From: Kordiimonadaceae bacterium
GTDB taxonomy: Bacteria; Pseudomonadota; Alphaproteobacteria; Sphingomonadales; Kordiimonadaceae
Reading direction: 5' to 3'
Length of the DNA: 58,665 bases
NCBI GenBank assembly: GCA_030148905.1
Contig: JASBSO010000208.1
Coordinates: forward strand, 1-58,665
Part shown: positions 1 through 58,665 of the stretch, piece by piece
Layout: each line of letters starts with the position of its first letter
Numbering within the stretch: position 1 is the stretch's first letter
Notes under the pieces: model-generated
Seen by the model: the letters and a program-made list of their open reading frames with translations, nothing else
The model's database searches: none
What the model was told of the DNA's origin: nothing
Program-made: the position numbers and the translations under genes

Positions 1-193
1 CGAACCGCTTGGCAAGGCCGTCTGCGATCCAGGCCCAGTCCCAGCTGCAGGTTGGAAATCCGTGGATAACCAACAGTGTCTCGGCGCCGCCGGGGCCGTC
101 AAAGGCTTTGACGGCGATGTCATGGTCGCGAAAAACAAAGCGCGACATATCACGGTGCCAGCGCGACAGGGATTGTTTTGGCTCTTTAATCAT
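1..193 (-). CDS. alpha/beta-hydrolase fold protein, N-terminal part (gene runs off the left edge)
   Basis: Manual minus-strand translation from ATG at 193 gives MIKEPKQSLSRWHRDMSRFVFRDHDIAVKAFDGPGGAETLLVIHGFPTCSWDWAWIADGLAKRF. HGFPTxSWDW is typical of epoxide-hydrolase/dehalogenase-like a/b hydrolases. The ATG overlaps the TGA of the upstream HNH gene (ATGA at 190-193). Confidence 0.6.
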   Translation of the reverse strand, partial: MIKEPKQSLSRWHRDMSRFVFRDHDIAVKAFDGPGGAETLLVIHGFPTCSWDWAWIADGLAKRF

Positions 194-510
194 CGGCTAT
201 GCTTTCTGCGACGCTCGGCTGTGCGGCGATAAAAATCGGCAGGTTTGTTCGCCACCCAGCGAAGAAACTGGCCGATGTCGGGGTGGCTGCGCAGGGCATT
301 TATGCTGGCAAAGGACCGCGCCAATTCGCGTTCGCGAAACGTCTTGTGAATCATCCTGTGACAGATAGGATGCAACGGAACCACCGCCCGACCACCCATG
401 CTTTTGGGGATCAGATGATGCATCTCAACCTTTTGGCCAAGCGGACGCTCACACAGCGCGCATGCCACTTGCGCACCGGCGTCACCGCCATGCTTGAAAT
501 CCCCGACCAT
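190..510 (-). CDS. small stand-alone HNH endonuclease family protein
   Basis: 106 aa. CxxC...HHLIPKSMGG...PLHPICHRMIH is an HNH/His-Me finger pattern. Confidence 0.75.
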   Translation of the reverse strand: MVGDFKHGGDAGAQVACALCERPLGQKVEMHHLIPKSMGGRAVVPLHPICHRMIHKTFRERELARSFASINALRSHPDIGQFLRWVANKPADFYRRTAERRRKHSR

Positions 511-551
511 TGTGCACCCAAAATTCTACGCACCCTTAATCGGAGAGGATC

Positions 552-1787
552 ATGACCGAGAAGCCCACCTATGTCACGCATCTTGAATGCGGTCTTACCG
601 GGGAAGACGATTATGCCCCCGATGTGATCCACGGCTTGTCGCGCGCAGGCCGTCCGCTTTTGGTCCGCTATGACCTTGAGACCATGGCCCAAGACCTGGA
701 CCGCGATGCTATTTGGGCGCGCGGCGGCGGGTTTTGGAAATGGCGCGAATTGCTGCCCGTGCGCAAAACGCGCGATGTGGTCAGCCTCGGCGAGGTTGAC
801 ACGCCGCTCATTCCGCTGGCCCATGTGTCGCGCGATTTGGGGGCGGCGTCTCCGGTCTTGGTCAAAGACGAAGGCCGTTTGCCCACCGGCAGTTTCAAGG
901 CGCGCGGGCTGGCCCTTGCGGTGTCGATGGCCAAGGCGCTTGGGGTCGACAAGCTCGCCATCCCCACCAACGGCAATGCCGGTGCCGCCATGGCCGCATA
1001 TGGGGCCGCCGCAGGCATGACGTCCTATGTCTTCTGTCCCGACGACACGCCCGAGGCCAATGTGCGCGAAATCGCATTGCAGGGCGCCAAGGTCTGGCGC
1101 GTCAACGGCTTGATCAATGACTGCGGTAAAATCGTCGGTGGCGGCAAGGACGCAACCGGATGGTATGATGTCTCGACGCTCAAGGAGCCGTACCGGATCG
1201 AAGGCAAAAAAACCATGGGACTGGAACTGGCGGCGCAGCTGGGCTGGACGCTGCCTGATGCGATATTTTACCCCACAGGCGGCGGCACCGGGCTGATCGG
1301 CATGTGGAAGGCCTTTGACGAAATGGAAAAGCTGGGCTGGATCGGCGCCAAACGCCCCAAAATGTTTGCCGTCCAGGCCGAGGGCTGCGCGCCGATTGTG
1401 CGCGCCTTTGAGGCGGGCGAGCGCCACGCCGAATTGTGGGAAGATGCCCACACTTATGCCGCCGGTATTCGCGTGCCCATTGCCGTGGGCGATTTTCTGA
1501 TCCTTGATGCCGTGCGCGCATCGGGCGGGGCGGCAATGGCGGTCAGCGACGACGCGATCGAGGAGGCGCGCCGTGCTGCCGGAACCCGCGATGGCATGCT
1601 GCTATGCCCAGAAGGGGCGGCAACGCTGGCAGCGTATCAGCGCGCGCTTGCCGCCGGTCAGGTCACGCCGTCAGACCGCGTGGTGCTCTTTAACTGCGGC
1701 TCGGGGCTAAAATATCCCATGCCCGACATTGCGGGCTTGCTCGACCGGCATAAACCCATAGATTATCAGGCACTGATGAACGGTTAG
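552..1787 (+). CDS. threonine synthase-like PLP-dependent enzyme
   Basis: 411 aa. PTGSFKARG PLP-lysine motif and the GGGTGLIG glycine loop. SD GGAGAGGA lies just upstream of the ATG. Confidence 0.8.
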   Translation: MTEKPTYVTHLECGLTGEDDYAPDVIHGLSRAGRPLLVRYDLETMAQDLDRDAIWARGGGFWKWRELLPVRKTRDVVSLGEVDTPLIPLAHVSRDLGAASPVLVKDEGRLPTGSFKARGLALAVSMAKALGVDKLAIPTNGNAGAAMAAYGAAAGMTSYVFCPDDTPEANVREIALQGAKVWRVNGLINDCGKIVGGGKDATGWYDVSTLKEPYRIEGKKTMGLELAAQLGWTLPDAIFYPTGGGTGLIGMWKAFDEMEKLGWIGAKRPKMFAVQAEGCAPIVRAFEAGERHAELWEDAHTYAAGIRVPIAVGDFLILDAVRASGGAAMAVSDDAIEEARRAAGTRDGMLLCPEGAATLAAYQRALAAGQVTPSDRVVLFNCGSGLKYPMPDIAGLLDRHKPIDYQALMNG

Positions 1788-1796
1788 GGGACGACG

Positions 1797-4388
1797 ATGT
1801 TGAAAGTATTTGCCCAGCTTGTGCTGGTGGCGGCGCTGGCAGTGCCAGGCTTCGCCGAGGATCTAGACTATTTCCTGATTAAGGATGTCACCTATAACAC
1901 CGCTATCCCCAAGCCGTCGTGGGTCTTGACGCGCGGCCTTGGCGAACAGCCGGTACGCCACGACCAGTTGGTCCAGTATCTGCGCTCGGTCGCAGCCGCA
2001 TCCGACCGTATCAGCATTGAAACCATCGCCCGCACGCACGAAGGGCGCCCGGTGCTGTTTCTGGTGGTCACATCGCCGGAAAACCATGGTCGGCTGGATG
2101 ATATCCGCGCCGCCCATGTGGCGCGCACGCAAGGGTCGGGCAGCGCCGTCGGCGCCGATGACCCGGTGGTCACCTGGGTGAATTACGGCGTTCACGGGGC
2201 CGAGGCGTCGGGCATGGATGCAGTGATTCCAACCGTTTATACGCTGGCCGCTGGCGAGGGGCCGCGCATCGATGCACTGTTGAAAGACAGCGTCATTCTG
2301 ATCACCGCCGTGTTCAACCCCGACGGCCACAACCGCCGTGCCAGTTGGGTGACGCAGTACGGCTCCAACGTGGTGGCGACCGATGTTGCGCATGAAATTC
2401 ACCATCATTACTGGCCCGGCGGGCGGACCAACCATTATTGGTTCGACCTGAACCGCCAATGGCTGCTGCAAACCCAGCCCGAATCGCGCGGTTGGCTTGC
2501 GAAATGGCACCAATGGAAGCCGCATGTGTCGGCCGACATGCACGAAATGGGCGGCAATTCGACCTATTATTTCCACCCCGGTGTGCCAACACGGAAATAC
2601 CCGCTGATTCCGGCGCGCGGGCGCGAGCTGCTGGTGGAAATTTCCAACTATCACAAGGCCTATTTCGACGAGGAACGGAAGCTCTATTTCGCCGAAGAGG
2701 GCTTTGACAATTTCTATATTGGCAAGGGGTCAACCTATCCGCAGGTCAATGGCGGCTTGGGCATTTTGTTTGAAGCCGGGGCGCAAATGGGGATCGCCCG
2801 CGAAAGCGACCAAGGCATCAAAACCTACGCCAACAATATCCGCAATCACTATCAAACCAGCATGACCACCATTTTCGGCAGTCATGCCATGCGCTCCAAA
2901 TTGCAGGCCTACCGCGCCGAGTTTTTTGCCAGCGCGGCAGACCTTGCTGCCGAAGATGATGTGAAGGCCTATGTGTTCCGCGCACCCGAAGACCCCAAGC
3001 GCGTGCAGCTGTTTTTGGACCTGCTGGCGCGCCACGATGTGCGGGTGTACCGGGTCCAGGGCAGCGTAAAGGCAGGCGATGCGACCTTCGGCGAAGACAG
3101 CTACATCGTGCCGCTCAACCAGCCGCAATACCGCATGGCCAAGGGCATGTTTAATCGCATCACCGATTTTGAGGATAAAGTCTTTTACGATGTGTCGGGG
3201 TGGACGCTGCCACTGGCATACGGGCTTGACTATGGTGAAGTAACTGGCCGCGTTTCCCGCAATCTGGGTGACGCCGCTCAGGCTACCGAAATCGTCGGCA
3301 GTGCCCCTGCCGAGCGGCCCTATGCCTATGTCTTCTCGTGGACCGATTATTATGCCCCGCGCGCGGCCAACCGCTTGTTGCAGGCCGGCATCGAGGTGCG
3401 CGCCGCGCTGGAACCGATCACGGTGGAAACCGCCAGCGGCCCCAAACGCTTTGCCCGCGGCGCGGTGATTGTTCCGCTGGAGCGCCAACCCGTCAGCGAC
3501 GCCAAGCTTGCCGATATGATGCAAGGGATTGCCCGCGATCTGGGCCTGACCATCACGGGCGCCACCTCGGGCTCGACGCGCGAACCGGGGCGCGACCTGG
3601 GCGGGCGCAACAGCGTTGCCGACCTCGACGCGCCCAAGCCGCTTCTGGTTGTGGGGCCTGGGTTCAGTCCCTATGATGCCGGCGAAATGTGGCACCAGCT
3701 TGATGTGCGCATGCGTATGGCCGTCACCCTGGTGCGGCAAGAGCGGCTGGGCTCGGTGGACTGGGACCGCTATACGCACCTGTTGATCCCCGGCGGCAAC
3801 CGGCTCAGCGTGCTGGACCGGCATGTGGACCGCATCAAGGACTGGCAGCACGCAGGCGGCACCGTTGTCGCGATCCGTCAGGGGGCCAAATGGGCGGCGG
3901 AAAAGCTCGGCGGATATAAGGCTGCAAAAACAGACGACGCCGAACCGGTGCGCCTGACCTATGCCGACAAGGGCCAGAACGACGCGGCGCAGGTCATCGG
4001 CGGCGCGGTGTTTGAAAGCAACCTCGATATCAGCCACCCGCTGGGATTCGGCTATGTGCGCGACCGGGTGGCAACGCACCGCAACACCACGATCAAGCTG
4101 CCGGTCCCGAAAGACCCTTATGGTCAGGTGGCGGTCTATACCGGGGCACCGCTGTTGTCTGGCTATGCCTCGGATGAGCGGGTGGAAGAGCTGCAAGGCA
4201 GCCCGATGCTGACCGCCGAGCGGGTGGGTGCAGGGGCACTGATCCTGTTTGCCGACAATCCCAATTTCCGCGCCACCTACCGGGGGACGGAGAAGCTCTT
4301 TATGAACGCGCTCTTTTTCTCAACCGCTTTCACCAAGGCCCGCACGGGCGACGAAGCGGTGGAGAGCCTCGAAGAGAACCACGAATAG
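1797..4388 (+). CDS. secreted M14 family zinc metallocarboxypeptidase, large multidomain form
   Basis: 863 aa. N-terminal signal peptide (LVAALAVPGFA) and HGAE (HxxE) zinc motif in NYGVHGAEASG. Confidence 0.8.
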   Translation: MLKVFAQLVLVAALAVPGFAEDLDYFLIKDVTYNTAIPKPSWVLTRGLGEQPVRHDQLVQYLRSVAAASDRISIETIARTHEGRPVLFLVVTSPENHGRLDDIRAAHVARTQGSGSAVGADDPVVTWVNYGVHGAEASGMDAVIPTVYTLAAGEGPRIDALLKDSVILITAVFNPDGHNRRASWVTQYGSNVVATDVAHEIHHHYWPGGRTNHYWFDLNRQWLLQTQPESRGWLAKWHQWKPHVSADMHEMGGNSTYYFHPGVPTRKYPLIPARGRELLVEISNYHKAYFDEERKLYFAEEGFDNFYIGKGSTYPQVNGGLGILFEAGAQMGIARESDQGIKTYANNIRNHYQTSMTTIFGSHAMRSKLQAYRAEFFASAADLAAEDDVKAYVFRAPEDPKRVQLFLDLLARHDVRVYRVQGSVKAGDATFGEDSYIVPLNQPQYRMAKGMFNRITDFEDKVFYDVSGWTLPLAYGLDYGEVTGRVSRNLGDAAQATEIVGSAPAERPYAYVFSWTDYYAPRAANRLLQAGIEVRAALEPITVETASGPKRFARGAVIVPLERQPVSDAKLADMMQGIARDLGLTITGATSGSTREPGRDLGGRNSVADLDAPKPLLVVGPGFSPYDAGEMWHQLDVRMRMAVTLVRQERLGSVDWDRYTHLLIPGGNRLSVLDRHVDRIKDWQHAGGTVVAIRQGAKWAAEKLGGYKAAKTDDAEPVRLTYADKGQNDAAQVIGGAVFESNLDISHPLGFGYVRDRVATHRNTTIKLPVPKDPYGQVAVYTGAPLLSGYASDERVEELQGSPMLTAERVGAGALILFADNPNFRATYRGTEKLFMNALFFSTAFTKARTGDEAVESLEENHE

Positions 4389-4412
4389 CGCACCGTGAAA
4401 ACCACACACGAC

Positions 4413-4440
4413 AAGGGCGGCTTATGGCCGCCCTTTTTAT
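4413..4440 (+). terminator. rho-independent terminator after the M14 peptidase gene
   Basis: aagggcggc / gccgccctt 9-bp stem, 5-nt loop, followed by a T-run (ttttatt). Confidence 0.7.
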
Positions 4441-4506
4441 TGACCTCAAAACGCCAACGCAGAGGTCGTCGCCGGCGTTTGAATGCGGTGTCCGGCGCCC
4501 CCTGAT

Positions 4507-4629
4507 CCTTCGACCAGCTCACCCTTCGACAGGCTCAGGGTGAGGAGTGGTATCATACGAGACAAAAGCCCTCACCCTGAGCCTGTCGAAGGGTGAGCCT
4601 TTCCATTGTGAGCCTGTCGAAGGGTAAGG
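4507..4629. repeat. REP/MITE-like palindromic intergenic repeat cluster
   Basis: Perfect 28-bp inverted repeat: ctcacccttcgacaggctcagggtgagg (4518-4545) and cctcaccctgagcctgtcgaagggtgag (4569-4596). Extra half-copies at 4507-4514 and 4610-4625. Confidence 0.85.
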
Positions 4630-4762
4630 CGCACTTAAGCGGTAGAACCTCGAACCCCATATTAGCCCGCGACTGCGGGCCGGTGACTGTTCACCGCCCC
4701 ATCGGAGGTGTGAGCATAGCGAACTGGCGTGAGATCAAAGAAAGGGTGCGCGATAGCCGCCT

Positions 4763-5233
4763 CTAGCTCAAAACCCCGACGCCGAGCATATAATCGAGGT
4801 AAATCGCCGCATCGCGGATATCGAAAATGAAGCTGAAGGTGATCACGGCGGTGATCAGCGCTGACCAGCGGCCATACCAGTTTTTCTCCGATGACCATGG
4901 GCGTACCTTCCACAGGCACACATAGCCCGGCGACCAAGTGATCAGGTGAATGAGCGCAAACAACCCGCCGAGCGGCGCCAGCCCCAACGGCCCGGTCGCG
5001 ACCGTAGCCAAGATGATGGTGGCAACAAAACCGCCCACCACCCAGCGTGCCAGCGAGCGTTTCCACACAAAAATCAGCCCCAATGCAAAGGATAGCAGCA
5101 TGAATTGCAGCCAGTACTGCACCCATGTTGGCGTGGCTTGCTGGCCTTCGGCGTTGAACAGCTGCAGCGCGCCGTGCCCGGCTTCATAGTCCTGCACGGC
5201 CACCGCCGCTGCGAGTGCGAATACTGATGTCAT
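4763..5233 (-). CDS. integral membrane protein of unknown function
   Basis: 156 aa with several hydrophobic helices. SD GAGGGGAG upstream of the ATG. Confidence 0.6.
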   Translation of the reverse strand: MTSVFALAAAVAVQDYEAGHGALQLFNAEGQQATPTWVQYWLQFMLLSFALGLIFVWKRSLARWVVGGFVATIILATVATGPLGLAPLGGLFALIHLITWSPGYVCLWKVRPWSSEKNWYGRWSALITAVITFSFIFDIRDAAIYLDYMLGVGVLS

Positions 5234-5266
5234 GATGGTCTCCCCTCTCTCATTCGATCGGCGAGA

Positions 5267-5899
5267 TTAAGGGAGATTATCAGAAAGGCCAAATGGTTCC
5301 GGTGTGTCGAATGACCAGATCACGGTGACTTTGCGCCTCAAGTGCGGATATTTGAGCCGCAAACAGCGCGGGTTCTGCGCAGCGAGTTTGGCTTGGGCAA
5401 AGACCTTTGCATCTTCATAGGATGACAGGTCTTGGTTAAGTGTGTCGCCATCATACTCCCCCAACCAAAGCTCAGAATTCTGGTGTTGAATGTGGTAGTT
5501 CCAAACACCCACCTCACTGCGACTTGGCCAAATCTCCATCCACACGGATGGTCTTGAATAACCGCGACATGCGACACGAAAATAGTATTCTGGCAGACTA
5601 TGAAGATGAAAAGTTTGGCTTTCTTCAATCTCAGAAAAATAAGATGTTTTTGAGAGGAGAGGCTTCCATAAGTGCCCCAAAAAGGGCGCCTGCGGCATGT
5701 CGGGAATTTCTTCGGCAAGCGCGCGTTTGTCGGCCATATATTCATCGAGATTGTATCTGCGCTCTGCGCCGATAATTATCGCAGTGCCCGCTTCAAAAAC
5801 ATCCACAATCCTTGCGTTGCCCATGAAGAGACCATGATGCGGCAAGTCGGGAAACCGACAATAGAACACGATGCTCATCACGATAGAGAAGATGCCCAT
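5267..5899 (-). CDS. hypothetical protein (low-GC orphan)
   Basis: 210-aa ORF with no motif I recognise. The region is visibly AT-richer than its flanks. Start is uncertain (alternative Met at residue 26). Confidence 0.45.
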   Translation of the reverse strand: MGIFSIVMSIVFYCRFPDLPHHGLFMGNARIVDVFEAGTAIIIGAERRYNLDEYMADKRALAEEIPDMPQAPFLGHLWKPLLSKTSYFSEIEESQTFHLHSLPEYYFRVACRGYSRPSVWMEIWPSRSEVGVWNYHIQHQNSELWLGEYDGDTLNQDLSSYEDAKVFAQAKLAAQNPRCLRLKYPHLRRKVTVIWSFDTPEPFGLSDNLP

Positions 5900-5936
5900 G
5901 GTCTGAGCATCGCCTGATGGTGTGGCGAAAGCGTGG

Positions 5937-6869
5937 CTATTCTGCGGCGAGCGCGGGCTCTGCCTCGCCTTCGGCCACCTCGGCCTTCAGCCAGGCAATA
6001 AAGTCGGTGACCTGCTCGTTCGCGAGGTGTTCTTCGGGCAGCACGATATAATGCGCGAAGTCGATCGCCACCTCGGCCGAGAAGGGCTGCACCAGCCGCC
6101 CGGCCTTCAAATCCTCGCCCGCGATTGAGGCGCGCGCCAGCGCCACACCGCGACCGGCAACGGCGGCTTCGATCGCCAGCAGGTGGGTGTTGAAATGGAT
6201 CGCCGGCACGCCGTCGGGCATGGCGATGCCCGCCGCCTTGAGCCACATCGGCCAGGTGGGGGCGCTGGTGTCGTCGGCAAAACTGTCGTCGTGGATCAGG
6301 GTGAACTGGGTCAGGTCGCTTTCGCTGCACAGCGGTGTGCCCTTGTCGAGAAGCGACGGCGCACACACGGGAAACACTCGCTCGGCCAGAAGTTTTTCGC
6401 CGTAAAGACCGGGATAGCTGCCGGCGCCGTAACGGATGGCGAGATCGACCTGCTCGGATTTGAAATCGGTGATCGCCATCGATGCAGTAATCTTGACCAC
6501 CGCATCGGGGTGCTGCTCGTAATAGCTGGCAAGCCGCGGCACCAGCCATTTGCTGGCAAAGCTGGGGGTGACACTGATGCGCAGCACATGGTCGCGCTTG
6601 CTGGCGGTGATGCGGTCCACCGCGTCTTCCAAATGTTCAAACCCGGCGGCCAGCGGACCAAGCGATAGTTCCGCCGCATCGGTCAGCACCAGGCTGCGGT
6701 TCGAGCGGCGAAACAGCTCGACCCCCAAAAAGTCCTCAAGCGAGCGAATTTGCTGGCTGATGGCGGCGGGGGTCACCGACAGTTCGTCTGCGGCGCGCTT
6801 GAAGCTTTTGTGCCGGGCGGCGGCGTCAAAGGCGCGCAGCGCATTCAGGGGCAGCAGCGAGCGCTTCAC
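5937..6869 (-). CDS. LysR family transcriptional regulator (GcvA-like)
   Basis: 310 aa. N-terminal HTH LNALRAFDAAARHKSFKRAADELSVTPAAISQQIRSLE. Confidence 0.85.
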   Translation of the reverse strand: MKRSLLPLNALRAFDAAARHKSFKRAADELSVTPAAISQQIRSLEDFLGVELFRRSNRSLVLTDAAELSLGPLAAGFEHLEDAVDRITASKRDHVLRISVTPSFASKWLVPRLASYYEQHPDAVVKITASMAITDFKSEQVDLAIRYGAGSYPGLYGEKLLAERVFPVCAPSLLDKGTPLCSESDLTQFTLIHDDSFADDTSAPTWPMWLKAAGIAMPDGVPAIHFNTHLLAIEAAVAGRGVALARASIAGEDLKAGRLVQPFSAEVAIDFAHYIVLPEEHLANEQVTDFIAWLKAEVAEGEAEPALAAE

Positions 6870-6881
6870 CGGGCCACTCCG

Positions 6882-7631
6882 TCAGAGGCTCGCGGCGTCA
6901 AGCGACACCAGCTCGCGGTTTTCGCGCATCGACAAATGGATGCCGCATTCGGTTTTGTTCGAGCCCTGCCAGCGTCCGCCGCGAATGTCGGAGGCGTCCG
7001 CCGTGCGGTCGGTGCAGGGCATGCAGCCGATCGACAAAAAGCCTTCGGCCACCAGTGGGTGGTCGGGCAACTTATGTTCGGCCTTATAAGCGTCCACCAT
7101 GTCGCGCGTCCAAAAGGCGATGGGGTTGACCTTGACCCGGTTGTCGGAGGCCTCGAAATGCGGCAGCGCCGCCCGCGCCGCGCCGTGATAACGCTTGCGC
7201 CCCGTCGCCCAGGCCTGAAAGCCGATCAGCGCAGCATCCAGCGGTTTGACCTTGCGAATGAAGCAACACTGGTTGGTTTGTTCCACCCACAGGCTGCCGT
7301 CGGGGTCGAGCGCGTCCACGTCCTTGGGGTCGGGCTTGAGCGTGCGCACATCCGTCAGGCCCAGCAGGTCGGTCAGTTGATCGCGGTAGCGTTTGGTTTC
7401 GCCAAACAGCTTTTCGGTATCAAGGAACAAGACCGGAATGCCGGTGTCAACCTGGGCAGCCAGGTGCAGCAAAATCGCCGATTCAGCGCCAAAGCTGGAG
7501 ACCAGTGAAAACTGGTCTCCAAAGGTGTCAAGCGCAAGCCGGATCACATCCTTCGGGTCGCCCTCGGGCATGGCGGCGTTCAGGCGCGCGGCGACCTGTT
7601 CGGCATTGAAGGTCGACCCATCCGGCATCAT
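6882..7631 (-). CDS. cysH: phosphoadenylyl-/adenylyl-sulfate reductase (Fe-S type CysH)
   Basis: C-terminal ECGIH motif plus CC...CxxC cluster cysteines (NQCCFIRK, GCMPCT). Start taken at MMPDGS; this ATG overlaps the upstream TGA (ATGA at 7628-7631). Confidence 0.85.
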   Translation of the reverse strand: MMPDGSTFNAEQVAARLNAAMPEGDPKDVIRLALDTFGDQFSLVSSFGAESAILLHLAAQVDTGIPVLFLDTEKLFGETKRYRDQLTDLLGLTDVRTLKPDPKDVDALDPDGSLWVEQTNQCCFIRKVKPLDAALIGFQAWATGRKRYHGAARAALPHFEASDNRVKVNPIAFWTRDMVDAYKAEHKLPDHPLVAEGFLSIGCMPCTDRTADASDIRGGRWQGSNKTECGIHLSMRENRELVSLDAASL

Positions 7632-8134
7632 GCTGCTCCTTTGTCTGCCCGCATATGGCGGCGGTGCGCCACCGACATATCGCCGTTGATGGTGCACTGG
7701 TAAAAGCTGGTGTAGCGGCTGAGCGCGGTCTCGAACGCGGCAACCCGCTCTTCGGCAACCTCGACGCTGTCAAAGCCCGAGCGCGCCAGAAACTGCGCCT
7801 GATCGGGGATGACTTTGCCAATAGCGCGCACCTCGCCTTTAAAGCCCATATCGCGCTTGAACCTGAGCGCCAGCGAAAAGCCGCGGCCGTCGTTAAAGGC
7901 CTTGAAGTTGATCCAAATCGCCGCCAGCCGGTCGATATAGGGCGCCAGCACATCGCCGTCAGCGTCACCGTCGATAATCGCGGCAACCTGACCGGCGGCT
8001 GCAAACAGCGTGTCGCCGTCTTCGGCCAAGCGTGCAGCACTAACGGCGGCATAGGCGCCTTCGTCAACGGGTTGGTCGTCAGCAAATTCAACCCAGTCAG
8101 TGGGGTGAATACCGGAAAGACTAAGCAGCGGCAT
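7628..8134 (-). CDS. DUF934 family protein (conserved partner of alphaproteobacterial sulfite reductase)
   Basis: INFKAFNDGRGFSLA..RSGFDS pattern. Strong SD AAGGAGG at 8142-8148 supports the ATG at 8134, which lies 14 nt inside the end of cysI. Confidence 0.7.
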   Translation of the reverse strand: MPLLSLSGIHPTDWVEFADDQPVDEGAYAAVSAARLAEDGDTLFAAAGQVAAIIDGDADGDVLAPYIDRLAAIWINFKAFNDGRGFSLALRFKRDMGFKGEVRAIGKVIPDQAQFLARSGFDSVEVAEERVAAFETALSRYTSFYQCTINGDMSVAHRRHMRADKGAA

Positions 8135-9776
8135 AAAGCGCCTCCTTAAAGGGTGCGGGACCAACCCGGCGGTAAGCCGCCAGGAAGTGTTCGTCCTCTT
8201 CGCGGATGTCGAGATAGACGGCGATCACCTGTTCGATTTTGTCGGCAATCTCGTCGGCACCAAAACCGGGGCCCAACAGCTCGGCTTTGGTGGCGTCTTC
8301 CTCGCCGCTGCCGCCCAGCAAAATTTGGTAATTTTCTACACCGCGCCGGTCGACACCCAAAATCCCGATATGTCCGGCATGGTGATGCCCGCAGCTGTTG
8401 ATGCAGCCCGAAATTTTAATCTTCAGCGGGCCGACGTCCTCGAGCCGGGTCAGGTCAGCAAACCGGTTGGACAGCTCTTGCGCCAGCGGGATCGAGCGCG
8501 CATTGGCCAGCGAGCAATAATCAAGCCCCGGGCAGGCAATGATGTCGGACACCAGCCCGGCATTGGCAAAACCAAGGCCCGCACCGTCCAGCGCGGTCCA
8601 CAGGTCGGCCAAATCACGCCACGCCACATGCGGCAGGATCAGGTTTTGCTCGTGGCTGACACGCACGTCGCCCTGGCTGTATTGGTCGGCCAGGTCGGCG
8701 ATCAGTTCCATTTGGCTGTCCGACGCGTCGCCCGGAATACCGCCTGCGGGCTTGAGCGAAATCGTCACCGCCACATGGCCCGGCACCTTGTGCGGGTGGG
8801 TGTTGTTTTTCAGCCAGGCCTTGAACATCACATTCTTTGCCGCCAGCGCGTCAACAGCGTCATCTTGCGCATCCAAAACCGGTAGGGCAGGCGGGGCAAA
8901 ATAGCTGCGAATGCGGGCAATTTCCTCGGCCGGAACGTCGATGGGCTGATCTTTCATCTTTTCCCATTCGGCTTCGGTCTGGCGGGCGAATTCGTCGGCA
9001 CCAATGGCATCAACCAGAATTTTGATCCGCGCCTTGTATTTGTTGTCGCGGTTGCCCTGTTCGTTATAGACGCGCAGAATGGCTTCCAGATAACTCAGCA
9101 AATACGGTTCGGGCAAAAAGTCGCGGATGGTTTTGGCGATGACCGGCGTGCGGCCCATGCCGCCGCCCACCAGCACCTCAAAGCCGGGTTCGCCCTCGGG
9201 CCCGCGCTTCATCACCAGGCCGATATCGTGCCATTTGACCGCCGCGCGGTCTTTTTCGGCCCCGGTGATGGCGATTTTGAACTTGCGCGGCAGAAAGCTG
9301 AACTCGGGGTGCAGGCTCGACCACTGGCGGATGATTTCGCCGTAAATGCGTGGGTCGTCGATTTCCTCGGCCGTGGCACCGGCAAACTGGTCGGTGGTCA
9401 CATTGCGGATACAGTTGCCCGAGGTTTGAATGGCGTGCATTTCCACGTCGGCCAGTTCCTGCAGAATGTCGGGCGTTTCCACCAGCTTGGGCCAGTTATA
9501 CTGGATGTTTTGCCGGGTGGTGAAATGGCCGTAGCCCTTGTCATAAACCCGCGCAATACGGGCCAGGCGGCGCAACTGGTCAGAGCTAAGCGTGCCATAT
9601 GGAATAGCCACGCGCAGCATATAGGCGTGCAGCTGTAGATACAGCCCGTTCATCAGCCGCAAGGGGCGAAATTCCTCTTCGGTCAGTTCGCCCTTTAGGC
9701 GGCGGTTGACCTGGTCGCGAAATTCGGCAACGCGCGCGCCAACAATTTCATGATCATATTCGTCATATTTATACAT
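8121..9776 (-). CDS. cysI: assimilatory sulfite reductase hemoprotein (nitrite/sulfite reductase family)
   Basis: 551 aa. Siroheme/4Fe-4S cysteine motifs CPGLDYCSLA and SGCINSCGHH. Confidence 0.9.
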   Translation of the reverse strand: MYKYDEYDHEIVGARVAEFRDQVNRRLKGELTEEEFRPLRLMNGLYLQLHAYMLRVAIPYGTLSSDQLRRLARIARVYDKGYGHFTTRQNIQYNWPKLVETPDILQELADVEMHAIQTSGNCIRNVTTDQFAGATAEEIDDPRIYGEIIRQWSSLHPEFSFLPRKFKIAITGAEKDRAAVKWHDIGLVMKRGPEGEPGFEVLVGGGMGRTPVIAKTIRDFLPEPYLLSYLEAILRVYNEQGNRDNKYKARIKILVDAIGADEFARQTEAEWEKMKDQPIDVPAEEIARIRSYFAPPALPVLDAQDDAVDALAAKNVMFKAWLKNNTHPHKVPGHVAVTISLKPAGGIPGDASDSQMELIADLADQYSQGDVRVSHEQNLILPHVAWRDLADLWTALDGAGLGFANAGLVSDIIACPGLDYCSLANARSIPLAQELSNRFADLTRLEDVGPLKIKISGCINSCGHHHAGHIGILGVDRRGVENYQILLGGSGEEDATKAELLGPGFGADEIADKIEQVIAVYLDIREEDEHFLAAYRRVGPAPFKEALYAAA

Positions 9777-9782
9777 GGTCGA

Positions 9783-10100
9783 CTATTCCCAATTCGTGCC
9801 GGTTTGATAGCCAAGGTCGGGGCGCACGGTTGGCCCCGTAGTTTGCATCAAGGGTTTCATATGCGCAGGCCGCGCCGGGTTGGTGCTGGTGTCGGCTTCG
9901 ATCGCTTCAACACTGACAACGTCATTGCTGCCTTCAAATTTCAGCGCCGCATCAAGTGCGTCGTCGATGGCATCTTCATTCGCCACCAATACGCGCGCCA
10001 GGTCGGGCGACCAGTCACCGTCCTCGGTGAAAAAGACCGCACGCCCATCGGCCAGCCGATTGGCGACGATCATCTGTGGACCTTTGAGTTTTTTTGCCAT
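9783..10100 (-). CDS. DUF2849 family protein
   Basis: Lies between cysG and cysI, as is typical. ATG at 10100 is preceded by SD AGAGGAA. The TTG at 10121 in the ORF track is less likely. Confidence 0.65.
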   Translation of the reverse strand: MAKKLKGPQMIVANRLADGRAVFFTEDGDWSPDLARVLVANEDAIDDALDAALKFEGSNDVVSVEAIEADTSTNPARPAHMKPLMQTTGPTVRPDLGYQTGTNWE

Positions 10101-10117
10101 GGTTCCTCTCTTCAGGG

Positions 10118-11533
10118 TCAAGCGCTCAGGGCGCGGGCAAGTTCATCAAATCGTTCTTGCGGCCAGTCGCGGGCCGTGCGTACGACGTCGCCGATCAGCA
10201 GCAAGGCCGGGCTGATCACGCTGTGCTCGGTGATCAACTGCGGCAGCGTGGCCAGTGTGCCGTAAAAGCGGCGCTCTTCGGGGCGGGTGCCATTTTCAAT
10301 GACCGCGACCGGCGTGTGGGCGGCAACACCGTGGTGGATCAGCCCCGCGCTGATTTTCGGCGCGGTTTTAATCCCCATATACACAGCAAGCGTTTGACCA
10401 TCGCCCGACAGGCGTGCCCAGTCGCTGAAATCGCCGTGCTGGCAGTGCCCAGTCACCAATGTCAGCGACGACGACCATTGGCGGTCGGTCAGCGGAATTT
10501 GGGCGGCGGCGGCAATACCGGTGAGCGCGGTGATGCCGGGCACAACTTCGGTATCGATCCCGGCACCTCTGAGCGCGGCAAGCTCTTCGCCGGCGCGCGC
10601 AAACATCAACGGGTCGCCCGATTTCAGGCGCACAACACGCAGGCCCTCGCGGGCGTGCTCGATCATCAGGGCGTGAATACGCGGCTGGCCCTTGCCGTGC
10701 TGGCCTTCTTTTTTGCCGACATACACAAGCTTGGCGTCGCGGCGGGCGAGGCTCAGGACGTCTTTGCTCACCAGCCGGTCATACAGTACCACATCGGCCT
10801 GCTGCAGGGCGCGGTGGGCGCGCATGGTCAAGAGGTCCGGGTCGCCCGGGCCCGCACCCACAAGCTGAACCAGCCCCTTGCCGCCGGTGTCGGCGGTGCG
10901 GGCAAGATGTTCGATCTCGCTTTGTGCCGTGTCGGCATCGAGCCCGGCGAACCGGTCCGCCTGATCAAAAAGACTGTCCCAAAACTGTCGGCGCGCGGTG
11001 GCGTCAGGCAGGGCCGTTTTAACGGCGGCTTTTGCTTTTCCGGCGGCGCTCGCCAGCGTGCCGAGCGCGGGTGGAACCGCCTGCTCCAAAAGGGCGCGCA
11101 AGCGGCGCACAAACACCGGCGCCACTCCGCCCGAGGAAAAGGCAACCTGCAATGGTCCGCGGGTAAACTGCGCGGGCGTGATAAAGGTACCCAGCGCAGG
11201 GCGGTCAACGATGTTAACCGGAATGCCGCGTGCCGCTGCAGCACCTGCAATGGCGCGCTCGGCCGCATCGTCGTCCAGCGAGGCATAAACGAGGCTGATC
11301 TCGTCCAAGTCGCGGGCGGTAAAATCGCGGTCATGTACAACGGCGACCGAAGGGGCCAGGCGCTCAGACGTGAGGCCTGCGTCTTCAAGTGCTTCCGCCA
11401 TGCCGGAGCCGACAAGCCGTAGGCGCATGCCATAAGGCGCAACCAGTGCAAGCTTGGCCATGCTGGCCTCGCCCGTGCCAACAATCAGCACATGCGCGCG
11501 CTCGGCATTCAGAAAAATCGGCAAAGCTGCCAT
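10118..11533 (-). CDS. cysG: siroheme synthase (uroporphyrinogen-III methyltransferase / precorrin-2 dehydrogenase / ferrochelatase)
   Basis: 471 aa. N-terminal Rossmann fold (VLIVGTGEA) and a C-terminal SUMT domain (VGAGPGDPDLLT). Confidence 0.9.
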   Translation of the reverse strand: MAALPIFLNAERAHVLIVGTGEASMAKLALVAPYGMRLRLVGSGMAEALEDAGLTSERLAPSVAVVHDRDFTARDLDEISLVYASLDDDAAERAIAGAAAARGIPVNIVDRPALGTFITPAQFTRGPLQVAFSSGGVAPVFVRRLRALLEQAVPPALGTLASAAGKAKAAVKTALPDATARRQFWDSLFDQADRFAGLDADTAQSEIEHLARTADTGGKGLVQLVGAGPGDPDLLTMRAHRALQQADVVLYDRLVSKDVLSLARRDAKLVYVGKKEGQHGKGQPRIHALMIEHAREGLRVVRLKSGDPLMFARAGEELAALRGAGIDTEVVPGITALTGIAAAAQIPLTDRQWSSSLTLVTGHCQHGDFSDWARLSGDGQTLAVYMGIKTAPKISAGLIHHGVAAHTPVAVIENGTRPEERRFYGTLATLPQLITEHSVISPALLLIGDVVRTARDWPQERFDELARALSA

Positions 11534-11639
11534 AACGCACTACCCTCAGCGTTACCCGTGAATGATTAGAATTTCTTGGCCGGGAAGCCTGGGGCTAAAC
11601 CCCAGCGCCATCGGGTCATTTGAAAAGCAATTTTTGCCT

Positions 11640-11800
11640 TCATTCGCCCGATGCGCATTAGAAAAATATTCGCATTACTTAAAATTTCAAGCCCATTTTC
11701 AGAACATGAATTTCAAAAAAATGAAATATTAAAAATATATTCCTAATTTTTTTCTATAATTGAAAAATCAACCTATCGAAGGTGGCTTCCTCAGAAAGTC
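11640..11800 (-). promoter_or_regulatory. AT-rich upstream region of the cys operon (probable promoter/regulator-binding region)
   Basis: About 160 bp of very AT-rich DNA in a GC-rich genome, 110-270 bp upstream of cysG. Repeated CGCATTA at 11654 and 11671. Confidence 0.35.
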
Positions 11801-11917
11801 AGCAGAAGGCGATCACGAAATTCTGTTCACCCGGATAAGCAAAATTATCCCGAGCACCAGCCGAGCTATGGTGCAATCCCACCCCGGCAGGCGAATCATG
11901 AGCGCATGGTGCGCGAC

Positions 11918-14056
11918 TTAGTCGCTGAGCTTCTGTAGGGCGTACACAACCTGCAGGGCGTCGGTAAAGGCGCGCTGTTTGAGGTTGGCTGCCGCTGCGT
12001 GCCCGCCTTCGGTGATCTCATAATATAAAAGATCGTGGCCTTGTTCGCGCATGCGCGCAGCCATCTTGCGGGCATGGCCCGGATGCACCCGGTCATCCTT
12101 GGTGGAGGTGTAGAAAAACACCTCGGGATAATCGGTGTCCGGCGATACATTTTGATAGGGCGAATAGGCTGAGATAAACGCCCAGTCATCGGGGTTGTCC
12201 GGATCGCCGTACTCGCCCACCCAGCTTGCACCCGCCAACAGCTTGTCATAGCGGTACATATCGAGAAGCGGCACGGCGCAGATGATTGCGCCAAACAGGT
12301 CCGGCCGCTGGGTCAGCATCGCCCCCATCAGCAGGCCGCCGTTTGAGCCACCGCGAATGCCCAGCTTTTGGGGTGTGGTCAGGCCGCGTGCGATCAGGTC
12401 TTCGGCCACGGCGATAAAGTCGTCATAGGCGCGCTGGCGGTTTTCGCGTAGGGCCGCCTGGTGCCATGTGGGGCCATATTCGCCGCCACCGCGGATGTTG
12501 GCGACAACATAAGCACCGCCCTCCTGCACCCAAAGCCGCGCAAACCCGGTCAGATAGCTGGGGGTCAGCGAAATTTCAAACCCGCCATACCCATAGAGCA
12601 TGGTGGGTGTTGTGCCATCTGTCGGCGTCCCCTCGCGGCGCACCACAAAATAGGGCACGCGAGTGCCGTCTTTCGACGCGGCGAAATGCTGTTCGGTGAT
12701 CAGGCCGTCTGTATCAAAGCGCGCAGGCAGGCTGGCGATCTGTTGCACATGTCTGTCCTCAAAACCGTAAAGCGTGTCGGGGGTCAGGTGGCTCTCATAA
12801 TTCATCAGGGCACGGTCAGACCATGTGTCAACGCTGATCGTGGTGATCGCACCGTCCGCGGGCAGGTCAACCGGGTTGACCGTATAAGTGCCGTCAGGAT
12901 CCTTGCGCATGGTGTGGACCGTGCTTTTCACATCGGCCAATTCGGTGATGAAAATATGCCTCTCGCCGATGTCGACGCTTTCAATACTGCGCCCCTCGGC
13001 AGACGGTGAGTGGACATGCAGGCCTTCTGTCGGCTGGCCCGCCAGCGCCGCCGGGATATTGACAAAGGCAATCGTCCCTGCGGCGATCAAGCCGCCGTCA
13101 GGGGTCTGCCAGTCCTTGCGCATCAACAGCACAAGCGCGTCACCCATAATGCCCTGAAAGGCGATTCCGCGCGGCAGGTCAAGTTCCACCAGTTCGCCCG
13201 CGTCATTCATCAGATGCAGCACTTGGGTGAAAAAGTCCGGCCCTTGCAGCACGCCGATATAGGTGCCGTCTTTACGGTGTGACGCGATCGGGAAATTGAA
13301 GACGATTTTGGGGTCGGAGTCCAAAACCAGTTCGGCGTCGGCGAGCGGTGTGCCGCGCCGCCACAGGCGGACCTGCCGGGCATAGCCGGACTCGTTCATG
13401 GTGCCTTCGCCAAAGTCGGTGGCGATCAGCAGCGTATCCGCGTCAACCCATGCGACATTTTGCTTGGTCTCGGGGCTGACAAAACCGCCCTCGACGAAGC
13501 CTTTGGTCGCGGTGTCAAATTCGCGCACCACCACGGCGTCACCGCCGCCGCGCGACAGGCGAATCAGGCAGCGACTGAAGTCGGGTGCCAGACAGTCGCG
13601 GCCTTTATAGACCCAGTTTTCGCCCTCGGCCTCCGACAGCGCGTCATAATCCAACACTGTCTCCCAGCTCGGCGTGCCCGACGCATAGCTGGCATAATCT
13701 GTTGTCCGCCAGAGGCCGCGCACATTGTCCTCGTCCTGCCAGAAATTGTGGACGGTGCCGCCTTCAAGGCTGCCATAGGCAATTTTGTCGGTGGCGTTGT
13801 AGACGGCAAGCGCATCGTCTTTCAGGGCTGCAAAGCGCGGGTCGCCTTCAAGGCGGGCGAGCGAGTCCTTGTTTTGCGCGTCCACCCATTCAAGGGCGCG
13901 GTCGCCTTCAACCTCTTCCAGCCAGAGATAGGGGTCGGTGTTTGGGTCGATGAGCGGGGTCTCGCGCACGGCGGTGTCCTTGGTTTCGGGCGTGTCGGCG
14001 TCGCCGCATGCACAGAGAGCAAGCACGGCAGCGAGGCCAATATATTTGATGGTCAT
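11918..14056 (-). CDS. prolyl oligopeptidase (S9A) family serine peptidase, lipoprotein
   Basis: 712 aa. GGSNGG nucleophile motif and a lipobox-like signal (AAVLALCAC). Confidence 0.9.
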   Translation of the reverse strand: MTIKYIGLAAVLALCACGDADTPETKDTAVRETPLIDPNTDPYLWLEEVEGDRALEWVDAQNKDSLARLEGDPRFAALKDDALAVYNATDKIAYGSLEGGTVHNFWQDEDNVRGLWRTTDYASYASGTPSWETVLDYDALSEAEGENWVYKGRDCLAPDFSRCLIRLSRGGGDAVVVREFDTATKGFVEGGFVSPETKQNVAWVDADTLLIATDFGEGTMNESGYARQVRLWRRGTPLADAELVLDSDPKIVFNFPIASHRKDGTYIGVLQGPDFFTQVLHLMNDAGELVELDLPRGIAFQGIMGDALVLLMRKDWQTPDGGLIAAGTIAFVNIPAALAGQPTEGLHVHSPSAEGRSIESVDIGERHIFITELADVKSTVHTMRKDPDGTYTVNPVDLPADGAITTISVDTWSDRALMNYESHLTPDTLYGFEDRHVQQIASLPARFDTDGLITEQHFAASKDGTRVPYFVVRREGTPTDGTTPTMLYGYGGFEISLTPSYLTGFARLWVQEGGAYVVANIRGGGEYGPTWHQAALRENRQRAYDDFIAVAEDLIARGLTTPQKLGIRGGSNGGLLMGAMLTQRPDLFGAIICAVPLLDMYRYDKLLAGASWVGEYGDPDNPDDWAFISAYSPYQNVSPDTDYPEVFFYTSTKDDRVHPGHARKMAARMREQGHDLLYYEITEGGHAAAANLKQRAFTDALQVVYALQKLSD

Positions 14057-14095
14057 TGAACGGCTCCCCCATTGTATGGCCGGGGTGCCCCAGCC

Positions 14096-14860
14096 TTAAA
14101 AATTGTCTTTACGTTGCCGTGTTTCGGCAAAAACCGCAACCGGGTCTGCGCCGACCATATCGAGTGATGCCTGCAAGCCGGGGCTGTCTGGGCGCAGGAA
14201 GGGATTGGTGCGTTTTTCAAGCGCGATGGTCGTGGGGATGGTGGGCTTGCCCTCGGCGCGCAGGGCCTTGACCTCGTCCATCCGGGTAATCAGGTCGGGA
14301 TTGTCCGGCTCGACGCTCAGGGCAAATTTGCCGTTCGTGGTGGTGTATTCGTGCGCACAGTACACAGACGTGTCACCGTCAAGCACCATCAGTTTTTGCA
14401 AGGAGGCCCACATCTGGGCGGGTGTACCCTCAAACAGCCGCCCGCAACCCATGGCAAATAGGGTATCGCCGCAAAACAGTGCCCGGTCATCCGCGAAATG
14501 ATAGGCGATATGGCCCGAGGTATGCCCCGGCACGTCGAAGACCGCCGCTTTGACCGCGCCCAACATCACGACGTCACCCTCGCTGACGGGGCGGTCAATC
14601 CCTGGAATGCGTTCGGCCTCTGCTTTGGGACCGGTAATGTGGAGACCGTAATGGTCTTTCAGCGCCAGATTGGCGCCCGTATGGTCCCAGTGGTGGTGGG
14701 TGTTGAAAATGTGGGTGAGCCGCCAGCCGCGCGCCTCGCAGGCGTCAATCACCGGTGCGTCCACGGCGGGGTCAACAATGGCGGTTTCACCCGACGTCGG
14801 CTCGTGAATAAGATAGAGATAATTGTCTTGCAAAACGGGCAGTTGAACAATCTCGATCAT
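14096..14860 (-). CDS. gloB: hydroxyacylglutathione hydrolase (glyoxalase II)
   Basis: 254 aa. THHHWDH metallo-beta-lactamase motif and the typical GloB N-terminus (VLQDNYLYL). Confidence 0.9.
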   Translation of the reverse strand: MIEIVQLPVLQDNYLYLIHEPTSGETAIVDPAVDAPVIDACEARGWRLTHIFNTHHHWDHTGANLALKDHYGLHITGPKAEAERIPGIDRPVSEGDVVMLGAVKAAVFDVPGHTSGHIAYHFADDRALFCGDTLFAMGCGRLFEGTPAQMWASLQKLMVLDGDTSVYCAHEYTTTNGKFALSVEPDNPDLITRMDEVKALRAEGKPTIPTTIALEKRTNPFLRPDSPGLQASLDMVGADPVAVFAETRQRKDNF

Positions 14861-14863
14861 GGC

Positions 14864-15286
14864 TTACTCGCTGTGGCTCAGTTTGACAGATCCGTCCTCG
14901 GGCACCGATGCGCCAACGGGTAGCGTACGGTAAAAACAGCGCGCATGCCCAACGTGGCAGCAGCCGTCGCCCGCCTGTTTGACGATCAGCAACAGGCTGT
15001 CCTGGTCGCAGTCTATGCGTGCCTCGACAACGGTTTGTACTTGGCCCGAGGTTGCACCCTTGTGCCACAGTTCCTGCCTGGAGCGGCTGTAATAATGTGC
15101 CTCGCCGGTCTCCAGCGTGGCACTGAGCGCGTCCAAATTCATCCAGGCCTGCATCAGCACGTGGCCCGTGTCGGCGCACTGGGTGGTCACAGGAAACAGA
15201 CCGTCCGCATTGGTGCGGACGGCGAGCGTGTCTCCGGTTTCAACAAAGGCGCGGTCATCCCGCGCGGCGGGACGGATGCGGTTCAT
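14864..15286 (-). CDS. hisI: phosphoribosyl-AMP cyclohydrolase
   Basis: 140 aa. YYSRSRQELWHKG.TSG...IDCDQD pattern. Confidence 0.9.
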   Translation of the reverse strand: MNRIRPAARDDRAFVETGDTLAVRTNADGLFPVTTQCADTGHVLMQAWMNLDALSATLETGEAHYYSRSRQELWHKGATSGQVQTVVEARIDCDQDSLLLIVKQAGDGCCHVGHARCFYRTLPVGASVPEDGSVKLSHSE

Positions 15287-15291
15287 GGGCG

Positions 15292-15936
15292 TCAGCCTTG
15301 CGGTCGGTCAGCGCGGACCATGTCCCAAAACTGGCGCTCGCGCTCGGCGTTTTTAAATTCGCCGCGGAATTGCCGCGTCCAGGTGTGGACATTTTGGTGG
15401 CGCACGCCGCGGCAGCCCATGCAGTCATGCACCGCGTCAACAACAACGGCCACACCGCGCGCACCCAGATGCGCCTCGATCGCGTCGGCGATTTGTGCGG
15501 TCATGGTTTCCTGCGTTTGCAGGCGGCGCGAAAAGGCGTCAACAAGGCGTGCCAGCTTCGACAGGCCAACAACCCGGCCATTTGGCAGATAGGCGACATG
15601 CGCCACCCCGCGAATAGCCACCATGTGATGCTCGCAGTGGCTGTCAACCCGAATGCCGGTCAGCAGCACCATGTCGTCATAGCCTTCAACCTCTTCAAAG
15701 GTTTTGGCCAAAATCTCGGCCGGATCAGCGCCGTAGCCCGAGAAAAATTCTTCATAGGCTTTGACAACGCGCGCCGGTGTATCCAGAAGGCCTTCGCGCG
15801 CCGGGTCATCGCCTGCCCATTCGATCAATGTGCGGACGGCGGCTTCGGCCTCCTCGCGGGTGGGGCGGTGCGCCGTCGTATCGACATACGCCTTCAGTTC
15901 AGGGCCTTGTTCGACCCTTTCAAGTACGGCAGTCAT
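15292..15936 (-). CDS. folE: GTP cyclohydrolase I
   Basis: 214 aa. SHCEHHM and HDCM motifs. Confidence 0.9.
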
Positions 15937-16146
15937 GGGGAATCCTTTCTGATATGGCTCAATTTTTTTGGTCGGGGGGAGCCGTTACCCGTTTCTTCTA
16001 TACGGACCCGTCCCTGTTTTGGATGCCCCAGAACAGGCATCTTATTGTGGATCCACCACTAAAGATAAGCTGCATGGGTCCTGCCTTCAACCGACGAGTT
16101 TGTGAAGTCCTTGCGCTTGGGCGCGGCACTCTCTATCTGATGGGCC

Positions 16147-16569
16147 ATGAGCGAAGCCCTATATTCCACACCGATTTTACGCCTTGCGGCGACCATCCCG
16201 CATATTGGGCTGATCGACGGTGTGCGCTTTCGGGTGCAGAAAACCAGCCGGATTTGCGGCAGTCGCCTGACGGTTAGCGTCGACCTCGATGCCTCCGGCC
16301 GGGTGACGGCGTTTGGTCAGGAGGTGAAGGCTTGCGCGCTGGGTCAGGCATCGGCGTCGCTGATGGGCCAGCAGGTCCTCGGCCTAGACCGGGCAAGCTT
16401 TGAAGCGGCCGAGGCCGCCATGCGGGCGATGATCGCCGGTGAGGCGTATCATTTCCCTGCCGGGTTCGCTGAGTTTGCGATATTGGAGCCGGTCAAGGAT
16501 CACAAGGCCCGCCACGGCAGTGTGATGCTGCCCTTTGAGTGTTTGGCCGAGGTGTTCAGCCAGCGCTGA
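16147..16569 (+). CDS. NifU/IscU-like iron-sulfur cluster scaffold family protein
   Basis: 140 aa. SRICGS...KACALGQAS...HK pattern resembling the IscU N-terminal domain. Confidence 0.6.
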   Translation: MSEALYSTPILRLAATIPHIGLIDGVRFRVQKTSRICGSRLTVSVDLDASGRVTAFGQEVKACALGQASASLMGQQVLGLDRASFEAAEAAMRAMIAGEAYHFPAGFAEFAILEPVKDHKARHGSVMLPFECLAEVFSQR

Positions 16570-17956
16570 GCGCCGCGCGCATTTGGGCAATATCTTCCAA
16601 CTTGGCGTTAAGGGCGGACCAATCGTCACGCTCGGCAATCGCGGCCCAGATGCGCTCGACCTCATCGATTGCCATGGTGCACGGCTCACCCGCGAAATAG
16701 GGATGATCGGCGGCATTTTCTGCGGTGGGTGCGTAAGGCCTGAGGGTTGCCAAGAGTGCGTCCGACGCCCGGTATCTGTCGCCCTCGGGCCCCGACAGCG
16801 CACGCGCCTCGCTTGCACCGCCGCCGTACCAGTCGAAGTAGAACCGCTCAAACGGAAAGTCGTGGTCCACCAGAAAGCGGTTGACGCTTGCCGTCAGGTC
16901 CGCGTCTGCCCCAGCTCCGCGCGACCGAATGCCAAGGCGACACAGCATGGCGCGCTGTTCAGCGGCGCGAAACCGGTCGAGCCAGTCCGACAGCACGTCG
17001 CGCAAGGGCTCTTCGCCGGCGATGTCCACCAGCGCGCCGCCCAGCTGAAACAGGTCCCAGTGGATCGCTTCGGCCTGACGACCGTAGGCATAAAGCCCGG
17101 TTTCATCGAAATAGGCAGCGACATGGCGCAGGTCCATATTGGTCAGGAACCGCCACGGGCCAAAGTCAAAAATCTCGCCGGTGACATTGATATTGTCCGA
17201 ATTCAATACCCCGTGCACAAACCCGGCCGACAGCAGGTCGGCGGCATTTTGCGCGGTGGTGTCGGCGACCTTGTCCAGCAGCGCGCACGCGCGGTCCGCC
17301 GCCGTGCCCGCTGGCACCGTGTTGAAATAGGTGCTCAGCACATAATCGGTCAGCTTTTCCAGCTTCTCGGTATCGCCGAAATAGGCATGGCGCTGAAAGG
17401 TGCCAATGCGGATGTGCCCGTGGGTCAGCCGCACCATGACCGATGACCGGGTGGGGGACGGCTCGTCCCCGCGCATCAGCGCCTCACCCGTTTCAATCAG
17501 CGAAAAGGTTTTGGAGGTGTTGACGCCGATGGCCTCCAGCATTTCGGTCGCCAAAATTTCCCGCACGCCGCCCTTCAGCGTCAGCCGCCCATCGCCCGAA
17601 CGCGAATAGGGCGTTGTCCCCGATCCCTTGGTGCCTAGGTCCATGAGGCGACCGCGATCGTCGCGCATCTGCGCAAACAGAAATCCGCGCCCGTCGCCGA
17701 TGTCGGGATTATAGTGGCGGAACTGATGCCCGTGATAACGCTGCGCCAGCGGCTCTGGCAAATTGTCCGGTAGCGCCTCAAACCGGCCGAAATGGCGCAC
17801 CCAGTCGTCGTCGCTCAGATGGTCAAGGCCTACCGAGCGCGCCGCGCGGTCGTTGCGGTAGCGCAGCACCGTTTTGGGAAAGTCAGCCGCAGAAACCGGG
17901 TCGGCAAAGCCATCGCCGAGCGTCAGGAATTTTGGGTCGGGCTGGTATTTGGTCAC
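16556..17956 (-). CDS. selO: protein adenylyltransferase SelO (YdiU/UPF0061 family)
   Basis: Long YdiU-like sequence (GDGR, VLNSDN). GTG at 17956 overlaps the TGA of the upstream nitroreductase gene (GTGA). The ATG at 17983 in the ORF track is the alternative start. Confidence 0.85.
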   Translation of the reverse strand: MTKYQPDPKFLTLGDGFADPVSAADFPKTVLRYRNDRAARSVGLDHLSDDDWVRHFGRFEALPDNLPEPLAQRYHGHQFRHYNPDIGDGRGFLFAQMRDDRGRLMDLGTKGSGTTPYSRSGDGRLTLKGGVREILATEMLEAIGVNTSKTFSLIETGEALMRGDEPSPTRSSVMVRLTHGHIRIGTFQRHAYFGDTEKLEKLTDYVLSTYFNTVPAGTAADRACALLDKVADTTAQNAADLLSAGFVHGVLNSDNINVTGEIFDFGPWRFLTNMDLRHVAAYFDETGLYAYGRQAEAIHWDLFQLGGALVDIAGEEPLRDVLSDWLDRFRAAEQRAMLCRLGIRSRGAGADADLTASVNRFLVDHDFPFERFYFDWYGGGASEARALSGPEGDRYRASDALLATLRPYAPTAENAADHPYFAGEPCTMAIDEVERIWAAIAERDDWSALNAKLEDIAQMRAALSAG

Positions 17957-18552
17957 TGAGATCCGCCCTCGGGGAAGCCCCAAATCACCTTATCGCCAAT
18001 GTCAGGGCGCGGGCGTTCTGTCGGGGTGTCTTGCGGCGTGCCAAAGAAAATCAGCCCGGCGATTTGCTCGCCGTCCACCAATCCCAGCCCCTTGGCCACT
18101 GTTTGCGAATAGCTGGCCCAGCCGGTGAGCCACTGCGCGCCGTATCCCATGGCGGTGGCGGCGGTCAGCATATTCATGCAGGCCGCACCGGCGGACAAAT
18201 GCTGTTCCCATACGGGGATTGGGCGCTCCGCAGACGGGCTCGAGATCGCAACCACCAGCACCGGGGCCTGCGTTGCATAGCCGCGCATTTTCTCGGCGAC
18301 CTTTTCGTCTGCGGTCCCCTCGGCCACCAGCGCGTGCTGAATCAGGTCACCCAGTTTTTCCTGATCGTCGCCTTCCAGCACCAAAAACCGCCAGGGTGCG
18401 ATTTTGCCGTGATCGGGCACGCGCAGGGCGGCGCTCAGGATCGCCTCCATATCGGCGCGGCTGGGGCCGGGTGCGGCCATGTTGCGGGTCAAGACCGAAC
18501 GACGGTTGAGGATCAAATTGAGGGCGTCATCGCTCTTGGGGTTCAGGGACAT
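17953..18552 (-). CDS. nitroreductase family protein
   Basis: LNLILNRRSV N-terminus typical of the family. ATG at 18552 preferred over the TTG at 18597. Confidence 0.8.
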   Translation of the reverse strand: MSLNPKSDDALNLILNRRSVLTRNMAAPGPSRADMEAILSAALRVPDHGKIAPWRFLVLEGDDQEKLGDLIQHALVAEGTADEKVAEKMRGYATQAPVLVVAISSPSAERPIPVWEQHLSAGAACMNMLTAATAMGYGAQWLTGWASYSQTVAKGLGLVDGEQIAGLIFFGTPQDTPTERPRPDIGDKVIWGFPEGGSQ

Positions 18553-18648
18553 CACACTATCTTTCGTTTGTCGGCCTTCATTGGTGGCGCTTGCCAAAGC
18601 GCATGTCGGACGTTAGCAACTACGGGTGAAAAGCACGGGAGGATCGCC

Positions 18649-19935
18649 ATGACCAGTAAAATCTTAGCCAGCCTTGCGGCAGCCTTGATCGCATTTGCCC
18701 CCGCTTTGGCGGACAGCCCTGCGGTTGATCCAAGCACAGCCGCAGACCCGGCAACGGGAATTCGGGTGCCTGCAGGATACACAGCAACGGTCTTTGGCGA
18801 TCAATTCGGCTTTACCCGGCATATCGTTGTCGCCGACAGCGGCTGGCTTTATACCGCACTTCGGGCCCCGCAAGATGGCTTTGGTGGTGCTGCGCTTTAT
18901 GACAGCGACGGTGACGGGGTTGCCGACAAGGTCGAATATTTCGCCGAGGGCAGCCGCGGCTCGGGCATCGGCATATATGGCGGCTATCTGTATTACGGTG
19001 AAAACCAGCGGATTTTGCGCTGGAAACTGCCGACGTCGGGCGCGCCCAAGGGCGTGGGCGAGGTTGTCGTGGACGGCTTCCCGGCGCAGCGCGCGCATGC
19101 GGCCAAAACCATGGCCTTTGACGGGGCCGGGCAGCTCTATGTGAATGTCGGCGTGCCGTCGAACAACTGCATGGTCCAGCTGCGCACCAAAGGCAGCCCG
19201 GGTCAGGACCCATGCCCCGAGCTTGAACTGCACGGCGGTATCTGGCGCTTTGATGCGAACACATTGGGGCAAGATTTTGCCGCAGACGGGTTTCGCCATG
19301 CAACGGGGCTCAGGAACGGCGTGGCTATTGCCTGGAACCCGGTGGCGAGCGGGCTGTATGTTGCCCAGCACGGCCGCGATCAGCTTGGCCAGTTTTTCCC
19401 CGAATATTACAGCGATGCCGATAGCGCCGAGCTGCCGGCCGAGGAATTTCACCGCGTCGAAGAGGGTGACAATCTGGGCTGGCCCTACAGCTATTATGAC
19501 CACCGTATTGGCGCGCGCATGAAAGCCCCCGAATATGGCGGCGACGGCAAAACCGTCAGCGATATCGGCAAAAAGCCGGTTTTGGCCTTTCCCGGCCACT
19601 GGGCACCAAACGGGGTGACCTTTTTGAGCCACGGCGCGAACAAGGACCTGCACGGCGGGGCGCTCATCGCCTTTCACGGCAGTTGGAACCGTGCACCATT
19701 GGTGCAAAAGGGCTACCGCGTTGTCTATGTACCGATGGACGAAACCGGCAAGGTCACAGGGGACTGGACAACCTTCGTTGATGGCTTCCCCGGCGTTGAT
19801 GAAGTGGTCTCGCCCAGCGATGCCAAGCACCGGCCCATTGGCCTGGCCGAAGGGCCGGACGGTGCGATCTATATTTCGTCCACGGGCAGCCGCGACCACG
19901 CAGGCCGGATTTGGAGGCTGACCCGTGCGCAGTAG
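18649..19935 (+). CDS. PQQ-dependent sugar (sorbosone/glucose) dehydrogenase-like beta-propeller, secreted
   Basis: ATG at 18649 preceded by GGGAGGA. Signal peptide MTSKILASLAAALIAFAPALA. The 667-aa ORF in the track is an upstream extension with no supporting features. Confidence 0.75.
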   Translation: MTSKILASLAAALIAFAPALADSPAVDPSTAADPATGIRVPAGYTATVFGDQFGFTRHIVVADSGWLYTALRAPQDGFGGAALYDSDGDGVADKVEYFAEGSRGSGIGIYGGYLYYGENQRILRWKLPTSGAPKGVGEVVVDGFPAQRAHAAKTMAFDGAGQLYVNVGVPSNNCMVQLRTKGSPGQDPCPELELHGGIWRFDANTLGQDFAADGFRHATGLRNGVAIAWNPVASGLYVAQHGRDQLGQFFPEYYSDADSAELPAEEFHRVEEGDNLGWPYSYYDHRIGARMKAPEYGGDGKTVSDIGKKPVLAFPGHWAPNGVTFLSHGANKDLHGGALIAFHGSWNRAPLVQKGYRVVYVPMDETGKVTGDWTTFVDGFPGVDEVVSPSDAKHRPIGLAEGPDGAIYISSTGSRDHAGRIWRLTRAQ

Positions 19936-20320
19936 TGTGAGTTTTCTGGCCGCTTTGCTGCTGCTTTCGGGCTCTGTCATTGCCGAGGACGGTGAAGGCC
20001 GCGCGCTTTATGACGCGCATTGCGGCGCCTGCCACCAGCCCAATGGCAGCGGTGTGCCCTTTACCCAGCCCGCCTTGATCAAATCGCCCAAGTTGAACGG
20101 CGACAAGGACGTCACGCTGGAGATGATCCTGCTGGGCAGCGAGGCGGTCCCCATCGGCACAAGCGATTATTCGGGGGAAATGCCGCGCTTTGATGTGTTG
20201 AGTAATGAAGAGATTGCCGAGGTTGCGAGTTATGTCCGGACCCATTTTGAAAACGATGGCGGCGCTGTCAGCGTCGATGATGTGGCCCGGGCTCGCGCCA
20301 AATTTGCAGGCGGCGACTGA
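19925..20320 (+). CDS. c-type cytochrome
   Basis: 131 aa. Signal peptide and CGACH heme-binding motif. GTG start overlaps the end of the dehydrogenase gene. Confidence 0.85.
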   Translation: MRSSVSFLAALLLLSGSVIAEDGEGRALYDAHCGACHQPNGSGVPFTQPALIKSPKLNGDKDVTLEMILLGSEAVPIGTSDYSGEMPRFDVLSNEEIAEVASYVRTHFENDGGAVSVDDVARARAKFAGGD

Positions 20321-22313
20321 CGCACCGGAGGCATCGCCAGAACCGGCGGTCGAGACCATTGAGGTCACCTCGCGGCGTCTTGATATCGTCGCCGAAGGCC
20401 AGCAGCGCGTGGTCATTGCGCCGGATGATTTCCCGGTTCTGCGCATCGATGCCGCCCTTGCCAGCGTGCCCGGGGTGACGCTGTTTCGCCGCGCCGACAG
20501 CCTGACCGCCAACCCTACCATTCAGGGGGTGTCGCTGCGCGGAATTGGGGCCAATGCGGCGGGCCGTGTGCTGGTGACGCTGGACGGCGTCCCGCTCAAC
20601 GATCCCTTTGGCGGCTGGGTGTACTGGTCGGCCCTGGCACCCGAGGCGATTGAAAGTGTCGCTGTTCTCAAGGGCGGCAGTGCGGGAGCCTACGGCGCAC
20701 AGGCGCTGGCGGGCACCATCGCGCTGACCTCGCGCCCTATCGGTGAAACCTCGGCCTATGCGAGCGCCGAATATGGCAGCTTTGACACCACGCGCTTCAC
20801 GGCTGGCGGTGTACTGGCGGGGGACGGGGTCGGCGTGCGTGTGGACGCCATGACCTTCGATACCGACGGGCCGTTTTTGATCGATGAAGAGAGCCGCGGC
20901 CCGGTGGATTCGCGCGCCGCCAGCGACGCCGATGCGGTCAGCCTGGCGCTTGAGGCTGACCTCAGCGAAACCGTGAAGCTCTTTACGTCGGCGCGCTATT
21001 ACCGCGAAGAGCGTGACAACGGTTTTGAGCTGGCGGTCAACGACACCGAAGCGCTCGATCTCAGCACCCGGCTTTTATATGCAGGCGCAGACTATGATGC
21101 CGAGCTGACGCTCTATTACCGCAGCCGCGATTTCTCGAACATCTTTGTCGCCGCGCTTGAAGGGCGCACGGTCGAACGCCCGGTGCTGGACCAGTTCGAT
21201 GTGCCGGGTGAAGGCCTGGGCCTGCTGGCACGGGTCAAATGGGATCAGATCGAAGTGGGCGTCGATGCACGCCGCCTGTCGGGCGGCACCAACGAGTTGT
21301 TCCGCAATTTGGGGGCGGGCTTCACCCGCCTGCGCGAAGCGAGCGGCGATCAGTGGATTATTGGTTCCTATATCGAGACTTACGGCGAAACCGATCGGTT
21401 GTCCTGGTCGGCCAGCCTGCGCGGCGATGCGTACCGTGTCTTTGATGGCATTCGTCAGGAATTTGACCTGGAAAATGCGGGCGCGCTTCTTCTGGACAGC
21501 CCGTTTGAAGACCGCAGCGGCTTTTTGGCCACCGGTCGGCTCGGCGGCGAGGCGCGGCTAACCGATGCCATTCGTCTTTCGGGTGCGGCGTATCGCAGTT
21601 GGCGCCTGCCGACGATCAACGAGCTGTACAGACCGTTTCGGGTGGTCAACGATATCACCGAAGCCAATGCGGATTTGGAACCCGAAAAGCTTTGGGGGGT
21701 TGAGGCGACGCTCAGCTACCAGCCTGTCACCAATTTTCGCGCCAGCGCCACGGTGTTCCGCACCTGGCTTGAAGACGGCGTAGGCAATATCACAATCGGC
21801 TTTGGCCCCGGGGTGTTTCCGGTGGCGGGGTTTGTGCCAGCGGGCGGCAGCTTGCGCCAGCGCGACAATATCGACCTGACCATCACCGACGGGGTGGAAC
21901 TGTCGGCCGAAGCCGAGCTTGGCAATGGCCTGTCGGGCTATGCGCGCTATCTCTTTGCCGATGTGCGGATCAGCGATTTTGATGCAAACACGGCGCTTGA
22001 GGGGCTAACCCCGCCGCAAACCCCGCGTCACAGCGTAACCTTTGGTGTGCGCTATGCACTGCGCGGGGTCAGCTTGGCGGCTGATGGGCAGTTTCTCTCC
22101 AACGCATTTAATGACGATCTCAACACCCAGCGTTTGGGCAGCCTGTTTGTCGTCAATGTCGGGGTAGACGTGCCGATATCGGCGGGCATCACGCTCTATG
22201 GCCGGGTTGAAAATCTTTTTGACCGCAGGGTTGTGTCCAATGTGTCGGCCTTTGGCCTTGAGACCCTGGCGCGGCCCCAATTCGGGCGCATTGGCATTCG
22301 TGCCGATTTTTAA
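20232..22313 (+). CDS. TonB-dependent receptor
   Basis: Plug-domain motifs (IEVTSRR, VSLRGIG) and a C-terminal beta-barrel ending in ...RADF. Start is ambiguous (20205, 20232 or 20256). Confidence 0.85.
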   Translation: MSGPILKTMAALSASMMWPGLAPNLQAATDAPEASPEPAVETIEVTSRRLDIVAEGQQRVVIAPDDFPVLRIDAALASVPGVTLFRRADSLTANPTIQGVSLRGIGANAAGRVLVTLDGVPLNDPFGGWVYWSALAPEAIESVAVLKGGSAGAYGAQALAGTIALTSRPIGETSAYASAEYGSFDTTRFTAGGVLAGDGVGVRVDAMTFDTDGPFLIDEESRGPVDSRAASDADAVSLALEADLSETVKLFTSARYYREERDNGFELAVNDTEALDLSTRLLYAGADYDAELTLYYRSRDFSNIFVAALEGRTVERPVLDQFDVPGEGLGLLARVKWDQIEVGVDARRLSGGTNELFRNLGAGFTRLREASGDQWIIGSYIETYGETDRLSWSASLRGDAYRVFDGIRQEFDLENAGALLLDSPFEDRSGFLATGRLGGEARLTDAIRLSGAAYRSWRLPTINELYRPFRVVNDITEANADLEPEKLWGVEATLSYQPVTNFRASATVFRTWLEDGVGNITIGFGPGVFPVAGFVPAGGSLRQRDNIDLTITDGVELSAEAELGNGLSGYARYLFADVRISDFDANTALEGLTPPQTPRHSVTFGVRYALRGVSLAADGQFLSNAFNDDLNTQRLGSLFVVNVGVDVPISAGITLYGRVENLFDRRVVSNVSAFGLETLARPQFGRIGIRADF

Positions 22314-22412
22314 CAGATATACTCTTGTCTGATATATAAGGTCGATATATAGCTGATGGCAGGACCGCGTCCACCGAGAAGCGCGGCCTGCTATGACAGA
22401 CAGGAGAATGCG

Positions 22413-22667
22413 ATGCGAGGATTTCTGAAAACTGCCCCCGTGCTTGGGCTGGCCTTTGCGCTGAGCGCGTGTGTCTTTGCCGTTGGCGGCGACGGCTGGG
22501 ACGATGACCATGATCATCACCGATACCGCCATGGTACATCCTTGAAAATCGAGATTGATGATGACCGCCGGGTCGAGTTTGCCTGCCCCTCGGGCTATGA
22601 GGTGTTCACCCGCAGCGACGACGACGGCGCCGAGGAATATGGCTGTCGGCGCTCCGACGACGACTAG
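22413..22667 (+). CDS. small Asp/His-rich lipoprotein
   Basis: ATG at 22413 preceded by AGGAGA. Lipobox LSAC. Acidic/His-rich mature part (DDDHDHHRYRH). Confidence 0.55.
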   Translation: MRGFLKTAPVLGLAFALSACVFAVGGDGWDDDHDHHRYRHGTSLKIEIDDDRRVEFACPSGYEVFTRSDDDGAEEYGCRRSDDD

Positions 22668-22695
22668 ACTAAATTCATGCGATGAAAATGGTCGC

Positions 22696-23640
22696 TCAGG
22701 CTGCGTTCGCGCGGCCTGACATATCGGTATTGATCCGCAAAATGTCGCGGTAGCCCTGCACGATATTCATCCGCTCGCCGTACCCGCGGTCCAGCAAAAG
22801 CCGGTGCAACTGCGGCAGGCGGTAACAGGGGATATAGGGCATCATGTGATGCTCGATATGGTAATTCACAAAATAGGGGGCGCAGGTCATGCGCTCAAAG
22901 GCATTTGCCAGCGTCGTTCGACTGTTGAGAAGCGGGTCTTCGAGGTCGGGCACGGCGGCGTGTTCGGAAATATTGCGGATGCGCAAAAACGCCATTTGCG
23001 TTGTCGCCATCGGCACCAGCCACAGCAGCAGAAACAGGTCCATCCGCCCGGCCAGCGCAAAGCCCGCGATGAACACAGCATAAAACACCACACTGGGCCC
23101 GTAAAAACCCCAGAGGCGCGCGCCCCGGCCCTCGGGTGCGCCCCACAGCGCGCGGAACAATCCAATCTGCGTGCGGATGAAGGTGGCCCCCACAAGGTCG
23201 CGCAGGATTTTACGGGTCATCGACGCGGTGCTGACCGGAAACGGCGTGTAGAGATAATTTTCGGGGTCTTTGTCGGTCCGGGTAAAGCGGTGGTGCGCCA
23301 TATGGCGGCGGCGATATTCACCGAGCGAAATGATCATCGGGGCGGCCGCCAGCCAGGTTGTCAGGCGTTCGTTCAAACCGCGGGTTCTGAACAGCATGCC
23401 GTGCGAGCCCTCATGCATCAAAATCGCCAGGCCAAGCTGCCGCCCGCCGATCAGCACAACGCCAAGAAGCCAGGTGGCTATATTGGGAAAGGCGGAATAC
23501 AGCACCCAACACAGCGCGGTCACCCCCCAGGCATGCGCCAAAAGCCACAGGCCCCACAGGTCCGAGCGCTGGCGGAGGGTGTGGCTTTCGTCGGTTGAGA
23601 GCACATCCGAGGGTTTGATATGGGTCCACTGGGTTGACAT
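22696..23640 (-). CDS. fatty acid desaturase family membrane protein
   Basis: Three histidine boxes: HEGSH, HMAHHR, HIEHH. Start taken at MSTQWTH (23640); the ORF track extends to 23787. Confidence 0.8.
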   Translation of the reverse strand: MSTQWTHIKPSDVLSTDESHTLRQRSDLWGLWLLAHAWGVTALCWVLYSAFPNIATWLLGVVLIGGRQLGLAILMHEGSHGMLFRTRGLNERLTTWLAAAPMIISLGEYRRRHMAHHRFTRTDKDPENYLYTPFPVSTASMTRKILRDLVGATFIRTQIGLFRALWGAPEGRGARLWGFYGPSVVFYAVFIAGFALAGRMDLFLLLWLVPMATTQMAFLRIRNISEHAAVPDLEDPLLNSRTTLANAFERMTCAPYFVNYHIEHHMMPYIPCYRLPQLHRLLLDRGYGERMNIVQGYRDILRINTDMSGRANAA

Positions 23641-23820
23641 GCGGTCTATTATACGCCCCGCACGCGCTTCTGCCGACAGAAAATTCCACTTATTGGTCTG
23701 ATCATTCGCGCCGCAAGCGCAGCCTGCCGATTTTTTCTTGGCGTGGGCCAAGCGATACGCCATGCTCGCTTGCAACAAAAGGGTCATAGGTGATGGGCCC
23801 GATGTTGAGGGGAACTGTGT

Positions 23821-25383
23821 ATGACCGATTCAACCGCTGACAACGCAGGGGGCGCAACCACCGCTGCGGGTTCGCAAGCGCGCGAATTTTTGGGCCACCC
23901 GATTGGCCTGCCGATATTGTTTTTGACCGAGATGTGGGAGCGCTTCTCCTTTTATGGAATGCGCGGCCTGCTGATCTTGTATCTTACCAGTCATTTTAAG
24001 TTCTCAAGTTCGCAAGCCTCGCTGATTTATGCGGGGTATTTTGCGCTTGTTTATGTGTTGCCGATTTTGGGCGGCTATTTCGCCGACCGGTATCTGGGCA
24101 GCCGCAAGGCGGTCGTGTACGGCGGGATTCTTCTGGTATTGGGGCATTTGTCGCTGGCCTTTGAAGGGCCCACAGCGGCGAGCGCGGCCGAACGATCGGA
24201 CTTTTATGTCAATGTCTTCTACCTGTCGCTGGCGTTGATCATCACCGGCGTCGGCTTTTTGAAAGCCAATATTTCGACGATTGTGGGTTCGCTCTACGGC
24301 GAGAAAGACCCCCGGCGCGACGGCGGCTTTACGCTTTTCTATATGGGGATCAACACGGGTTCCTTCCTGGCGTTTTTGATCGTTGGCTATGTTGGTCAAA
24401 CCTATGGCTGGAATTGGGGCTTTGGCCTTGCCGGTATTGGCATGCTCATTGGCCTTGTGACCTTTTTGTGGGGACAGCAATTCCTTGAAGGGCGCGCAGA
24501 CCCGCCCAACCCCGATGATCTGAAGGTCAAGGTTTTTGGCCCCATCACCAAAGAAGGCGCGGTGTATCTGACCGGGGTGGCCATGGTGATCGCGATGTGG
24601 GTCGCGATGGTGTATCACGAGCTGCTGGGCGGCATTGTGAATGGTGTCGGCGTGGTGATGCTGTTGATCCTGATCGGCTATGCGCTCTTCAAATGTACAC
24701 CGGTTGAGCGCGACCGCTTGCTGGTTGCCTGTTTCCTCTTTGTGTCGATGATCGTGTTTTGGGCGCTGTTTGAACAACAGGGTGCGTCACTGACGCTGCT
24801 TGCTGACCAGCAGTTTAGCCTGGATATGGGCTTCATCACTTTGCTGCCGGCGCAAATGCAGGTATTCAACCCCCTGTTTATCATCCTGTTTGCCCCGGTG
24901 CTCGCCTGGCTGTGGGTGCGGCTGTCGAAAATGGGGATCGAGCCCAACACCATCGCGAAATTTGGCATCTCGCTGTTGATCATGGGCATTGGGTTCCTCT
25001 TGTTCTCATACGGGCTTGGCGCCGATGAGGGATCGAACAAAAGCGTGTGGTGGCTGGTGATGATTTACTTCTTCCTCACCATGTCCGAGCTGTGCCTCAG
25101 CCCGGTTGGCCTGTCGATGGTCACCAAGCTTAGCCCGCAGCGTATTGTCGGCCTGACGATGGGATGCTTCTTCCTGTTTATTGCGATGGGCAACTGGTTT
25201 GCAGGCTTTATCAGTTCGCTCGTTGGGGCTTCCGAACATGGCGGCGGCGCGGACTCAGCGGCGATCAGCGTCCCGGCGACGATTGAGCTGTTCACCAATA
25301 TCGCGATCGCATCGCTGGTGTTGGGGGTCATTTTGGTGATCCTGTCACGGCCCTTGAAGGCGCGCATGCACGGGGTGCATTAA
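23821..25383 (+). CDS. proton-dependent oligopeptide transporter (POT/PTR2 family)
   Basis: 520 aa. EMWERFSFYGMR (ExxER) and GGYFADRYLG motifs. Confidence 0.9.
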   Translation: MTDSTADNAGGATTAAGSQAREFLGHPIGLPILFLTEMWERFSFYGMRGLLILYLTSHFKFSSSQASLIYAGYFALVYVLPILGGYFADRYLGSRKAVVYGGILLVLGHLSLAFEGPTAASAAERSDFYVNVFYLSLALIITGVGFLKANISTIVGSLYGEKDPRRDGGFTLFYMGINTGSFLAFLIVGYVGQTYGWNWGFGLAGIGMLIGLVTFLWGQQFLEGRADPPNPDDLKVKVFGPITKEGAVYLTGVAMVIAMWVAMVYHELLGGIVNGVGVVMLLILIGYALFKCTPVERDRLLVACFLFVSMIVFWALFEQQGASLTLLADQQFSLDMGFITLLPAQMQVFNPLFIILFAPVLAWLWVRLSKMGIEPNTIAKFGISLLIMGIGFLLFSYGLGADEGSNKSVWWLVMIYFFLTMSELCLSPVGLSMVTKLSPQRIVGLTMGCFFLFIAMGNWFAGFISSLVGASEHGGGADSAAISVPATIELFTNIAIASLVLGVILVILSRPLKARMHGVH

Positions 25384-25384
25384 C
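25351..25384 (+). repeat. left copy of 34-bp direct repeat (last 10 codons + stop of the POT gene)
   Basis: cccttgaaggcgcgcatgcacggggtgcattaac matches 26768-26801 at 33 of 34 positions. Confidence 0.95.
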
Positions 25385-25397
25385 TGGAAATTGTCCG

Positions 25398-25432
25398 TTT
25401 GCCAGTCAATAAAACATTATTTGACTGGCAAA
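25398..25432 (+). terminator. hairpin at the left end of the islet (possible substitute terminator)
   Basis: tttgccagtcaa / ttgactggcaaa perfect 12-bp stem with an 11-nt AT loop. Only a short T-run follows. Confidence 0.4.
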
Positions 25433-25572
25433 TTTCATAGTGTGCATTTTGTGGCCGTCAAATATTTTTGCCGTTCAAAAAAATGAAAATTGGTTGACAA
25501 AAGCTTTTTTCGCTCAAAAATTGGAAGCCAACTGGCATTGTCATCCAAAAATTGAATTTTTGACGGGAAAAT

Positions 25573-26745
25573 ATGCATGGCCATTTGGATGTTATGACTC
25601 AAACCTTGAGCCCGCTTCTGTCCGGCTATGACGCTGATGGCGCTGTAAGGTACCATTATGGTGCCTTCCCTCCCGACCATATAAATTTTGCACACTTGAT
25701 GGCCCTGGCTATGGAAGCAAGTGCGGCTTTGGCCAGGTACGATCAAATGGTGCAAAGCTTGGCCAATCCCAGCCTTCTTATTGCACCGCTGTCGCGAAGA
25801 GAAGCCGTTGCCTCTTCTAGGATGGAAGGCACTGTTAGCACTTTAGATGCATTATTGGAGCTTGAGTCTGAACAAGGGGATGGCGAGGAGCACCCCTCAG
25901 AATTTAGGCGTAGCGAAACATTTGAAGTGCTTTTGTATACGCGGGCCATGCAAAAGGCAGAAATTGCATTACAAGCGGGCTATCCAATCAGCGAAACGCT
26001 TATTCGCGAGATGCACCAAACACTCTTGTCATTTGGGAGAGGTGCTTCGAAAAGGCCCGGCGAGTATAAAACCGAACAAAATTATCTAGCCGATACAAGG
26101 CAAAGAAAAATCCAATTTATTCCGATCTCGCCAAGTGATTTACGTCCTGCTATGCGAAATATGATAGCGTTCATGGGCGACACAAAAATTCCTTCGCTTT
26201 TTAGGGTAGCAATCGGTCATGTAGAGTTTGAAGCGCTGCACCCTTTTGATGATGGTAATGGCCGCGTGGGACGGATGCTTATCACGCTATATCTTAGCCA
26301 GTTGGGTCTAATCGGTGCACCGTATTTTTACATCTCGGGATATTTTGACGACCATAAAGACGAGTATATTGAGGCAATGCGGGCGGTTTCGCGCGACAAG
26401 GATTGGACAAGGTGGTGCCAATTCTTTTTTGAAGCGGTTAAAGGGCAATCCGAGTCAAGCTTATCAGTCGCCAATGCAATATCCTCACACTATGAAATTC
26501 TTAAGCCACAGGTTTCGGAATGTTTGGGCTCAAAATGGAGTGTTAAGGTTCTGGATCATATATTTGCATATCCGATTTTTACAGCTCCACAGTTATCAAA
26601 GGGTGCGGGGTTGACGCAGTCATCTGCAAACCGTTTCGTTAGGCATCTTCATGACGCCGGGATTATTGATATCCTTAGACTTGGCGCAGGACGTAGGCCG
26701 ACCCGTTACCGGCTGACCTCACTACTTGATATCGTCAGAAACTAG
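25573..26745 (+). CDS. Fic family protein (AMPylase-type Fic domain with N-terminal inhibitory helix and C-terminal wHTH-like tail)
   Basis: HPFDDGNGRVGR matches HPFx(D/E)GNGRxxR. The upstream SSRMEG matches the (S/T)xxxE(G/N) inhibitory motif. Alternative start at 25594. Confidence 0.9.
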   Translation: MHGHLDVMTQTLSPLLSGYDADGAVRYHYGAFPPDHINFAHLMALAMEASAALARYDQMVQSLANPSLLIAPLSRREAVASSRMEGTVSTLDALLELESEQGDGEEHPSEFRRSETFEVLLYTRAMQKAEIALQAGYPISETLIREMHQTLLSFGRGASKRPGEYKTEQNYLADTRQRKIQFIPISPSDLRPAMRNMIAFMGDTKIPSLFRVAIGHVEFEALHPFDDGNGRVGRMLITLYLSQLGLIGAPYFYISGYFDDHKDEYIEAMRAVSRDKDWTRWCQFFFEAVKGQSESSLSVANAISSHYEILKPQVSECLGSKWSVKVLDHIFAYPIFTAPQLSKGAGLTQSSANRFVRHLHDAGIIDILRLGAGRRPTRYRLTSLLDIVRN

Positions 26746-26767
26746 TCTGGGTTCTTTAGATAAGAAG

Positions 26768-26801
26768 CCCTTGAAGGCGCGCATGCACGGGGTACATTAA
26801 C
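26768..26801 (+). repeat. right copy of 34-bp direct repeat (displaced POT gene 3' end)
   Basis: cccttgaaggcgcgcatgcacggggtacattaac. The single difference (G to A) is a synonymous GTG/GTA change in the POT reading frame. Confidence 0.95.
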
Positions 26802-26818
26802 AATAGCCAACAGAACAG

Positions 26819-26847
26819 GCGGGGCTTAAGGGCCCCGCATCTTTTTT
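26819..26847 (+). terminator. rho-independent terminator (original POT gene terminator, now downstream of the islet)
   Basis: gcggggc / gccccgc GC stem, short loop, then atctttttt. Confidence 0.75.
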
Positions 26848-26867
26848 CAAAGCACGGGAGGGGACAT

Positions 26868-28277
26868 ATGCGACCATTTCGCAACCTTCGGGTTTTCGCT
26901 GGGCTGGCTGCTGTTGCGGCAGTGACAAGCACCGGCATACAGGCCCAAACCGTCGTTGAGCGCGAGCCAGCGGCGTTTCAGTCAACTTATACGCGGCTTG
27001 ATGCGCCGATCACGGCGATCACCGGTGTCAATGCCTTTGACGGCAAGGGCGGCGCGATGACGAATGTCACCGTTGTGTTCGGCGGCGGCGAGATTATGGC
27101 GATTGGACCGAGTGTCGCGGTCCCCAACGGGGCGCGGGTGATTGACGGTTCAGGCAAATGGCTGACGCCGGGCATTATCGACGTGCACAGTCATTTGGGT
27201 GTGTACCCGTCGCCGGCGACGCCGTCGCATTCGGACGGCAATGAAGTGGGCGAACCAGTGACGGCGGATGCTTGGGCCGAGCATTCCAACTGGCCACAAG
27301 ACCCAGGCTTTATCCGCGCCGCCGCAGGCGGCATCACCGCGCTTCAGCTGTTGCCGGGCTCAGCCAACCTAGTGGGCGGGCGCGCGGTTACGCTGAAAAA
27401 CGTGCCGGGCCGCATTGCACAAGATATGAAGTTTCCAGGCGCGCCGCACGGCGTCAAACTGGCTTGCGGCGAAAACCCCAAGCGCGTTTATGGCAGCAAA
27501 TTCGGGGAATTTTTCAGCCGTCCGCACACCCGTATGGGCAATGTGGCGGGATACCGCCAGGCCTTTGCCGATGCACAGGCTTATGGCCGCGCTTGGGATA
27601 AATATACCCGCGACGCTGAGGCTGGCGAAGATGTGTTGCCCCCTAAGCGCGACCTGAAAATGGACACCATGCTGGGCATCATGAACGGCGATATTCTGGT
27701 GCATACGCATTGCTACCGCGCTGATGATATGGGTAGCTTCATGGATGTGGCGGACGAGTTCGGCTTCAAGGTGTCGGCCTTCCATCATGCCAGCGAGAGC
27801 TATAAAATCGGTGACCTTTTGGCCGAGCACGGGGCATGCAGCGCCATGTGGGCGGACTGGTACGGCTTCAAGATGGAGGCCTATGACGGCATCCGCGAAA
27901 ACATTCCCTTTGTGCACAAATCTGGCGCGTGTGCCATTGTCCACTCGGACGATGACATCGGTATTCAGCGCCTCAATCAGGAAGCCGCCAAGGCCCTGGC
28001 CGACGGCAACCGGGCGGGCCTTGATATCAGCAAGGCGGAGGCCTGGATATGGCTCAGTCTGAACCCTGCCAAGTCGCTTGGTATCGATGATCAGACGGGC
28101 ACGCTCGAGGTCGGTAAGGACGCCGATGTGGTGCTATGGTCGGGGGACCCCTTCAGCGTCTATACCAATGCCGAATTGACCTTTGTTGACGGGGCGGTGA
28201 TCTGGGACCGTGCGAACCCTGACCGTGCAGTGATGGATTTCGAGCTTGGCCAACCGGGTGAAGGAGACCTGAAATGA
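26868..28277 (+). CDS. secreted amidohydrolase family protein
   Basis: 469 aa. Signal peptide and the DVHSHLG (HxH) metal-binding motif. Confidence 0.85.
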   Translation: MRPFRNLRVFAGLAAVAAVTSTGIQAQTVVEREPAAFQSTYTRLDAPITAITGVNAFDGKGGAMTNVTVVFGGGEIMAIGPSVAVPNGARVIDGSGKWLTPGIIDVHSHLGVYPSPATPSHSDGNEVGEPVTADAWAEHSNWPQDPGFIRAAAGGITALQLLPGSANLVGGRAVTLKNVPGRIAQDMKFPGAPHGVKLACGENPKRVYGSKFGEFFSRPHTRMGNVAGYRQAFADAQAYGRAWDKYTRDAEAGEDVLPPKRDLKMDTMLGIMNGDILVHTHCYRADDMGSFMDVADEFGFKVSAFHHASESYKIGDLLAEHGACSAMWADWYGFKMEAYDGIRENIPFVHKSGACAIVHSDDDIGIQRLNQEAAKALADGNRAGLDISKAEAWIWLSLNPAKSLGIDDQTGTLEVGKDADVVLWSGDPFSVYTNAELTFVDGAVIWDRANPDRAVMDFELGQPGEGDLK

Positions 28278-29536
28278 AGACATTTCTGAAAAGCGTCGCC
28301 CTTGCGGGCCTCGTCTCGGGTGCCGCGGCGGCCGACAAAATCGCCATCACCGGCGGCACCGCCTTCACCATGAACGGTGACGAGCGGATCGAAAATGCCA
28401 CCATTTTGGTGGATGGCGGAAAGATCGAGGCGGTCCGGTCAGGCGGCTCGGTGCCCGCTGGCTACCGGGTGATCGATGCTTCGGGGAAGTGGGTGACACC
28501 GGGGCTTATGGCCTCGGGCACGCAGCTTGGCCTTGTCGAGGTCAGCCTGTCGGGTGGGATTGTCGATGCCTCGGCCACCGCCAAGGCCAAGGACCCGGTG
28601 ACTATCGACGTGACCTGGGCGATCAACCCCGACAGCACGCTGATCCCCATTACCCGGATCGAGGGCATTACCCGTGCTGCCACCGGCATGCAATCCACCG
28701 GCGATGTGTGGCTGGGCCAGGGGGCGGTGATCCATCTTGGTGACGGTTATGATCTGACCGTTCGGGACCGCGCCTTTATCGGGCTGAACATGACCGGGTC
28801 TTCGGCTGACGCCAATGGTGGCAGTCGGGCGGTCATTTGGCGAGATGTGATCACCGCGCTTGAAAAAGCCGAGCCGCAGCCCGCAATGGCCGACGATGAC
28901 AAAGACGAAAAAGCCAAAGAGAAAAAACCAGACCCGGTCAAGGATACCCTTGCGAGACTTTTCTCGGGCGAGGCCACACTGGTTGTGGCGGCCCACAGGG
29001 CGGCAGATATCCGCAATGTGATCAAGCTCAAAAGCCGGTTTGATATCAACATCGCATTGATGGGGGGGGCCGAGGCATGGCGTGAAGCTGCGGCGCTGGC
29101 TGGTGCGGGTATCCCCGTTATTCTCAATGCGCTCGATAATCTGCCCGGCAGCTTTGAAACGCTGGGTGCGACCCAGGCCAATGCGGCCCGCCTGCACGCA
29201 GCCGGTGTCACCATTGCGCTGGTGGGGCGCGGCACGCACAATGCGCGGCTGATGCCGCAATATGCCGGCAATGCAGTGGCGAACGGGCTGCCCTGGTCGG
29301 CGGCGATGGCGGCGATGACAACCGGCCCTGCCGAGATTTTTGGCATTGCTGACAGTTACGGCACGCTTGCCGAGGGCATGGACGCCGATATCGTGGTTTG
29401 GTCGGGCGACCCGATCGAGTTGGATACCGCAGCCGAGCATGTGATGATCGTGGGCGAGGAAATTGACCTTGTGTCGCGGCAAACCAAGCTGCGCGACCGC
29501 TATAAAGAGTTGAGCCGCAGCCCGGCTTTCCGCTGA
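28274..29536 (+). CDS. amidohydrolase family paralog lacking the N-terminal HxH motif
   Basis: 420 aa. ATGA overlap with the upstream gene. Aligned position reads GLMASGTQLG instead of IIDVHSHLG. C-terminal GMDADIVVWSGDP is conserved. Confidence 0.75.
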   Translation: MKTFLKSVALAGLVSGAAAADKIAITGGTAFTMNGDERIENATILVDGGKIEAVRSGGSVPAGYRVIDASGKWVTPGLMASGTQLGLVEVSLSGGIVDASATAKAKDPVTIDVTWAINPDSTLIPITRIEGITRAATGMQSTGDVWLGQGAVIHLGDGYDLTVRDRAFIGLNMTGSSADANGGSRAVIWRDVITALEKAEPQPAMADDDKDEKAKEKKPDPVKDTLARLFSGEATLVVAAHRAADIRNVIKLKSRFDINIALMGGAEAWREAAALAGAGIPVILNALDNLPGSFETLGATQANAARLHAAGVTIALVGRGTHNARLMPQYAGNAVANGLPWSAAMAAMTTGPAEIFGIADSYGTLAEGMDADIVVWSGDPIELDTAAEHVMIVGEEIDLVSRQTKLRDRYKELSRSPAFR

Positions 29537-29550
29537 GGGCAGATCACAGA

Positions 29551-29580
29551 AAAGGGCCGGTTCGCCGGCCCTTTCAGTTT
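29551..29580 (+). terminator. rho-independent terminator
   Basis: aaagggccgg ttcg ccggcccttt 10-bp stem followed by cagttt. Confidence 0.65.
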
Positions 29581-29595
29581 GGAGGCGCGTAGATC

Positions 29596-30159
29596 ATGGA
29601 CGACGGCAAAACCCGCTGTTTTGGAAGCGGCAAAGACTTTTATGCACATTATCACGACACCGAATGGGGCGTGCCGGTTCATGACGACCGGCACCTGTTT
29701 GAAATGCTCATTCTTGAAGGCGCGCAGGCGGGCCTGAGCTGGGAAACCGTCTTAAAAAAGCGCGCCCAGTATAAGCGCCTCTTTCACGACTTTGATATCG
29801 CCCGTTGTGCGGCGCTGACCGACGCCGAACTTGAGGCCATCCTGACGGATTCGGGGATTGTCCGGAACCGGCTGAAAGTCTTCTCGGTGCGCAAGAATGC
29901 GCTCGCATATCAGGCGATTCAGACGGAATACGGATCTTTCGACGACTATCTGTGGGCATATGTAGACGGTCAGCCGATAGACAATTGCCCGGCTGATTGG
30001 TCCGAAGTGCCGACGTCAACGCCGCTGAGTGATCTGATTTCCAAAGACTTGAAAAAACGCGGTATGAGCTTTGTCGGCTCCACGATTATCTACGCCTATC
30101 TGCAAGGCGTTGGCGTTGTGAACGATCACCTTGCAGACTGCTGGTGTCGGCAGACATAA
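29596..30159 (+). CDS. tag: DNA-3-methyladenine glycosylase I
   Basis: 187 aa. YHDTEWGVPVHDD...LILEGAQAGLSW is the typical Tag signature. Confidence 0.9.
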   Translation: MDDGKTRCFGSGKDFYAHYHDTEWGVPVHDDRHLFEMLILEGAQAGLSWETVLKKRAQYKRLFHDFDIARCAALTDAELEAILTDSGIVRNRLKVFSVRKNALAYQAIQTEYGSFDDYLWAYVDGQPIDNCPADWSEVPTSTPLSDLISKDLKKRGMSFVGSTIIYAYLQGVGVVNDHLADCWCRQT

Positions 30160-30163
30160 GCGA

Positions 30164-30916
30164 GTGACCGATGCGGCGCTGACAACCCTGCTGGCCTATG
30201 CGGCGATCTTCTTTCTGGCGGGGGCGATCAAGGGCACGGTTGGCATCGGACTGCCGACCGCGGCGCTTGGTCTGCTGACGCTGTTTGTTGAGCCGCGCAC
30301 GGCTATTGCGCTGATGCTGCTTCCGATCCTGACATCGAATTTCTGGCAGGCCTTCCGCTCTGGTCACATTATCCGCACACTCAAGCGGTACGGCGTCTTC
30401 AATCTGTCGATTATCGTCTTCATTACAGTGACAACGACAGTGACGGCGACAGTATCGAATAGCTATCTGCTGACCGCCTTGGGCATCGTCATTGTCCTGG
30501 TCGCGTTGATCAGTCTGTTCTTTGTGCCGCCGCCGCTGCCCACCAGATATGATCGCCTGGCGCAATTTGTCAGCGGCTCGCTATCGGGCATTCTGGGTGG
30601 GCTGACGGCGATCTGGGCGCCGACGATGGTGACCTATCTGCTCGCCAAGCGCCTCGACAAGGATGAATTTGTGCGCGCCTCAGGCGTGATGATTTCTGTC
30701 GGCAGTGTACCGCTGATCAGCGGCTATGTTGCTGCAGGCCTGTTCTCGGGGCCGGTGGCAACGCAGTCGGCGTTGATGATACTGCCGACCATTGCGGGCT
30801 TTGCTGTGGGTGAATTGGCGCGGCATCGGATCGGGGCAGAGCGGTTCCGTACCGCAGTCCTGACGGTTTTTCTCATCATGGGCCTGAATATCCTGCGCCG
30901 GGTCTTTTTCGCCTAG
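30164..30916 (+). CDS. TauE/SafE family sulfite-exporter-like membrane protein
   Basis: Polytopic membrane protein with GAIKGTVGIGLP motif. GTG at 30164, just after the tag stop, is preferred over the TTG at 30131. Confidence 0.75.
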   Translation: MTDAALTTLLAYAAIFFLAGAIKGTVGIGLPTAALGLLTLFVEPRTAIALMLLPILTSNFWQAFRSGHIIRTLKRYGVFNLSIIVFITVTTTVTATVSNSYLLTALGIVIVLVALISLFFVPPPLPTRYDRLAQFVSGSLSGILGGLTAIWAPTMVTYLLAKRLDKDEFVRASGVMISVGSVPLISGYVAAGLFSGPVATQSALMILPTIAGFAVGELARHRIGAERFRTAVLTVFLIMGLNILRRVFFA

Positions 30917-30926
30917 GGCCCTGACC

Positions 30927-31826
30927 CTAGGACACAGCCTCTTTGATCGCCTGACCAACCAGAGCAAAAGTTTCGGCGCGCGGGTTGGTTTTGCGCCATA
31001 TCAGGCCGACCTTGCGTGCGGGACTGGCATTTTGAAACGCCACCACCGTCACATCCAGACCGCGCAGCAAACCGGCGTCAATCGCCATTTGCGGCAGCAA
31101 GGTGACCCCGCGCCCAGCCGCCACCATATGCACCAGCGTGTGCAGGCTGGTGCCGGCCAGTGTTCCACCTTCATGTTTGTCGACAAGGCCGCACGCCGCC
31201 AGTGCATGCCCGCGCAGGCAGTGTCCCTCGTCAAGCAGCAACAATGTTTCGTCTTTCAGGTCATCCATGCGGATCGGCCCCGTAGGGGCATCTTTGGCGG
31301 GGTAGGCGGCGACAAAGGGGTCGTCAAACAATACGCGTTCAACGCAGTCGCCGCAGGGATAGGGAATGGCATAGAGCACCACATCCAGAGCGCCCGATTT
31401 GAGCTGTTCGCACAATTCCGCCGATTTGTCTTCGAAGAGGAAAAACTCCAGATCGGGCAATGCCTCCTGCAAGGCGGGCATGGCGCGCGGCAACAAAAAC
31501 GGTGCAATGGTGGGGATCACGCCCATGCGCACCGATCCGGCGCGCGGGTTGTTGGCAGTGGCCGCAAGGCCCATCAGGTCGTCAACGTCGGTCAAGATGG
31601 CATCCGCGCGGTCGGCGATTTCGGCACCAAGCGGTGTGAGCATCACCAACCGTTTGTTGCGTTCGACCAGCTTTGCATCCAACAGGCTTTCCAGTTCCTG
31701 CAGACCCGCAGACAGGGTGGACTGGGTGACGTGGCACAGCTCAGCCGCGCGGCCAAAATGCAGGGTTTTGGCAATGGCGGACAGATATTTCAGCTGTTTT
31801 AGCGTCGGCGGAAATGCGGTTGACAC
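30927..31826 (-). CDS. oxyR: hydrogen peroxide-inducible LysR-type regulator OxyR
   Basis: LysR HTH (LKYLSAIAKTLHFGRAAE) and the redox cysteine pair in DEGHCLRGHALAAC. GTG at 31826 is preceded by AGAGGGA. The ORF track extends to 31937. Confidence 0.8.
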   Translation of the reverse strand: MSTAFPPTLKQLKYLSAIAKTLHFGRAAELCHVTQSTLSAGLQELESLLDAKLVERNKRLVMLTPLGAEIADRADAILTDVDDLMGLAATANNPRAGSVRMGVIPTIAPFLLPRAMPALQEALPDLEFFLFEDKSAELCEQLKSGALDVVLYAIPYPCGDCVERVLFDDPFVAAYPAKDAPTGPIRMDDLKDETLLLLDEGHCLRGHALAACGLVDKHEGGTLAGTSLHTLVHMVAAGRGVTLLPQMAIDAGLLRGLDVTVVAFQNASPARKVGLIWRKTNPRAETFALVGQAIKEAVS

Positions 31827-32025
31827 GTTGGCGGTCCCTCTTTTGTGTTGGTTATAAACGCGAGGGCCAGCAAGGCCAAGCATCGGGAATGATGACGCGT
31901 CCGCATATCGGGAGACTGTGCCGCAAAGTTGCCGCATTTTTCAGGGCACACTCTCGCCGCAGTCCAGATGCAGGGGACATTGGCAGATCGCGCGGTTTGC
32001 AGAGGGGCGGGAAATGGCCTCGGCC

Positions 32026-32054
32026 AAAAAAATGGCCGGGTAAAATACCCGGCC
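32026..32054 (-). terminator. rho-independent terminator ending the tad transcription unit
   Basis: On the minus strand: ggccgggta ttt tacccggcc (9-bp perfect stem) followed by attttttt. Confidence 0.8.
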
Positions 32055-32360
32055 CGAGTCACGACAGCGAGGATTCGCGGCTGGTGTCAAACAACCGCGA
32101 CCGGAATGTGCGCAGGCTCGCCGCGCGCATTCGCCTCTATAGAAAACCATTTCTTGACAGCAGGGTCAATAACAGACTTGTCATATTTCAAAAAATCGGC
32201 CCTTGAAAGCGTGGGAAACCGGGCATTTTGGCTCTCGAGGTATGCACGTGCCGACTTTGGGCCGTGGGAATGCCAATCTGTGTTTGCCGGTCACTCGAAT
32301 CGCACGTCTTGACAGGTATTTGCTGCCTTTGGGGCATTTTATTCTACTGTGGTGCCTCTT

Positions 32361-33335
32361 CTAAGAGAGCGCGCTGTTGCCGACAAAATCATCGGCCACT
32401 TTGCACGCGGCTGGACCCAACAGCACCACAAAAAGCGTCGGCAGAATAAATACAATCAGCGGCACAGTCAGCGTTGCCGGCAGTTTTGCCGCCTTGGCTT
32501 CGGCGCGCAGCATGCGTTCATTGCGAAACTCGGACGAGAGCACGCGCAGGCTACCGGCAAGCGGGGTGCCGTATTTTTCGGCTTGAATCAGTGTGGTGAC
32601 TACGCCGCGCAGGTCGGGCAGGTCGACCCGGTTCGACAGGTTCAAAAGCGCCTCGCGTCGGTCCTGCAAAAAACCAAGCTCGATCGCGGCCAGCGAAAAC
32701 TCTTCCGCCAGTTCGGGTGATGCCTTGCCCAGTTCGCGAGCAACGCGGGTGAGCGCAGCATCCAGCGTCAGGCCCGCCTCGGCGCACACCACCATCAAGT
32801 CCAGGGCGTCAGGTAGGCCCTTGCGGATGGCATCCGTGCGCTGCGCCTTTTTGTTGGCGACAAAAATATCGGGAGCCTTGAGCCCGGCAAAGACCATGGC
32901 GATGGCAAAGAGCGGGTGAAATTTGGCCATGTTCTGCATGGCACCCAGACCGTAAAACAGCAGCACCGCAACCAGTCCCAGCGTCATCGGCAACACCAGA
33001 CGCGCGAGTTGATAGACCGCCAGCGCGTCTTTCGACCGGAACCCGGCCTGAACCAGCATATCAGACAGCTTTTTTGTCTGCTCGTTTTGCAGCAGTTTCA
33101 ACTTGTTGGCCAGGTCGCGCAGCAGGGTCACGCTGTCGAGTTTTTTGACCGGCGAGTTGCGCCGTTGCCGGGTCACAACGCCTGCTTTCAGGGCGTCGCG
33201 GCGACTGTTCAGATGTTTCATCCGCGCCTGCATCGGGTCACGGACCAGCGCAGCCTGATAAATGGTCACCAGCACCAGGGCGGCGGCCAAACCCGCACCC
33301 AGCGAAATGATATCGATCATGGTCAGGCCCGCCAC
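32361..33335 (-). CDS. tadC: Flp pilus assembly inner-membrane protein TadC (T2SS F family)
   Basis: 324-aa polytopic GspF-like protein, positioned after tadB. Confidence 0.85.
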   Translation of the reverse strand: MAGLTMIDIISLGAGLAAALVLVTIYQAALVRDPMQARMKHLNSRRDALKAGVVTRQRRNSPVKKLDSVTLLRDLANKLKLLQNEQTKKLSDMLVQAGFRSKDALAVYQLARLVLPMTLGLVAVLLFYGLGAMQNMAKFHPLFAIAMVFAGLKAPDIFVANKKAQRTDAIRKGLPDALDLMVVCAEAGLTLDAALTRVARELGKASPELAEEFSLAAIELGFLQDRREALLNLSNRVDLPDLRGVVTTLIQAEKYGTPLAGSLRVLSSEFRNERMLRAEAKAAKLPATLTVPLIVFILPTLFVVLLGPAACKVADDFVGNSALS

Positions 33336-33344
33336 ATCTACCTC

Positions 33345-34337
33345 CTACACCTCAAATTTGATCATGCGTGACATGATAAAAATCCCCAGCGACATCCAGC
33401 TCAGCGCGACAAGAGCAGCCACGATCGCGGTTGGATGGGTAAACAGCGTGCTGCCATAGTCGTAATTCAGCATCAAAATGAAGCCGTACATGATGAACGG
33501 CAGGCAGCCGACAATCCACGCGCTGGCCTTGGCCTCGCTCGACAGCGCCGCAACCTTCAATTTCATTTGCTGGCGCTGGCGCAGGATTGTCCCCAAATTC
33601 GATAGCGTTTCAGCCAGATTGCCGCCGGTTTCCCGCTGCACGGACAGCGAGATGACAAAAAACTTGATGTCGGGTGTGCCGATGCGGTCGGCCATCGCCC
33701 ACAGGGCCTCTTCAAGCGGAGTGCCAAGGCGTACCGCGTCGACAACCTGCCTGAATTCCGGCCCGGTGGGGTCCTTCAGTTCATGCGCCACATTGATCAG
33801 CACTTCGTTGACCGGCAGGCCGGATTTCAGCCCGCGAACGATCAGGTCAATCGCCTCGGGGAATTGTTTGGTGAAGGTGGCGGTGCGGGTGTTGATCTTC
33901 ATACCAACCAGAAAATGCGGCACCCCAAAGCCGATAATCACCCCGATAAACAGTGCGAGAATGGGCGTCAGTCCAAGCGCGAGTGCAGCAAGCCCCGCGA
34001 CCAGAAAGACAGCGCCGCATAACACGGCATAACGCCCCAGCTCCATATCCAGCCCGGCGCGTGCCAGCCGCAGTTTCAACTCGTCCCGGCGCGGGAGGGC
34101 CTGCGACAGCGTCGCGGCAAACCCGCTGCCGGTTTCATTTGCCCGAATCGACCGCATGGCGTCTTCGGCCGACTGCGTTTTGCCGCCAAATCGGGTGGCC
34201 AGACGGTTCAGGCGGGCGCGCATGCGCTTGGTGCGGGCCCGGTCAGGGCCGATCACCGCGATCAGACCGAAGACGATCAGCACCAACAGGCCCGCCATGG
34301 CCGGGACGGCAATCATCAAATTGGCATTTTCCATCAC
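33345..34337 (-). CDS. tadB: Flp pilus assembly inner-membrane protein TadB (T2SS F family)
   Basis: 330 aa, GspF-like. ATGA overlap with the cpaF stop. Confidence 0.85.
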   Translation of the reverse strand: MMENANLMIAVPAMAGLLVLIVFGLIAVIGPDRARTKRMRARLNRLATRFGGKTQSAEDAMRSIRANETGSGFAATLSQALPRRDELKLRLARAGLDMELGRYAVLCGAVFLVAGLAALALGLTPILALFIGVIIGFGVPHFLVGMKINTRTATFTKQFPEAIDLIVRGLKSGLPVNEVLINVAHELKDPTGPEFRQVVDAVRLGTPLEEALWAMADRIGTPDIKFFVISLSVQRETGGNLAETLSNLGTILRQRQQMKLKVAALSSEAKASAWIVGCLPFIMYGFILMLNYDYGSTLFTHPTAIVAALVALSWMSLGIFIMSRMIKFEV

Positions 34338-36070
34338 ATGGCTCCTGCGTTCATCGCTTCCATCAGGGCGCGGTCGAGGCCAAAATATTCGGCGCGGGAT
34401 AGAAAATGCGGTCGCACCCCGGTCGAGACCCAGTCGCCGATCAGGCGACCAGCATCGTCTTCGCCGGAAAATTCAAACTTGAACAAATCCTGCGTGGTGA
34501 TGATTTCCCCCTCCATGCCCACCACTTCGGTGACGTGTGTGGTCCGGCGGCCACCATCGCGCATGCGCTGCACCTGAACGATCAGATCAACAGACGAGCT
34601 GACCTGTTCGCGGATGGCGCGCGGGGGCAGGTTGAGCCCCGCCATATTGACCATATTTTCAAGACGGGTCAGCGCCTCGCGCGGGCGGTTGGCGTGGATG
34701 GTGCCCATCGAGCCATCATGCCCGGTATTCATCGCCTGCAAGAGGTCGATCGCCTCGCCGCCGCGGATCTCACCCAGGATGATCCGGTCGGGGCGCATAC
34801 GCAGCGCGTTTTTGACCAGATCACGCATGGTAATCTCACCGCCGCCTTCCAGATTGGCCGGGCGGGTTTCAAGCCGGACCACATGCGGCTGTTGCAGCTG
34901 CAATTCGGCGGCGTCCTCGATGGTGACAACGCGTTCGCCCTGATCGATCATGCGGCTGAGGGCATTGAGCATGGTGGTTTTCCCCGAACCCGTACCGCCT
35001 GAAATCAGCACATTCAACCGGCAGGCCCCGGCGATTTTCAAGACCTTGGCAAGCGCAGGCGAGATACTTTTAAACTCAAGCATCTTGTCGAGGGTGATTT
35101 TGTCTTTTGAGAATTTTCGAATGGAAATCGAACAGCCGTCAATCGCCAGCGGTGGGGCAATCACATTGACCCGGCTGCCGTCGGGCAGGCGAGCGTCGCA
35201 TATGGGCGAACTTTCATCCACGCGGCGGCCAACGGCGGTAACAATCCGCTGGGCGATGTTCATCAAATGGCGGTTGTCGCGGAAGGTGACGCTGGTCAGC
35301 TCGACCTTGCCCTTGCGCTCGACATAGACCTGCTCGGGTCCGTTGACCATGATGTCAGAGATGGTTTCGTCGGCCAGAAGCGGCTCCAGCGGGCCAAGCC
35401 CCAGCATGTCATCCAGCAGGATGGACACAAGGTCGCGCTGCTCGCTGCCGTTGAGGTTTAGCTTCTCCTGAACCAGCAGTTCAGAGATCAGTTCCCCCAC
35501 CTGATCGGTCAACGCCTCGCGCGGCAATTCGGCGGCAGCCCCCACATCGATATGATCCATCAAAAGTGGCTGAATACGCCCCTTGGCGGCGCTCAGCGTT
35601 TCTGCCCGGGCGCGGGCCTTTTCATCGGTTGCTGGGGCGGTGCTGAGGGCGTCATTGCCGATCGGCCCAATGGTGCGCACTGCGGCATCCAGAAGGTAAG
35701 TGACACCGTCTTTCACCTCGGCCGCATTGGGTGTGATGTCCTGTTCGGCCATCAGGTTGCGCAGTAAGCCCTCGAGCGTCTGGACAACCTCGGCCTGAGT
35801 GGCAAGTTGCAGGTCGCGCGCGCGGAAGAGCGATGTCAGCTTGGCTTCAGCCTGCTCGATCACCGCATCAAAGCCGGTGTCAGACGGCGGCGGCGCTGCG
35901 GGCGGTGACGGCTGTGCCTGTACCGAACCCCTGCTCGCGTTACTGACCGCGTCACTGGCCGTAGCGGTCGGTGACGGGGCAAGGCGGATAGCACCAGACC
36001 GCGCCGATGCAGGTCCACCACCGAATGCGGGGGTGGCCGCACCGCGCCTGCCAAAGCTTGCGGGTCTCAT
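34334..36070 (-). CDS. cpaF: CpaF/TadA family secretion ATPase
   Basis: Walker [10 protein letters not shown], Asp/His boxes, and a low-complexity Pro/Ala-rich N-terminus. Confidence 0.9.
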
Positions 36071-36104
36071 GACCTGTCCTTAAAATTACCCACCGCGCCC
36101 AGCA

Positions 36105-37325
36105 TCATTTCCCCAATAGTTTTGCAAACCAGCCGCTGTCGTCCGGTTGCTCTTCCTGGGCGTCAACCGCACGCGCCAGTGTTTTCACCACCTGCGCGAT
36201 TTTTGAATTGGGCGCGCCGTCAACAACAAGCTTGTTGGCCTGTGCGGCACTCAGAATGACCTTGGGCTCGAAGGGCAGCATCGCGGTGAAGGGCATTTCG
36301 ACCGAGTTTTCAAAATCTTTTTCGTCCACTTCGCGCCCGCCAAGGCCCAGCATTGCCCCCACCAGATGGATGCTCAGATGCGGTGCGATCGCGCGGGCAT
36401 GCGCCAATAGGCGAATGGTGTCGCGCGCACTGACAACCGACAGGTCGGCAAGGATGATCAGGTCGCTGGCGTTTTCCAGCAGTTTGGGAAACTGGCTCAA
36501 CTGATGGCGGGGTAGGTCCACCACCAGATGGCTGAAATTGTCCTTCAGCGTGTTCAACAGCTGTTCCTCGGCGCCGCTGGCGATGTCGCCGACGCTGGCC
36601 GGCGGCACTTCCGAGCCGAGGATCGACAGCGTGGGTGTGGGCTTGACCACCGCGCGTTCCAAAAACAGGCCGTCAACCCGGGCCGGATTTTCCAGCGCGT
36701 CAACCAGGCCGCGCCCAGGCTCCAGGTCAAATTGCATGGCCGCCGTGCCAAAGACCAGGTCCATATCCAGCAAGGCGGTTTGCCGCCCGGCAGCGGCGAA
36801 ATGCATCGCCAGATTGACCGCCAGCGTGCTGCTGCCCAAACCCCCGCGCACACCGGTCACAACCACCTGCTGTTTGATCGCCGGGTCATTTTGCGGGCTT
36901 TGGGTCGGTTCTGGCTCGGCCAGCAGCGTGGACGCCAGCGCAAGCGACTGCGTCAACGTCTCGGGTGCGACAGGTTTCATCAAATAGTCCTGCACGCCCG
37001 CCTGTAGCAGGTCGCGGTAAAGCGCCACATCATTCCATGTGCCAAGGGCCGTAACCAAGGTGCCGGGCTCGCACACCTCGGCCAGCGCCTGCATGTCGGC
37101 GCGCGGGTCGGGGCTGCCGGCAAGGTCAACGATCAAAATCTGCGGGCATCCGCCTTTGGCGATGTCGTCAATGGCGGCGTCGATCCCGCCGATATGCACG
37201 CTGTCCTGCGCCCAGCCTTGCTCGGCCAGCGCCTGTGTTGCCACTTTGGCAGTGATGTCATCGCCAGCATAAACCGCACAGCTTGGCTGCGCAGCGAGCG
37301 GCGTATCAAGAGCAGCAAGTGTCAT
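36105..37325 (-). CDS. cpaE: CpaE/TadZ pilus-localisation protein (receiver-like domain + MinD/ParA-like ATPase)
   Basis: 406 aa. Deviant Walker A region VTGVRGGLGSST and an N-terminal receiver-like fold. Confidence 0.85.
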   Translation of the reverse strand: MTLAALDTPLAAQPSCAVYAGDDITAKVATQALAEQGWAQDSVHIGGIDAAIDDIAKGGCPQILIVDLAGSPDPRADMQALAEVCEPGTLVTALGTWNDVALYRDLLQAGVQDYLMKPVAPETLTQSLALASTLLAEPEPTQSPQNDPAIKQQVVVTGVRGGLGSSTLAVNLAMHFAAAGRQTALLDMDLVFGTAAMQFDLEPGRGLVDALENPARVDGLFLERAVVKPTPTLSILGSEVPPASVGDIASGAEEQLLNTLKDNFSHLVVDLPRHQLSQFPKLLENASDLIILADLSVVSARDTIRLLAHARAIAPHLSIHLVGAMLGLGGREVDEKDFENSVEMPFTAMLPFEPKVILSAAQANKLVVDGAPNSKIAQVVKTLARAVDAQEEQPDDSGWFAKLLGK

Positions 37326-37342
37326 CGGGTCGCCTCCTCTTG

Positions 37343-37999
37343 TTACCGGTTGCGAGATGCGCCGCTAAGCTGCGGCAATTCGATGCCCGTGGCCCCGACA
37401 TCCGAGCTGGTTTCCGCACGCATGCGGCCCCGCAGGATGGCCTGCACGGCGGGTGCGGTTGACCGGGGGCTATCGACACCAGCAACCAGATCGCGCGGGT
37501 CGGCCACCATCAGCGCAAGACTTTGGGCATTGGAGCAGCCAAAAAACGCGCTGGTGTTGTTGCGGATACTGTTGCCCAATTCTTCGTCCCACTGCCCGCA
37601 GGTTGGGGCGGTCACAACATGGCGCTCAAGATACAGCCGCACGGTCCTCGGCCCCGGTTTGGCGCCAAGCGGGGCGTTGTCGCCCACCGGCAGGGCGCGC
37701 ACGGCAAACAGTTCGCGCACCATCGCCAGTTCGGAGACGCTGACATTGTCGCCCGGGTCGAGGAAAAACCGGTCGCCGTAGCGTGCCTCAGATTCGACCA
37801 AAAAGGCGACAAGGCTTTTCGCGGCGTCGTCCGAAAGCATTGCCTCTCCGGCGCCCGCCAGCGAGATATCATGCGCCATCCGGACAACCTGCACCTGGGC
37901 GCGGATGTCGCGGTCGTGGTTGATCGGTGCGGCGATGTCGGTGCTGGAACATGCCCCCAGCACAACAACAGCAGCAAGAGATGTCAGAGCTTTGATCAT
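37343..37999 (-). CDS. cpaD: CpaD family pilus assembly lipoprotein
   Basis: 218 aa. Lipobox VLGAC. Positioned between cpaC and cpaE. Confidence 0.75.
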   Translation of the reverse strand: MIKALTSLAAVVVLGACSSTDIAAPINHDRDIRAQVQVVRMAHDISLAGAGEAMLSDDAAKSLVAFLVESEARYGDRFFLDPGDNVSVSELAMVRELFAVRALPVGDNAPLGAKPGPRTVRLYLERHVVTAPTCGQWDEELGNSIRNNTSAFFGCSNAQSLALMVADPRDLVAGVDSPRSTAPAVQAILRGRMRAETSSDVGATGIELPQLSGASRNR

Positions 38000-38013
38000 G
38001 GGTCTGTCCTTTC

Positions 38014-39441
38014 TCAGCGCAGGCGGAAGCCGGCCCGGTTTTTCAGGCTGGGGCCGCTATGCTGGTCACCGCTGGAGATGGTTTGCGGGCCGCGGGGCTC
38101 CCAGATCTTGCCGTGCAGGATGCGGCTCAAGTCATCGGTGGCGACAAAATTGTCGGTGGGGACCGCCAGCTGGCGCCCGCCCACGGGGCGGACCAGATAC
38201 GGGGTGACGACGATCAGCAGCTCGGTCTCGTTGCGCTGAAAATCATCGGAACTAAACAGCGCGCCAAGGATCGGGATATTGCCCAAAAACGGGAACTGCC
38301 GCGCCGTTTGGTTCAACTCGTTCTGCAACAGGCCGGCAATGGCAAAGCTTTGCCCGCTGCCCAGTTCAACCGTGGTCTCGGCGCGCCGGGTGACAATGGC
38401 CGGGACCGAAATTTCGGCAATGGTGATCGCGCCGACATTGCTGAGGTCGGACACTTCGGGCCGTACGCGCATGCTGATCCGCCCCGAATCGAGGACAACG
38501 GGGGTGAATTCAAGCGATACACCAAATTCACGGAACTCGATGCCCAACCCGTCGCGGCTGGGGATCGGGATGGGAAACTCACCGCCTGCCAGAAAATGCG
38601 CCGATTCGCCCGACAATGCGGTCAAATTGGGCTCGGCCAGCAATGTGATGAAGCCATTTTCATCCAGCGCATCGATAGCATAGTTGATGTCGGTCGTGCC
38701 GGTTTGCAGCGCGCCGGCAATGGCAAAGCCGGTGGGCGAGGTTTCAAACAGACGGAAAATCTGGTCGGGGATGCCCTCGATCTGACCGAGATTGGCGACA
38801 TCGCGGCCCTGCAGCGGGCCGATGGTGAAATCGGTGCCGCCAAAGCCTTCAAAATTGAAGCCAAATTCCTTGGTAATCTGCCGCGACACTTCGGCGATCC
38901 GGACGCGCAGATTGACCTGCGTCGGCTGCATCACCGCCAGGCGGTTGACGATTTCCGACTGCGGAAACAGCGTGGTTGCCAGATATTCTGCGGTGGCCGC
39001 TTCGTCGGGCGACTGCACTGCGCCTTGCAGTAGCAGCATGCCGCCTAGGCTCGACGCCTTGATGCGCGCATCCGGCAGTACTTCCGTCAGCGTGGAGCGC
39101 AGCTGCGACAGGTTTTGGCTGACCCGCACGCTGGTTGAAAAAATCGTCTGGTCGCGCTCATCAATGGCATAAAAGCTTGTCTCGCCCTCGCCGCGGCCAA
39201 AGACATAGACAAGGCGCGGCGATTTGACCTGAACGTCGGCCACCTCGGGGTTGGCGATAAAGACCTCTGACGCCGGGCGTTCAAGCCGGATGAGTGTGCC
39301 CTTGTTGACCGAGATTTCGAGCGTGTCCTGCTCGGCGCTGACAATCGCTGCACCCTCAGTGTAAGCAGGGGCAGGATAGGCAGGGTTAGTGTGGGCGGCG
39401 CACAAGGCAAGGCCAGCCCACAGGGCAAAAGTGCGGGTCAT
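38014..39441 (-). CDS. cpaC: CpaC/RcpA outer-membrane secretin
   Basis: 475 aa. Signal peptide and a secretin C-domain (LLIVVTPYLV). Confidence 0.9.
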   Translation of the reverse strand: MTRTFALWAGLALCAAHTNPAYPAPAYTEGAAIVSAEQDTLEISVNKGTLIRLERPASEVFIANPEVADVQVKSPRLVYVFGRGEGETSFYAIDERDQTIFSTSVRVSQNLSQLRSTLTEVLPDARIKASSLGGMLLLQGAVQSPDEAATAEYLATTLFPQSEIVNRLAVMQPTQVNLRVRIAEVSRQITKEFGFNFEGFGGTDFTIGPLQGRDVANLGQIEGIPDQIFRLFETSPTGFAIAGALQTGTTDINYAIDALDENGFITLLAEPNLTALSGESAHFLAGGEFPIPIPSRDGLGIEFREFGVSLEFTPVVLDSGRISMRVRPEVSDLSNVGAITIAEISVPAIVTRRAETTVELGSGQSFAIAGLLQNELNQTARQFPFLGNIPILGALFSSDDFQRNETELLIVVTPYLVRPVGGRQLAVPTDNFVATDDLSRILHGKIWEPRGPQTISSGDQHSGPSLKNRAGFRLR

Positions 39442-40298
39442 TGGCCGTCTCCTTCGTCAAGCGGGATATCGGTAACGGTGTTGCCGCGCCGCACCCGCAC
39501 CAGATTCTCTGCCTTGGGGCGCTCGTCCGGGCGGGTGATGAATTTCGACACATCCGAATCGAAGGTATAGGTGTCGGTGCGGTCGACCGGGAATTGCTCG
39601 ATCGAGCCCGCCTGCGCCGTCAACCCGCGCAGGCTAAGCGACAATTGGCCCACCCGCTCCAGCAGTGCGATTTTCTCGGCCATGCGGGGGGTGACCTCAA
39701 GCGTGGCGGTGCGGCGCACCGCAACCTCGCGTTCGGCCGATTCGGTGCGTTGATCCACCGCCAGCACGCGTACATTCTGCAAAATCGTTTCCGACAGGGT
39801 GTTGTTGGTGCCGTCCTGCTGTTCCACCGCGTGGGTGAGGATCACGTCCACGCGGTCACCGGGGAACAGAAACCCACCGACGCTCGACACCGGGGTCAAA
39901 TTCACTGTCACCGCGCGCATGCCGGGGGCCAGCACCGCGGCCAGAAAGCCGCGCTCGCCTTGTTTGACCAGCGCTGACCGGGTAATCGGCTCGCCCGCCG
40001 TGATGGTGGCGCGCACCACACTGCCGTCATAGAGGTCTGGGCTTTCGCCCGTTTTCACATACGCCGCGTGCAGGGCGGTGTCGGGCCATTCGCGGGCTTC
40101 GGTGTCCTCTGCCGATAACAGCGTGCCAACGGGCAGGTCGCGGCTTGCCACCAGGATTTTGACCGCCGGGGCGGCGCGCTCAACCGGTTCGGCGGGTCCG
40201 CTGTGCTGCGCGGAGGACAGAAAACTGCGCGTTGCCATAACAACGCCCAGCGAAATCGCACCCGCTACCAGCATCATCACTATCAGTCTTGGGTTCAT
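39438..40298 (-). CDS. cpaB: Flp pilus assembly protein CpaB/RcpC
   Basis: 286 aa. N-terminal TM helix and a SAF-like domain. ATGA overlap with cpaC. Confidence 0.85.
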   Translation of the reverse strand: MNPRLIVMMLVAGAISLGVVMATRSFLSSAQHSGPAEPVERAAPAVKILVASRDLPVGTLLSAEDTEAREWPDTALHAAYVKTGESPDLYDGSVVRATITAGEPITRSALVKQGERGFLAAVLAPGMRAVTVNLTPVSSVGGFLFPGDRVDVILTHAVEQQDGTNNTLSETILQNVRVLAVDQRTESAEREVAVRRTATLEVTPRMAEKIALLERVGQLSLSLRGLTAQAGSIEQFPVDRTDTYTFDSDVSKFITRPDERPKAENLVRVRRGNTVTDIPLDEGDGQ

Positions 40299-40349
40299 AT
40301 GACCCTCCCATCTGTGCGCGGATGGTGATCCGCGCCTTCAAAAGCCGTG

Positions 40350-40838
40350 TCAGGCGGCCAGCGCCACCCACGGCCCGGCGCAGAGCGGAAGCCCTGCCAT
40401 GCCGATCGCAATGCCGTAGGGCACGCGCTGGTCTTTCAGCGCGCCCATGCGGCAGCCGATTATGACGGCGAGCGCCAAAAGCCCGCCCGTTAGTCCCATG
40501 ATGATCAAAACGGCCAAAATGGCCTCGGCCCCGGCAAACAGCGCCAGCGCCGAGAGTAATTTCACGTCGCCGCCACCCAGCGCGCCGCGCGCAAACAGCA
40601 TCGCCGTTACGGCAAATACCACAGCGGCGGTGAGCGCCGGGCTGAGGAGCGCCGCCCACAGACCCGCGCCCGCAATCAGGCGCGCGGCGGTCAACACGCC
40701 CCAGATGCCTACAAGCGCAGTGGGAAGAACGTTAGGGATGCGCCGTTCGCGCAAATCCGTCAGGCCCGACAGGACAAGAATGCCCGCAACCGGCAAGGCG
40801 GCGATGGCTTCCATCCATATCTGCGTGTGTGTGGTCAT
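40350..40838 (-). CDS. cpaA: A24 family prepilin peptidase CpaA/TadV
   Basis: 162-aa polytopic protein with conserved Asp residues (DLRERRIPN, GGGDVKLL). Confidence 0.85.
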   Translation of the reverse strand: MTTHTQIWMEAIAALPVAGILVLSGLTDLRERRIPNVLPTALVGIWGVLTAARLIAGAGLWAALLSPALTAAVVFAVTAMLFARGALGGGDVKLLSALALFAGAEAILAVLIIMGLTGGLLALAVIIGCRMGALKDQRVPYGIAIGMAGLPLCAGPWVALAA

Positions 40839-40890
40839 GTTCCGTGGTCCGATCCGGCGATCAAAGAGGCTGAAACTTATGGGGGGCCAC

Positions 40891-40922
40891 CGATCAATGT
40901 GTCGGCAGCCCCCGCATATGGA
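40891..40922 (-). terminator. imperfect stem-loop between flp and cpaA (possible attenuator)
   Basis: Minus strand: gggggctgccga cacattga tcggtggccccc. 10 of 12 positions pair. No strong T-run follows. Confidence 0.35.
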
Positions 40923-40957
40923 GCGAAGAGCTCCCTAGCCCATTTGGGCGAGACCCT

Positions 40958-41140
40958 TTAAGTCGTCGGCGTCGCCGTGGTCACCTGACCCGAAAGGCCT
41001 GTAAACAGCGCGGCGAGGTCGGTTCCGAACTGGCCGAGGGCGATGATCAGCGCCACAGCGACGAGAGCCGCAATCAGGCCGTATTCGATGGCGGTTGCAC
41101 CGTCATCATTTTTGCGAAGCTTGGTCAGAAATTTAGTCAT
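40958..41140 (-). CDS. flp: Flp family type IVb pilin
   Basis: 60 aa. Flp motif DDG/ATAIEYGLIAALVAV. Confidence 0.95.
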   Translation of the reverse strand: MTKFLTKLRKNDDGATAIEYGLIAALVAVALIIALGQFGTDLAALFTGLSGQVTTATPTT

Positions 41141-41295
41141 GGTTTGTCTCCAGCTGCCAAGTTGAGATGCAGTTAGGTATCATCGATTAATATGAATGAA
41201 AAGTAAAAAAATGCAGAAATATCAATTATTTAGAAGATTTATTTGAATTAAAATTTAAATAATTAAGTATTCAATTTGGATAAAATTTAAATCAA
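41141..41295 (-). promoter_or_regulatory. extremely AT-rich flp promoter region with a 12-bp direct repeat
   Basis: TAAAATTTAAAT occurs at 41249-41260 and 41281-41292, 32 bp apart. The region lies between the tadE-like stop and the flp start. Confidence 0.5.
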
Positions 41296-41853
41296 TCAGT
41301 CTATATTTTGAAGACTTCCAAGACGAGGGCGAAAATACGATGTTTTTACAATGACTTGCTGATCAATCACATCAAAGGTCAGCGGTTCGTAATTGTAGAA
41401 AAATTCCGCCATGATGATGGTTTCATTATCAAGGATGCTCAGCCCGGCGGGCAGCGAGATCGTCTGCCCCTCGGCGCCCACCTGGCTTGCGGCACTGAAA
41501 CTGCCGCCGCCGGCGCGCTGCCAGACGATTCGCGGGTCTTCATTTTCGGCCTTTGAGATGGCTGAGACGATGATTCGGCTGGTATCGCCCACAGGAAGCG
41601 GGTCCATGATCGAGGGGATGGCTTCAAAGATATCGAGAAGCGTGGCTTCGCTCAGTTCGTCATCGCGGGTGGCAAGGTCGGCCACCGCCACGGCGGCGTG
41701 CTGCGCCTTGAGGTTTAGCAACAGATAATTGCCCAATTCGACCGTGCCTGCCAGTAGACCCAGAAACATCGGCGCAGCCAGCGCCAATTCGGTCACCGCA
41801 GAGCCGCGCTCGCAGCGTTTCAGCCGGGCGAGGAGGCGCTTAAAACGGCTCAT
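41296..41853 (-). CDS. TadE/TadF-like pseudopilin
   Basis: Start at MSRFKRLL (ATG at 41853). The GSAVTELALAAPMFLGLL TadE-type N-terminus follows. The 317-aa ORF in the track is an artefactual extension. Confidence 0.8.
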   Translation of the reverse strand: MSRFKRLLARLKRCERGSAVTELALAAPMFLGLLAGTVELGNYLLLNLKAQHAAVAVADLATRDDELSEATLLDIFEAIPSIMDPLPVGDTSRIIVSAISKAENEDPRIVWQRAGGGSFSAASQVGAEGQTISLPAGLSILDNETIIMAEFFYNYEPLTFDVIDQQVIVKTSYFRPRLGSLQNID

Positions 41854-42397
41854 TGCGCACCGCCACGGTTGCCGTGACCGGAAAAATGGTTGTGGCCCAG
41901 TCAAACAGGCCGCTGAGGCTCGGCGCGTTGTAGCGTACCTGATACAGCACAATATCCCCCGGCCCGCCGAGGCCCGCGACTGACAAGTCATCGTCCCAGT
42001 TGCCATTGCCGTTGACGTCGGTAAAGGCCTCGCCCGCTTCCCATGTGCCCGAGCCATTGCTGTCGACAAAGGGTTCGGTTTCGCCGATATCGGCAAATTG
42101 CTCGAACACCTGCGTGGTGATCTCGAGGTCCTCCTCGGGGATGCGCCCGGCGGTTTCTTCCAAGATGATGGCGCGCACCTGATCGGCGCGCGGGGTGGCG
42201 CTGCCGTCGCTGCCGGTGATGCCAAAGCGGCTGGCCCGCAGCACGGCATTTTCCAGGCTGCCCGCCAGAATATAAAAATTGCCCAATTCCAGCACCCCGA
42301 GAAACAGCGACAGAAACAGCGGCACGGTCAGGGCGAATTCGGTCGTCAGATTGCCGTCATCATTGCGGCGCAGCGATGCAGTTGCGGCGCGCATCAC
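41840..42397 (-). CDS. TadE-like pseudopilin
   Basis: 185 aa. DDGNLTTEFALTVPLFLSLFLG TadE-type N-terminus. Confidence 0.8.
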   Translation of the reverse strand: MMRAATASLRRNDDGNLTTEFALTVPLFLSLFLGVLELGNFYILAGSLENAVLRASRFGITGSDGSATPRADQVRAIILEETAGRIPEEDLEITTQVFEQFADIGETEPFVDSNGSGTWEAGEAFTDVNGNGNWDDDLSVAGLGGPGDIVLYQVRYNAPSLSGLFDWATTIFPVTATVAVRNEPF

Positions 42398-43872
42398 CCG
42401 GACAGCCTCAAATTGCTGAGCTGGCGGCCAATGGTGTCGAACGCATCGTCGAGGTCCGACCCCGACGGCGCGTGGAAATAAAAGCTCGAATTGGTGGCGC
42501 AGCCCCGGTACAGCGCCTGCGTCGTGGCATTGGGGGTGGAGCCAAAGGTGATCGAATAAATGATGATCCCCTGGTCCTTCATGCGATTACACAGCGTGGC
42601 AAAGCGGCTGTTGATTTCGGCAAGCGCATTGGCGTTTGACCCGGCAAAATCATTGGCGCGGCCATAGCCCGTATGGTCCGAGCCCGCAGGACCGCCGCCT
42701 TCAAAGTCGAAAAACTGGTTTTGCCCGTCGGTCAGTACCACCACGACCTTGTCCATAATCTCGTCGCCGTAATCGACCGGGTTGGCCGCTGGGGTCGCCC
42801 CGCCATACAGCCCGCGCCAGCGCGGCGACAGCAGCCGCCACCCCCAGGCCATGCCAATGGCGCTGGCGGTGCCGCCGCGCCGCCACGGCTGCAGCGACTG
42901 AATTTTGGTGGTGACAGTTGTGCGCTCGGCCACTAGCGGCAAAATCGGCGACGGGCAGCCGATATTGGGCCCCGTGCCCGAATTGGGGTAGCCTGGGTCT
43001 TCGTCGATATCATAGGTCCACTCACCCGGGCCGTCGCCGTCGCGCCAGTCATTGTCGCTGGCGTCGGGATATTGATAGGGCGCAAAGGGGGCGATGCCTG
43101 GTGGGTCATCGGTGGTGTCGCGGCCGCCCGTGCGGGCGTTAACGCAGCCGTCCCAGCCAAGCGTCTCGGGCCCGTAATTGAAAAATTCGTCATTGTCGTC
43201 GTCAAGCGCGATGAAATCCCGCCCGGCGTCCGACAGCCATGCGTCACGGTCGGGGCTGATATTGACGGTGGTGGTATAGGGCACCACACCCACAAACAGG
43301 TTGGGGTTGGTTTCCTCGTCGCCGTAGACGATGTTGATCATGTTGGTGGCGGCTGAGCGCAGGTCAATGATGCGCTGTCCGGCCATCGACCCGGTAACGT
43401 CGGCGACCAGCACCAGCTCCATCCCGCGGGTTTCGCGGGTCACCTCGGTGTTGGCGCTGATGGAAAACTCATCAAAGCCGAAAAGCCGCATGAAGGTTGG
43501 CTCCACCGTGGCGGTGGCGGTCAGCGTGATCAGCCGGTTTTCGTTGCTGATGGCGACCTGTAATTCCCCCGCGCTGGCAACATCACCGGCGGCGAGAAAA
43601 TTGGCATCGAAAAATTTTTGCGCGTCGGTCTGCAAATTGTCGAGGTCGGCGGCATTGCCGGCGGCCAGTCCGGCGGCGTCAAGCGAGCGCTGCAGGACAT
43701 CCTGCACATAATAAATCCGCGCCCCGTCCACCGCGACGCCGGTTGTGCCCAACAGCATGGTGATCGAGCCTGCAATGGTGGGCAGCATGCTGCCACGCTG
43801 GTCGACCCACAGCGCACATAGCGACGCGCGCCACTGGCGCAAGGGGGTCAGATATGCCGTCAATCTTCGCAT
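42394..43872 (-). CDS. TadG-like pilus protein with von Willebrand factor A domain
   Basis: 492 aa. N-terminal TM/TadG segment (GSMLPTIAGSITMLLG) and vWA-type LVADVTGSM plus VVVLTDG motifs. Confidence 0.8.
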   Translation of the reverse strand: MRRLTAYLTPLRQWRASLCALWVDQRGSMLPTIAGSITMLLGTTGVAVDGARIYYVQDVLQRSLDAAGLAAGNAADLDNLQTDAQKFFDANFLAAGDVASAGELQVAISNENRLITLTATATVEPTFMRLFGFDEFSISANTEVTRETRGMELVLVADVTGSMAGQRIIDLRSAATNMINIVYGDEETNPNLFVGVVPYTTTVNISPDRDAWLSDAGRDFIALDDDNDEFFNYGPETLGWDGCVNARTGGRDTTDDPPGIAPFAPYQYPDASDNDWRDGDGPGEWTYDIDEDPGYPNSGTGPNIGCPSPILPLVAERTTVTTKIQSLQPWRRGGTASAIGMAWGWRLLSPRWRGLYGGATPAANPVDYGDEIMDKVVVVLTDGQNQFFDFEGGGPAGSDHTGYGRANDFAGSNANALAEINSRFATLCNRMKDQGIIIYSITFGSTPNATTQALYRGCATNSSFYFHAPSGSDLDDAFDTIGRQLSNLRLSG

Positions 43873-44012
43873 TGCTTATCACTCACAATCCGAGCAAGGT
43901 GTCGCCAACGCGGTTGTCGCGTGGGCGGCGTGTAAGGTGCTGCAAGCTGGCGGCTGGGCTCAAGTTTCGGAAAAAATGCAGATAAAATTTTATTTGCTAC
44001 GGAGGTGAAACA

Positions 44013-44990
44013 ATGCCGCATCAGGCGCTGACAACACTCATGCAAGCGGCAAAGGCCAACCGCTTGACCGCGCCAAAGGACGGCGAGTTTTCAACCTTTG
44101 CCGCCCGTGACGGTGTGCCCATTCGCTATGGGGTGTTTGGGCTCAGCGCGGCGCGCGAAGCGGGGCGCGGCACGGTGATGTTTGTGCCGGGGCGCAGCGA
44201 ATTTGCCGAAAAATTTTTTGAGGATATGCACATCTTTGTCGGCCTTGGATTCGCCGCCGGTGCCATGGATTTGCGCGGGCAGGGTCTGTCATACCGCGAG
44301 GTCGAAGACCGCGACAAACATGTGGTCTCCTCCTTCGATGATTATGTCGGCGACCTTGACCAGCTGATTACCGAACTTGAGGCCGCCGGTGCACCGCGAC
44401 CCTATATCTTGATGGGCCATTCGGCGGGTAGCCATGCCATCTTCCGATTTTTGCATGCGCACCCCGGGCGGGTTGAGCGCGCCATCACCGTGGCGCCGAT
44501 GATCGACATCAACAGCGGCAATGTGCCGCGCTGGATCACCAACCGGTTGCCCAAACTGATGCGGCTTTTGGCACGCGGGCACCGCTATGTCCCGGGGCAT
44601 GGCCCATATACCGCCGAGCCGGTTGGCTGGCAAAACAAGCTGACCCACGACACGGAGCGCTGGCAGGACGAACATCATCTGATCGCCGAAAACCCCGATC
44701 TGCGTTGCGGCGGGGCGACCTTCACTTGGATTGCGGCGGCGCTTGGGTCGATCGCGCGGCTGCGCGCCCCCGGCTTTGCCGAGGCGATCAAAACCCCTGT
44801 GCTGATGCTGCAGGCGGGCGACGAACAGATCGTTGATAATGCCGCCAGCAGCGCCTTTGCCGCGCGCCTAACCAACTGCCGGTTGGAGGTGATCGACGGC
44901 GCCGCGCACGAAATTTTAAAGGAAACTGACGCGCGCCGCGCCGAGCTGTGGGCACATATATGCGACTGGCTGAGCTTAAGCGCTGAGTAA
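44013..44990 (+). CDS. alpha/beta hydrolase (lysophospholipase-like)
   Basis: 325 aa. GHSAGS nucleophile elbow. Confidence 0.8.
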   Translation: MPHQALTTLMQAAKANRLTAPKDGEFSTFAARDGVPIRYGVFGLSAAREAGRGTVMFVPGRSEFAEKFFEDMHIFVGLGFAAGAMDLRGQGLSYREVEDRDKHVVSSFDDYVGDLDQLITELEAAGAPRPYILMGHSAGSHAIFRFLHAHPGRVERAITVAPMIDINSGNVPRWITNRLPKLMRLLARGHRYVPGHGPYTAEPVGWQNKLTHDTERWQDEHHLIAENPDLRCGGATFTWIAAALGSIARLRAPGFAEAIKTPVLMLQAGDEQIVDNAASSAFAARLTNCRLEVIDGAAHEILKETDARRAELWAHICDWLSLSAE

Positions 44991-45758
44991 ATCGATAGCC
45001 TCGTCCAATAGCGCAGGGTTGCCAAGCGCGAGGATCTGGTCTTCGCCCGATGCCGGGTGTCCGGACCAGTCGGTTGCGCTGCCGCCCGCGCCGCGTACCA
45101 CCGGGATCAGCGCCAGCATGTCGTGCGTTTTCAGGCCCGATTCGATCACCAGGTCAATATGCCCCGACGCCAGAACGGCATAGGCATAACAGTCAAAGCC
45201 GTAGCGCACCAAGCGGCAGGTTTCGGCCAGCCGGTCATAGCGGGGGCGTTCACCCGCCTGAAACAGCGCGGGGTCGGTGGTCATCGCAATCGCACCGGAG
45301 AGGCTGTCCAGCGGCCGGGTTTGCACCGGTTTGCCGTTGAGCGTGGTGCCGTCGGGCGCGCCGATATAGCGCTCGCCCAGATAGGGTTGGTCGATCATGC
45401 CCAAGATGGGGTCGTCTTCGTAAAGAAGCGCGACCAAGGTGCCCCAGCTTGGCAGACCGGCGATGTAGGCACGGGTACCGTCGATCGGGTCCAGCGACCA
45501 GCGAAACGGTCCGTTTGCGGGCTTTTGGGCAAATTCTTCGCCGTCAATGCCGTGGTCGGGGAAATGCTCTTCGATCAGGGCGCGAATGGCGCGCTCGGCA
45601 TTGCGGTCCGCAACGGTGACCGGGTCAAAGCCGGCGTCAAGCTTGTTGTCGATATCGGGCTGTTGGCGAAAATATTTCAGGCTTTCTTTTGCTGCGGCAT
45701 CGCCGAGTACCGGCAGGAACGCGCGCAGGTCATCCAACAGTCCAGAATCAATGGGCAT
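44976..45758 (-). CDS. inositol monophosphatase family protein (HisN-type histidinol-phosphatase candidate)
   Basis: WSLDPIDGT and the surrounding IMPase motifs. ATG at 45758; the alternative is a GTG at 45794. Confidence 0.8.
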   Translation of the reverse strand: MPIDSGLLDDLRAFLPVLGDAAAKESLKYFRQQPDIDNKLDAGFDPVTVADRNAERAIRALIEEHFPDHGIDGEEFAQKPANGPFRWSLDPIDGTRAYIAGLPSWGTLVALLYEDDPILGMIDQPYLGERYIGAPDGTTLNGKPVQTRPLDSLSGAIAMTTDPALFQAGERPRYDRLAETCRLVRYGFDCYAYAVLASGHIDLVIESGLKTHDMLALIPVVRGAGGSATDWSGHPASGEDQILALGNPALLDEAIDLLSA

Positions 45759-45848
45759 ATGGGGCTGGCCTTTCATCAAAGTCTTGCGTGACACAGGCTA
45801 TAAACCACATAACAGAGCGCGAATAGCCGCGTTGGAGGGTTTTATTTC

Positions 45849-46982
45849 GTGATGGTCGATTTTTTGATTGTGGGCGGCGGAATCGCCGGGGCCGGGCTCG
45901 CCTATTTTTTGGCGCCTTACGGCCAGACCATGCTTTTGGAAAAAGAAGATCAGCTTGCCTATCATACCACGGGTCGCAGTGCCGCATTTTACGCGGAAAC
46001 TTACGGTGGGCCTGCGGTGCAGCCACTGACCACCGCGTCAAAGGCGTTTTTGCGCGCACCCGACGCGCGCTATTTCGACCATCCCATACTGACCGACCGC
46101 GGTGCCGTGCATGTGTTCACACCCGCGCAAGAGGCCCAGGCACGCACAACATTTCAGGCCTTGCACGCGGCCTTACCGTCGGTCCGGTGGCTCGACGCGG
46201 ACGCGCTCAGAGCCCGCGTGCCCTATATCGGGGCGCAGTTTTCTGGCGGTATCGATGATCCCGAATGCGGCGATTTGGACGTGGCGGCGCTGCATCAGGG
46301 CTTTGTGCGCGGCTGCCGGGCCCAAGGCGGGGTGATCGAACGCGGCTGCGCGTTTCGTTCGGCAGAGCGGCGCGGCGGTCGGTGGCATGTGATCACAGAA
46401 ACGGGGCAGATTGAGGCGAAAGTCATCATCAATGCCGCAGGGGCATGGGCTGATATGGTGGCAGAATCTAGCGGTGTGCCGGGTCTGAATATTCAGCCCT
46501 ATCGCCGCACGCTGGCGACCTGCGCAAAAGTACAGGGGTTAGAGGCAGACCCGCACGGGCCTGTTGTGCTGGACGTTGAGGAGGCGTTTTATTTCAAGCC
46601 CGAGGGCGACGGCTTTTTGATGAGCCCGGCCGATCAGACCAAAGACACGCCGCGCGACGCGCATGCCGACGATCTTGATGTGGCTTATGCGGTAGACGCC
46701 TTTGAAAAGGCAACAGGCCGCCGCGTTGACCGGGTGACAGCCAGCTGGGCGGGGCTGCGCAGTTTTGCCCCCGACCGACAGCCGGTCATCGGTTTTGACG
46801 TGCATGTGCCGGGGTTTTTCTGGTCCGCAGGCCAGGGCGGATGGGGCATCCAGACCGCACCCGCCTGGTCAGCGCTTGCGGCATCTCTTGTCACCGGACG
46901 GCCCCCAGTTGAGGGCGATATTGATCTCGGTGGCATTGACGCGCAGGCGTTCAGTCCGGCACGGTTCAATAGCGGCGGCTGA
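45849..46982 (+). CDS. FAD-dependent oxidoreductase (DAO family)
   Basis: 377 aa. N-terminal dinucleotide-binding motif IVGGGIAGAG. Confidence 0.85.
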   Translation: MMVDFLIVGGGIAGAGLAYFLAPYGQTMLLEKEDQLAYHTTGRSAAFYAETYGGPAVQPLTTASKAFLRAPDARYFDHPILTDRGAVHVFTPAQEAQARTTFQALHAALPSVRWLDADALRARVPYIGAQFSGGIDDPECGDLDVAALHQGFVRGCRAQGGVIERGCAFRSAERRGGRWHVITETGQIEAKVIINAAGAWADMVAESSGVPGLNIQPYRRTLATCAKVQGLEADPHGPVVLDVEEAFYFKPEGDGFLMSPADQTKDTPRDAHADDLDVAYAVDAFEKATGRRVDRVTASWAGLRSFAPDRQPVIGFDVHVPGFFWSAGQGGWGIQTAPAWSALAASLVTGRPPVEGDIDLGGIDAQAFSPARFNSGG

Positions 46983-47157
46983 GTTCGCGCCTAAGCTCGT
47001 CATTGCGGTATTGGCTGAGCGCGTACACCGCCCAGATCGCGGCAATCGGCCAGCCGATCAGCGTTGCCCACAGTAGCAAACACATCAACCCTTGTATGGG
47101 GCGGCTGATCGTGAAAAACACCAAAGGCGGAAGAAAAATAGCAATCAGCAAACGCAT
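46966..47157 (-). CDS. small two-helix membrane protein (YqaE/Pmp3-like)
   Basis: 63 aa from MRLLIAIFLPPLVFF. Two hydrophobic helices. The ORF track extends to 47247. Confidence 0.55.
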   Translation of the reverse strand: MRLLIAIFLPPLVFFTISRPIQGLMCLLLWATLIGWPIAAIWAVYALSQYRNDELRRELSRRY

Positions 47158-47211
47158 GCTGGTCTCCTTAGGGTTTTCGGACCGATTATATCGTATTGAT
47201 ATAAATATTGG

Positions 47212-48444
47212 ATGACCTCGGCGATGCGTCAAGGGAGTATGATGCAAAAAACCGCTTCGCTTTGGGTGCTGACACTGGCCGAAGTTGCCGGTATGAGCCT
47301 GTGGTTCACCTCGAGCGCTGTGTTGGGCAGTTTGAGCGCAGAAACGGGCATTGGAGCCGCAGCGCAGGCGGCACTGGCCAGTGCCGTGCAGGCGGGCTTT
47401 GTTTTGGGGGCATTGGTCATTGCTTTCACTGGGCTGGCTGACCGTTTTGACGCGCGGCGTGTGTTTGCGGTGTCGGCGATTATCGCTGCGGCGGCAACCG
47501 CGAGCCTGCTGCTGTTGCCTGGGGGTCAGTGGTCTGGTCTGACAATCCTTTGTGCAGTGATAAGCCGCGGCGTTGCAGGCGCGGCGCTGGCGGGTGTTTA
47601 TCCCGTTGGCATGCGCCTGGCGGCGGCATGGGGGGTAAAGGACCGTGGGTTTTTGGTCGGTCTGCTTGTTGGGGCCTTAACGCTTGGCTCAGCCTTGCCG
47701 CATTTGGTCGCGCTTGGCGGGGGCAGTGATTGGCGCTTTACCGTAATGGTCACAAGTCTGGTTGCGGCACTCGGGGGCGGCGCTGTTCTTTCAACCGGGC
47801 TGGGCCCGCATTTTGGCCGCCTTGGCCGCTTTCACCCACGTGCGCTGTCGGTTGTATGGCGGGACAGCCGTCTCAGGCGTGCTTATCTCGGATATTTTGG
47901 CCATATGTGGGAGCTGTATGCCATGTGGGCGTGGCTTGGTGTGGCCTTGGCCGCGGGCTTTGCGCAGCAGATGGCGCAAACAGAAGCCGCGCATATCGCC
48001 GGGGTGACGGTGTTTGTTGCCATTACAGCGGGCGGTGCCGCCTGTTTGATTGGCGGGCGGATTGCGGACCGCTACGGCAAGGCCGAGGTGACAATCGCCG
48101 CCATGGGGCTGAGTGCGACAATGGCGCTGGCGACGGCAACAGCGCTCGCCTTATCTGCGCCGGTCAGCGTAACGGTTGTGTGCGCAGTCATATGGGGCTT
48201 TGCGGTGATTCCAGATTCGCCGCAATTTTCCGCGATTGTTGCAGATGTTGCCCCGCCCGAGCTGACCGGCAGCCTGCTGACGCTTCAAACCGCGCTTGGG
48301 TTTTTGCTGACGGCGCTAACGGTGCAGGCAAGTCCAACGGTTGCCGCCGCAATTGGCTGGCCCGCAACCCTGGCCCTGTTGGCGGTTGGTCCGATTTTAG
48401 GCGTGTTCGCCATGCTCCAGCTGCGACTGGACCTGCGTGCGTAA
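47212..48444 (+). CDS. MFS transporter
   Basis: 410 aa with about 12 hydrophobic segments. Confidence 0.8.
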   Translation: MTSAMRQGSMMQKTASLWVLTLAEVAGMSLWFTSSAVLGSLSAETGIGAAAQAALASAVQAGFVLGALVIAFTGLADRFDARRVFAVSAIIAAAATASLLLLPGGQWSGLTILCAVISRGVAGAALAGVYPVGMRLAAAWGVKDRGFLVGLLVGALTLGSALPHLVALGGGSDWRFTVMVTSLVAALGGGAVLSTGLGPHFGRLGRFHPRALSVVWRDSRLRRAYLGYFGHMWELYAMWAWLGVALAAGFAQQMAQTEAAHIAGVTVFVAITAGGAACLIGGRIADRYGKAEVTIAAMGLSATMALATATALALSAPVSVTVVCAVIWGFAVIPDSPQFSAIVADVAPPELTGSLLTLQTALGFLLTALTVQASPTVAAAIGWPATLALLAVGPILGVFAMLQLRLDLRA

Positions 48445-49593
48445 TTTTTCGGGGAAAAAGTCGGTTAACCCCAGTAGCCCGTCGTCGACGACAAATTTTT
48501 CGCCGTCTGGGCGTTTTTTCAGCGCCGACAGAAACAGGCGCGTCACTTCATCCCAGCTATAGAGCTGGGCGAAATTGGCGCAGTCACGGCGGTTGAGCGT
48601 CAGCGCCGTGCGGATTGCGGTGTCTAGGTCATCGTCAAGCGCGGCGATTTGGGTGTTCCAATTGGGGAACGGGCCACGGCCATCTTGCCCCAAAACATCA
48701 ACTGGCCCCTGAACAGGATAGGCGGCCACCGGCGTGCCGCTGGCCAGTGCCTCGATCATCACAAGCCCAAAGGTATCGGTTTTGGACGGGAAGACAAATA
48801 CATCGGCGGCAGCATAAGCGCGCGCCAGATCTTCGCCGTACAGCGCCCCCAAAAACCGCGCCTTAGGGTACCGGGCGGCCAAATCCTCGCGCGCGGGGCC
48901 GTCGCCAACCACCACCTTGGTGCCGGGCGTGTCGGCATTCAAAAAGGCCTCCAGGTTTTTTTCAACCGCGACCCGGCCGACGCACAATTGGATCGGTCCT
49001 TCAAAATCCAGACTGGCATTGGGGCGCGGGTAAAACAGTTCGGTGTCGACGCCGCGTGTCCAAGGGACGATTCGGTTGAAGCCCTTATCTTCCAATAGGT
49101 CGCGTACGCTTCGAGTGGCGACCAAAACACCGCTGGAGGCGGCGTGAAATCGCTTGAAAATCGGGTAAAACCAGTCGGCGGGTAGGTGGCTGCGCGCCGA
49201 CATATATTCCGGAAAGGCCGTGTGATAGGCGGTGGTAAAGGGGTGCCCGATCCGAATACAGAAATTGCGCGCCGCCCAGCCCAGTGGCCCTTCGGTCGCG
49301 ATGTGAATCGCGTCGGGCTGAAAGCGCTTTAAAATCCGTGCCAGCCGAAACGGCACATTCAGCGCCAGCTGTATTTCCGGATAGGTCGGCATGGGCATGG
49401 TTTTGAACATTTTGGGCGACAAAACCAAAACCCTGAGCCCGCGCTTGCGCAGTTCGCGCTTCAAGGTATCAAGCGTACGCACAACGCCGTTAACCTGCGG
49501 GTGCCAAGCATCTGTGACAATGCAGATCCGCTTTAATTCGGTGTCGTAATCCGGCAGGGCCGGTACAGGCTTCCTGTACATAGTGAACCGCAT
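48397..49593 (-). CDS. glycosyltransferase family 4 (GT-B, retaining)
   Basis: 398 aa. IVTDAWHPQVNGVV N-terminus and a C-terminal EALASGTPV (EX7E region). The ATG shares one base with the upstream TAA. Confidence 0.85.
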   Translation of the reverse strand: MRFTMYRKPVPALPDYDTELKRICIVTDAWHPQVNGVVRTLDTLKRELRKRGLRVLVLSPKMFKTMPMPTYPEIQLALNVPFRLARILKRFQPDAIHIATEGPLGWAARNFCIRIGHPFTTAYHTAFPEYMSARSHLPADWFYPIFKRFHAASSGVLVATRSVRDLLEDKGFNRIVPWTRGVDTELFYPRPNASLDFEGPIQLCVGRVAVEKNLEAFLNADTPGTKVVVGDGPAREDLAARYPKARFLGALYGEDLARAYAAADVFVFPSKTDTFGLVMIEALASGTPVAAYPVQGPVDVLGQDGRGPFPNWNTQIAALDDDLDTAIRTALTLNRRDCANFAQLYSWDEVTRLFLSALKKRPDGEKFVVDDGLLGLTDFFPEKLRTQVQSQLEHGEHA

Positions 49594-50528
49594 TATTCGG
49601 CCGCCGCAGGGGTTGCGTCAACAGGTTGCGCTTTCTTTTTCCGGGCCTTTTTCGCCGAAGACTTGGCCCATGCAGCCTGCTCGCGGGCGGCGACTTCATC
49701 GGCATAATATATGATTTCCCACGCGCCGTCATCATGTTCAACCAGAGCTGTGCAGCTTTCCACCCAGTCGCCGTCATTGAAATATTCAATATCTTCGATC
49801 ATGCGGCGTTCGGCATGGTGGATGTGGCCGCAAATGACGCCCTGCACGCCGCGGCGGCGGGCCTCCTGCGCGACCGCCGTTTCAAACCGACCGATATATT
49901 CAACCGCATTTTTCACCCGCTGTTTCAGATAGGCCGACAGCGACCAATAGCTGAAGCCAAGCTTGCGGCGGAACCAGTTAAAGACCGTATTGATTTTGAG
50001 AAGGGTGACATACGCCCAGTCGCCAATCATCGCGAGCCACTTGGCGTTCAGGACCACGCCGTCAAATATGTCGCCGTGCAGCACCCAGTATTTTTTGCCG
50101 TTGGCGGCCTGGTAAATGGTGTCCATCACCATCGAGACCCCAGCCATATTATTGCCGACGAAATCGCGAAAGCCTTCGTCGTGATTGCCGGGGATGTAGA
50201 CAACTTTGGTGCCGCTTTTGGCGATTTTCAAAACCTTGCGAATCACGTCATTATGCGTGGTGTCCCAATACCAGGATTTTTTCAGCCGCCATCCATCAAC
50301 GATATCGCCGACCAAAAACAGTGTGTCGCATTTGATTTCGCGCAGAAATTGCAGCAGCAGGTCTGCCCGCGCGGCGCGGGTACCCAAATGCGTGTCGGAA
50401 ATAAATACGGCGCGGTATCGGCGCTTTTTACGGTCGGGCTCGTCGCCCGTTGGGACGCCATCACCCTTGCCGGGTATGAAAAGCGACGGATCGGTCAGCG
50501 GATTGGGAGACATTGCACCTTCGACCAT
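49593..50528 (-). CDS. LpxH-like metallophosphoesterase (UDP-2,3-diacylglucosamine diphosphatase family)
   Basis: 311 aa. Calcineurin-like motifs ISDTHLG, VGDIVDGW and GNHD. Confidence 0.8.
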   Translation of the reverse strand: MVEGAMSPNPLTDPSLFIPGKGDGVPTGDEPDRKKRRYRAVFISDTHLGTRAARADLLLQFLREIKCDTLFLVGDIVDGWRLKKSWYWDTTHNDVIRKVLKIAKSGTKVVYIPGNHDEGFRDFVGNNMAGVSMVMDTIYQAANGKKYWVLHGDIFDGVVLNAKWLAMIGDWAYVTLLKINTVFNWFRRKLGFSYWSLSAYLKQRVKNAVEYIGRFETAVAQEARRRGVQGVICGHIHHAERRMIEDIEYFNDGDWVESCTALVEHDDGAWEIIYYADEVAAREQAAWAKSSAKKARKKKAQPVDATPAAAE

Positions 50529-50779
50529 ATCTTACCTGCCTTTACACAAAAGGACCGCAAAGCAGATGCTTTCTGGCCCTTGATCGGGTTGTCGTCCCAC
50601 GCGGTTTGGGCCCTGCCGCACCCTGCCAGCCTATAGCATAGACCAGCTGAGGCGTCTGCGGCGAATCTCATTTGCCCTTGGATGCGTTTTGACGCTGCGC
50701 CGTGACAGCGCGGTGAATCTGGCGTGACAGATTTATGAAGGGTGATCATCACCGCGCGCCATCGGCATAATAAAATTTC

Positions 50780-50936
50780 AGTCTCACGCAAGATAACCCA
50801 AATGTGAGGGAGTGTTAGTGGCAAGCTGGGCCAGATCGCGGCACAGTCTGGGTGTGACGAAAGTTACAGCGTGCTTCTTTTGAAGTGCGTTTCCTCCCTG
50901 AGCCTGGGCCACGTTCTTGAACGTGGCTCTTTTTTT
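50780..50936 (+). ncRNA. candidate small RNA ending at an orphan terminator
   Basis: A plus-strand intrinsic terminator (50908-50936) has no plus-strand CDS upstream. Hairpins at 50783-50808 and 50831-50851. Single-stranded-looking UUUCCUCCCUGA at 50890-50901. The 5' end is not defined. Confidence 0.3.
50908..50936 (+). terminator. rho-independent terminator (orphan, plus strand)
   Basis: gccacgtt cttg aacgtggc 8-bp stem followed by tcttttttt. Confidence 0.8.
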
Positions 50937-50964
50937 GGGCTTCGGGCAAAGGCGCATGGGTGGT

Positions 50965-51897
50965 TTATTCCGCCGCAATGGTTTCGGCTGAATTTGCCCC
51001 GCCAAGGCCAAGGCGCGGCAGTTTTTCAACAAACCCAAGCATCATGTCGTGCAGTTGGTCTTGCAGTCGGGCAAATCCGGCATGTTTGGCAAAACTGCGC
51101 TCGTGCATATATAGGCTGCGGCAAATTTCCAGCTGCACCACATGTACATGGGCATTCGGACGCCCATAAAATTCGGTAATAAAGCCACCGGCATAGGGCA
51201 CATTGCGCCGCACGCGCAGGCGCTGGCGGATCAAAAGCGATTCGAGCGCCGATGGCACCCGCCGGTCTGCAGCGCGCCCCCAATTGTCGCCGAGCACGAT
51301 ATCGGCTGCGCGCTGGGTGTCGTCCAGGCCGCCGGTCATCGCCGCAGACGGCATGCTGTGGCCGTCGATCAAAACGGCATAGCCAAAGATGTCTTTCAGG
51401 CGTGCGATCATCGTTTGAACGGCGCCGTGATACGGATGATAGACGCGGTCAAGCCGGTGGTTGATCTCATCCGCCGGCAGCGGGCCGGAATAGAGGGTCA
51501 TGCCGCGCGCCACCAGTTTGGGGATAACCCCAAGGCCCGCGGAAACGCGCCGACTTTGCGCAACAGGCAGGCCCGGTGGCAGGCCGTCATACATCGTGGG
51601 GTCCAGCTCGTCCGGGCGGCGGTTCAGGTCGACATAGGCGCGGGCATGGCTGGCGATCAGCACCGGCAGGCCAAGCGCGGCGGACGGGGTCAGCAGGTCA
51701 TCCACCCAGCAGTCTTCTGACAGGCGCAAGGCGCGCGGTTCTAACGTGGTTTGGGCCAGAAATTCGGGCGGGTAAAACCGTCCGCTATGCGGCATCATCA
51801 GCAAGATAGGTGCGGTTACCTGCTCGGGTTCAAACAGGAAAAAGGGCGGGGGGCAGTCCCGCGCTGTATACCGCTCTGGCTGGTGGATATTGCGCAT
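50965..51897 (-). CDS. N-formylglutamate amidohydrolase family protein
   Basis: 310 aa. FGase-family pattern (PHSGR..P, DLNR, IDGHSM). Confidence 0.8.
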   Translation of the reverse strand: MRNIHQPERYTARDCPPPFFLFEPEQVTAPILLMMPHSGRFYPPEFLAQTTLEPRALRLSEDCWVDDLLTPSAALGLPVLIASHARAYVDLNRRPDELDPTMYDGLPPGLPVAQSRRVSAGLGVIPKLVARGMTLYSGPLPADEINHRLDRVYHPYHGAVQTMIARLKDIFGYAVLIDGHSMPSAAMTGGLDDTQRAADIVLGDNWGRAADRRVPSALESLLIRQRLRVRRNVPYAGGFITEFYGRPNAHVHVVQLEICRSLYMHERSFAKHAGFARLQDQLHDMMLGFVEKLPRLGLGGANSAETIAAE

Positions 51898-51993
51898 GCC
51901 GCAAGCTTAGCGGTGATTGCGCGCGGCGGCCTAGCATTTTTTGTCCGCACCCGCGAAAAACGCGCTCCAGCGCGGCAAAGTGCGACTTCCCCC

Positions 51994-52022
51994 TTGCGCT
52001 TTTAGCCGGGCTTCGCTAAAAC
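51994..52022 (+). promoter_or_regulatory. putative sigma-70-type promoter of tRNA-Val
   Basis: TTGCGC (51994-51999) and GCTAAAAC (52015-52022) resemble the Caulobacter TTGaCgS / GCtANAWC consensus, as recalled. It lies about 40 nt upstream of the tRNA. Confidence 0.35.
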
Positions 52023-52060
52023 CCGCGCTCGCCGCAGATGTTGCGGCGTCTCTATGGTGC

Positions 52061-52135
52061 GGACGCGTAGCTCAGTGGTAGAGCACTGTGTTGACATCGC
52101 AGGGGTCGGCAGTTCAATCCTGCCCGCGTCCACCA
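52061..52135 (+). tRNA. tRNA-Val (anticodon GAC), CCA encoded
   Basis: Cloverleaf folded by hand. Acceptor stem ggacgcg/cgcgtcc. D arm gctcagtggtagagc. Anticodon stem ctgtg/cgcag with loop ttGACat. T arm ggcag ttcaatc ctgcc. Discriminator A followed by CCA. Confidence 0.93.
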
Positions 52136-52142
52136 TTTTCTC

Positions 52143-52373
52143 TTAAGCCGTTGATTTCAAAATTCGCTGTGTTGAGGCGGGAAATCGCACCAGCGTATCG
52201 CCAGTGCGCATCGGACGCGGGCTGAGGGTGCCGCCGCAATTGGGGCATATACCGCCGGCGGCGTCGATACAGGGCACGCAAAAGGTACATTCAAAGCTGC
52301 AGATCAGCGCGCCGGGTTCATCCGCCGGCAGGTCTGTGTCGCACAGTTCGCAGTTGGGGCGCATCTCAAGCAT
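52143..52373 (-). CDS. DUF1272 family zinc-ribbon-like protein
   Basis: 76 aa. MLEMRPNCELCD...ICSFECTFC..C....CPNCGG cysteine pattern. Confidence 0.75.
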   Translation of the reverse strand: MLEMRPNCELCDTDLPADEPGALICSFECTFCVPCIDAAGGICPNCGGTLSPRPMRTGDTLVRFPASTQRILKSTA

Positions 52374-52842
52374 TGCCGGTGTTCCTTGCGATGCCGATTT
52401 TCAGGGCGTCTTCATAGGCTTGCAGTCCGTCGCCCGAGAGATGCTGCCGGGCGTGGGTGTTCAGCTTGTCAAGCGCAGCGCTTTGGTTGAGCGCCATATA
52501 AATTTGCGCCAGATGGACCAAAAGCGGCGCACTCGCAGGGGCAAGCGCGATGCCCTTGGCGCAGGTGTCGATGGCGTCCCGCGCCCGATTTTCCTGCACC
52601 ATCAGCTGGCTGGCCAAGAGATAGGCCTCGGCAGAATTCAGTGTTTCCAGCGCCGGTTCCAGCGCCGCCAGTGCAGGGCCGTAGCGTTTGTCGTTCAGGT
52701 GCAGCTGGCACAGCATGGTGCGCGGTTCCGGATTGTCGGGATAAGCGGCGATGGCGGCTTCTAAAATATTGCGCGCAGCGTCGGTTTCTCCTCCCGCTGC
52801 GGCGGCTTGGGCTTCAGCTTTCCATGTCTGTGTGCTGGTCAT
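52366..52842 (-). CDS. tetratricopeptide repeat protein
   Basis: Start taken at MTSTQTW (52842). Ala/Leu-rich TPR-like repeats. Overlaps the DUF1272 gene by 8 nt. Confidence 0.65.
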   Translation of the reverse strand: MTSTQTWKAEAQAAAAGGETDAARNILEAAIAAYPDNPEPRTMLCQLHLNDKRYGPALAALEPALETLNSAEAYLLASQLMVQENRARDAIDTCAKGIALAPASAPLLVHLAQIYMALNQSAALDKLNTHARQHLSGDGLQAYEDALKIGIARNTGNA

Positions 52843-53054
52843 GTGCCTGATATCTCCCCCGAGGTTGTCAACATATAGACGATTCTGGTCTATCGCGCAC
52901 GAAATATTGCGATTTTCCCCGAAGGCATATGCGCCTGCCATTTCCATAAAGAGCAGCAATCGGTTTTCGCTGTAATTGTGGCAGTGGTCTCATTGTGACC
53001 AAAATTCGCATTCGAAGAGAATTGCAGCAACTTTAAGGAGGATTGCGGCGCGGC

Positions 53055-53090
53055 GAAGTTCATGGGCGAGCAGAAGTTCATGGGCGAGCA
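53055..53090. repeat. perfect 18-bp tandem duplication
   Basis: gaagttcatgggcgagca at 53055-53072 is repeated exactly at 53073-53090. Confidence 0.95.
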
Positions 53091-53320
53091 TATGACAGGG
53101 GGATGCATGTGGAATGTTGGCAAGGGTGCATCTTTATAGGAAGTTGCGGGTCATTTTTGCGCCGGGGTCAATGTGCCCAATCCGTGCACGCGGGGGAAGT
53201 CGGTGGATGACCCATATGACAAGCGGTTGGGGCTTCCCGGCACTGGAGGGGCAGGCGGCGCGGTGCCCACGCTGCTGCATCCTGAGGCCCAGGCAGCAAG
53301 CGGATATCAGCGGCCCACGC

Positions 53321-54028
53321 TTATGCAGGCATGCGCCGATGATGTACCCATAAAACACCCGCAAAAATGTTATCAATGCCTACGGTTTCTGTCGCGCCGT
53401 TTTCCGTGCCCGGCGTTGGCGCGCTCTGGTCTGGGTCGCCCAGATCAAAACGGTAGCTCTGATAGCGCGGATTAGGCTCTGCCGGGACCGCAACCAGCCA
53501 CAGGGCACCGTCCGCCGTGCGGTGCAAGCGCCGCAGCACAACGGTCTCGTCGCGCCGCGCCATCAAAAGTGCCCCCGGAACCAGCGGGAAATGATGCAGC
53601 CGTGGGTCTGCGCCTATCACCAAACTGCCTTCGGGGACCTCGGTCGCCATGGACTCGTCGCCCATCAGATAACAGTACAAGCCCTCATTTGTGGCCGCGT
53701 CGGGCGGTAAGGGAACGCTGGAAAAGGAAAGTGTATCGGCAGGGGCAATGTCGCCGGTGCCTGTTATGGCGCCCAAAACCGGCAGCCGGTCGTCACGGTT
53801 GTCGCCGTCGTCGGGGATAGACTGGCCCGCCTCAAGGCTTTTCAAAAGCCGTGTCGGGGACATGGCAAGCATGTTGGCGAGCGGTAAAATCTCATCCGAT
53901 TGCACCTCGCGCATGCCTTTAATGACATCGGTGACGCGCGGCGGCGAAATGCTGAGCCGCTGTGCTGCATCTTTCAACTTCAAACCGCGCGCCTTCAGCG
54001 CCGTTTTGAGCCAAGCTTGTTCTCTCAT
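53321..54028 (-). CDS. phage CI/LexA-like repressor (XRE HTH + S24 peptidase-like domain)
   Basis: Start at MREQAW (54028). HTH LKLKDAAQRLSISPPRVTDVIKG. S24-type GDESMATEVPEGSLVIGAD. The ORF track extends to 54133. Confidence 0.8.
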   Translation of the reverse strand: MREQAWLKTALKARGLKLKDAAQRLSISPPRVTDVIKGMREVQSDEILPLANMLAMSPTRLLKSLEAGQSIPDDGDNRDDRLPVLGAITGTGDIAPADTLSFSSVPLPPDAATNEGLYCYLMGDESMATEVPEGSLVIGADPRLHHFPLVPGALLMARRDETVVLRRLHRTADGALWLVAVPAEPNPRYQSYRFDLGDPDQSAPTPGTENGATETVGIDNIFAGVLWVHHRRMPA

Positions 54029-54146
54029 GTCTTCATTATTCCGGAAACCAACAGGCTTGTCATTTACGAAAAGAGAAAATTTAAGTCTTGTCAATAAACA
54101 TTCGATAAACGTAATATATTTTCTTGCAATCAAGGAGGCGATATCG
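54029..54146. promoter_or_regulatory. divergent promoter/operator region of the phage-like switch
   Basis: Plus strand: -35 TTGTCA (54088-54093), 18-nt spacer, -10 TAATAT (54112-54117). ATAAAC direct repeats at 54094-54099 and 54105-54110 lie inside the spacer. The complement of the -35 region reads TTGACA for the minus strand. Confidence 0.45.
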
Positions 54147-54710
54147 ATGAATGACGACAGTATAACGATGGCTTTGGATCAGGCTTGTAAGGATTTTGCG
54201 CGGTTGCTACAGCGCCGTACCCCAAGTGCAGACGATAGCCTCAATGCACAGATGACGCATTTTCTGGAGACCCGGCTGGTGGATGCCGCCTGGACCCTCC
54301 GCAGGCTGCCGGACCGGGAGAAAGGGTTTTTATATCAGCGCCAAACTCTATGGCCAGATATGCGCCAGACTGACGGTCAACCGATTGATTTATCAATAGA
54401 TACCGTCTTCGCGCGAAAGCAGGTCCGGCCCAGCCCGCGGCAGATTGATGCGATGATCCCCACCATGGACTTGCTGCGCTTACTGCCCGACATAAAAGAC
54501 CGCAATGTTGTGTTTTGGGGCGCATGGCACCAGGACGGCGAAGTCCAAGCGCGCATCCCATGGGCCAAGGTGCGGCGCAGCCTGGGCAGCGACCTGTCGC
54601 GTTGGACAATGAAACGCCGATATCAGAGCGCGTTGGACTGGCTGGCCCGCCTTGTTGTGCAGCGGAATCAAAAAAATTACAAAAAAAGTAAAAAAATGAT
54701 TGCACCCTAA
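54147..54710 (+). CDS. phage-associated protein of unknown function, putative late-gene regulator
   Basis: 187 aa. ATG at 54147 with a strong SD AAGGAGG (54132-54138). Divergent from the repressor. Arg/Trp-rich C-terminal segment. I recall similar proteins in alphaproteobacterial prophages but cannot verify this. Confidence 0.6.
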   Translation: MNDDSITMALDQACKDFARLLQRRTPSADDSLNAQMTHFLETRLVDAAWTLRRLPDREKGFLYQRQTLWPDMRQTDGQPIDLSIDTVFARKQVRPSPRQIDAMIPTMDLLRLLPDIKDRNVVFWGAWHQDGEVQARIPWAKVRRSLGSDLSRWTMKRRYQSALDWLARLVVQRNQKNYKKSKKMIAP

Positions 54711-54752
54711 AGACCAATTTGGTACAAGTTTCTTGTCATCGTGAACATCTGT

Positions 54753-54781
54753 ACCCGCCGCATTGCACGGCGGGTTTTTTT
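54753..54781 (+). terminator. strong rho-independent terminator upstream of terS
   Basis: cccgccg cattgca cggcggg: a 7-bp all-GC stem followed by 7 consecutive T. Confidence 0.85.
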
Positions 54782-54827
54782 GACCGGGCATGCAGCAGGT
54801 CGCCTTTTTGGGTGGGAGATCGGCAGT

Positions 54828-55355
54828 ATGGCTGACGACACATCGCGCGTTGACGGCGCGGATATTTGGTCTTCTGATCGCCCACACACCGATAAGCGTA
54901 TTGCCCGGTTTCTGGCCGCACTTGACGAAGGCCTGTCGGTTGCCAGTGCGGCCAAGACTGCAGGTATCAACCGGTCTTGGCTGTATCGGTTGCGTGCCCG
55001 CGACGCGACGTTTGATGCGGCCTGGCATGATGCGTGCGAGGCTGGAACCGACCGGCTGGAAGACGAAGCCCGCCGCCGCGCGGTTGAGGGCGTGGAAAAG
55101 CCAGTGTTTCGTGGCGGCGAGATTGTTGGGCATGTGCGCGATTATTCCGACGCCATGCTGATCTTTTTGCTCAAGGCCCGCCGCCCGGAAATCTTTGCTC
55201 CAGCCGCAAAGCAGAGCGCGACCACCGCACAAAGTGACGACGGTGCCAACACCACAAACGCCACAAACGCACAGGAAACCCTTTACCGTAAATTTGCTCA
55301 GATCCTTACCGAAGCGTCTGATCCGGAAGTTTCTGGGGACACTGAACAAGGCTGA
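54828..55355 (+). CDS. phage terminase small subunit (HTH type)
   Basis: Start at MADDTS (ATG at 54828, preceded by GGGAGA). HTH LSVASAAKTAGINRSWLYRLR and the conserved SDAMLIFLLKARRPE tail. Positioned before terL. Confidence 0.7.
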   Translation: MADDTSRVDGADIWSSDRPHTDKRIARFLAALDEGLSVASAAKTAGINRSWLYRLRARDATFDAAWHDACEAGTDRLEDEARRRAVEGVEKPVFRGGEIVGHVRDYSDAMLIFLLKARRPEIFAPAAKQSATTAQSDDGANTTNATNAQETLYRKFAQILTEASDPEVSGDTEQG

Positions 55356-56568
55356 GTCCGAAGCCCTTCTTTATGATTGGGCGTTCTGGGCACGGCCCAC
55401 ACAGCATCCGCCGCCCGGCAATTGGACGCACTGGCTTATTTTGGCCGGGCGCGGCTTTGGTAAAACCCGCACCGGTGCAGAGTGGGTCCGGGCGCGGGTA
55501 GAGGCAGGCCAAGCCCGGCACATCGCCCTGATCGCCCCCACACTCGGTGATGCGCGCGCGGTGATGGTGGAAGGTGAATCGGGCCTGCTGGCCGTGTGCC
55601 CGCCCGACCGCCGTCCTAAATTTGAGCCGTCCAAACATCTTCTGACCTGGCCGTGCGGCGCCAAAGCGCGACTGTTCAGCGCCGATCAACCGGAGCGTCT
55701 GCGTGGCCCACAGCACGACACCGCCTGGGCTGATGAACTGTGCGCCTGGCGGTTGCCCGATGCCGGATGGGATATGTTGATGTTTGGTCTCCGGCTTGGC
55801 GGCAAGCCGCAATGCTGCATCACCACGACGCCCAAGCCAATTGCGCTCTTGAAACGGCTGGTGATCGACCCCGCGGTCGCGGTGACCACGGGCAGCACCT
55901 ATGAAAATATTGAAAATCTTGCCCCCAGCTTTGCGCGCGATGTCATCGCGAAATACGAAAATACCCGGCTTGGCCGACAAGAGCTTGCGGCCGAATTGCT
56001 GTGGGATGTGCCGGGCGCCTTGTGGTCGCGCGACCAGATCGACGGCCTCTATGCCCCGCCGACGGCCAGGCTGGAGCGGATCGTTGTGGCGATTGACCCA
56101 CCAGCAACGGCGGGCTCGAACGCTGATGCCTGCGGTATCATTGTTGCCGCGCGTTCAGGCCGTATGGCCTATGTGCTGGCCGACCGGTCCTGCCAGGGGC
56201 TCAGCCCGCTGGGGTGGGCGGCCCGCGCGGTTGAGGCCTATCACGATTTTCAGGCAGACCGCATCATCGCCGAGGGCAACCAGGGCGGCGATATGGTGCT
56301 CGCGCTTTTGCACCAGATCGACCCAAATGTCGCCGTGCGCCGGGTCCATGCACGGCGGGGCAAAGTCACACGGGCTGAACCGGTGGCTGCGCTTTATGAA
56401 CAGGGCCGCGTGTTTCACGCCGCACCGATGCCGGCGCTTGAAGACCAAATGGTCACCTTTACCGGTGCACCCAGCGCCGACAGTCCAGACCGGCTGGATG
56501 CGCTCGTATGGGCGCTGGCGGACCTGATGCTGACCCCCAAAGGGCAACCCCGACTGAGGAGCTTATAA
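55195..56568 (+). CDS. phage/GTA-type terminase large subunit
   Basis: LLYDWAFWARP...WLILAGRGFGKTRTGAEWV (Walker A-like) resembles RcGTA g2-type TerL, as recalled. The true start may be the in-frame TTG at 55294, because the ATG at 55195 overlaps terS by 161 nt. Confidence 0.85.
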   Translation: MLQPQSRARPPHKVTTVPTPQTPQTHRKPFTVNLLRSLPKRLIRKFLGTLNKAESEALLYDWAFWARPTQHPPPGNWTHWLILAGRGFGKTRTGAEWVRARVEAGQARHIALIAPTLGDARAVMVEGESGLLAVCPPDRRPKFEPSKHLLTWPCGAKARLFSADQPERLRGPQHDTAWADELCAWRLPDAGWDMLMFGLRLGGKPQCCITTTPKPIALLKRLVIDPAVAVTTGSTYENIENLAPSFARDVIAKYENTRLGRQELAAELLWDVPGALWSRDQIDGLYAPPTARLERIVVAIDPPATAGSNADACGIIVAARSGRMAYVLADRSCQGLSPLGWAARAVEAYHDFQADRIIAEGNQGGDMVLALLHQIDPNVAVRRVHARRGKVTRAEPVAALYEQGRVFHAAPMPALEDQMVTFTGAPSADSPDRLDALVWALADLMLTPKGQPRLRSL

Positions 56569-57761
56569 TGGGATTTTGGACACGCCTTTGGGGCGGCACT
56601 GTGCACCACGGCAACAGTTATAAATCGGCAGCAAAGCCCAGTGGAGGTGCGCCGCTTTTCCGGGCGGTGACGCCCGGGTCTGCGGCCAGTACACCGCACC
56701 GCTTTGCCGCGCTCGCCGACGAGGGCTATGCGCGCAATATCATTGTTTTCCGTTCAGTAAACCTGGTGGCACGGGCGCTCTCCTCCCTTCCGCTGTGCCT
56801 CCGGTCAGGCGAGCAGGTTCTGGAGACGCACCCTGCGCTCGACCTGCTCGCCGCACCCAATCCACGCACCGATGGCAGCCATCTCATGTCTGAACTGGTC
56901 GGTGCCTATATGCTGGCAGGCAACGCCTTTCTGTTGAAAGTGGGGCCCGAAGACGGACCGCCAAAAGAGTTGTGGTCGCTCCGGCCCGATACGGTGTCGG
57001 TGCTGCCAGGCGTTGACGGTCTGGTGGCTGGATACGAGCAGCGCGTCGGCGGGCAAACGCGGCGCTTTGCCCCCGAGCGTATTCTGCACTGGAAAACCTA
57101 CAACCCGCTGTCGGAATGGGTGGGCCTGGCCCCGCTGGCGGCGGCGGCGACGGCGGTGGACGCGCACAATGCCGGGTCGCGCTGGAATTTGGCGCTGATA
57201 CAGAATGGCGGTGCGCCGTCGGGGGTGCTGTATCAGGAAGACGGCGATACGCCTCTGTCGCCCGAACAATTTGCCGACCTGAAGGCACAGGTGGATGCGG
57301 GGCACACCGGGCCCAATCACGCGGGGCGGCCGCTGCTGTTAGAAGGTGGGCTGAAATGGCAGTCCATGGGCTTGTCGCCCAAGGATATGGACTGGATCCA
57401 GGCGCAGCATATGACCGCCCGCGAAATTGCACTGGCCTTTGGTGTGCCGCCACAAATGCTTGGTATTCCCGACAGCCAGACCTATTCCAATTATGCCGAA
57501 GCGCGGCTGAGCTTGTGGGAAGACACAGTGCTGCCGTTGGTGCGTGATCTGGTCTCGGCGCTGAACAGTTGGCTGATGCCGCATTATGGGCCGCGCCTGA
57601 AACTTGATGTGCAGCTTGATGATATTCCCGCGCTTGAGCCCAAGCGCCAGCGCCGGTTCGAGCGCATAAGCTCTGCCGCTTTCCTAAGCGACGCTGAAAA
57701 GCGACAGCATCTGGGTTTGCAGGCCCGCCCCCAGCACAAGGACGCACCAACCCATGACTGA
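56568..57761 (+). CDS. HK97 family phage portal protein
   Basis: Start at MGFWTRLWG (the ATG shares one base with the terL TAA; SD GAGGAG upstream). 397 aa. Positioned between terL and the protease. Confidence 0.85.
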   Translation: MGFWTRLWGGTVHHGNSYKSAAKPSGGAPLFRAVTPGSAASTPHRFAALADEGYARNIIVFRSVNLVARALSSLPLCLRSGEQVLETHPALDLLAAPNPRTDGSHLMSELVGAYMLAGNAFLLKVGPEDGPPKELWSLRPDTVSVLPGVDGLVAGYEQRVGGQTRRFAPERILHWKTYNPLSEWVGLAPLAAAATAVDAHNAGSRWNLALIQNGGAPSGVLYQEDGDTPLSPEQFADLKAQVDAGHTGPNHAGRPLLLEGGLKWQSMGLSPKDMDWIQAQHMTAREIALAFGVPPQMLGIPDSQTYSNYAEARLSLWEDTVLPLVRDLVSALNSWLMPHYGPRLKLDVQLDDIPALEPKRQRRFERISSAAFLSDAEKRQHLGLQARPQHKDAPTHD

Positions 57762-58665
57762 AACCGCTCAACTTCCCACCATTTTGGACCTTCCGCTTGA
57801 TGTGAAGGCCGATGCCGACGGTCGCTTTGAGGGTTATGCCAGCATCTTCGACGTGGTCGACCGCGACGGCGACCGGGTGACCCGCGGGGCCTTTGCCGAC
57901 AGCCTTCAGGCGCGCATGCCTGCCCTGTTGTGGCAGCACAGCCCCAAAGACCCGATTGGGCGGCTCGATATTGTGCGCGAGGACCAGAAGGGGCTCTATG
58001 TCAAAGGCCGCCTGGCGATGGAAGGGCGCGGTGCTGAGGCCTATGCCCTTCTGAAAATGGGGGCGCTTGACGGTCTGTCGATCGGCTTTGTCACCAAGGA
58101 AGCCAGGCGCGACCCGGCCTCGGGTGTGCGCACGATTATGAAGGCAGACCTCGCCGAAATTTCGCTGGTCACCTTTCCGGCCAACACGCTTGCCCGGATT
58201 GAAGCGGTGAAGGCCGAGACGGTGACTGCGCCCAAATCTCCACCAGGTGATGTGCGGTCGTTCGAGCGCTTTTTGCGCGATGCGGGCGGCTTCTCGCGCG
58301 GCCAGGCCAAGGCGATTGTCGCCAAAGGCTGGAGCATGGGGCAGGTTGATGTGGCTGATATTGTCGCCCGCCTGCATGCGGGCCAACAGCGCTTTTTAGA
58401 AAGGAAGCAAGAGTCATTTAAAGACGGGCCAAAACAGATGAGCCCCGGCGATGTCAAAACCTTTCACTTTAAGGCAAAATTCGGCCGAAAATATAAAGTG
58501 ATCGTTTCCGGGCCGCCCCGCTATCGGCGACCGAATGTGAGGATCAGAGCAAAATTTTACCACCCAACATCAAATATGCTGCTGCGAAGCTATACGCCGC
58601 TTCTCAACGAAGAGAATTTTAAACTTGCTCCCCTGCGCAAAGAGGATAAGCGCAGGCTTTATGCG
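57754..58665 (+). CDS. HK97 family prohead protease, open to the right window edge with an unusual low-GC C-terminal extension
   Basis: Manual translation: MTETAQLPTILDLPLDVKADADGRFEGYASIFDVVDRDGDRVTRGAF...ISLVTFPAN...FERFLRDAGGFSRGQAKAIV. No stop in 304 codons up to the end of the window. Confidence 0.8.
   Translation, partial: MTETAQLPTILDLPLDVKADADGRFEGYASIFDVVDRDGDRVTRGAFADSLQARMPALLWQHSPKDPIGRLDIVREDQKGLYVKGRLAMEGRGAEAYALLKMGALDGLSIGFVTKEARRDPASGVRTIMKADLAEISLVTFPANTLARIEAVKAETVTAPKSPPGDVRSFERFLRDAGGFSRGQAKAIVAKGWSMGQVDVADIVARLHAGQQRFLERKQESFKDGPKQMSPGDVKTFHFKAKFGRKYKVIVSGPPRYRRPNVRIRAKFYHPTSNMLLRSYTPLLNEENFKLAPLRKEDKRRLYA

Follow-up and report, generated by a model that had tools for sequence, protein, structure and literature searches.

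Genes and features of the locus

The window, i.e., the whole stretch of DNA analyzed, is 58,665 nt long. Between the gene for a POT-family oligopeptide transporter and two amidohydrolase genes it contains an islet made up of a leader and a single Fic gene, bracketed by two copies of the last few codons of the POT gene (Table 1). G+C between the repeat copies is 42–53%, against 53–66% in the flanks, and the Fic gene itself, at 0.47, is 12 points lower than its flanks at 0.59; the islet is foreign by composition. A first-pass annotation of the same DNA had described an AT-richer insert with Fic as its sole gene and without a recombinase, and G+C, ORF and Pfam analyses agree on each of these points. 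The Fic gene is the only credible ORF between the repeats: the islet has no room for a recombinase ORF, with 209 nt 5' of the start used in the protein database (25594) and 21 nt 3' of the stop. Neither the islet nor the other window ORFs that were checked include an integrase.

Table 1. Coordinates in the window of the islet and its surroundings.
Feature	Position	Strand	Evidence
POT/PTR2 proton-dependent oligopeptide transporter (target gene of the proposed insertion)	23821..25383	+	Pfam PF00854 5.8e-75; NCBIfam TIGR00924 5.3e-110
Left repeat copy, attL-like, functional POT gene end	25350..25384	+	repeat search
AT-richer islet, leader and one gene	25385..26766 (1,382 nt)	+	G+C, ORFs
Fic gene leader	25385..25593	+	promoter scan, motif count
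Hairpin with perfect 13-bp stem	25397..25433	+	inverted repeat; fold -20.3 kcal/mol, z = -4.3
Predicted SoFic-family class II Fic AMP-transferase	25573..26745	+	PADLOC, PDB, Pfam matches
Right repeat copy, attR-like, displaced non-coding POT end	26767..26801	+	repeat search
Rho-independent terminator	26819..26847	+	hairpin 26819-26838, 8 pairs (7 G-C), T-run; -17.2 kcal/mol
Two amidohydrolase genes	26868-28277, 28274-29536	+	Pfam Amidohydro_1, Amidohydro_3

Within the leader, a promoter scan identified a sigma-70-like promoter (TTGACA-16-AAAAAT, 25494–25521), and a palindrome, AAAAGCTTTT, is present at 25498–25507. The leader also harbors four CNGTCAA motifs, in both orientations (25403+, 25421-, 25455+ and 25560-), against an expectation of 0.07–0.2; these are putative operator or arm-type sites. 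Two of the four form an inverted pair inside the hairpin that begins 13 nt past the left repeat. This hairpin was not scored as a canonical terminator by the terminator scan, and it may serve POT as a weak terminator or as an insulator or, alternatively, be a palindromic protein-binding site. No DNA-level relative of the leader was found at any of the loci compared, and no Rfam family scored above threshold in the islet.

Family assignment of the Fic gene

Counted from the alternative start at 25594, which is that of the protein database, the Fic protein is 383 amino acids long. It matches the PADLOC SoFic model PDLC03963 (6.1e-98) over profile positions 10–358 of 361, and the SoFic structures 3EQX, 3ZCN and 9TC4 in the PDB at ~1e-30 over residues 37–365; in both comparisons, similarity to SoFic is full-length and includes the C-terminal domain. 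Pfam recognizes Fic (PF02661, 7.4e-17) and Fic_N (PF13784, 5.6e-21). The catalytic motif HxFx(D/E)GNGRxxR is present in the translation as HPFDDGNGRVGR. Class II Fic proteins are defined by an inhibitory motif within the same polypeptide (PMC12249575), and SSRMEG, which is invariant in the window and its two nearest relatives (L081 and L083), conforms to the class II consensus (S/T)xxxE(G/N). The score against the NCBIfam SoFic equivalog model was 140.9 bits, under the 550-bit cut-off, and the protein is therefore not an equivalog of the Shewanella oneidensis SoFic itself; its nearest database relatives are only ~50% identical.

[quoted passage not shown] SoFic defends by AMPylation-based abortive infection (PMC12249575), and defense activity is likewise predicted for the window's own Fic protein. 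By homology, it would be kept inactive by the N-terminal inhibitory helix containing SSRMEG, and phage infection would lead it to AMPylate cellular targets and thereby abort the infection.

The repeat pair

The copies of the direct repeat are 35 nt long and identical at 34 positions, extending by one base at the left the 34-bp repeat (33/34) originally described. Both sequence and translation show that the left copy, as claimed, consists of the last 10 POT codons (..P L K A R M H G V H), the TAA and one further base; the single mismatch, GTG vs. GTA, is indeed synonymous (Val) in the POT frame, and the terminator, a hairpin at 26819–26838 followed by a T-run, does lie 17 nt past the right copy. 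The right copy itself starts 21 nt past the Fic stop. A dyad in the left copy, ATGCAC-GGG-GTGCAT (6-bp arms and a 3-nt spacer), lies within the repeat because the MHGVH codons are conserved, and it is statistically not compelling alone. Compared with the window's own POT end, the right copy is identical at 34/35 positions; against the POT end of L081, the stretch containing the right copy reaches only 81.6% over 38 nt.

Only two copies of the 35-mer at ≤3 mismatches are present in the window, where shuffled sequences lead one to expect none, and the pair is the sole high-identity direct repeat in the window at ≤8 kb spacing. A dispersed REP-type repeat, raised in the first-pass annotation as a possible objection, is rejected on this locus-specificity within the 58.7 kb of the window. 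No inverted repeats at the ends of the islet came up in the repeat search, and no microhomology was evident in the junctions inspected in sequence. Islander looks for a regenerated target gene at one end of an island and a displaced fragment at the other, and both are present here (25350–25384 and 26767–26801); it also looks for an integrase gene inside the island, and there the only notable ORF is Fic.

The POT slot in related genomes

The closest genome in the databases (L081) has a POT ortholog 87% identical to that of the window; for L083 the value is 77%, and L081 and L083 are 78% identical to one another. Both of these nearest relatives harbor a different SoFic allele, with ~50% identity, at the same junction, and neither has repeats around it. 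Nucleotide homology between the window and L081 ends exactly at position 25384. Fic identity is 50% between the window and L081 and 68% between L081 and L083, and the three Fic proteins are set apart from the rest of the unrooted family tree by a single split (100/100 bootstraps).

In Kordiimonas laminariae the slot is empty: the POT stop is followed after 35 nt by a terminator and then by the amidohydrolase pair. The terminator in the window is probably the original one of POT, which now ends the Fic transcript. The amidohydrolase pair is found 3' of POT in L084, L086 and L169, and is missing behind POT in L081 and L083; the two genes are the ancestral downstream neighbors of POT, on the far side of a variable slot. 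Other occupants of that slot, in more distant relatives, are a sulfotransferase-like gene (L084), two unrelated genes (L088) and, between POT and the amidohydrolases, a beta-lactamase-family gene (L086). A 158-nt repeat (157/158) flanks this last gene on both sides and covers the homologous POT end.

Empty sites had been predicted in relatives; Kordiimonas laminariae has one, but in the two nearest relatives the site is taken by the other SoFic allele. Differing occupants, with Fic in the nearest relatives, therefore indicate a long-standing variable slot, and a one-off insertion does not fit relatives in which the slot is variously empty or filled by the other allele or by other genes.

Could Fic then simply be an old resident, vertically inherited and orthologous to the L081 and L083 genes, with the repeat an unrelated local duplication? 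That both nearest relatives have a Fic gene at this junction, and that the trio group together in the tree, would fit. However, Fic identity (50% window–L081 vs. 68% L081–L083) is at odds with POT identity (87% vs. 78%), the Fic gene is still 12 points under its flanks in G+C, and a non-coding 35-nt copy with a single mismatch cannot be old. The window has also kept both ancestral amidohydrolase genes, which are missing behind POT in L081 and L083. Vertical inheritance was already disfavored on these grounds, and we regard it as very improbable.

SoFic homologs at other loci

A single-gene cassette with att-like ends, which the first-pass annotation expected to be unusual, is no singular oddity: SoFic homologs in unrelated contigs repeat the arrangement. 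At L119, the repeat (46/46 nt) extends from about position 31 of a tRNA-Thr through its 3' end. At L104, a copy of the 3' half of tRNA-Met, starting from the anticodon loop, is 38/48 identical and shows compensatory changes in the T-stem, so two different tRNA alleles gave rise to the copies, as in the product of attP x attB recombination. The L144 repeat includes the terminator and begins in the T-loop of what resembles the 3' end of a tRNA or tmRNA (for which ARAGORN made no prediction). Starts in the anticodon loop and the T-loop are documented crossover subsites of tyrosine integrases (PMC4383910). Further SoFic homologs are bracketed by the 3' ends of protein-coding genes (L099, L145 and L149), by an 86/86 intergenic repeat (L117) or by a terminator hairpin (L172 and L173). 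Repeat lengths over all cases vary from 24 to 158+ nt. Repeats scoring at least 25 were found at 4 of ~62 non-redundant Fic loci vs. 1/540 control positions (Fisher p = 4.7e-4).

A parent-type element exists. At L100, the order is tRNA-Met, SoFic, a Phage_GPA replication gene, a P4-type integrase (PF00589, 9.7e-18) and a 65-nt tRNA fragment; the element is 7.3 kb long with ATGTAGAC repeats at both ends, and it is the only integrase-bearing relative that was seen. Of the 15 close SoFic homologs in predicted prophages, 8 lie ≤312 bp from the element end, two of them adjoining tRNA-Met. For the window's own 35-nt repeat, no cognate integrase, ICE or other element was found.

These independent assemblies bear on whether the islet might be an artefact, a separate molecule sharing the 35-mer having been threaded into what is, after all, an entire 58.7-kb contig. 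Assemblers usually finish with k-mers longer than the 35-nt repeat, and reads must therefore span both junctions. Equivalent architectures are found in separate assemblies (L116 and L117; L081 and L082), and the islet makes sensible use of the downstream terminator. We judge an artefact to be extremely improbable.

Origin of the islet

On balance, and with moderate confidence, we favor the interpretation that the islet is a horizontally acquired single-gene defense cassette that entered a hotspot by integrase-type insertion, its recombinase having acted in trans or since been lost. The 35-nt repeats would be attL and attR, products of a conservative, tyrosine-integrase-type site-specific recombination in which the POT 3' end served as attB and a matching sequence on a circular element from outside as attP. 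The left junction would thereby rebuild the POT end, and the right would be the displaced original, still joined to its original terminator, which would now end the Fic transcript. Either the recombinase would have been supplied in trans to a minimal, CIME-like cassette, or it would have been lost by one internal deletion, in which case the source would be a small integrative element with SoFic adjoining an att site. We infer the recombinase mechanism in both its variants, trans-mobilization and deletion.

A rebuilt gene end at one junction and a displaced copy by the old terminator at the other are the signature of integrase insertion into the 3' end of a gene, and tRNA-gene islands show comparable integrase-made geometry (PMC4383910). 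The 34/35 match between the copies and the low G+C of Fic support a recent insertion, and L086 supports the use of the same POT-end target in another lineage. Further support comes from the target-end repeats around SoFic homologs elsewhere, their excess over control positions, the L100 element and the end-proximal SoFic genes of prophages. Several islets are so compact, and their repeats so nearly perfect, that slow decay appears less likely. With the right repeat starting just 21 nt past the Fic stop, there is no element-borne arm region on that side; a heterobivalent integrase could therefore probably not act on the islet as it is now. Overall, the original proposal of site-specific integration is partly supported, by the geometry, the locus-specific repeat, the foreign composition and the empty Kordiimonas laminariae site, but the nearest relatives are occupied and homologous recombination is still a rival. 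SoFic without repeats at the same junction in those relatives runs counter to an integrase origin. The single tree split of the POT-linked SoFic proteins fits exchange between homologous loci equally as well as a POT-end-specific element.

The serious rival to an integrase origin is Campbell-type homologous integration, in which a circularized fragment of a divergent relative, containing a POT end and SoFic, entered an empty slot by a single RecA-dependent crossover in the ~35-nt POT end. The homologous stretch would be duplicated with no site-specific recombinase, and SoFic would have long resided behind POT in the clade, as in L081 and L083. Those two genomes do have SoFic at the exact junction without repeats. 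The Fic trio is one split (100/100), yet the window allele is ~50% identical where POT is 87% and 77%; one split together with discordant Fic and POT identities indicates allele replacement within a POT-linked lineage. Variable repeat lengths (24 to 158+ nt) and the near-identity of the window copies (34/35) are also accommodated, and the nearly perfect 158-nt repeat of L086 is of sufficient length for RecA. However, 35 nt is about the lower length limit for RecA-mediated recombination, and circularization of a fragment ending 21 nt past the Fic stop lacks an explanation. In addition, the anticodon- and T-loop starts and the T-stem differences of L104 point to integrases and not to random homology, and the donor is absent from the sampled genomes. 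We consider homologous integration unlikely, if by no means negligible.

Alternatively, foreign DNA may have been captured close to the POT terminator, at a staggered break or by a replication template switch, with the 35 nt from one break or switch point to the other copied twice as a long target-site duplication. Such duplicative illegitimate insertion would derive both copies from the window's own lineage sequence, as the 34/35 match suggests, and would allow repeat length to differ from case to case in islets without a mobility gene. Terminator hairpins lie in or abut the repeats of L086, L144 and L172/L173, and are present in the window's right flank, and hairpins could stall replication. 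Against this, no bacterial mechanism that regularly makes 35–158-nt duplications around a captured gene is known. Nor would random breaks be expected to yield two independent events at the POT end (window and L086), the tRNA sublocation pattern or the divergent tRNA halves of L104, and the junctions lack evident microhomology. This explanation seems to us improbable.

A broader extension of the integrase-type interpretation is possible, if rather doubtful: SoFic and some other single accessory genes (e.g., the L086 beta-lactamase-family gene) may travel as minimal promoter-plus-ORF cassettes, moved by trans-acting recombinases that target terminators and the 3' ends of both tRNA and housekeeping genes. 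If so, a duplicated target end would remain at every insertion, and the whole would amount to a chromosome-wide cassette system distinct from integrons, one that could explain lone defense genes at hotspots without identifiable mobilization.

Implications

Surveys of defense islands list many hotspot occupants for which no means of movement has been established (PMC10121019). The window locus and about a dozen related cases keep a mechanistic trace, the duplicated target end around a single defense gene, and the question of mobility is therefore testable. Accessory genes have long been exchanged in the space behind POT, and the host would have gained there, if homology is a guide to function, an abortive-infection defense gene. 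That repeat-bracketed single-gene inserts recur in unrelated bacteria hints at how lone defense genes move.

Comparison with known systems

With integron cassettes the islet shares a compact single ORF and, as proposed, a recombinase encoded elsewhere; unlike them, it is led by a promoter region of its own and lies between duplicated stretches of the host target. An integron cassette proper is rejected: there is no attC-like site or hairpin, attI, intI or array, only 21 nt before a repeat of POT coding sequence. A transposon or IS is rejected on the absence of terminal inverted repeats and of a transposase ORF and on the 35-nt duplication. A Xer-dependent IMEX at dif, which would have 28-nt dif-like sites on both sides and lie at the replication terminus, is rejected since the repeat is the POT coding end, with a weak resemblance to E. 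coli dif, and cumulative GC skew climbs steadily across the locus with no switch.

The SoFic systems of Shewanella oneidensis (SoFic) and E. coli H397 (Sofic) have the same Fic_N, Fic and C-terminal domains in a single gene. E. coli SoFic is followed by a 47-amino acid antitoxin, AS1 (PMC12249575), for which the window has no room because only 21 nt remain before the repeat.

Prophage e14 (and phage 21) in icd of E. coli is a familiar case of insertion at a protein-coding gene's 3' end. The final 165 nt of icd are provided by e14, which leaves a displaced 165-nt icdC fragment at the far junction, the same logic as in the islet, and it carries the defense genes McrA, the last before icdC, and Lit, in the icd-proximal half. 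However, e14 is 15 kb long and encodes intE and xisE, whereas the islet is 1.4 kb with one gene, no recombinase and a 35-nt duplication. The CIMEs of streptococcal ICE families likewise keep attL and attR without integration or transfer genes, att function being assumed for the islet; a CIME is by definition tied to a known ICE, the integrase of which works on the CIME's att sites, whereas no ICE is known for this single-gene, 1.4-kb islet. Related SoFic genes are also cargo of tRNA/tmRNA islands and P4-like satellites with defense genes (L100, L119, L104 and L144; PMC4383910), but the window's target is the end of a protein-coding gene, and no integrase or replication gene accompanies it.

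Finally, E. coli hotspot #37 and the core defense hotspots of Pseudomonas hold variable cargo between conserved genes, often without mobility genes, and no way of mobilizing them has been identified (PMC10121019). The POT slot does likewise, with two SoFic alleles, beta-lactamase-family, sulfotransferase-like or other genes, or nothing at all, but the occupants in the window and in L086 keep a target duplication, a trace that goes unmentioned in the published hotspot descriptions consulted.

The islet and its flanking repeats

The islet occupies a long-lived variable slot behind the POT gene; it consists of a SoFic gene, predicted to act in defence, with an att-like duplication on its flanks. 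The duplication, described in the first-pass annotation as 34 bp, is real but one base longer. As had been read directly from the sequence, the left copy comprises the final ten POT codons (PLKARMHGVH), the TAA and one further base, and the lone mismatch between the copies, GTG versus GTA, is synonymous in the POT frame. The right copy begins 21 nt 3' of the Fic stop, and the terminator proposed beyond it was recovered as a hairpin followed by a T-run (see the table). The repeat occurs only twice at up to three mismatches in the 58,665-nt window, where shuffled sequences are expected to give none, and no other high-identity direct repeat spaced by up to 8 kb was present in the whole window. 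With just these two copies in the 58,665 nt covered, the earlier concern that the 34-mer might be a dispersed REP-type element can be set aside.

Features of the window and of two comparison loci (window coordinates unless a locus is named)
Feature	Position	Strand	Details
POT/PTR2 oligopeptide transporter gene	23821-25383	+	PF00854 5.8e-75; TIGR00924 5.3e-110
Direct repeat	25350-25384 and 26767-26801	+	35 nt, 34/35 matches (repeat search)
Hairpin	25397-25433	+	13-bp stem; -20.3 kcal/mol, z = -4.3
Sigma-70-like promoter	25494-25521	+	Predicted, promoter scan
Palindrome	Fic leader		AAAAGCTTTT
Fic ORF	25573 or 25594 to 26745	+	Fic_N and Fic domains
Terminator	26819-26847	+	Hairpin with 7 G-C pairs + T-run; 17 nt past right copy; folds at -17.2 kcal/mol
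Left islet junction			..CATTAAC, then TGGAAATTG
Right islet junction			..GATAAGAA, then GCCCTTGAAGG
Expected empty-site junction			..GGGGT[G/A]CATTAAC, then AATAGCCAACAG; predicted sequence
Expected excised-circle junction			..GATAAGAA, then GCCCTTGAAGGCGCGCATGCACGGGGT[G/A]CATTAAC, then TGGAAATTG; predicted sequence
HTH_3 regulator	53321-54130	-	
DUF6362 protein	53691-54707		
Large terminase	55195-56565		
L086 insert (GCA_054187005.1, JBTAKM010000002.1)	L086:9451-11391		Between POT and amidohydrolase pair; beta-lactamase-family gene 9688-11178
L100 element at tRNA-Met	L100:5433-12849		7.3 kb; SoFic, Phage_GPA replication gene, two unknown genes, integrase, 65-nt tRNA fragment

Several other readings of the repeat pair were rejected. 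A dif/IMEX site does not fit a repeat that is coding sequence; the GC skew shows no switch, and the resemblance to E. coli dif is weak. Neither a transposon nor an integron cassette agrees with a 35-nt duplication, and the former would lack terminal inverted repeats and the latter an attC site. A tandem POT paralog remnant was likewise discarded, there being no tandem POT in the clade's relatives and the duplicate covering only the last 31 coding nt and the stop. In five Flavobacterium loci (L011, L002, L020, L071, and L022), tandem POT paralogs a few kb apart do repeat the coding sequence of their ..KKLMHGV C-termini; such paralogs imitate flanking repeats and produce false positives when islands are sought by their repeats.

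The Fic gene and its leader

The view of the insert as AT-richer than its surroundings, with Fic as its sole gene, was borne out: G+C between the copies is 42-53% versus 53-66% in the flanks, and one credible gene lies inside the 1,382 nt. An Rfam scan of the islet gave no family at threshold. The ORF encodes SSRMEG, the inhibitory motif of class II, along with the catalytic motif HPFDDGNGRVGR, and it matches the PADLOC SoFic anti-phage model over its full length (6.1e-98); solved SoFic structures align with residues 37-365 at about 1e-30. The gene belongs to the SoFic family, and its role in anti-phage defence is predicted by homology. Its nearest relatives in a database of 5.8 billion proteins are only about 50% identical, and exact-sequence look-up returned no identical sequence to either the 390 amino acid Fic protein or POT. 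SoFic is reported to be a class 2 Fic protein and a single-protein defence system that uses AMPylation to bring about abortive infection; a gene for a 47-residue antitoxin lies downstream of it in E. coli H397 (PMC12249575). The window islet has no room for such a gene.

In the window leader (25385-25593) the motif CNGTCAA occurs four times, counting both orientations, where 0.07-0.2 occurrences are expected; among the leader motifs only this count has statistical support. The palindrome ACAAAAGCTTTTGT is common to the window and L081 leaders, L081 being one of the two nearest relatives by POT; none of the fetched loci contained a DNA-level relative of the islet leader. Other SoFic leaders also have short-repeat arrays of their own, specific to each lineage and likewise in both orientations, with CACAWCAAG in L149 (5270-5420) and TCTCAAA or GCTCAAA in L104 (5590-5860). 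AT-rich k-mers with a TCAAA core were frequent across SoFic leaders, relative to a coding-DNA control that is not rigorous. These arrays may be candidate operators for the C-terminal winged-helix-like domain, or arm-type sites for a recombinase.

The POT slot in relatives

A POT scan of genome contigs gave identities of 36-50% among the matches listed, with no orthologous locus among them; orthologous loci were obtained by protein search and contig look-ups. The POT proteins most similar to that of the window come from L081 and L082 (87% identical) and from L083 (77%); those of L081 and L083 are 78% identical to each other. Both L081 and L083 hold a Fic gene immediately behind the POT stop, without a flanking repeat around it. 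Nucleotide homology between the window and L081 stops exactly at 25384 and returns only at 29641, in the downstream adenine-glycosylase gene. The two Fic proteins are about 50% identical to that of the window and 68% identical to each other, and the Fic distances thus contradict the host relationships given by POT. The three Fic proteins formed one split in 100/100 bootstraps of an unrooted tree built from 65 SoFic homologs, a sample skewed toward sequences that resemble the query. Taken with the discordant distances, this split places the window allele as deeply divergent within a POT-linked SoFic lineage, and we judge the window Fic to be such an allele and not a vertically inherited ortholog.

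Among more distant relatives (POT 60-63% identical), the slot varies in content. In Kordiimonas laminariae the POT stop is followed by 35 nt, the terminator, and the amidohydrolase pair; in Eilatimonas milleporae a LysR gene comes directly after POT. L084 has a sulfotransferase-like gene ahead of the amidohydrolases, and L088 has two unrelated genes in the slot. The empty site predicted for relatives therefore exists in K. laminariae, but the nearest relatives carry another Fic allele without a repeat. In L086 a direct repeat of 158 nt (157/158 matches) flanks the lone gene; it takes in the final ~98 nt of POT with the stop and continues for about 60 nt more. A repeat at the same target with other cargo marks the POT 3' end as a recurrent insertion point, and, because that cargo is of the beta-lactamase family, repeat-bracketed single-gene inserts at this site are not confined to Fic.

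L081 (11682-13438) and L083 (11830-13887) lack the amidohydrolase pair that the window (26868-29536) and more distant relatives have after POT, so the slot has also undergone deletions; a mere 2 nt separate the Fic stop of L081 from the start of its adenine-glycosylase gene.

Repeat-bracketed SoFic genes elsewhere

Direct repeats were sought in 80 metagenome loci with SoFic homologs (44-51% identity), with a copy required no farther than 800 bp from the gene on either side. A score of 25 was reached by 4 of about 62 non-redundant Fic loci versus 1 of 540 control pseudo-genes in unrelated loci (Fisher p = 4.7e-4), the single control scorer being a tandem paralog. The targets are diverse. In L099 (1-2035) Fic lies between duplicates of a protein-coding gene's 3' end that are at least 104 nt long (101/104), and about 520 nt of the target gene's 3' part follow Fic directly. 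In L117 (5669-7038; L116 is the same sequence) an intergenic repeat of 86/86 encloses Fic alone, its right copy beginning 9 nt after the Fic stop. L145 (5783-7162) has a 27-nt repeat (25/27) near an upstream gene end, with an alternative in-frame gene end retained in the right copy, and L149 (5176-6576) has a 24-nt repeat (22/24) at a PNPase-like gene end, with the right copy 1 nt past the Fic stop.

Other repeats involve structural RNA genes or terminators. The 46/46 repeat in L119 (272-2325) is tRNA-Thr from about position 31 through the 3' end, whereas that in L144 (5530-7950), approximately 75 nt including a terminator, starts at the T-loop of a tRNA- or tmRNA-like 3' end for which ARAGORN made no call. 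A targeted search found, in L104 (5397-7167), tRNA-Met, SoFic, and then a tRNA-Met 3' half 19 nt past the stop, which begins at the anticodon loop and matches the intact tRNA at 38/48 positions with compensatory T-stem changes; these changes indicate that the copies derive from different tRNA alleles, as recombination of a foreign attP with a host attB predicts. In the predicted prophages L172 (7747-9188) and L173, a 35-40-nt terminator hairpin stands on both sides of Fic.

The repeats range overall from 24 to 104 or more nt, with only Fic between the copies (L117, L119, L099, L144, L145, L149, L104, and L172). Repeat-bearing members are spread across the entire SoFic tree, and the G+C of Fic is almost always below that of its flanks. 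A single-gene cassette with its own att sites had been considered unusual; instead, the architecture recurs in unrelated SoFic contigs. A full-text literature search found no paper in which the Fic domain appears together with genomic islands, their integrases and direct repeats. Repeat-bracketed single defence genes are a recurrent pattern that is apparently undescribed so far. They offer a handle on how such genes move, which is the main reason the islet matters.

Links to integrases and the mechanism of insertion

L100 shows an intact parent-type element. Its P4-type tyrosine integrase (PF00589, 9.7e-18) also has an Arm-DNA-binding domain. ATGTAGAC repeats are present close to each end of the element, and upstream of the L100 Fic gene a segment of about 100 bp stands in three tandem copies (5640-5830). 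In L154, L123, and L092, SoFic lies 350-530 bp from a tRNA 3' end with no detectable repeats, and in IMG/VR 8 of 15 close SoFic homologs are within 312 bp of a predicted prophage end, two of them beside tRNA-Met. In 8 of the 15 viral contigs no further gene separates SoFic from the boundary of the contig or prophage (L175, L179, L181-L184, and L186), and tRNA-Met lies 140-164 bp beyond in L179 and L183.

Integrases are in general rare beside SoFic genes: among 147 neighbouring ORFs, no integrase family recognised by Pfam reached two members, and the commonest family was the AbiEii toxin (5/147), with three DUF6088 proteins (L089-L121, within 4.5 kb), which suggests small defence clusters among housekeeping genes, e.g., dnaG-rpoD and clpB. 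Pfam also found no recombinase among 10 further window ORFs. The stretch downstream of tRNA-Val (52061-52135), running to the contig end at 58665, is phage-like and is a prophage or a gene-transfer-agent-like cluster.

Integrase-type insertion at the POT 3' end is the most likely origin of the islet: site-specific recombination would have rebuilt the POT end and pushed the original end, with its terminator, to the far side. The att-like duplication and rebuilt end partly support the original proposal of integration into a gene 3' end, but the slot is long-lived and not empty in the nearest relatives. Its strongest competitor is Campbell integration, in which RecA would have inserted a circularised fragment, made up of a POT end plus SoFic, that came from a relative with SoFic behind POT. 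This would explain both the shared position and the incongruence of the alleles; however, 35 nt of homology is generally considered marginal for RecA, and the tRNA sublocation pattern and the L104 alleles are left unaccounted for. Under integrase-type insertion, the islet could have arrived by either of two routes. It may be a minimal, CIME-like cassette (as defined in PMC6323972) inserted by a recombinase acting in trans, in keeping with the several islets whose repeats are perfect or nearly so and which contain no pseudogene debris, and with right repeats mostly 1-55 nt from the cargo stop. It may instead be a remnant left by one internal deletion, since L100 and the prophage-end positions put SoFic as att-proximal cargo, and the present islet, its right copy 21 nt past the stop, has no element arm on that side.

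Crossover subsites of tyrosine integrases in tRNAs are documented, and they are matched by the repeats that begin at the anticodon loop or T-loop and extend as far as the tRNA 3' end or beyond it; the ends of such islands are defined by a regenerated target and a displaced fragment (PMC4383910). Where the target is a protein-coding gene, the textbook analogue is e14 of E. coli K-12, which begins inside icd and has a 165-nt icdC fragment at its far end, and which also carries defence genes, McrA being the last before icdC and Lit lying in the half nearer icd.

Follow-up and report, generated by a model that had tools for sequence, protein, structure and literature searches.

The stretch of DNA analyzed (the window) comprises an entire contig of 58,665 bp that ends in or just after a prohead protease gene. 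Since the window cannot be extended rightward, genes beyond the protease were inferred from relatives. The host is a marine-type alphaproteobacterium, a relative of the Kordiimonadales. Outside the element, the minus-strand genes GT4, Metallophos (LpxH-like) and FGase (48517–51897) mark a conserved chromosomal position, and tRNA-Val follows at 52061–52135 (plus strand). As proposed in the preliminary description, the region between this tRNA and the repressor holds only a DUF1272 gene (52143–52373), a TPR protein gene (52366–52959; both minus strand) and non-coding DNA, of which about 360 bp separate the TPR gene from the repressor ORF. The gene order described there was likewise borne out, every gene being found at its place: a repressor (minus strand), a 187-aa protein (plus strand), a hairpin terminator, terS, TerL, portal and prohead protease. 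Thus, the immunity switch, i.e., the repressor/regulator pair, directly abuts the packaging and head module, of which only four structural genes are visible in the window.

The repressor ORF spans 53321–54133 on the minus strand. Since homologues comprise 229–241 aa, translation most likely begins with the ATG at 54028, yielding a predicted CI/RogA-like repressor of 235 aa (53321–54028) with an N-terminal HTH_3 (E = 1.8e-5) and a degenerate S24-like C-terminal domain (Peptidase_S24, E = 0.003, weak and below the gathering score). It also matched phrog_4, annotated as transcriptional repressor (E = 2e-9). All 13 chromosomal homologues carry Arg in place of the catalytic Lys, with the Ser motif displaced or missing; the phage-like contig L009, in contrast, encodes a CI that retains GDSM and KKL. 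Judging from its sequence, the repressor has lost the Ser-Lys dyad, which makes RecA-stimulated self-cleavage unlikely.

A promoter scan and comparison with orthologous regions revealed a divergent control region at 54029–54146. The predicted leftward repressor promoter (-35 at 54063–54058, -10 at 54040–54035, minus strand) has its -10 only 6 nt before the ATG, and the mRNA is therefore probably leaderless. The predicted rightward promoter (-35 at 54088–54093, -10 at 54112–54117, plus strand) precedes the gene of the 187-aa protein. This divergent architecture is common to the orthologous regions of 30 loci, with TTAC(G)-N5/7-(C)GTAA palindromes within each of the two promoter spacers. While these operator-like palindromes are perfect in many Kordiimonas species, the half-palindromes of the window (54064–54078 and 54100–54114) are degenerate, with two mismatches each, and matches with two mismatches were not enriched window-wide.

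The 187-aa protein (54147–54710, plus strand) is a candidate late-gene regulator, either an activator or an antiterminator, and belongs to DUF6362 (Pfam, E = 1.4e-6; phrog_6836, E = 4e-13). Its core is strongly conserved across 22 homologues. The AlphaFold2 model is all-alpha (pLDDT 83.5) and has no structural neighbour in the PDB; neighbours in BFVD were weak (Foldseek E = 0.16–2) and include ECF and late sigma factors. No profile-level similarity to Q, GafZ or sigma region 4 was detected, and no Pfam sigma model was matched. By eye, the C-terminal segment LPD..DR..FW......IPWAKVRRSLG..LSRWTLKRRY resembles the helix-turn-helix of sigma region 4. An identity with GafA/GafZ (DUF6456) was rejected by profile comparison (probability 0.4%), and a search of the window for a DUF6456 relative found none. 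It is known that GafA belongs to the DUF6456 family (PMC9638019). Thus, the "activator" of the preliminary description stands as a putative regulator gene, but one unrelated to any known activator of gene transfer agents (GTAs).

Promoter scan, comparison and an nhmmer profile delimited a late control cassette at 54677–54782 (plus strand). It consists of a -35 box, (C/A)TTGCACCC (54699–54707), which overlaps the DUF6362 stop codon, an extended -10, TGGTACAAG (54720–54728), a -10-like CATCGT (54737–54742), tentatively a pause element, and an intrinsic terminator (stem 54753–54775, followed by seven T to 54782). A third operator-like palindrome, TTAC-N7-GTAA (54677–54691), is seen upstream of the late promoter. 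The terminator begins 43 nt past the DUF6362 stop codon and lies about 20–45 nt into the putative late transcript. The cassette profile gave 44 matches in 30 of the 45 sequences searched, all on the gene strand, and in most loci with a downstream terS match a copy ends about 70–370 nt before it; no Rfam family matched the cassette. Hairpin sequences vary between copies, but 29 of the 32 distinct ones still fold beside a T-run. By analogy, the promoter with its CTTGCACCC box and the promoter-proximal terminator form a lambda-Q-like layout.

Two phage-like loci carry the same regulator in a different context. In L010/L011, the order is repressor, cII-like gene, MT-A70, DnaB, DUF1376, DUF5131, LexA_DNA_bind, DUF6362, then, about 1.4 kb on and after two minus-strand ORFs, terS and the head genes. 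In L009, a CI with an intact S24 domain is followed by a cro-like gene, a primase-helicase, DUF6362, terS and a P22-type portal. In both, DUF6362 thus lies where early genes give way to late ones, upstream of terS, and cro/cII, replication and methylase genes separate it from the repressor, in agreement with the layout that the preliminary description had regarded as normal for a temperate phage. The CTTGCACCC box precedes terS in both L009 and L010, and a terminator follows the box only in L009.

The terminator of the window could merely end the DUF6362 transcript. DUF6362 would then be a sigma-like or class II activator at the CTTGCACCC promoter, without antitermination, and the hairpin a transcript end or a passive attenuator. 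That the 9-nt box around the -35 is invariant points to a protein dedicated to its recognition and, like the region 4 resemblance, the sigma factors among the BFVD neighbours and the short distance between stop codon and hairpin, fits such a role. However, in loci where DUF6362 lies 1.3–6 kb from terS, the terminator stays at the late promoter beside terS; many loci carry two promoter-terminator units in tandem; and in L009, where DUF6362 is followed by a separate small gene, the terminator still lies downstream of the box. Together with the lack of a Pfam sigma match, these observations make activation without antitermination rather unlikely, and an antiterminator-type role of DUF6362 is retained below.

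The terS gene (54828–55355, plus strand; phrog_4044, E = 3.6e-34) shows weak Pfam matches to HTH_23, HTH_29 and Sf6_terminase at residues 50–119 of the 204-aa ORF, and its product (175 aa) retains a phage-type N-terminal helix-turn-helix. TerL (55294–56568, plus strand; start uncertain between 55234, 55243 and 55294) overlaps the end of terS, matches Terminase_6N (E = 1.6e-25) and Terminase_6C (E = 8e-22) and contains the previously noted motif LLYDWAFWARP...AGRGFGKTRTGAEWV. It is followed on the same strand by an HK97-type portal of 397 aa (56568–57761; Phage_portal, E = 1.8e-78; TIGR01537), whose top match is the metagenome contig L001 (72% identity) and whose nearest named relatives are Kordiimonadales (53–62%), and by an S78 prohead protease (57754–58395; Peptidase_S78, E = 1.8e-30; TIGR01543). 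The protease ORF is still open at the contig end; in an alignment with four relatives, homology stops near residue 207. The remaining low-GC tail (47%; 58396–58665) occupies the position where relatives carry variable inserted ORFs, as found between protease and capsid in L001, L003 and L004.

The same compact order occurs, at 49–72% protein identity, in L001, Kordiimonas sediminis, Gimibacter soli, Pseudokordiimonas caeni and Yunchengibacter, and also in L013 and L043. Of 35 GTDB species loci, all Kordiimonadales-like, 31 carry both the repressor and DUF6362; a DUF1376 gene separates the two in 27 of the 31 and is absent between them in four. The GT4-Metallophos-FGase flank of the window is 44–73% identical to flanks in G. 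soli and P. caeni, where it is inverted relative to the cluster. Since these host flanks are common to several genera, the element is an inherited rather than a newly integrated one, and the arrangement is, as judged by sequence comparison, conserved and vertically inherited.

This bears on whether the element is a cryptic, decaying prophage remnant without present function, in which regulator pair and cassette persist by chance. Decay is evident in some lineages, since the G. soli cluster has lost its capsid-to-tail-completion genes. The degenerate operators of the window, the variable insertions of relatives between protease and capsid and between DUF6362 and terS, and the marking of the L001 region as viral by IMG/VR also fit a remnant. 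In contrast, intact ORFs (45–72% identity) and non-coding elements conserved in 30 of 45 sequences at the same chromosomal position across an order-level clade are hard to explain without long-term purifying selection, and the terminator stems still fold despite their divergence. Mere persistence by chance is therefore quite improbable.

In the closest relative (72% portal identity), the checks suggested by the preliminary description could be run beyond the protease. Capsid, Gp77, connector, head completion, tail completion, major tail and TAC_11 follow, and further on a 197-aa tape-measure-like protein, DUF6950, Phage-tail_3 (1172 aa) and Peptidase_M15_3, before the host gene typA. No integrase, replication gene, or tRNA of the attR type was seen in this cluster. 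The cluster measures 18–21 kb and ends at typA. Since Peptidase_M15_3 at the far end is a candidate lysin, lysis genes cannot be assumed to be absent from the element of the window, which extends beyond the contig.

The cluster could be a strict RcGTA-family agent that, like those of Rhodobacter and Caulobacter, packages random host DNA, and whose regulators have been moved beside it. The RcGTA-like order and Pfam families of the g6–g10 equivalents, the short tape-measure-like (197–268 aa) and g15-like Phage-tail_3 proteins of relatives, the cluster size, the vertical inheritance and the apparent lack of integrase and replication genes are consistent with this. However, RcGTA gp1 lacks the DNA-binding helix-turn-helix, a loss proposed as a hallmark of GTA-type TerS (PMC6854486), and its retention here argues against a strict RcGTA-type agent. 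TerL, proposed as a discriminator between GTA and phage, fails as such: it is 50–54% identical to bona fide phages and 57–67% identical to sister clusters (57–72% in a wider set of comparisons), and true phages count as equally close. In addition, no DUF6456 relative was found in the window, the g12–g13 equivalents match no RcGTA Pfam families, and RcGTA-specific NCBIfam models were not reached (the G. soli homologue scored only 15.7 bits with RcGTA_tape). A strict RcGTA-type agent thus appears doubtful.

Taken together, the window probably carries the left end of a vertically inherited HK97-type head-tail cluster of RcGTA-like architecture, most fittingly described as a GTA-like element or domesticated prophage in a bacterium related to the Kordiimonadales. 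By sequence comparison, it has lost the early genes of the temperate phage from which it descends (cro/cII, replication, methylase, integrase). Of the proposal that a GTA-like or domesticated element carries its own cis-linked switch, the integrase-less and replication-less module of RcGTA architecture stands, while the TerS helix-turn-helix and the non-discriminating TerL weigh against the proposal. So do the head genes of L010/L011, a replication-competent-looking prophage, which are as similar (57–62%) as those of sister chromosomal clusters. In the proposed mechanism, the non-cleavable CI/RogA-like repressor would bind TTACG-N5-CGTAA-type palindromes in the spacers of its own and the divergent DUF6362 promoter as well as a third site immediately ahead of the late promoter, so that the whole system would be held off. 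A RecA-independent signal would relieve repression, and the DUF6362 protein then made would act on the neighbouring late promoter, which has the CTTGCACCC box and a weak extended -10, and would allow RNA polymerase to pass the intrinsic terminator. The genes for terS, TerL, portal and protease would then be transcribed along with those downstream of them. This logic would be that of lambda Q, GafZ and BrrG, executed by a protein family unrelated to theirs.

Regulation of GTAs through a non-cleavable, CI-like repressor and an antiterminator already has precedents in kind. RogA represses gafYZ (PMC9632790), the antiterminator GafZ has its binding element situated between -35 and -10 (PMC11150451), and the Q21-like BrrG of the Bartonella BaGTA uses a circuit resembling that of Q, which includes a terminator and a -10-like element (bioRxiv 10.1101/2024.11.20.624540). 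In agreement with the preliminary description, the regulators published in the literature examined are encoded at separate loci: rogA and gafYZ (CCNA_01111-2) away from the cluster CCNA_02880-61, and gafA (rcc01865) away from g1 (rcc01682) (PMC9632790, PMC6363796, PMC6854486). No paper linking Kordiimonas or Kordiimonadales with GTAs was found in the literature searched. The compact layout, with repressor, DUF6362, promoter and terminator in front, is not described for GTAs; of the claimed novelty, the cis-linkage and the regulator family thus stand, whereas the logic does not.

As in the CcGTA of Caulobacter crescentus, where RogA, GafY/GafZ and terGTA exert control, a repressor with a helix-turn-helix and an S24-like domain without catalytic residues (RogA-like by domain make-up) stands above a small regulator gene, the putative regulator would serve a GTA-type head-tail operon with an early terminator (PMC9632790, PMC11150451), and its binding element is proposed within the late promoter. 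In contrast to the three distant loci of Caulobacter, the components are contiguous here, the terminator precedes terS instead of following the first gene, and DUF6362 is not homologous to GafZ/GafA; a GafY (DnaA domain IV-like) gene was not found in the window, a weak test. The RcGTA of Rhodobacter capsulatus (g1–g15, with the regulators GafA and CtrA; PMC6363796, PMC6854486) shares the order terS-TerL-portal-protease-capsid-adaptors-tail and, as seen in relatives beyond the protease, a short tape-measure-like and a large Phage-tail_3 protein, as well as vertical inheritance without visible integrase or replication genes. It differs in its TerS and in its GafA, to which the cis-encoded regulators here are unrelated, and the clusters of relatives carry extra ORFs among protease, capsid and adaptors. 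Unlike phage immunity regions, the locus lacks cro, cII, replication, methylase and integrase genes, and unlike the L009 CI its repressor lost the dyad; like L009 and L010/L011, it has a divergent repressor, palindromic operators in both promoters and DUF6362 with the CTTGCACCC promoter ahead of terS (in L009 also the terminator). The predicted leaderless repressor mRNA resembles that of lambda cI from PRM. Unlike in lambda, no lysis cassette lies between late promoter and terminase, and DUF6362 has neither sequence nor fold similarity to Q proteins; as with lambda Q, phage 21 Q and BrrG, the regulator gene lies directly upstream of a late promoter whose initial transcribed region is short and has a -10-like hexamer and, close to the promoter, an intrinsic terminator, and packaging and head genes follow downstream.

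The gene order reported for the right end of the window in the preliminary description, i.e., repressor, a 187-aa protein, terminator, terS, TerL, portal and protease, was right in every particular according to ORF listing, tRNA search and profile scans. The window is a complete contig of 58,665 bp. The tRNA search placed tRNA-Val at 52061-52135 (plus strand), and ORF listing and profile scans identified genes for DUF1272 (52143-52373) and a TPR protein (52366-52959), both on the minus strand. About 360 bp of non-coding DNA, which contain an exact 18-bp tandem duplication (GAAGTTCATGGGCGAGCA twice; 53055-53090), separate the TPR gene from the 3' end of the repressor-like gene (53321-54028, minus strand; HTH_3, weak Peptidase_S24, phrog_4 'transcriptional repressor'). 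Across a divergent region of 118 bp lies the gene of a 187-aa protein (54147-54710, plus strand; Pfam DUF6362, phrog_6836), followed by a strong intrinsic terminator (stem 54753-54775 and seven T) and, on the plus strand, by terS (54828-55355), TerL (ending at 56568), an HK97-type portal (56568-57761) and an S78 prohead protease gene starting at 57754, the ORF of which is open up to the contig end. In an alignment with related proteases, homology stopped near residue 207, and the last 270 nt of the contig (58396-58665) have a GC content of 47% versus 62% in the protease gene. In relatives, variable inserted ORFs occur at this same spot in the interval between protease and capsid. Elsewhere on the contig, which is roughly 60% GC, a Fic/DOC family gene (25573-26745, plus strand) lies in an island of 48-50% GC and was probably horizontally acquired.

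The content downstream of the protease was read from the closest relative. The best match of the portal (72% identity) was found on a 106-kb metagenome contig (L001, also L008 and L047), while the portals of the nearest named relatives, Kordiimonas, Gimibacter, Yunchengibacter and Temperatibacter, shared 52-62% identity. L001 carries TPR, repressor, DUF6362, terS, TerL, portal and protease in the order of the window, with protein identities of 49-72%. The protease is followed by capsid, Gp77-like, connector, head-completion, tail-completion and major tail proteins, a GTA-gp10-type chaperone, a 197-aa tape-measure-like protein, three small proteins, DUF6950, a 1172-aa Phage-tail_3 protein, a 123-aa ORF and Peptidase_M15_3, and then by host typA/bipA (Pfam matches: Phage_capsid, Phage_connect_1, Phage_HCP, Tail_completion_gp17, Phage_tail_2, Phage_TAC_11, DUF6950 and Phage-tail_3). 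An integrase or attR to the right, named beforehand as the sign of an ordinary prophage, did not appear in this relative: up to typA, no integrase, replication gene or tRNA was seen in the cluster. Its span of about 18-21 kb, a figure taken from the relative, is far below a phage genome (above 35 kb anticipated for a prophage). The Peptidase_M15_3 gene (L047, 16669-17310), a candidate endolysin gene, lies with the 123-aa ORF just before typA; lysis functions may thus be encoded in cis in L047, unlike in RcGTA, the GTA of Rhodobacter capsulatus. The compact layout was also present in K. sediminis, G. soli, P. caeni, Yunchengibacter and two MAGs.

A scan with one genome per GTDB species revealed 35 loci, nearly all labelled Kordiimonadales or Kordiimonas, and both repressor and DUF6362 were present in 31 of these. 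Upstream host flanks are common to 9-13 Kordiimonas loci, and an FGase-Metallophos-GT4 flank is common to the window (48.5-51.9 kb, inverted), G. soli and P. caeni, with 44-73% identity. This pattern is the one of an old, vertically inherited element rather than of a recent integration. The tRNA-Val was considered as attL; this was not supported, and no integrase was present. In most Kordiimonas species, a DUF1376 gene lies between repressor and DUF6362, and in these species terS follows 0.8-8 kb beyond DUF6362, often with PAS_5 between them, or lies outside the up to 10 kb fetched. Decay occurs in some lineages, since in G. soli (L005, 14700-15600) the genes from capsid to tail completion are gone except for an 81-aa capsid fragment. 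Its repressor, DUF6362 and two late control cassettes (operator-like site, promoter box and intrinsic terminator) are intact.

With regard to membership of the RcGTA type, the evidence was mixed. In favour of a GTA are the architecture, i.e., a head-tail cluster in g1-g15 order (terS to protease in the window, the remainder in L001/L047, where g12/g13 equivalents gave no RcGTA Pfam match), the short tape-measure-like protein, the absence of integrase, excision and replication genes together with small size (left side seen in the window, right side in L047), and vertical inheritance, with the chromosomal position conserved. The first argument against strict RcGTA membership is TerS: RcGTA gp1 has no N-terminal HTH, and this absence was proposed as a defining feature of GTA-type TerS (PMC6854486), whereas the TerS of the window (175 aa) carries one, matching HTH_23 (E=1.4e-4), HTH_29 (4.9e-4) and Sf6_terminase (6.2e-4), all below Pfam gathering scores, as well as phrog_4044 (E=3.6e-34). 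Second, no protein of the window matched the NCBIfam RcGTA models, and RcGTA_tape scored 15.7 bits against the G. soli homologue (cut-off 220). Third, TerL shared 50-54% identity with bona fide phages and 57-72% with sister clusters. Since these ranges are too close, TerL was rejected as a discriminator between GTA and phage. Fourth, the head genes of the prophage-like contig L010/L011, which has a full early region, are equally similar. In view of these points for and against, the element is designated a putative GTA-like domesticated head-tail element. No link between Kordiimonas or Kordiimonadales and GTAs was found in the literature searched.

DUF6362 is also carried by two phage-like IMG/VR contigs, L010/L011 (53 kb) and L009 (34 kb). 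The early region of L010/L011 comprises an HTH repressor (minus strand), a cII-like protein, an MT-A70 methylase, DnaB helicase, DUF1376, DUF5131 and a LexA-type DNA-binding protein; DUF6362, a small HTH protein and two minus-strand ORFs follow, and about 1.4 kb further the late genes begin with terS, TerL, portal, MuF, protease and capsid. These head genes share 57-62% identity with their L001 counterparts. L009 carries a CI with a strong S24 match (minus strand), a cro-like HTH protein, primase-helicase, DUF6362, a small HTH protein and terS, and after terS a different TerL and a P22-type portal. Thus, on both contigs, the morphogenetic genes of which are unrelated, DUF6362 stands where early genes give way to late genes, upstream of terS and in L009 directly so, which is the position of a late-gene regulator. 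Taking away the 3-7 kb of early genes that separate the repressor from DUF6362 would leave the arrangement seen in the window. One relic of that early region, DUF1376, is still present in K. pumila and most Kordiimonas species. The DUF1376 family adjoins DnaB in L010.

An alignment that included LexA, lambda CI and the L009 CI showed Arg instead of the catalytic Lys in all 13 chromosomal repressors examined, and a Ser at the nucleophile position was not conserved among them. Both dyad residues (GDSM and KKL) are retained in the L009 CI. The intact Ser-Lys dyad for RecA-stimulated self-cleavage is therefore absent from the chromosomal family, which combines an N-terminal HTH with an S24-like domain without catalytic residues, as in RogA. 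The divergent region shows the same design in 30 loci: the -10 of a leftward promoter ends 6 nt before the repressor ATG, a rightward promoter lies opposite, and the spacer of each contains a TTACG-N5-CGTAA-type palindrome. Since the -10 ends so close to the ATG, the repressor mRNA is probably leaderless, as predicted from this spacing. The lambda cI mRNA from PRM is leaderless. Many species have perfect palindromes at three places: in the divergent region, immediately ahead of the late -35 box, and past the repressor gene. The window has three copies with 2 mismatches at exactly orthologous places (54064, 54100 and 54677), with changes at the leftmost site common to the window and L001 (TTCCGGAA); across the whole window, the motif with 2 mismatches was not enriched. 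From position and symmetry, a repressor dimer would bind these palindromes, and if bound, the repressor would control its own gene, DUF6362 and possibly the late promoter directly. The third perfect TTACG-N5-CGTAA lies 0.2-1.7 kb past the repressor 3' end in many Kordiimonas loci (L014 7096, L015 6193, L019 7092, L031 7082, L040 6993 and others), which suggests a further regulated promoter.

Comparison of the interval between DUF6362 and terS in the first five loci revealed four common elements: an A-rich stretch with TTAC(G)-N5/7-(C)GTAA; an invariant CTTGCACCC box (ATTGCACCC in the window) with the -35 TTGCAC; an extended -10 TGnTACAnn 14 nt past the box; and a conserved block followed by a GC-rich hairpin and T-run. 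In the window, the late -35 (54700-54705) overlaps the DUF6362 stop codon and is followed by the extended -10 (54720-54728), a -10-like CATCGT (54737-54742) and the hairpin (54753-54775, T-run to 54782). A predicted RNA stopping at this hairpin would be about 45 nt long. For the block between -10 and hairpin, one class of copies has CATAGTGACCGAATG and another CA(A/C)ATTGAG, while the window reads CATCGTGAAC; this block is a tentative candidate for the -10-like pause element of Q-type circuits. A profile search of the window and 44 loci yielded 44 cassette copies, distributed over 30 of the 45 sequences; all of them lie on the gene strand, and tandem pairs are frequent. In most loci with a downstream terS match, a copy ends about 70-370 nt before terS, even where DUF6362 is kilobases off; the whole window contains a single copy (54668-54783). 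In K. lacus (L031, 12201-12327), a cassette precedes a PAS_5 gene, not terS. The stems vary (GCCCGCC/GGCGGGC, CGCCGCC/GGCGGCG, AGCTGGCC/GGCCAGCT and AGCTCGCTC/GAGCGGGCT). Hairpins were folded copy by copy in place of pair counting on a MAFFT alignment, which is not structure-aware, and 29 of 32 distinct copies folded next to the T-run (median z of -3.5). No Rfam family matched the cassette. The CTTGCACCC box precedes terS in both phage-like contigs, with a hairpin terminator in L009. Just upstream of the L009 box lies a long perfect inverted repeat (10630-10680; CACAATATTTTGT...ACAAAATATTGTG), a possible operator for the small HTH protein encoded after DUF6362 on this contig. Thus, a late promoter, a promoter-proximal intrinsic terminator before the late operon and an adjacent regulator gene, the Q-type arrangement, are all present.

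The product of the gene beside the repressor had been called an activator; kinship with known GTA activators did not emerge. The assignment of DUF6362 to the GafA/GafZ domain, considered first, was wrong. GafA homologues are annotated as DUF6456 (Sherlock and Fogg, PMC9638019), the GafA homologue gp38 of roseophage RDJL-phi1 matched DUF6456, hhalign of 22 DUF6362 proteins against 10 gp38-type proteins gave a probability of 0.4%, and the gp38/GafA-family profile had no match in the window; DUF6362 is therefore unrelated to GafA/GafZ. A GafY-like DnaA domain IV was not matched in the window in a weak search with an approximate E. coli DnaA segment as query. In the Pfam scan, DUF6362 was the only match for the window protein and for 17 of the 22 members of the family. 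Among 1.84 billion proteins, 148 representatives were related at E<=0.001, most of them 130-220 aa long, and cluster look-up of the distant relatives returned hypothetical proteins only. DUF6362 gave no tblastn match in 50,697 phage records, and sequence searches of the PDB with repressor and DUF6362 gave nothing meaningful. The AlphaFold2 model of DUF6362 was all-helical and confident (pLDDT of 83.5). Foldseek against the PDB gave no match at E<=0.1 and TM-scores of at most 0.32 among the 50 matches listed. Among predicted viral structures the neighbours were weak: two unnamed proteins were best (E of about 3e-3), followed by ECF-type, sigma-70-type and late sigma factors and DUF1492 proteins (E=0.16-2). 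Since these neighbours are weak and no Pfam sigma model, including sigma region 4, matched in a per-member scan of the family, it is only a suggestion that the C-terminal half contains a helix-turn-helix like that of sigma region 4.

Taken together, the core idea was upheld that a pared-down particle module is coupled directly to a switch of repressor and regulator. To our knowledge, Rhodobacter, Caulobacter and Bartonella are the only genera in which the regulation of GTAs is understood in detail. Since the Rhodobacter and Caulobacter regulators are scattered around the chromosome (PMC9632790, PMC6363796, PMC6854486), the origin of GTA control circuits is hard to trace. Here, the whole putative circuit of repressor, operators, regulator, late promoter and terminator lies within about 1.5 kb beside the structural genes. 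Among related contigs, the undeleted phage layout (L009, L010/L011) stands at one end and progressively rearranged chromosomal layouts, in which DUF1376 is kept, PAS_5 genes are inserted or the regulators are parted from terS, stand at the other, which offers a natural series from temperate phage to host-controlled particle producer. The locus also gives DUF6362, so far a domain of unknown function, a role that can be tested. A tentative and rather doubtful reading is that DUF6362 is an unrecognised family of phage late-gene antiterminators without a fold relative among solved structures which, with the non-cleavable CI-like repressor and the 110-bp cassette, forms the minimal, self-contained cis-encoded switch of an undescribed Kordiimonadales GTA lineage in mid-domestication, with early genes lost and a phage-type TerS kept. 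If confirmed as an antiterminator, DUF6362 would add to Q, GafZ and BrrG another way, unrelated to theirs, of achieving late-gene antitermination.

The Caulobacter repressor RogA, known by published description, is LexA/CI-like without key catalytic residues (PMC9632790), and the window-type repressor is likewise. In lambda, PR' is followed by the terminator tR' within tens of nt and Q acts there; the window cassette has the same layout, after the regulator gene and before the packaging genes. Unlike for the lambda-type Q regulator, a Q-like fold was not found for DUF6362 by Foldseek against the PDB. The Q21-like BrrG circuit of the Bartonella GTA (bioRxiv 10.1101/2024.11.20.624540) has this promoter-terminator layout, as has the Caulobacter circuit, for which a GafZ-binding element was proposed between -35 and -10 (PMC11150451). 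The regulatory arrangement had been regarded as undescribed, which holds only in part. Its proposed logic, in which a non-cleavable CI-like repressor is combined with a small regulator and with a terminator before or within the late operon, is already known from Caulobacter and Bartonella. New are the cis-linked compact form, the DUF6362 regulator family, which is related neither to GafA/GafZ nor to Q, the conserved 110-bp cassette that is shared with true phages, and the visible series of intermediates.
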